NCBI GenBank assembly: GCA_012862495.1
Contig: BLSG01000113.1
Location: 66,865 to 86,864, forward strand
Direction of reading: 5' to 3'
DNA from: Thraustochytrium aureum
Lineage: Eukaryota
DNA: 20,000 nucleotides
Shown here piece by piece: positions 1 through 20,000 of this stretch; the first letter of the stretch is position 1; each line of letters starts with the position of its first letter. The translations under genes and the position numbers were made by a program. The notes under the pieces were generated by a model. It did not search any database, had not been told where the DNA came from, and saw nothing but the letters and a program-made list of their open reading frames with translations.

Positions 1-1
1 C

Positions 2-1576
2 TTCGTTGGCTTCGGATGAGGGCTCCCCGTCTCGCATGAGCTGCTGCTTGCCACCGAATACAGCTTCGGCGAGCGAAAGCTTGCCATCCGCGCCAGCGGA
101 ATAAATACGAAGCTTTGGGCGCCCGCGCTGCGAGACACTTTTGAGCAAGCAGATCCGAAACGCGGTCGACTCGTGCGGCCTGCTTTCGAGCACGGCGACA
201 TCAAGGCTCTGCAGTCTTGCGACCCGCACGGTTCCATCCGTGGCACACGAGGCAATCGCGAGGTCGTCGTCTTGGGCCGAAGACGCAACCGAAGCAGGCA
301 CGTAGGAAATAGCAATGTCCAAAACCCAGGCCTGATGCGCTTCGAACTGCGCAATATACGAAAGCCCAAGAGCCTCCATAACGACGAGGCGGCCGTCGGT
401 GAGCCCGACAGCGACCACTGTCCTCCCCGATAGGCAACGAGCGAGCGAAATAGCCGAAACCGCCGAGCCACACGACGCCGTCGCGACAAGTCGATGGCCC
501 GACTCGGCGCCGCCCAGCGCCACCCTGAGTACTTGCCCGGTCCTCGAGCCTATGTACAGGTTTCCCTCGCCCTGCTCGAGCGCAGTGCAATTGATGCCCC
601 CGTGGGGCTGCGCGTCAAAGCATGTTGCCGAGGCCTCAGTTGCATTCCATGTTGACACAAACCCACTTGGCGAGGCGGCGACGAGGAGGTTGCCGAGCTT
701 CGGAACGCAATACAGTTGCGACAAGGTCGAGCAGCGCGCGTCAAGGACGCGCAAGCAGGAGCGCGACTCAGCATCCCATAGACGGACCGTGCCGTCCCGA
801 GCGGCGCTGGCAACCTGCCAGAGATCCGTCAAGCCAACCACGCGCGTGACCGGGCCGCGGTGGCCCTTGAGGACCTTGCAAAGGGACGTGTCCCGTACGT
901 CCCAGATCCGCGCAGTCTTATCTTCCGAGGACGTGACGAGAAGATTAGCGCCCAGGGACGCAGCGTGCAGGACAGGGCCGGTGTGGCCGCTGCAGACCAC
1001 AACGCTTTGAAACTCGGCAGCATGCGATCTGTCGGTTCGCAGGAGCGCTGCCGTGCCGTCGTCCGAGCACGTGACCACAGTATTGGCCCAAAGCGTGGCT
1101 AGAAAGCGAATGCCCCTACTATGCGTCTGGGGCGGCTGCGCGGGGAGCGCTGTGGTTTCGGCAGGACTGGAATCGATTGGTCGAACGTCGCAGATTGCGG
1201 GTTTGCGCCTGGCGATTTGGCGATGTGCGTGGACCGACTTTCGAAACTCGAAGGCCTCTCCGGGCTCGTGTGTTACAACGCGCACTGCTGCGCGCGTCTC
1301 TGGCACGCGCGTGGAGATATTCCAAATCGGTCTTGGATCGACGTTGTTCCCGCCCGTGGTGCTTTCGCGTGCGCTTTGCACAAGCGCCAGACCCGACTCC
1401 TCGCTGCCCTTGCGCCCAATTTCCAACCTGCTTGTCAGCGGCGTCGTCACCAGCCCGCTTGCGCCGCGCGCCGTCCCCGCTAGCAGGTTTTTGGCCGACT
1501 TTGCAGGTCGTTTCGGTATCTGCACGCGCGGCACCTCGGCGGCACGTGCGACGAGATTGGGCCCGGCGCTCGCCAT
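2..1576 (-). CDS. WD40-repeat (beta-propeller) protein, 3'-truncated by the window edge (>=525 aa)
   Basis: Absent from the ORF track, apparently because no stop is reached inside the window. Hand translation from ATG at 1576 (aagATGg) gives MASAGPNLV... followed by WD repeats: SGHTGPVLHAASLGANLLVTSSEDKTARIWDV, LKGHRGPVTRVVGLTDLWQVASAARDGTVRLWDA, FEAHQAWVLDIAIS, IYSAGADGKLSL. In-frame stops lie upstream at ~1685 and 1709. Confidence 0.88.
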   Translation of the reverse strand, partial: MASAGPNLVARAAEVPRVQIPKRPAKSAKNLLAGTARGASGLVTTPLTSRLEIGRKGSEESGLALVQSARESTTGGNNVDPRPIWNISTRVPETRAAVRVVTHEPGEAFEFRKSVHAHRQIARRKPAICDVRPIDSSPAETTALPAQPPQTHSRGIRFLATLWANTVVTCSDDGTAALLRTDRSHAAEFQSVVVCSGHTGPVLHAASLGANLLVTSSEDKTARIWDVRDTSLCKVLKGHRGPVTRVVGLTDLWQVASAARDGTVRLWDAESRSCLRVLDARCSTLSQLYCVPKLGNLLVAASPSGFVSTWNATEASATCFDAQPHGGINCTALEQGEGNLYIGSRTGQVLRVALGGAESGHRLVATASCGSAVSAISLARCLSGRTVVAVGLTDGRLVVMEALGLSYIAQFEAHQAWVLDIAISYVPASVASSAQDDDLAIASCATDGTVRVARLQSLDVAVLESRPHESTAFRICLLKSVSQRGRPKLRIYSAGADGKLSLAEAVFGGKQQLMRDGEPSSEANE

Positions 1577-1782
1577 CTTCAGGAGCAACCCGCCACTGCG
1601 CAGCACGAGCGCGCCTTTCAGCAAACTGATCCGCAGCAGCGCCGCGACGCCACGCCACGCCTTCAAGATCGATGATAGATCCGTTCACTCGGAATCAACC
1701 AATTCCGCTCAACCGGTCTCGTACGAACGCCGAGCCCGCTCGTGGCCGAGGATGCACCCTCGGTACTCGGCCGACGGCGGCG

Positions 1783-1788
1783 GCAGCA

Positions 1789-1820
<32 letters not shown>

Positions 1821-1836
1821 GGCAGCGGCAGCAGCA
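1783..1836. repeat. (GCA)n microsatellite, imperfect, ~18 units
   Basis: gcagcagcaacagcagca...gcggcagcggcagcagca read directly; lies between the divergent WD40 and thiolase genes. Confidence 0.95.
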
Positions 1837-2059
1837 TTGCTCGCTTCCATCGAGGCGTTGCACGAAGCTCCGGGCGCATGCAAGCAGCGCTCTCGCACTC
1901 CGACGCGAGTCGTTGTTTGGCCCGTGCTGCGGCGGCCAATACACAGAATGCGCTGCCGGTAAAGTCCGCTGCGACGCGACCGGAGAGCGCAAGCGCCGCG
2001 CGAATCGCTCCGCAGGGCGCTGCGGCTACAACATCACGACGAGCCGCCGGCAACTCCAA

Positions 2060-2223
2060 NNNNNNNNNNNNNNNNNNNNNNNNNNNNNNNNNNNNNNNNN
2101 NNNNNNNNNNNNNNNNNNNNNNNNNNNNNNNNNNNNNNNNNNNNNNNNNNNNNNNNNNNNNNNNNNNNNNNNNNNNNNNNNNNNNNNNNNNNNNNNNNNN
2201 NNNNNNNNNNNNNNNNNNNNNNN
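2060..2223. other. assembly gap (N run)
   Basis: 164 N. Confidence 1.
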
Positions 2224-2650
2224 TATAGTAGAATCAAGAGGCACTTTTATAATAGAGTTGAAGCGAGTCTGCAGTGTTGTTACACCGAGACCACGATCGT
2301 CTCGAGGCCCCCGTGGTCCCTGTTCTCACAAGACCAGCGACTCGAGAGCAAAGTGCTTGGGCACCAAAGCGTTACGAAGGGGGTTGTACCGCACCGCGTC
2401 TTGTAAGCGAGCGTCATGCGTCGAGCGGGCAGGCGCGCTTTAATAAAGAGCTCAGGCGCGCGGATTGATGCGCCGCGGTGTATTGCGAGGGTTAAAGAGC
2501 ACGTGCCAGACGTGCGTCGAGGCGCTCGAAGCTGGGCAGCGACAGACTTGACAGACTCGAAACAGACGACGCGGCAGAGTTGGATTCGTTGAAACTGCGG
2601 CGCTCGGCTCGGTTTGGCTCGAGCTGCTCGGTCAGCAAGTCGAGGCAGTG

Positions 2651-2651
2651 G

Positions 2652-2690
<39 letters not shown>
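2651..2690 (+). repeat. (GCAG)10 tetranucleotide microsatellite upstream of the thiolase
   Basis: Ten perfect GCAG units ending 61 nt before the ATG. Confidence 0.95.
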
Positions 2691-2692
<2 letters not shown>

Positions 2693-2751
2693 AGCTTGTT
2701 TTGTGCGAGGCGCTCGGGGATTGTTGTCCTTCCTGGCTCGGTGGCAGAAAT

Positions 2752-4077
2752 ATGAGCGGCAAGGCCATGCGCAAGGGGCTCTCGACGGCGGCCGCGGCCG
2801 TCAAGGCCGCGCCGGCCAAGCGGATCGCGTTCGTTGACGGCGCGCGCATCCCGTTCACGATGGCTGGCACGACGTACAAGGACAAGATTTCGTATGATAT
2901 CGCCCGGCTCGCGGCCAAGGGCATCGTGGACAGGACTGCTATCGACGCGAAGGAGATCGACTACGTGGCGTGGGGCACGGTCGTCCAGGAGGTGCGCACG
3001 AACAACATCGCGCGCGAGGTCACGCTTGGCGCGGGGCTGCCCAACAGCATCCCCTCGCACACCGTCGGGCAGGCCTGCATCTCATCCAACCAGGCCATGT
3101 GCGGCGGCGCCGAGAAGATTCTGGCCGGCCAGGCCAACGTTGTTCTCGTCGGCGGCTCGGAGACCTTTAGCGACGTGCCGATCCGCTTCAGCAAGCCCGT
3201 GCGCCAGCGCCTGCTTGGCGCTGGCAAGGCGATGAAGAAGGGCCCCGCGGGCGTGCTCAAGCTGCTCAAGGGACTCAAGCTCAAGGACTTGGCCCCAGAG
3301 CCCCCCGCCATCAAGAACTTTAGCACCGGCGAAGTCATGGGCCACTCGAGCGACCGCCTTTCATCGCGCTTTGGCGTGACCCGCGAGGAGCAAGACCAGT
3401 TCGCGTTGGCGTCGCACCACAACGCAGCCAAGGCGCACGAGAAGGGGTTGTACAAGGGCGAGATCATCCCCGTCAACGGTTCGGTGGAGGAGAACTGCAT
3501 TCGTGGCGACACGACCATCGAGAAGCTCTCCACCCTCAAGCCGGCGTTTGTCAAGCCGCACGGCAGCCACACTGCCGGCAACTCCTCGCCGCTCACGGAC
3601 GGCGCGTCAGCTGCGCTCATCATGTCGGAGGACAAGGCCAAGGAGCTCGGCTTTGCGCCAAAGTCTTTCCTCAAGTCGTGGAACTTTGTCTCTGTGGACC
3701 CTTTCGAGGAGATGCTGCTGGGCCCAGCATACGGCATCGCCAAGGTGCTCCGGGACAACGGCCTCACGCTCAACGACATTGACGTTTTCGAGATCCACGA
3801 GGCCTTCGCCGGCCAGGTGCTCTCCAACCTGGCCGCGCTTGACTCTGATGAGTGGTGCAAGGCCAACGTCGGCATGGACCGCATCGGCCGCGTGCCGGCG
3901 GAGAAGCTCAACCAGTGGGGCGGATCTCTCGCGATCGGGCACCCCTTCGGCGCTACCGGGGTGCGCCTTGTGACCACTGCGACCTCGCGCCTTCACCACG
4001 AGGACGGCAGGTTTGCGCTGCTCGCGGCTTGTGCTGACGGTGGCCAGGCGCACGCCAGCCTCATCGAGCGTGCTTAG
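2752..4077 (+). CDS. HADHB: 3-ketoacyl-CoA thiolase, mitochondrial trifunctional enzyme beta-subunit type (441 aa)
   Basis: Thiolase motifs: VDGARIPF, NIARE, catalytic Cys in VGQACISSNQA, TAGNSSPLTDGASA, HEAF (TFE-type variant of NEAF), GGSLAIGHPFGATG, CADGG. The basic, Ala-rich N-terminus MSGKAMRKGLSTAAAAVKAAPAKR resembles a mitochondrial presequence. First ATG in frame is 2752. Confidence 0.92.
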   Translation: MSGKAMRKGLSTAAAAVKAAPAKRIAFVDGARIPFTMAGTTYKDKISYDIARLAAKGIVDRTAIDAKEIDYVAWGTVVQEVRTNNIAREVTLGAGLPNSIPSHTVGQACISSNQAMCGGAEKILAGQANVVLVGGSETFSDVPIRFSKPVRQRLLGAGKAMKKGPAGVLKLLKGLKLKDLAPEPPAIKNFSTGEVMGHSSDRLSSRFGVTREEQDQFALASHHNAAKAHEKGLYKGEIIPVNGSVEENCIRGDTTIEKLSTLKPAFVKPHGSHTAGNSSPLTDGASAALIMSEDKAKELGFAPKSFLKSWNFVSVDPFEEMLLGPAYGIAKVLRDNGLTLNDIDVFEIHEAFAGQVLSNLAALDSDEWCKANVGMDRIGRVPAEKLNQWGGSLAIGHPFGATGVRLVTTATSRLHHEDGRFALLAACADGGQAHASLIERA

Positions 4078-4387
4078 TCGACGCGAGCCGAGAAGGACTC
4101 TTAGAGTAGAAACAACGCCCGATTTTTTCTTTGTTGCCTGCGGCTCGCCAGCCCTGCGCGGAAGGCCGGCATCCTCCCGCCCACGTCCACGGCCCAGTCC
4201 CACGCGGTCAACGTTGTAGGCCCGTTGGCGCGACGGCGCGCGAAAAACCACCACGGGAAAAACCGCCCAAATGCCTTGCGGCGAAGCGGCAAGTGCTGAA
4301 ACGGAGCGCGTGAGTCAGGCTCGGCGCCCAGCGCGGTCTCGCCTCGAGCTTGTTGGCCAGCACGACGACCGAGCTTTGCGGCGAGCG

Positions 4388-5679
4388 ATGGAGGGCGTTG
4401 TGAGGCGGTTTTCGGATGCCCTGCGGGAATCTGTGGACGACGTAGCGCGCGCCGTTCTCGCCCCAGCCCGTGGCTCGGGGCCGACCGGGCAAGATAGCCG
4501 TGAGCGGTTGAGCGCGCTCACTGCGCGTCTCGAGGAGGCCGAGGAGGGCGCAGAGTTTTGCTCGCGGATGTATGCGAGGTCGCACGTTTCCCTCCAAGAG
4601 CTTGTCCGCCTTGCTGCCGCTGCAGAGCGCGCGGACCGAGCCCTCGTGGAGGCGGTAGCCCTGGCCAATGGAGAAAGCTACGAGACGAGCTCTAGGCGCT
4701 ATTCGCCGCCTTCGTGCCCCGAGGAGGACGTGCCAACGGCCCAGGAGCCACACCACGGCGCCAGCTGTGCGCACCTCGGAGATGCACAAACGCCGGCTCG
4801 AGAGCGCTCGAGTGGCGCTCCCAGCACGCAGCACGATGAGCTCGATACTGCGTCGGTGGACAGCGACCCACGGACGCCGACCTTGGAGGACTTTNNNNNN
4901 NNNNNNNNNNNNNNNNNNNNNNNNNNNNNNNNNNNNNNNNNNNNNNNNNNNNNNNNNNNNNNNNNNNNNNNNNNNNNNNNNNNNNNNNNNNNNNNNNNNN
5001 NNNNNNNNNNNNNNNNNNNNNNNNNNNNNNNNNNNNNNNNNNNNNNNNNNNNNNNNNNNNNNNNNNNNNNNNNNNNNNNNNNNNNNNNNNNNNNNNNNNN
5101 NNNNNNNNNNNNNNNNNNNNNNNNNNNNNNNNNNNNNNNNNNNNNNNNNNNNNNNNNNNNNNNNNNNNNNNNNNNNNNNNNGAGGACTTTGGGCTTTCGG
5201 TATCAAAGTACTGTGACCCCGCGCAAGAGCCATCACTTGGTGACAGCCCTCCACCGCGTGTGTCACAGCAAGGCGTTCGGCGCGCGACGCGCGACGCGCC
5301 GCATTTTTTTGCGGCCTCACCGCCCCCAGCGTCGGGCGCAGAGGCTGGGGCTCGTGGCCGCGGCCTTGGTTCAGCCAGCCCAGACTTGGCATGCGCTGGG
5401 GCCGTTGACACGATCGAGCTTAACCTCGTCACCGACGCAGAGTTCGAAGGCCTGCCCGCGTATTTGAGGGGCCAAGTCAGCACGGACAGCCTGAATGAAG
5501 TGTACCAAGCAGTGACGGTTGTGGCGTGCGAGAACCGCGACTTGGCGTTTTCGATGGACCAGGTCGAGGCTCTTGGCCGCCCTGGCGGCTCCGCGATCAA
5601 AGCGACGCTGCTCTGTCTGATTCAACTTGGCAAGCTGGAGGCCGTCGGCTCTGGCAGGTATCACCTCGTGGTGGCTTGA
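4388..5679 (+). CDS. SKA3: Spindle and kinetochore-associated (Ska complex) protein, SKA3-like; spans the gap, ~331 aa if the gap is closed
   Basis: Helical/coiled-coil N-terminus (MEGVVRRFSDALRESVDDVARAVL...), then PRTPTLEDFGLS, which resembles the SKA3 P-x-L-x-DFGL motif. A disordered Pro/Ser linker leads to a Ska-type C-terminal winged-helix-like segment (VTDAEFEGLPAYLRGQVSTDSLNEVY...KATLLCLIQLGKL). Both gap flanks read EDF in frame. Confidence 0.7.
4895..5181. other. assembly gap, probably spurious (flanks overlap by GAGGACTTT)
   Basis: 4886-4894 and 5182-5190 are both gaggacttt. Confidence 0.85.
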
Positions 5680-5706
5680 CCCTCTCCAGATGCAGGCACG
5701 GGAATA

Positions 5707-5866
5707 GCGGCGTTCTGGGCTAGCGGCATCCCCACGCGGCGGCGTTCTGGGCTAGCGGCGTCCCCACGCGGCGGAGTTCTGGGCTAGCGGAATCCCCACC
5801 GGGCGGCGTTCTGGGCTAGCGGAACCCCACTCGGGCGGCGTTCTGGGCTAGCGGAACCCCCACTCG
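5707..5866. repeat. minisatellite, 5 x 32 bp (consensus GCGGCGTTCTGGGCTAGCGG + ~AATCCCCACGCG)
   Basis: Units start at 5707, 5739, 5771, 5803 and 5835. Confidence 0.95.
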
Positions 5867-5959
5867 GCGCCGTACGGCGTCTCCATGTACTCTCAATGGA
5901 AAGAGTATAGCAGTGTTGTCAAAATCTGAATCTATCGTCTATGTCACGTGAGCTGCCGA

Positions 5960-6949
5960 CTACTGATCGGGGAAGCTGAAGATCTGGTACTGGTCCGCTT
6001 TGCGGTGCTGATAGTCTTCCGTGCGCTTGCCGTTCTTCTTGATAAAGTTGCCGGTCGCGCACCAGCCAAAGGTCTTGCCGTCCTTCTCAATTGTGGCAAA
6101 GCTCTCGTCAAGCGGCTGCAAGTCGCGGTAGCTCGAGGCTTTCGGGTCGTACTCGTTCTTGACAACCTCCTTCCTGCGCACGCAGACGTTCCAGTACGGC
6201 ACCTTGTCCTGCGAGCGGTGGCACTTGAGGGTGAGCTGCACTCCGCCCATCTCTACAATCCCGTTCACCTTCTGGTCCCCCGCGCAAACGGAAACCTCGT
6301 TGACCTTTTGCGGCGCGTTCAGGAGAACGCCTTCGACATCCACGTAGCGGCCAAGGGGGAAGCCCTCGGAGGCCTCGTCGAAGAGCGGGTCGCCGTCCGT
6401 GGGAACGACATATCTGGCTCGAGTCTCCGGGTTGAAGTCGCTCTCCTCCGTGCACATGTCCTTCGCCATGTACTCGGCAACGTCGTAGTCTGTCGGGCTG
6501 ACGGACTCGGTGGCAGCTTGGCCGCACGCTTGGCTGCTGCTCTCCTTGCGCAGGTACACACGGATGCCCGCGATAAACTCGCACGAGTCCAGGATGAACT
6601 CGGTCGCAAACTCGTTCAAGAAAGAGTACATGATCCGGTCATCGCGCACCGGGTTTCTTCGGGACCAGGAAGCTCTTGGTGCTGGAACCCATCTTGGACT
6701 CGAAGTCAAAGATGTGCGGGTCGCCGTACGCGGCACACTCGGCTCGGCAGGCTTTTTTGCCGTTGATCGGCTGGTCCATGGGCCGGTTGCAGTTGTAGTC
6801 GACCTTGTCCTCAGGGACGGGCGGGGCAAACCCAAAGCTCCCTGGGTTTGTGCAGACGCCATAGTCCTCCTTAAAGAACAGGGTGGAGTCTTGCCAGAAC
6901 GAGCCCGGAATAAACTCGGCAACCTTGCACACCGTGTCGCGCACGTCGA
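5960..6949 (-). CDS. Secreted Cys-rich GDPH/VWD-like protein, paralog 1. 5' part is hidden in the gap; one frameshift (sequencing error or pseudogene)
   Basis: DVRDTVC...KACRAECAAYGDPHIFDF...VPKKP reads in one frame. PVRDDRIMYSF...TFGWCATGNF...FPDQ* reads in another. One extra base sits at ~6649-6653. Colinear with the paralogs at 8632-10227 and 15656-17291. Confidence 0.85.
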   Translation of the reverse strand, partial: STCATRCARLPSLFRARSGKTPPCSLRRTMASAQTQGALGLPRPSLRTRSTTTATGPWTSRSTAKKPAEPSVPRTATRTSLTSSPRWVPAPRASWSRRNPVRDDRIMYSFLNEFATEFILDSCEFIAGIRVYLRKESSSQACGQAATESVSPTDYDVAEYMAKDMCTEESDFNPETRARYVVPTDGDPLFDEASEGFPLGRYVDVEGVLLNAPQKVNEVSVCAGDQKVNGIVEMGGVQLTLKCHRSQDKVPYWNVCVRRKEVVKNEYDPKASSYRDLQPLDESFATIEKDGKTFGWCATGNFIKKNGKRTEDYQHRKADQYQIFSFPDQ

Positions 6950-7628
6950 NNNNNNNNNNNNNNNNNNNNNNNNNNNNNNNNNNNNNNNNNNNNNNNNNNN
7001 NNNNNNNNNNNNNNNNNNNNNNNNNNNNNNNNNNNNNNNNNNNNNNNNNNNNNNNNNNNNNNNNNNNNNNNNNNNNNNNNNNNNNNNNNNNNNNNNNNNN
7101 NNNNNNNNNNNNNNNNNNNNNNNNNNNNNNNNNNNNNNNNNNNNNNNNNNNNNNNNNNNNNNNNNNNNNNNNNNNNNNNNNNNNNNNNNNNNNNNNNNNN
7201 NNNNNNNNNNNNNNNNNNNNNNNNNNNNNNNNNNNNNNNNNNNNNNNNNNNNNNNNNNNNNNNNNNNNNNNNNNNNNNNNNNNNNNNNNNNNNNNNNNNN
7301 NNNNNNNNNNNNNNNNNNNNNNNNNNNNNNNNNNNNNNNNNNNNNNNNNNNNNNNNNNNNNNNNNNNNNNNNNNNNNNNNNNNNNNNNNNNNNNNNNNNN
7401 NNNNNNNNNNNNNNNNNNNNNNNNNNNNNNNNNNNNNNNNNNNNNNNNNNNNNNNNNNNNNNNNNNNNNNNNNNNNNNNNNNNNNNNNNNNNNNNNNNNN
7501 NNNNNNNNNNNNNNNNNNNNNNNNNNNNNNNNNNNNNNNNNNNNNNNNNNNNNNNNNNNNNNNNNNNNNNNNNNNNNNNNNNNNNNNNNNNNNNNNNNNN
7601 NNNNNNNNNNNNNNNNNNNNNNNNNNNN
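6950..7628. other. assembly gap, expected to contain the 5' ~590 nt of paralog 1
   Basis: 679 N; the equivalent segment of paralog 2 (ATG to DVRD) is ~590 nt. Confidence 0.85.
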
Positions 7629-8631
7629 CCGAAGCGCCGGTTTCTTGAACAAAATCGAGAAGAATTCAGCATCGATCCGTTACACCTTCGTCTGGAGTTG
7701 TGTTTGGCTGAATTGTTTCGAGCGCCCTCGGCAGACCTGGCCAGAGGGCTGCACTGCTGAATTGGGCTCGCATTGCGCGGCATCGCGCGCTGCCAAAACC
7801 GACGTGCCAGGGCCTTGGTTCGTTTCGGAGCGCTGGTCGTGGCGGTTCTGAACACTGTGCCCCCTCCGAGGTCATCCGAGGCGACTCGCGGGTGCGCCCC
7901 GCTCCGACGGCCGCATGTTTTTTGGTAGTGAATCATGTTTGAATGTGCGGCGCGTTGTGTGATTCGGCGATGCCGCGCACGTGTCTGGTTCTCTAACCGC
8001 AAGAAACTGGCTGGAGGAGCGCGTCCCCCGCGACGCTGTGGCACCTTTGTATTCTTGAGGTCGTTCGGTTTTGTTCGGGGTGGCGCACAGTGTTCCGAAT
8101 TCGGCATCTCTGAACTTGTCGAGAAAGTCGGCCTGGAGGCCGAGCTCGTCGACCAAGTCAAGCTTATATTTAGAATAAACTGAACGGCAACTCTGATCGG
8201 CAACTTTGAGACGTAGCAAGATAGCGGCTTGCGCAGCACGGCGGATGGGCAAGGGTTCAGCCGCTGGCCCACAACGTTGCCACAGAACGAACATGCAAGC
8301 ACACTTGCTGGCGTTGGAGTTTTTTGGGAAGTCTGTGCAGCCTCGTCATCGCGCAACTCGAACCGAGCAGGCCTCTCGGCGCGCAACTGTCCAGATCAGC
8401 GAAGCGGAGACGACGCTGAATCTGAAATCCCAAGTGCAGGATGGCAAGCAGGGTTTTGGGTGTGTTTTGCCCTCTGACGTCCGATGTCGGCCTTGGCCAG
8501 CATCCGTTTGGGGCGAGCCCGCACGGCATCACAAACGTTGTACTAAAACGAGCTGGTAGAGAGAAGATTGTTTGATGTTGTTCAGCCCGCGTCGCGCATG
8601 GATGACAACCCGCTCGGCGATGCTTGCGCCT

Positions 8632-10227
8632 CTAGGCCTGCTCATCCGGGAAAACAAACTTTTGCGCCTCGCCGCGGTTGCGGTAGACAAACTTGCTCTG
8701 GACCTTGCCGCGGCGCCCGGCGTAGTTGCCGGTCGCGCACCAACCAGAGGTCTTGCCGTCCTTCTCGATGCTGCTAAAGGTCGTGGTGAGCGGCTCGAGG
8801 TCCGAGTAGGTCGACGCACCTGAGCTGTAAGCGTTCTCCACGACTTCCTTCCTGCGCACGCAGACGTTAAAGTACGGAACCTTGGAGCGAGTGCGGTGGC
8901 ACTTGAGCGTGAGCTGCACGCCGCCCATTTCAACGACCCCATCGATCTCCTGCAGCGTGCCAGCGCAAGACGAGACGCTGCTGACCTTGCTCGGCGCGTT
9001 CACGAGGTTGCCGTTCACTTTGACAAAGCGGCCGAGCGAGTAGCCCTGTGAGCCAACATCGTAGCTGGCATCGCCTTCACTGGGGACTGTGATGCGCTTC
9101 CGCGTGGCAGGGTTAAAGTCGGACTCTTCGACGCAATAGTCCTTGGCCATGTACTCCTCGATGTCGTAGTCTGTCGGGGAGACAGATGCAGTGTCGGCGG
9201 CAGCACATGCAGTTCCGGTGTTGTCCTTCTTTTGCCACACACGGACGCCTGCGATGAGCTCGCACGTGTCGAGGAGCATCTCGACGGCGAACTCGTTCAT
9301 GAACGAGTACAGAACGGTCTCGTCGCGCGAAGGCTTCTTGGGGACCGTAAAGTCCGCATTCTTGCCGTGGTACGAGTCGTACGGGTAAATGTGGGGGTCC
9401 CCGTACGCGGCGCACTCGGCCCTGCACGCCTTCTTGCCGTCGAGGGGCCTGTCCACCTCGCGGTTGCAGTTGTACTTGGGCTCGCCGCCCGAACCGACTT
9501 CCTCCGAGTTGGGAACACCAAATTTGTTGGGGTCGGTGCAGACGCCATAGTCGCTCTTGAACACGGGGGTGCTATCTTTCCACCAGGTGTCCGTGCTGGC
9601 GCTCGGGAGGGTCGGGGAGCAGTCATCGCGAACGTCGATGGTAACGCTAAGGTGCATCGTCGAGTGCTTGAAGCGGCAGTACGCGTTCCATTCAACCTCC
9701 GCATCAGTGTCGCCGCTGCGCTTGGTTCCGTCGGCATACAGCGGGATGACGTCGCCGCGCGAGGGCAGCGACCTGCGCGAAGACCCGCAGTCCTTCTCAG
9801 CGTCCATGGCCAGCTTGCCGTTGACAAAGAGGCGCATCAGCCAGACGCGGCCGTTTTTGGGGATGACGGCTGCTTCGATCTTGACGTTCTGGTCGTCGAG
9901 AGCCCACATAGTGTAGTTTCCCTCCTGGCTCATGGTGGACGCAGGGCATTTGCTGAAGAATGGCGCGCAGTGCGGATCGCCCCAGCAGTTGCACCTCGAA
10001 CGGCACTGGCACCGCTCAGACTGCTTGGTCGAGGCATCCTCGCACTCGCGGTCCTCCGTAAGCCTCGACTCCTCGAGTTTGCACGACCCTGTGTTGACGA
10101 TCGGCGCTTCGAGTGCGGTGTTCATGCGGGTGGCGATCATGGCACGCAGGCCCGAGCTGCTCGCCTCGACGGTCTGCGCGGCGGCGGCAACGACAGCCGC
10201 CAGCGTGAGCGCGCGCATGGCAACCAT
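8632..10227 (-). CDS. Secreted Cys-rich protein with two VWD-like GDPH repeats, paralog 2 (complete, 531 aa)
   Basis: Signal peptide MVAMRALTLAAVVAAAAQTVEA; 22 Cys. Repeat 1 is CNCWGDPHC...DYGVC and repeat 2 is CAAYGDPHIY...TSGWC, resembling the VWD start (C-x-x-x-GDPH) and end (T-x-GLC). No TM or GPI tail seen. Strong GC3 bias. Confidence 0.9.
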   Translation of the reverse strand: MVAMRALTLAAVVAAAAQTVEASSSGLRAMIATRMNTALEAPIVNTGSCKLEESRLTEDRECEDASTKQSERCQCRSRCNCWGDPHCAPFFSKCPASTMSQEGNYTMWALDDQNVKIEAAVIPKNGRVWLMRLFVNGKLAMDAEKDCGSSRRSLPSRGDVIPLYADGTKRSGDTDAEVEWNAYCRFKHSTMHLSVTIDVRDDCSPTLPSASTDTWWKDSTPVFKSDYGVCTDPNKFGVPNSEEVGSGGEPKYNCNREVDRPLDGKKACRAECAAYGDPHIYPYDSYHGKNADFTVPKKPSRDETVLYSFMNEFAVEMLLDTCELIAGVRVWQKKDNTGTACAAADTASVSPTDYDIEEYMAKDYCVEESDFNPATRKRITVPSEGDASYDVGSQGYSLGRFVKVNGNLVNAPSKVSSVSSCAGTLQEIDGVVEMGGVQLTLKCHRTRSKVPYFNVCVRRKEVVENAYSSGASTYSDLEPLTTTFSSIEKDGKTSGWCATGNYAGRRGKVQSKFVYRNRGEAQKFVFPDEQA

Positions 10228-10268
10228 CTTGTCGTACTTGCTGGTCTACGTTCTTTCTTTCCTTGCTG

Positions 10269-10288
10269 TTGCGTTCGGGGTTTGCCGC
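10269..10288 (-). promoter_or_regulatory. conserved upstream motif GCGGCAAACCCCGAACGCAA (paralog 2)
   Basis: 19/20 identical to 15581-15600 upstream of paralog 3; 41 nt before the ATG. Confidence 0.6.
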
Positions 10289-12368
10289 TCATCGTCAAGT
10301 GGCAGGCAGTTGCTCGGGCCCAGGACGCCTTCCTTGGCCTTGGCCTTGGCGTCGATTCAGTGAGAGAGGGGCATGGTGCTCGCACCCAACCATTGCGAAA
10401 CGGGACGTGAACGCAGAAAGGAGGCGCAGCCCAAGCCGAACCGCCGGCGGTCGTTAAAAAAACGTCCAGGCGACTGTGATAGGTTGATTTTCTTCTTTTT
10501 CAATCGAACTCGCGCTGGCACTCTCTCTGCATGCCCAGCTCGAGAGTACTCGTTCGTACGCGTTTCCCTCGAACCTCTGAATCTAATCTGAACTGCTGAC
10601 GGCCGGTCCTGTTCTGCGGTTGTGAATTCGGGCCAAACTTTTGTTGATGTTGTGCAGACGTTGTGCAAACGCTCAACGGAAACGTGTTCACTCAGAGCTG
10701 GCCAATCTGAATTCCTTCCGAATTCTGCTGTGCTGACTCGCCATCAGAATTCATGCCAGTTGAGAGCCACTTCTCTTCGCCTTGCTGCCGGTAGCCGCAA
10801 CCGTCCCACCGCCAATTTGCGTCAACGGCGTGGTCAAATTGACACCCCCTGCTCCCCACTGCCACGGGAACTGCGAATCCGTCTCACTTTTCAGTCCCGA
10901 GCACGGCGCTGCACCGAACGCCCACTACCCAGTCAGCAGGCGCGGGGAGTTTCATCTGCTGAACAAGGCCCCGACGCGGCCTGGAGGAGGAAGCCAGCCT
11001 ATCCCAGGGCCTCCTCAACCCCGGAGAGAGCAGCGACTTTACACATGCCTCAAGCTCTAGCTCTAGCTAGAGAGGCCGTTGAGATTGCAAAGGAATGAAT
11101 CGCGCCTCCCATGCGAACGCGCTGAAGCATCTGCAGCGGCGACCAGCCGCCCTTCGGTACATTTGCGAGACGCGGCGCCAACCAAGGTGAGTGAGCTTGA
11201 GAGCTTGAGAGCTAATGCGCACGAGGCTCAAGCACAACATGGTAGAGCAAGCAAGAGTACCCGGCAGCGTACTGAGCAAGGCCTCGCTAGGGCAGGGACC
11301 TCCGCACAGCGCTGACATTGTCTTGAGATTGGGTTCGCTTGTAGCAGCGACGTTGACTCAGATCCGCCGTTACTAAACAGCGTCATACGGCTCACTGTGC
11401 TCCGAGCCGACCGCCACCACCAAGCCGTCGAGTTTTCGGCGTGCGCGGCAAAGTGCACGGTCGTGCGGGACATTGTTCAGGCGCGTGCGTCGAGCGCCGA
11501 CTAGTCCGGAAGCTCGTTGGGACAGTTGCAACTGCGGAGACAAGCGCGACGCAACGACGTCGGTCAGCCGTTCGAGGCCAAACTGCGCGCAGCCTCGTGG
11601 CGTCCGAGGCGGTTCAATCAGCAACCCGCCCCGTCGAATGCTCGCTCGCTCGTGGATAACTCGTCGATGCTCGAAGATGGCCGGCCGACTGTCGGTACCA
11701 ACCAATCACAGAAGATCACTTGCTGCGCCCGAAACCCATCAAAAACATCCATCGGAGTTTCATCACAAAGTGAACACATGGGCGAGTCGCGTCCAAGCGC
11801 AAGGCGGCAAGGCGAACGCCACAGCTCGGTCATGTGCCCCACACGATCACCCAGTCATTTTTTGAAAATGAATGCTCCTGAGGCAGCCTGCGACGGGACA
11901 TCTCTGTGCATGACCAAAACCGCGTGCTGATGAGCCGCAACGCACGAACCGGAATCACATTCAGATTCAGAACAGAAGCGTGGAATTGGCAAGGAGCCTG
12001 ACAACTGGTGGCCGACACAAAGGTGTTGGCGTTCGCCCACGGACACGGATCGAATCATCGCACCAAGCAACCTCCTGACGAAGAAAATTGAAGCAAGCTG
12101 GACGAAGGCCTGCGAGCCCCAGCCGCCAGTGGCCTCGATCACAAAGCCGTAAGTAAGCTCTTGCCGGAGAGCAACACGTCAGCGGCCCGGAGGACAGCCC
12201 AAAATACCCCAAATGCGAACAGTGAACGGCTTCTTTGAAGAGCATTCATTAATTCATTCTGACATGAGAAGCGCACGGTAACCCGACCCCAGAAAATAGA
12301 CGAGTACAATAGCCCTCGGTCTATCTTCACACACTCTGTACCTCCTGCACCTCACTTGCACTTGTAGT

Positions 12369-12447
12369 NNNNNNNNNNNNNNNNNNNNNNNNNNNNNNNN
12401 NNNNNNNNNNNNNNNNNNNNNNNNNNNNNNNNNNNNNNNNNNNNNNN
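12369..12447. other. assembly gap (N run)
   Basis: 79 N. Confidence 1.
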
Positions 12448-12806
12448 CCCCTCACAATATATTTGGCTTCAGCAGGGCATAATTTGTCCTTACCGAGAAG
12501 GAGATTTAAAAAAGTTTTTTTAAATTAATTAAAATAAAAATACAAAAGTACTTCCGCTGACAAATGAGGGAAATCAGATGAGAGAGACATGTTTGGTAGG
12601 CTTACATCTAGGGTGCCCCGCTCTCTGACTTCACCTAGGAGTAAAGAATGAAAAGTATCTTTTGTTCTTTGTTTGGGGGCAATAAATTTGCTTTCCGCCG
12701 CCCTACGGGAAACTTGGTATGGTACGAGTACTCGTAGAGAAAGTACTGTCAGTGTTGCAGTTTTGAGCCTGAGCAACATGAGCCAACGGAAGGTGTCCAC
12801 AGAGTG
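12448..12806. other. AT-rich island with palindromes (possible non-autonomous element or regulatory region)
   Basis: Visibly AT-rich compared with the surroundings. Hairpin ATTTAAAAAA-gt-TTTTTTAAAT at 12504-12525; perfect 14-bp palindrome TACGAGTACTCGTA at 12723-12736. Confidence 0.45.
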
Positions 12807-13231
12807 ATGAAGCGACTGGGTGTCATGGAGAGTCGGCCAGTCAGCCAGCCAGTCAGTGGGCTCGTGACAACGGCAAACGACAGACGGCTCGCATCATGGC
12901 GCCGAGCTGTTTGCGTTTCAGCGGTTGTTGTGCAACTCCTCGGTGCAACTGTGCAACTGCCAGCAACATGCCAAGATGAACATCATGGACAGCCTGCCTG
13001 CGATGAGTGAGCGAACGAGGGAGGGAGGGCGGGTTTCATCCTGCATGCAGTGAACTGCATGCCATCGCGTGGCTCGCAGCCTGCGGGTGACGTTGGCCGA
13101 AATGTACAAGACTCGGGTGCCAACATCAAGTCGGCAAGTCGGATTGGCACGCGTTGTGAGCGTCAGGTAATTGCTCGAGGTTGGCTCATTTGGCGCATAA
13201 TCTCTTCGCCTCGCAGCCGCGTTGTGCCAAC

Positions 13232-13244
13232 GAGCGGCAGACCC
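13232..13244 (+). promoter_or_regulatory. GAGCGGCAGACCC motif upstream of the Hcp-like gene
   Basis: GCGGCAGACCC (13234-13244) is identical to the first 11 nt of the paralog 3 upstream motif, in the same orientation, 100 nt before the ATG. Confidence 0.45.
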
Positions 13245-13344
13245 GCAACTTGAGCTACTACCCGGCTGCGCACATCGAAAGCCAGGACAGAGTCGGCTGT
13301 TGTCAGGCAAGGCAGGGCGTGTATTGCGGCGAGACCGGACAAGG

Positions 13345-13935
13345 ATGCGGGTTCGCAGTGCGATCAGCGCTTTGATTGGAGGCTTTCTTGCGGCCAGCGC
13401 GGAGGGCTTCGCGGAGGTCCCTATCCTGAGCATCTTTCTGACCACTTCGCCAGGATCTACGCCAGGACCAGCGCTGGAGGGCAACTCGCGACACCCGCAC
13501 TTCACGAAAGCGGTCGAGCTGCTCTCCTTCGATCTGGACGTAACAACGAAGGCGGCTTATGGCTCCGGCCGGCTAACCACGGGCAAGACCGCTTTCAAGG
13601 ACTTTTGCTTCTCGCATTACGCCAACTCGCCGGCTGCTGGAAAGTTTTTCCAGCTAACTCTGTCGAGTGTGCCGATGAGGGATTTGACCATCTCATACGT
13701 AGCCACGGGGTCCAACAGCGGCACCGTGCAATGGAAGGTTGAGTTCACGGACGTCATCTTCACCAAGAGCGAGATCATCAGCTCGTTCAATGGGGACTTC
13801 AAGCAAGACGTGTGCTTCACTGCAAGGCTCGTCAACTACTACGTCCCTGGCTCCAGCTTCAACGCCCAAACAGACTACCCGGCTGTCTCGTCCGTCGCTG
13901 TTGGGTACGACCTTATGCGCGCTTTAATGCTGTAG
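13345..13935 (+). CDS. Hcp/TssD-like (type VI secretion tube / phage tail-tube fold) protein with N-terminal signal peptide (196 aa)
   Basis: Colinear by eye with the Hcp1 consensus across its length: IFL...LEGNSRHPHFTKAVELLSFDLDV (~I-x-GES-x-D-x-x-H-x-x-x-IEVLSFSWGV), GSGRLTTGKTAFKDFCFSHY (~GGG-x-GK-x-x-F-x-DL-x-FTKY), KFFQ (~PKLFQ), KVEFTDVIF (~I-x-L-x-DVII), QDVCF (~E-x-VSL), VAVGYDL (~V-x-x-GWDL). Preceded by the hydrophobic leader MRVRSAISALIGGFLAASAEG. Confidence 0.78.
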   Translation: MRVRSAISALIGGFLAASAEGFAEVPILSIFLTTSPGSTPGPALEGNSRHPHFTKAVELLSFDLDVTTKAAYGSGRLTTGKTAFKDFCFSHYANSPAAGKFFQLTLSSVPMRDLTISYVATGSNSGTVQWKVEFTDVIFTKSEIISSFNGDFKQDVCFTARLVNYYVPGSSFNAQTDYPAVSSVAVGYDLMRALML

Positions 13936-15580
13936 AGGTTGGGTTGGCGGAGCTCGTCAAGCTTCATGATTGCTGAGAAACGGCCCAAACAGATTTTCCA
14001 CAGATTTTCCTCATTGCGAAAGTTGAGTGCGAGAGCTCGCAAACGACCTGCGCCATCATCGGCGCGTGCCTTGCGAAATCGGGCGCGAGTTGGCTTGTCT
14101 CGTGGGGTGGGTTGGTCTGAGAACCAGCGTCAGGGCCATCTGCCTGCTCGTCGAGCCCGCGGTTTCCCGCTATTGCACGTAAGCGTGCAAGGCGCCCAAA
14201 AGCCCAGGCGACAGGGCTTGACCGCAGCCTGAGACAGGGGGTCAGAAGCCGCGTGCTGAAGAACCGCCTGGCCAGTCCTCTTGGAGCCGTCTGGATGGCC
14301 AAGAGCCTGACAACAAGCGGCCTTCCGATGTTGACGCGAAAGTTCCGTGGCAGACTTGTGGACGATCGATCGCCCACGGATCGGATATGCTCCACCAAGC
14401 CACCCTTTGATAGACAAAGATAGCCAGGCTGCGATCCCAAGCCACCAAGCTTGTCTCCGCCACGTGGTTTGGATGCTTCCCTCAAGGCGAGACGGGCACA
14501 ACTGGAAGAAACGGCGCTGCCCAACCCAAGAAGGTTAGGCAGCACCACAGGGTCGAGGACCCAGCTCAAGATTCAGCGCCATCGTGCGGGCAACTCAAAA
14601 GCAGACGTCCGCCCAAACTCTGTGGCCTCCGCTTTGGCAAGCGGCACTGTCGGGTCGACGGCTCCGCCGTTCCTGCGTTAGCTGCTCCGGGTGCGGACCC
14701 TGCTGTCACCAACCCTGTTCGCGCGAGTTCGGCGGGTCGCGCTGCGGCGCTTCACAAAGCTGCAACGAGGAGCAAGCATGGGGCTATCTATCGTGACGTG
14801 TCGTCAAAGCCTTCCTGCATTTCGCGATTCAAGCCGCTGGCGGTTTGGGCTCGCTCGCCAGCGGCTCGCGCCTTCGCAAGCTCTGCGAAAAACGTGCCCC
14901 AAGTTGCCTGGGCCAACTAGCTAGTGGAGGTACTGATCCGCAGGTGGTCTCCAGCGACTTGCTCGAGTCCGAGTAGAGTCCTACAACTGCAACTGGTGTA
15001 TGCCTCAACAGAACACCATTTCGCTCAACTCCCGGAGGTCGCGGCGCCGTACCGGTAACCAGCAGCAAGAAAGCAGCGCGCTCCATTCCACTTGTCGCTG
15101 TCGTGTCGCTGTTCTGCCATAGATGATCGATCAGCTGATGGGTCGGCCATCGAGACGCTCGAGCTCCGAAGCGCCACCAGCTGAACTGCCATCTGCCAAA
15201 CTGAGCCCAACGCCTTCCCGAACGATCGGAGCAGCGTACACGTCCGCCCCTCTCTGGCACCGACGCGCTTGGGGGCTTCGTGCGAGTATCTCCATGATAC
15301 CGGCAAGCGCATGAAGCGCAATGACGTGCTCCATCGGCGCGCATATCGTCCGGCCGCTGCGGCGGATCCACTGCGGAGGTGCGGTGGAGTTTCGTGGGGC
15401 GTTTCACGGTCGGCGGGCGCTCTCTTCGATAGTCAGCAGGGGGTAGGCCCCTTGTCTGGCTGGGACAGCGCAAGCCAAAGTCAGCGACGAAGAGAAGCGC
15501 AGGCGAGTTAGTGGTGGCTGGCGCTTGGTCTCTTCATGCTGTAGGTGGCTGCTGGAGCGCGAGGCAGTCCTGGCGATCAG

Positions 15581-15600
15581 GCGGCAGACCCCGAACGCAA
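15581..15600 (+). promoter_or_regulatory. conserved upstream motif GCGGCAGACCCCGAACGCAA (paralog 3)
   Basis: 19/20 identical to the reverse complement of 10269-10288; 55 nt before the ATG. Confidence 0.6.
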
Positions 15601-15655
15601 GACTGCATTCGGCAGGAAGACCGGGCACCTGACGAGGAGCAAATTTTCTGACAAG

Positions 15656-17291
15656 ATGGTTCGCTTGGCGGCGCTTGCCACTGTCGTGGTGGTTGCTGCG
15701 GCCGTGCAACATGGTAACGCAGAGGCTGGAAGTCTGCGGAGTATGCTGAACGAACGCCTGCAGGGCAAGCTCGAGGTGATCGCGAACAAGGGGAGGTGCA
15801 AGCCTGAAGAGTCGCGGGCGACTGAGGACCGCGAGTGCGAGGACCCGCTCAACAAGGCCGACGAGGCGTGCCAGTGCCGCGTGCGCTGCAACTGCTGGGG
15901 CGACCCGCACTGCTCGCCCTTCTTCACGGAGTGTCCTGCCTCGACGATGCACACNNNNNNNNNNNNNNNNNNNNNNNNNNNNNNNNNNNNNNNNNNNNNN
16001 NNNNNNNNNNNNNNNNNNNNNNNNNNNNNNNNNNNNNNNNNNNNNNNNNNNNNNNNNNNNNNNNNNNNNNNNNNNNNNNNNNNNNNNNNNNNNNNNNNNN
16101 NNNNNNNNNNNNNNNNNNNNNNNNNNNNNNNNNNNNNNNNNNNNNNNNNNNNNNNNNNNNNNNNNNNNNNNNNNNNNNNNNNNNNNNNNNNNNNNNNNNN
16201 NNNNNNNNNNNNNNNNNNNNNNNNNNNNNNNNNNNNNNNNNNNNNNNNNNNNNNNNNNNNNNNNNNNNNNNNNNNNNNNNNNNNNNNNNNNNNNNNNNNN
16301 NNTTGACGTGCGCGACACGGTGTGCGCTGTCCCCAACTACAACGCCGAGACGTTCTGGCAGGACTCCACCTTGTTCTTCAAGGACGACTATGGTGTCTGC
16401 ACCAACCCGGGCGGCTACGGGTTCGTCCCCCCCGTCCCGGAAGACAAGGTCATCTACAACTGCAACCGGCCCATGGACCAGCCGATCAACGGCAAGAAGG
16501 CGTGCCGTGCCGAGTGCGCTGCTTACGGCGACCCGCACATCTACGATTTTGAGTCCAAGATGGGCACCACCAAGAAGGACTTTACGATCCCGAAGAAGCC
16601 CGTTCGCAACGACCGCATCATGTACTCGTTCTTCAACGAGTTCGCGACCGAGCTGATCCTGGACTCGTGCGATTTTATTGCGGGCGTTCGCTTGTACCTC
16701 CGCAAGGCGAGCAGCAACCAGGTGTGCGGGCAGACCGCTGCAGAGACGGTTTCCCCCGCCGACTATGAGGTGCTCACCTACTTGGCCGCCGACAAGTGCA
16801 CCGAGGAGAAAGACTTTGACCCGAAGACGCGGGCCCGGTATGTGGTTCCCACCGACGGCGACCCGAACTTTGACCCGGTTGCGGAGGGCTTTCCGCTCGG
16901 CCGCTACGTGGACGTCGACGGCACGGTGATCAACGCGCCGCCCACGGTCAGCGGCGTGTCTTCGTGCTCTGGCGGGAGCAAAGTGAACGGGATCATGGAG
17001 ATGGGCGGCGTCCAGCTCACGCTCAAGTGCCACCGCACCGTCGACAAGGTCCCGTACTGGAACGTCTGCGTGCGCAGGAAGGAGGTCGTCAAGACCGAGT
17101 TTGACCCGAAAGCCAAGAGCTTCCGCGACCTCCAGCCACTTAATGATGACTTTGCCACGATTGAGAAGGACGGCAAGACCTTTGGCTGGTGCGCGACCGG
17201 CAACTTTATCAAGAAGAACGGCAAGCGCACCGAGGACTTTCAGTTCCGTCGCGTGGGCCAGTACCACGTGTTCCAGTTCTTCGATGCGTAA
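15656..17291 (+). CDS. Secreted Cys-rich GDPH/VWD-like protein, paralog 3 (spans gap 15955-16302)
   Basis: ATG in gacaagATGGTT, the same context as paralog 2. Signal peptide MVRLAALATVVVVAAAVQHGNAEA and CNCWGDPHC lie before the gap. After the gap: DVRDTVC...CAAYGDPHIYDF...TFGWCATGNF...FFDA*. Confidence 0.9.
15955..16302. other. assembly gap inside paralog 3
   Basis: 348 N; the equivalent region in paralog 2 is ~295 nt. Confidence 1.
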
Positions 17292-17540
17292 ACAAACCAT
17301 GTTCGGCGGCGGCGCGATTCTGGGCGTCAAGTGTTTGTTGGCAAGAAGGAGGAGCAGAGTCTGAGAAACATAACAATCACCCATTTTCTTGCACAATCCG
17401 AATGCCCTGGCTGCGAGTTGCTCGCCTGAGCTTGCTTTCAAGAAAAAAGTTCAGCGGGCCAGCCTGAGAAAATCGTTTGTGAACGTTTTCCTCGCGTGCG
17501 AGCGGAGCGGTGCGGGGATGGAAGAAAAGAATCAGTCACT

Positions 17541-19689
17541 TCAAGCGCCGCTAGACCCCTTCTTGCGCACAATTGCACCAGGACGCAATGAGCGCCGCTT
17601 GGAATCCTGCTTGAGGCGGCTGCGCGTCTCGTCGAGGTACGCCCGCAGCGCCTCTTTGACCTGGGCAACAGGAATCGACTTTGAGCAAATGGTGAACGAC
17701 ACGCCCTTGTCCTTGATGATATACCCGATGCCAACGCCGTCGAGCGAGACGGGGCCAAAGCCAAACAGTTTGAGCGCCGGGTTGCCGCAGTTGGAGGTGG
17801 AGAGCACCGTCTCAGACAGCTTGGCGTAGCCCGGGCTCGAGTAGAGCAGCGGAAGCGCCACGTCCGCTCCGTTGGCGCGCCGCCACGCGCACTTGAGCGC
17901 GTACAGGTGGCGGTCCACGCCCAGCCCATCGCTAGCGCGCGCCGTCATCGCCGAGTGGGCCTTGGCGGCCGCGCGAAGCGCGGACACGGCCTCTTCGGCG
18001 GCAACCGGCTCCGGGCCGTTGACCAAGTCCACGTACGCCTTCGCTTCCTTGGTGACAGAGCGGCCCGCCTCCGTGCGCCCTTGCAAGAATCGCTTGGTCA
18101 TGACGCTCTCGTACGTGTTGGCGACCTCGCCAGTGACCTTGAACACGCTCGCCATCATGCACTGCTGCACAAACGCGTCGGGAGAAAGCTTGTGTGACAC
18201 GATGAATTTCTTGCCGTACCCAGTGTACTCGAGGCTGTCCACCTCGTAGGCAGCCACCATGTCTTGCAGGTGCGCGTGCGCCTCGCGGATCCCTTGCCGG
18301 ATCGATTCGTCCAGCTCCAGCTCGATCTTGCGAGGCCCGCTCTCGCCCTTGCCGTGCGAAGGCGAGGACGACTCTGCTGCCGACCCGGCGCGCGCGTAGC
18401 GCACGCTCTGCAGGTGGTTGCGAACCGCTCCCTTGCCGCTGATGGCCTGGGCGAACCGAATGATTGTGTCGGTGAACACGTCGCTCACAACGCGGAGCAC
18501 GGTGTGCCCGTCAGCCGGGGTGTGCTCAAAGTTGACCGAGGCGGACCCATTCTCCGAAACAATGATCTCTAGCTTGTCGTACCACCGCGACATGCAGGTC
18601 CCGACCTCAACCCCGTCCTCGGTGAGGCGGGTCGTGCCGCGCAGCGCATTTGCGGCCGCTTCGGTCACCGACTCGGGGCTCGAGCCAATGTCCAGGCACA
18701 GGACGAAGATGGCCTCGTCGATCACGGCTAGCTCTGCTGCGTTGCCCTCGCTCAGGCCGGCGATCTCGTTGCGATACTTGGCCCAGGTGGTCCTGCGTTC
18801 AGACGTGAGCACGCCGAACGCGTCCGCCGCGCACGTGGCGTCGTCCACGTCAAGCGCGTCGTCCTTGATCGCCTCCAGGTTTGCTGTGATCTCGTCCAGA
18901 GAGACCAGCAGCGACCCGTCCTCTGCGACCACGTCGAAAGTGTAAAACTGGTTGCGACAGACCACGACGATGTGGCGCGCGTCGTGCTTGGTCACGATCG
19001 AGTCGCTGCCGGGGGCCCGCGGCCGTGCGGGATGCGCGCGCTGCCCACCACCTTGGTGAACTGCGACATGCAGAGCGGCGTTTTGCGGACCATGTCTACG
19101 GACAGCGTCTCGCTTCGCACGGCGTGGACAAACTTGCACATCGACAGAACCAGCGCGCTGGCCCGGGCGACCTGGTCGTTCCGCCCAGGCGTTGGGTCGT
19201 CCTCCAGCACAAAGTACGGGTTGACGTTGATCGTCACCGGGTCGTCCATCAGCAGGTAGGCGTCATCCCAGAACGCGTCCACATAGTTGTCTTTGTCGGC
19301 GCTGTAGGCCTGCAGCTCCGCCTGCATCGCGCGGCCCGCCTCGCCGCGAAGCTCGAGACGGCTTCGCGGGTCTCCTGCAGCTCCTCCTCGGTCAGCAGCG
19401 GTGCCACTGTCTCGAGAAACCTGTCGCAGGTATCCTCCAGCTCGGGAATCGGCAGATGTGGCAACTCGTTCTGAAACCTGAACGTCCCTGTAGCTTTCCT
19501 CTCCTCGGGCTCGCTCACCGCCGGCTCGAACTTGACGCTCTTCGTCTTGGACGCCGCCGCCGCCGCCGCCGCCGCCGAGCTCCGCACATTCTCCGCCGCG
19601 CCGGCCTGCGGCGCCTTCCTCAGCACCTCCTCTTTGAGCCTTTCCCTTCGAGCGGCGCGACCGCCGCTCGACGACTTGGCGTTGCCCAT
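17541..19689 (-). CDS. Choline/carnitine O-acyltransferase, resembling fungal YAT1-type carnitine acetyltransferase; two apparent frameshifts (~19345, ~19018)
   Basis: Three consecutive frames give LPHLPIPELEDTCDRFL; then FWDDAYL...INVNPYFVLEDDPTP...PLCMSQF...ARIP; then HIVVVCRNQFY...LTSERR...FVLCLD...RWYDKL...FEHTPADG (catalytic HxxxD)...SPDAFVQ...TYESVMTKRFLQGRTE...GVDRHLYAL...LSTSNCGNPALKLFGFGPV. Confidence 0.9.
19553..19576. repeat. (GCC)8 encoding poly-Ala in the acyltransferase N-terminus
   Basis: Read directly; translates as SSAAAAAAAASK. Confidence 0.9.
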
Positions 19690-19842
19690 CGCGCGCGCGG
19701 CGAGCGTGCGTCAAGCGAGCGGCCTTTCCTTCCTTGCGCACCGCGTTCGAGCGCTCAGCTCGCTTGGCCCTCGCCGCGGTCCTGCTCGGGCTCTTCCTCC
19801 TGCGTCCGTCCAGCGAGTCCAGTCAGTCTGGCGATCAAGAGG

Positions 19843-19860
19843 GCCTGCCTGCCTGCCTGC
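19843..19860 (-). repeat. short (GCAG)n tract, sense to the acyltransferase
   Basis: gcctgcctgcctgcctgc on the + strand, ~155-170 nt upstream of the ATG. Confidence 0.8.
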
Positions 19861-20000
19861 AGCGCCCCGGCACGCACGCACGCGAGCAAGCGCATGCGTG
19901 TGCACATTTTCTGATCTGAAAGAGGACGTGTTTCGTCTCGTTTTACCCTCTCGGCTCTCTGTCGTCAATGCTGTGCACAGGAACGATCCCGATCCCGACG

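Follow-up and report, generated by a model that had tools for sequence, protein, structure and literature searches.

Organization of the locus

The window (the whole stretch of 20,000 nucleotides of Thraustochytrium aureum contig BLSG01000113.1 that was analyzed) carries, between an SKA-like gene and an acyltransferase gene, four genes at the positions and in the orientations of the original prediction, with two members of a duplicated family (paralogs 1 and 2) reading leftward, and an Hcp-like gene and paralog 3 reading rightward. Paralog 1 is represented by its 3' part (5960-6949, minus strand), the 5' part presumably lying in the adjoining gap of 679 N (6950-7628). Paralog 2 (8632-10227, minus strand) is complete, the Hcp-like gene (13345-13935, plus strand) is free of introns, and paralog 3 (15656-17291, plus strand, about 518 amino acids) is interrupted by a gap of 348 N (15955-16302), which 270 letters bridge in contigs of the sequencing runs X1, X2 and X4. 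The long non-coding center expected between the pairs was also found: neither this region (10228-13344) nor the other spacers contain a convincing gene, with 0 of their 12 open frames passing the Pfam cut-off and no match to Rfam.

A gap of 79 N (12369-12447) lies between the two pairs, and the N-free segment that follows (12448-15954) holds both the Hcp-like gene and the start of paralog 3. Paralog 1 contains a one-base frameshift near 6657, which is probably an assembly error, since it is absent from a contig of runs X9/X10; similar indels were evident from contig comparison at 19015 and 19357 in the acyltransferase gene. The left neighbor showed a weak match to Pfam SKA1 (E 1.8e-4, below the cut-off), and none of the sequencing-run contigs compared with the window joins this SKA-like gene to the acyltransferase. 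No sheath, VgrG/PAAR, baseplate, membrane-complex or spike genes were detected within the window.

The three proteins with visible N-termini (Hcp-like, paralogs 2 and 3) begin with hydrophobic leaders, as anticipated, with values of 2.1, 2.4 and 2.8 for the best 11-mer at residue 7; the signal peptides were judged by hydropathy alone. Of the 373 ATGs, 3 have the start context GACAAG(G)ATG, and they are exactly these three gene starts. While the similarity of start contexts was thus confirmed, it is weak evidence, because CAAG-ATG also precedes a double-VWD homologue outside this locus (L083).

An intact Hcp-like gene

The Hcp-like gene encodes a protein of 196 amino acids, comprising a leader of about residues 1-21 (hydrophobic at residues 7-17) and a full-length Hcp domain. 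Its identification as Hcp proved sound: the protein scores 26.9 bits against Pfam T6SS_HCP (cut-off 23.5), and a profile built from 39 bacterial Hcp gave 33.4 bits, compared with 4.8 for the best of 1000 shuffles and 0.7 for the reversed sequence; NCBIfam gave no match. Alignment to bacterial Hcp by hhalign covered 158 columns (P 96%), and 141 columns (P 93%) once loci fetched by similarity to the Hcp-like protein were left out. The strands follow in order, including the stacking loop and the C-terminal last strand, and the loop spans 17 residues against a bacterial median of 19 (39 rows); the extended loop of Hcp is described as required for ring stacking (PMC4650826). A single-sequence fold model was unusable (pLDDT 29.7). 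The gene is an intact, full-domain relative of the tube protein of bacterial type VI secretion systems (T6SS).

Identity to any bacterial Hcp collected does not exceed about 21%, and in a quick tree of 65 Hcp rows the protein sits on an end branch of 3.13, is contained in no starred set and has no nameable donor. In samples of prokaryote genomes, the protein (P0001) found matches in 9/401, 3/301, 0/251 and 0/251, of which four of the twelve were Hcp on inspection (L086, L089, L091, L095) and the others chance. A hydrophobic leader was present on 24 of the 125 bacterial Hcp collected, and a sheath, VgrG or ClpV gene within about 1.5 kb accompanied none of these 24, as opposed to 63 of the 101 others. 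Profile scores of the Hcp-like protein against this exported orphan class and against canonical Hcp were tied (29.2 and 30.4 bits). No eukaryotic relative was found, in searches that were weak, the same word search catching 1 of 30 VWD clusters. Relatives were likewise not found at near or shorter lengths in a set of 5.8 billion sequences, in pattern scans of viral, metagenome and prokaryote contigs, or in phages; one plasmid match is due to chance. The literature listings yielded no report of an Hcp with a signal peptide in a protist. An Aurantiochytrium protein (A142921) carries the entry "type VI secretion protein?", a Phyre2 label of 65% confidence, matches sheath (VipA) and GCN1-type proteins, and is not described as Hcp in that study (PMC12221091); we set it apart on this description.

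Residence and expression of the Hcp-like gene

Several observations bear on whether the gene belongs to this genome. Its GC3 (0.73) lies among those of the genes of the window (0.70-0.87), and runs from three studies contain it, showing variants and an open reading frame. A contig in runs X9/X10, which also contain other parts of the window, spans 13392-13611; X9 and X10 seem to be one data set. The variant in X2 has no gaps in the listed coding part, its indels lying only 3' of the stop codon, and one X2 contig terminates at 14010 in a run of 8 As that the window lacks, delimiting a probable 3' UTR (13936-14010, plus strand). Among the listed codon differences from X2, which was taken as RNA by guess, 12 are changed and 4 silent (pN/pS about 1), a ratio compatible with either relaxed or diversifying selection. 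Paralog 2 compared with X4 gave the same 12/4, whereas thiolase differs (0/5).

Misjoining of a bacterial fragment during assembly at low coverage, or decay of a transferred gene, would be in keeping with this pN/pS, with the five N gaps and indel errors of the assembly, and with the finding that none of the listed contigs joins the Hcp-like gene to paralog 3 in one piece. We nevertheless regard such an origin as very improbable, given the recurrence of the open frame in three studies, the hint of an A-tail, the eukaryote-like start context and an upstream element shared with the neighboring genes (see below); furthermore, the low identity and the long end branch argue that this is not a recent bacterial piece. 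Judged from these sequences, the gene looks resident and alive.

Contigs of X2 cover the gene bodies of paralog 2, the Hcp-like gene and paralog 3, as do those of X4 (one study, RNA by guess). X2 lacks cover on paralog 1, X3 and X7 cover paralog 2 alone, and X12 has contigs on paralogs 2 and 3 but none on the Hcp-like gene; missing cover in a run was counted as no evidence. The runs compared with the window were X1-X4, X7, X9, X10 and X12. The possibility that the Hcp-like signal peptide had been taken from a VWD gene found no support, with 5 of 363 ATG windows scoring as high; one of these is paralog 2 itself and two lie in the 5' end of thiolase.

A local expansion of a double-VWD family

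The three paralogs are 53-80% identical at the protein level, with paralog 1 being 75-80% identical to paralog 3, and on sequence they represent a local expansion of a family with signal peptides and two GDPH motifs. Paralog 2 (531 amino acids, hydrophobic leader, 22 Cys) has its GDPH motifs at residues 83-86 and 276-279. The family comprises about 30 clusters, one member of which is labeled Thraustochytrium. Two GDPH-type motifs at domain starts are present in 19 of 28 family rows, most of the others being fragments; G276 and P278 are invariant and D277 is kept in at least 90%. In mucins, FCGBP and RGM, the polypeptide cleaves itself at the Asp-Pro of this motif.

The assignment of the paralogs as GDPH/VWD-like was upheld by fold, as modeled, together with the two motifs. 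A structure model of a double-VWD protein (pLDDT 78.5) matched the VWD domains of MUC2, MUC5AC, VWF and RGMB with Z 9.9-10.3 at an rmsd of about 3 A over 119-137 residues, and the next unrelated fold scored Z 3.1; this support is strongest for the first domain, the second resting on its motif and on a match to a luciferase. The Pfam VWD cut-off (PF00094) was not reached, with no match for paralog 2 and, among 28 family rows, a single match at E 0.022; RGM_C was weakly matched by 10 of the 28 rows. Pfam detected no C8/TIL modules in these proteins, paralog 2 has no long Pro/Thr/Ser region, and PDB sequence searches returned chance matches or none. The family was not found in viral contigs, and viral structures gave nothing convincing.

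Upstream element and probable shared control

Paralogs 2 and 3 are each preceded by a 20-nt element, which starts 61 nt upstream of the ATG in paralog 2 (10269-10288, minus strand) and 75 nt upstream in paralog 3 (15581-15600, plus strand), the two copies agreeing at 19 of 20 positions. Its best other match among 36,654 places lies upstream of the Hcp-like gene and on that gene's own strand (13234-13253, plus; 15/20 positions, 11 of them consecutive, at a distance of 111 nt from the ATG). The element was recognized after the fact, and its statistics are modest: in alignments of whole upstream regions 12/670 and 20/670 random windows score equally well, and the Hcp-like region scores 21 and 22 with the paralogs, not above the 24 reached with thiolase. 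Further upstream, two diverged non-coding repeats on the plus strand, each about 1.4 kb before a gene start (11912-12086 for the Hcp-like gene, 14241-14418 for paralog 3), align with a score of 97 against a background mean of 59 and maximum of 85. The regions preceding these two genes share two collinear non-coding similarities, offset by about 2.33 kb, and continuous homology over 1.4 kb was not found (score 17, shuffles up to 19). A joint in X10 (11906-14248; side 31, depth above local) was considered as loss of the Hcp unit, a dispersed repeat being the more likely cause. The co-expression proposed for the locus finds partial support in the shared element and in the transcript-like contigs of the Hcp-like gene and paralogs 2 and 3 from one study, taken as RNA by guess; the Hcp-like gene is likely switched on together with the VWD genes.

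The linkage and the shared element could also be accidents of insertion, with a real, expressed and secreted Hcp having landed in a fast-changing island of genes for secreted proteins, where it would act alone, possibly as a monomeric β-barrel binder. A recurrence of the linkage could not be substantiated: the sole long contig from outside (L083, 13.6 kb), and thus the one informative locus, carries a single VWD gene, with Hcp absent. Members of the VWD family occur widely with no Hcp detected, and Salmonella HilE, described as a monomeric Hcp homologue with a new role outside the injection machine (PMC10696396), provides a precedent. Together with the modest element statistics, these observations make this a serious alternative, although we consider it unlikely on balance, since the element finds its best third match before Hcp and on that gene's own strand, and Hcp retains the stacking loop and last strand, whereas the loop of HilE is reported as shortened (PMC10696396).

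A proposed route to an extracellular Hcp

We slightly favor the view that an intact Hcp gene of likely bacterial origin, predicted to be secreted, resides among three duplicated double-VWD genes with which it is likely co-activated, its rings serving as part of a coat and not as an injection tube. The transfer from bacteria would be old, with about 20% identity left and no traceable donor. The gene may then have settled in, or taken over, a duplicated copy of a VWD upstream region, as the two collinear similarities suggest, and thereby gained the control of the cluster. Owing to its leader, the protein would enter the ER and be secreted, and the retained stacking loop and last strand predict hexameric, perhaps stacked, rings. 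The VWD proteins may cleave themselves at GDPH and polymerize or adhere as a mucin-type matrix, by analogy with the chemistry known for such domains, and rings outside the cell could contribute to the coat structurally or by binding. The proposal does not extend to direct contact between Hcp and the VWD proteins. In short, this is probably a domesticated Hcp, secreted and co-regulated, and a component of a bacterial weapon has likely become part of the outer coat of a eukaryotic cell.

A stronger version, close to the original prediction, holds that stacked Hcp rings form extracellular tubes bound and cross-linked by GDPH-VWD proteins, giving a coat, adhesive or extrusome-like structure. All support for the favored view applies to it as well, and by their entry titles the top structural matches include VWD assemblies that form tubules and filaments, from MUC2, MUC5AC/B and VWF. 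However, the linkage is not seen at L083, and most family members appear without detectable Hcp, so that the VWD proteins seem not to need it. Such a tube-plus-matrix assembly is a guess that we consider improbable, and we extend equally little confidence to a new coat, adhesive or ectoplasmic-net scaffold of rings or nanotubes arising by co-assembly of a domesticated Hcp, passing through the ER, with self-cleaving double-VWD proteins. For an extrusome or injection role we found no evidence, as the window is without sheath, spike and baseplate genes and the leader points to the ER.

Hcp is known from bacteria, where it forms the inner tube of an injection machine. A protist copy that is intact, apparently transcribed and equipped with a signal peptide would mean that a eukaryote has kept this fold for extracellular work, in parallel with an uncharacterized bacterial class of exported Hcp. 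The double-VWD family, unnamed in the libraries searched, provides concrete candidates for the little-known proteins of coat and adhesion in labyrinthulomycetes, a question still listed as open in recent proteomic work (PMC12221091).

Comparison with known systems

The whole domain of Hcp/TssD of type VI secretion (PF05638; PDB 3v4h) aligns in order with the Hcp-like protein, and both share a G-E-S-like motif, a glycine loop before "K..F.DF", a "v.F.DV" strand and the terminal "GYDL" strand. The Hcp-like protein differs in its eukaryotic host, N-terminal leader, identity of about 20% and VWD neighbors, and the window has neither the leaderless cytosolic Hcp of type VI secretion nor its sheath, spike and baseplate genes. 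The exported orphan Hcp of bacteria, such as L089 (leader, Hcp and a PEP-CTERM-like tail), likewise combine a leader with an absence of T6SS neighbors, although the Hcp-like protein has no tail or anchor.

The paralogs share with gel-forming mucins, VWF, FCGBP and RGM the VWD fold, Cys-x-x-x-GDPH at the domain start, (predicted) secretion and richness in Cys. In contrast to the multi-thousand-residue chains and PTS stretch of the mucin/VWF D assemblies, they consist of two VWD-like domains in about 520-600 amino acids at 10-17% identity, without a PTS stretch or C8/TIL matches. In architecture they resemble Cypridina luciferase, described as a secreted protein of about 550 amino acids with two VWD-like halves (PMC8859458), whose structure (PDB 24ne) is the only match over both halves of the model (235 residues, Z 8.5), at an rmsd of 9.4 A and 12% identity; nothing suggests luciferase activity. 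As regards an Hcp put to new use, HilE is a cytosolic monomer (PMC10696396), whereas the Hcp-like protein combines a loop of near-normal length with a leader.

Results

The Hcp-like gene (13345–13935, + strand) encodes a 196-aa product that exceeds the Pfam T6SS_HCP cut-off and matches PDB 3v4h (E 1e-5), which is an Hcp according to PMC4650826; PF05638 was found on 30/30 of its Atlas matches (score 0.92). The alignment to 39 collected bacterial Hcp begins at the first strand and extends through the GYDL strand at the C-terminus (hhalign, 96%, 158 columns), and the protein scores 33.4 bits against the bacterial Hcp profile, with 1000 shuffles reaching at most 4.8. PMC4650826 also describes ring stacking of Burkholderia Hcp1 as mediated by a loop; the corresponding loop here is near-normal in length (17, median 19 in bacterial Hcp). 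A hydrophobic stretch covers residues 7–17, with no membrane segment further on. Identity to any collected Hcp is 21% at most, and in a tree of 65 Hcp rows the branch of the window's protein was the longest and the tree pointed to no donor. Searches of low reach found no eukaryotic relatives, nor was a published report of a eukaryotic Hcp found in a literature sample that covered subscription papers sparsely.

Among 125 distinct bacterial Hcp, taken from samples of four genome groups and from similarity matches, 24 carry a hydrophobic leader. None of these 24 has a sheath, VgrG or ClpV gene within ~1.5 kb, whereas 63 of the 101 others do; bacteria therefore have exported orphan Hcp. For the Hcp-like protein of the window, the two classes give equal scores. 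Export leaders without T6SS neighbours were seen at the bacterial loci L089 (1171–1974), L117, L152, L114, L116, L150, L160, L171 and L157; one exported Hcp locus has a PEP-CTERM-like tail, and some lie in tandem pairs.

The window has a eukaryotic, intron-poor gene content, and the gene cluster is flanked by a WD40 gene, a thiolase (2752–4077), an SKA-like gene (4388–5679) and a carnitine acyltransferase (from 17541). Its scaffold contains five N gaps and some indel errors: the apparent acyltransferase frameshifts at 19015, 19357 and 19695 are absent from contigs of sequencing run X4 (X12 likewise at 19357), and are therefore assembly errors. The N-free segment 12448–15954 holds both the Hcp-like gene and the start of paralog 3. 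The gene is also seen in contigs of X2 and X4, and runs X9 and X10, which are probably one data set, contain 13392–13611 with 10 differences, plus other window parts. That the gene is an artefact or fossil is highly improbable. In the spacer that separates paralog 1 from the SKA-like gene, a tandem array of ~32-nt units (5700–5873) is variable in run X1. GCAG-unit microsatellites occur in gene 5' regions, at 2651–2690 in the window and upstream of 8015 on the outside contig L083.

Paralog 2 (8632–10227, – strand) is complete, with 531 aa, 22 Cys and two C-x-x-x-GDPH motifs. A full HMMER search retrieved 30 clusters (E up to 0.001, 27–38% identity), and both motifs are present in 19/28 aligned rows. 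Matches to the family stem from the MMETSP, EukProt, JGI and Logan sets; one is labelled Thraustochytrium sp. LLF1b (taxid 1112570) and a distant one (E 6e-4) Durusdinium, which makes a thraustochytrid lineage likely for the window. An alignment-based model of paralog 2 (pLDDT 78.5) matched the VWD domains of MUC2, MUC5AC, MUC5B, VWF, RGMB and FCGBP at Z 7.4–10.3, unrelated folds reaching at most 3.1. Mucins and FCGBP undergo self-cleavage and cross-linking at GDPH. Across both halves the model also matches Cypridina luciferase, which is secreted and has two VWD domains (PMC8859458). In the family tree, the three paralogs of the window group together (support 100), as a local expansion. A literature sample that covered subscription papers sparsely gave no published report of thraustochytrid VWD proteins, and a search of viral contigs did not find the family. 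One 464-aa double-VWD member (L084:190–3936) lies on a gene-dense contig of 39.7% GC, where its neighbours are the gene of a PhyH-like dioxygenase and a small uncharacterised gene; by impression only, the layout of this contig resembles giant-virus DNA.

The Hcp–VWD linkage did not recur at the one informative outside locus. Of four outside loci of the VWD family, only L083 was long enough to tell; its single VWD gene is flanked by a DMAP1-like and an IQ-motif gene, and no Hcp gene is present on it, which argues against a conserved module. A true tube-plus-matrix assembly is improbable.

A shared upstream element speaks for joint control. Paralogs 2 and 3 have in common a 20-nt element, 19/20 identical, that begins 61 nt ahead of the ATG in paralog 2 (10269–10288, – strand) and 75 nt ahead of it in paralog 3 (15581–15600, + strand). 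When the element was run as a probe over 36,654 positions, the best match apart from these two copies was at 13234–13253, 111 nt 5' of the Hcp ATG and on the strand that encodes Hcp, with 15/20 identical and 11 in a row; the exact 11-mer occurs only upstream of these three genes. The chance of a match within 200 nt of the Hcp start is ~0.5%, or ~3% for any of five other visible starts, and alignment-based nulls for upstream similarity gave 12/670 and 20/670. The ends of X3 and X7 contigs, at 10268 and 10266, lie just inside the 3' edge of the element, which hints very weakly that transcription of paralog 2 begins at this copy. About 1.4 kb 5' of both Hcp and paralog 3 there is a diverged repeat of 180 nt (11912–12086, 14241–14418); its offset of 2309–2337 is close to the element's 2347, which suggests that the Hcp gene sits in a duplicated upstream cassette. 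Between repeat and element, no likeness was detectable between Hcp and paralog 3, and sequence near the repeats is multi-copy in the runs. Positions 11920–11949, within the repeat 5' of Hcp, are themselves similar to the paralog 2 upstream element (73% over 30 nt) and may be one more promoter copy, now decayed. A short inverted pair (12107–12147, 14805–14882; 74% over 39 nt) shows numerous loose ends and elevated depth in several runs and probably belongs to a dispersed repeat family.

In run X2, RNA by guess, contigs cover paralog 2 (8561–10146), the Hcp gene (13345–13659, 13716–14010) and paralog 3 (15661–17308), and X4, from the same study, covers these three genes, the thiolase and the acyltransferase. 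One X2 Hcp contig has 8 As at its end, at position 14010, a place at which the window shows no run of A; the indels listed for it are all 3' of the stop codon. Since contigs give neither level nor strand, they hint at expression of the Hcp gene, not at co-expression. Among listed differences (for X2, 21 of the 23 in two Hcp contigs), 12 Hcp codons are residue-changing and 4 silent, as among the listed rows for paralog 2 against X4, versus 0 and 5 in the thiolase (Fisher p 0.006, Hcp against thiolase). Such free protein variation in both secreted types is compatible with relaxed or diversifying selection on surface proteins. In X1, a second Hcp-like contig differs in its leader region and its 3' UTR, and there may thus be two or more alleles or copies.

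Discussion

Our leading explanation, just about probable, is that the host retained an old bacterial Hcp for secretion: its gene would be under the VWD cluster's control, and the product would assemble into rings within the coat or on its surface. That the Hcp is instead a passenger with no relation to the cluster, possibly monomeric as HilE is, appears rather unlikely. A type VI system is ruled out for the window on two defining features. Sheath, VgrG/PAAR, baseplate and membrane-complex genes characterise T6SS loci, and none lies within the window; and whereas the Hcp of type VI secretion is cytosolic and made without a signal peptide, the window's Hcp begins with a hydrophobic leader.

Follow-up and report, generated by a model that had tools for sequence, protein, structure and literature searches.

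[quoted passage not shown] We propose, with a probability of about 0.5, that this protist Hcp is a domesticated, fast-evolving and secreted protein that would form an Hcp-fold ring and bind partners outside the cell. The features of the gene and its surroundings are listed in Table 1.

Table 1. Features of the protist Hcp gene and of neighbouring genes and elements in the window.
Feature	Position	Strand	Basis or remark
GDPH-motif secreted-type paralog	5960-about 7630	-	
Paralog 2 (531 aa) of the secreted-type GDPH-motif (VWD-like) genes	8632..10227	-	
Short multi-copy element	11987-12146 and 14296-14385	.	Many look-alikes in X1, X2 and X4 contigs
Hcp-like gene, intronless, 196 aa	13345..13935	+	ATG start; homology; covered whole by probable RNA run X2
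Predicted signal peptide, residues 1 to ~21-23	13345..13413	+	Hydropathy
Hcp/tail-tube domain, ~residues 27-192	13423..13920	+	Pfam match and predicted structure
Cys88 codon	13606..13608	+	In strand behind GK..F.D motif; possible partner of Cys157
Cys157 codon	13813..13815	+	Neighbouring strand; possible cross-strand disulfide with Cys88
3' untranslated region	13936..14010	+	X2 contig ends at 14010 in 8 non-templated A's
GDPH-motif (VWD-like) secreted-type gene, paralog 3	15656..17291	+	N gap inside, bridged by X1 and X2 contigs
Carnitine acyltransferase gene	17541..19689	-	Phylogenetic placement beside Hondaea

Identification of a Divergent Hcp Homologue

The initial annotation had reported a 196-aa ORF with Hcp-like features, and the ORF was found at 13345-13935 of the forward strand with an ATG start. 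Its assignment to Hcp was borne out by a match of residues 44-143 to PF05638 (Pfam T6SS_HCP; E value, 6.6e-6), with a score of 26.9 bits against the curated cut-off of 23.5 bits. A search of solved-structure sequences returned PDB chain 3v4h_A (E value, 1.2e-5), and PF05638 was present in all 30 of the 30 ESM Atlas feature hits, the top score being 0.94 (200 of 256 features). A custom profile of 90 Hcps, which were collected with a query that included the protist protein itself, gave 35.3 bits for this protein compared with at most 6.9 bits for 500 shuffles.

The divergence of the protein was evident at several levels. The NCBIfam profile TIGR03344 (TssD subfamily; threshold, 58.9 bits) gave no match at an E value of 0.1, the top single protein match (P0011) had 32% identity, and, of the 20 columns that are invariant or nearly so in an 88-row Hcp alignment, 7 were retained and 13 replaced. 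The strands and the helix were colinear with those of Hcp, and the long loop and the terminal G-Y-D-L strand were retained, which agrees with the motif series up to G(W/Y)DL that had been described at first. Approximately six extra residues precede the first strand and a seven-residue insertion follows it.

Predicted Structure and Oligomeric State

Structure prediction, which had been suggested as a check of the Hcp fold, gave an Hcp-type fold in a model guided by the bacterial Hcp alignment, namely the β-sandwich of Hcp and one helix; the single-sequence (unguided) prediction had a pLDDT of only 29. The best structural matches of the guided model were Hcp/TssD structures (family examples 3eaa, 3v4h, 1y12, and 4w64), and matches to phage tail-tube and eCIS tube proteins were clearly weaker. 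Residues 1-20 were unstructured (pLDDT < 50). A cross-strand disulfide between Cys88 and Cys157 is possible in the mature protein; the strand register near Cys157 differs among alignments, and the Cys88-Cys157 register is uncertain.

All strands of the sheet that lines the Hcp ring were present and colinear in the guided model. Ring formation by the protist Hcp appears slightly more likely than not. The secreted protein could instead act as a monomer, with the β-sandwich serving as a binding or adhesion domain. Seven of 20 conserved columns are retained, and therefore the ring contacts of Hcp may be lost; the 13 replaced columns, the missing TIGR03344 match, and a tree branch of 2.5-2.6 against a median of 0.4 are all in line with such a monomer. 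The complete and colinear ring-lining sheet stands against it, and a lone Hcp would presumably expose its sheet edges, so that we regard the monomer as rather unlikely.

Probable Assignment of the Gene to the Eukaryotic Host

Six of the 12 listed sequencing runs were compared with the window, and three of them (X2, X3, and X4) were classed as RNA by the tool's guess only. The Hcp gene was present in runs of four studies (X1; X2 and X4; X3; X7). X1 is a DNA run of 7.9 million contigs, from which the assembly itself may have been built, and it would then not be independent; its depth was 5-6 over the Hcp gene compared with 2-8 in most other covered bins. Two X1 contigs (12958-13772 and 13800-14555) extend past the gene by 387 nt on its upstream side and by 620 nt on its downstream side, and the second, which holds the 3' end of the gene, also contains the element at 14296..14385 that is repeated near 11987. 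X7, a DNA run of the fourth study, holds the X2 form of the gene (see below).

In the probable RNA runs, which are independent of X1, X2 covers 13345-14010 and X4 covers 13345-13920, with the unique flanks uncovered in both. A tail of eight A's, seen in one X2 contig, lies 75 nt past the stop codon, where the genome reads otherwise, and this site is likely a poly(A) site. The gene is thus apparently transcribed and polyadenylated, with X2 and X4 being RNA by the tool's guess, and the transcript sought as a check of the initial annotation was found to this extent. X2 also covers the thiolase gene, two GDPH-motif genes and the acyltransferase gene at 99% or more, and X3, from a separate study, holds 13515-13773 with one difference, together with part of GDPH-motif paralog 3.

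Contamination by bacterial DNA or a chimeric assembly has to be considered since all true homologues found are of prokaryotic type, the gene has no intron, and the source data look mixed, as judged from the 7.9 million contigs of X1. The other host genes of the window, however, are likewise intronless, and the closest bacterial sequence found is only 32% identical; the searches turned up nothing closely similar among prokaryotic or viral sequences, and phage and viral collections gave no match. No listed contig reaches from the Hcp gene to paralog 3, but the X1 contigs extend into both flanks, the downstream one including the short multi-copy element that the window also holds at a second place, and the gene co-occurs with host genes in X2 and X3. 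The gap-free stretch 12448-15954, bounded by N runs at 12369-12447 and 15955-16302, contains both the Hcp gene and the start of paralog 3 (15656), as had been pointed out in the initial annotation against simple contamination. Together with the A tail and the gene-only cover in the probable RNA runs, these observations uphold that argument and make contamination very unlikely; the Hcp gene very probably belongs to the eukaryotic host. Its start context is similar to that of two neighbouring secreted-type genes.

A six-frame scan with the Hcp profile detected no other Hcp gene in the window, and a Pfam scan of 10 other ORFs of the window detected no T6SS gene, consistent with what had been noted before. 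Protein database searches did not find an Hcp homologue in any other eukaryote, and the gene may therefore be young or narrowly spread.

Predicted Export and Origin of the Gene

The hydrophobic leader described in the initial annotation was recovered by hydropathy analysis of residues 1-23. The nine-residue hydropathy reaches 2.2, two arginines lie ahead of the hydrophobic stretch, and small residues occupy positions 19-23. The leader is moderately hydrophobic (2.2 compared with 2.8-2.9 in GDPH paralog 3), and the protein contains no N-glycosylation sequon. Working Hcps of T6SS are cytoplasmic and leaderless, whereas the protist Hcp, to judge from these residues, is probably secreted.

Leaders were also found, by hydropathy and by eye, in 7 of 90 related Hcps, including P0011. 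Fourteen genome loci were retrieved with P0229 as the query, as partial genome sequences of about 5 kb on each side. Leader-bearing Hcps occurred in five loci (L001, L007, L008, L013, and L014), which belong to Actinomycetota, Verrucomicrobiota (three loci), and a Nitrosopumilaceae archaeon. None of the 45 ORFs scanned in these five loci was a T6SS gene (E value, 1e-8; about 5 kb on each side), and each of the nine leaderless loci had at least one T6SS core gene (18 ORFs picked; E value, 1e-8). In the archaeal locus (L008:4065-5576), two Hcp genes with leaders lie next to radA in divergent orientation, and no T6SS gene accompanies them there. Verrucomicrobial examples are two tandem genes at L007:5016-6343 and a gene at L014:2026-2982; the second L007 copy and the L014 protein have C-terminal extensions. 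The leader of P0223 is twin-arginine-like, suggesting export in folded form, and P0005 (1066 aa) comprises six tandem Hcp domains and might form a single-chain ring.

The leader-bearing orphan Hcps of prokaryotes (P0011 and P0222-P0229) resemble the protist Hcp in having a leader, in lying without a T6SS gene within about 5 kb, and sometimes in occurring as two copies. They differ in being close to canonical Hcp, with Pfam scores of 60-149 bits compared with 27 bits for the protist Hcp. In the literature searched, which was accessible in part, no description of such proteins was found. When scored against the protist Hcp, 14 leader-bearing rows, P0011 excepted, fell below the 92 other, leaderless rows. 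After thinning of 113 rows to 68 and to 60, unrooted trees, in which the protist Hcp was the only eukaryotic row, placed it beside leaderless rows on the long branch given above. A clade with P0011 was not rejected by AU tests (p = 0.87 and 0.91); better trees existed than those reached by the unconstrained search.

The gene was likely acquired from a prokaryote, and the horizontal acquisition proposed in the initial annotation is to this degree supported. The rerouting through the ER that it also proposed need not have been invented by a eukaryote because leaders are present in prokaryotic Hcps outside T6SS clusters; Hcps of this kind are frequent among bacteria and were also seen in an archaeon. 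The same rerouting of Hcp appears in bacteria, in an archaeon, and now in a eukaryote, which bears on the role of exported, T6SS-free Hcps.

Sequence Divergence and Codon Usage

A second Hcp copy, approximately 85% identical (83-91% over the compared pieces), was found in X1, X2, and X4. In addition, the main form of the gene in X2 and X4 departs from the window sequence at 25 of the 591 coding bases (4.2%). Between X2 and the window, the neighbouring genes differ at 25 of 5268 bases (0.47%) in seven pieces among those listed, a count that omits one piece of paralog 2 with at least three differences. Among the pieces listed, divergence is thus nine-fold higher in the Hcp gene (Fisher p = 8.5e-13). 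Because X1 has no copy at 95-99%, the X2 form is better read as an allele or a strain form than as another paralog. A bubble at 13630-13745 in X2 and X4 represents two versions inside that sample.

Both Hcp forms have intact reading frames, and 15 of the 21 changed codons alter the residue (pN/pS, ~0.7). Divergence at synonymous sites is high as well, with 8 of 144 changed. Among the differences listed for the neighbours, all four in the thiolase gene and three of four in the acyltransferase gene are silent, and six of the eight in GDPH paralog 2 are amino-acid changes. The divergence pattern could stem from old balanced alleles, from gene conversion, or from relaxed constraint, and a pN/pS of ~0.7 is compatible with relaxed constraint as well as with selection.

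The same values raise the possibility that a transferred gene is transcribed and simply drifts with little or no function, as would also fit the nine-fold higher divergence and the lack of homologues found in other eukaryotes. However, the frame is open in both forms, both X2 indels are located in the 3' UTR, and the paralog is also covered in probable RNA runs. The high synonymous divergence would not come from drift alone, but old balanced alleles or gene conversion would give it. Adaptation to host codons is 0.52 compared with 0.31 expected without bias. A gene drifting in this way is therefore considered quite unlikely.

The GC3s of the Hcp gene is 0.73, compared with 0.80-0.87 for the thiolase, acyltransferase, and GDPH genes and 0.69 for the WD40 gene and ORF 4271. 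The greater use of A/T-ending codons noted in the initial annotation therefore holds against the thiolase and GDPH (VWD-like) genes, but not against the WD40 gene and ORF 4271. Host-codon adaptation follows a similar order, with 0.46-0.48 for the WD40 gene and ORF 4271 and 0.64-0.79 for four other ORFs. Codon usage lies within the host range and hence provides no evidence of transfer; it reflects amelioration, not recent arrival.

Proposed Function

The steps that we infer after transcription are as follows. The signal peptide would take the protein into the ER co-translationally and be cleaved near residue 21-23. Folding would occur in the ER, perhaps with the Cys88-Cys157 disulfide, followed by self-assembly into an Hcp ring, alone or mixed with the paralog, and release to the cell surface or the ectoplasmic net. 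There the lumen or rim of the ring may bind cargo or foreign surfaces in the way that bacterial Hcp binds effectors. According to the accessible text of PMC13213661, Hcp forms hexameric rings and is a chaperone and receptor that recognises effectors. The fast change of the protein suggests partners from other organisms, be they bacteria, prey, a host, or a virus, and these would drive that change; action at such a biotic interface is proposed tentatively, at slightly less than even odds. No sheath, spike, or baseplate gene was seen among the ORFs scanned in the window, and therefore the protist Hcp would not inject. A more specific version, in which disulfide-stabilised homo- or hetero-hexameric rings or tubes are secreted via the ER as a small, fast-evolving family and used against or on other microbes, for example as a carrier of the protist's own cargo or as a decoy that captures bacterial effectors, is less likely than not.

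The rings might also stack into tubes and provide a structural filament of the surface or ectoplasmic net, possibly with the GDPH-motif proteins. Tube-forming proteins have this fold, the long loop is retained together with the terminal G-Y-D-L strand, and the gene is surrounded by the three cysteine-rich GDPH-motif paralogs of secreted type, which the same probable RNA run covers, but adjacency of eukaryotic genes does not imply partnership. The extra residues and the insertion around the first strand may hinder stacking, and strong amino-acid turnover is unusual for a polymer. Bacterial Hcp requires baseplate and sheath for long tubes in vivo, which also counts against a fibre. We consider such a fibre improbable and continue to prefer a secreted ring that binds partners.

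Comparison With Known Systems

The protist Hcp is alike to Hcp/TssD of T6SS in its PF05638 match, colinear strands and helix, terminal G-[WY]-D-L, and best structural matches. It is unlike them in occurring in a eukaryote, with a leader and with no other T6SS gene seen in the window, and in having 7 of 20 conserved columns, possibly pairing cysteines, and at most 32% identity. Profile and fold place it in the Hcp family, and its leader and context are not those of a T6SS component.

The most similar earlier case, as far as the accessible part of the source describes it, is dae, a group of T6SS amidase effector genes that were transferred to ticks and mites and domesticated (10.1101/2020.04.10.036376). 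Like the protist Hcp gene, dae are diverged, T6SS-derived genes of eukaryotes whose products have a predicted signal peptide, and they are secreted without an injection apparatus (10.1101/2020.04.10.036376), as is proposed here for the protist protein. The dae product, however, is an enzyme and thus cargo, whereas the protist Hcp is a structural tube subunit without a known catalytic site. Transfers from T6SS to eukaryotes known so far are such effector enzymes; if our reading is true, a structural part of a phage-derived injection machine is reusable in the eukaryotic secretory pathway.

A signal peptide is also predicted for A142921 of the labyrinthulomycete Aurantiochytrium limacinum, a protein that is labelled 'type VI secretion protein?' on the basis of a 65% Phyre2 match and low-confidence sheath-like hits in the accessible text (PMC12221091). 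It is 279 aa long (PMC12221091), differs in composition, and by eye does not appear to be of the same family. The word Hcp is absent from the main text and four supplements of that paper. No description of a eukaryotic Hcp was found in the literature searched, most subscription papers lying outside the search. If the ring or tube reading is true, the protist Hcp would give, as far as our searches reach, the first functional assembly of tail-tube fold that a eukaryote makes. It also adds a specific candidate to the secreted proteins of labyrinthulomycetes, of which little is known.

Neighbouring Genes and Repeats

Besides the Hcp gene, the scaffold carries genes for a thiolase, a carnitine acyltransferase, and a WD40 protein, as well as three paralogs that encode cysteine-rich GDPH-motif proteins. 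The GDPH-motif paralogs are of secreted type, and the complete copy has two GDPH motifs. They matched no Pfam family beyond RGM_C at an E value of 0.067, and neither a solved relative nor a related locus in metagenome contigs was found. The top named relative of the acyltransferase was that of Hondaea fermentalgiana (57%), and a tree of 25 rows grouped it with Hondaea and four further rows at 100/100, apart from oomycetes and fungi; on this one gene, the host is likely a labyrinthulomycete. Two breaks, near 19015 and near 19357, interrupt the acyltransferase frame in the window; they are likely assembly errors because X1 and X2 both show small indels there.

A tandem repeat of about five 32-nt units lies at 5707-5901. 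The stretch 12448-12780 is AT-rich compared with the rest of the scaffold (GC 0.44-0.47 bins) and shows several indels in X1. The short multi-copy element reads like a decayed coding repeat.
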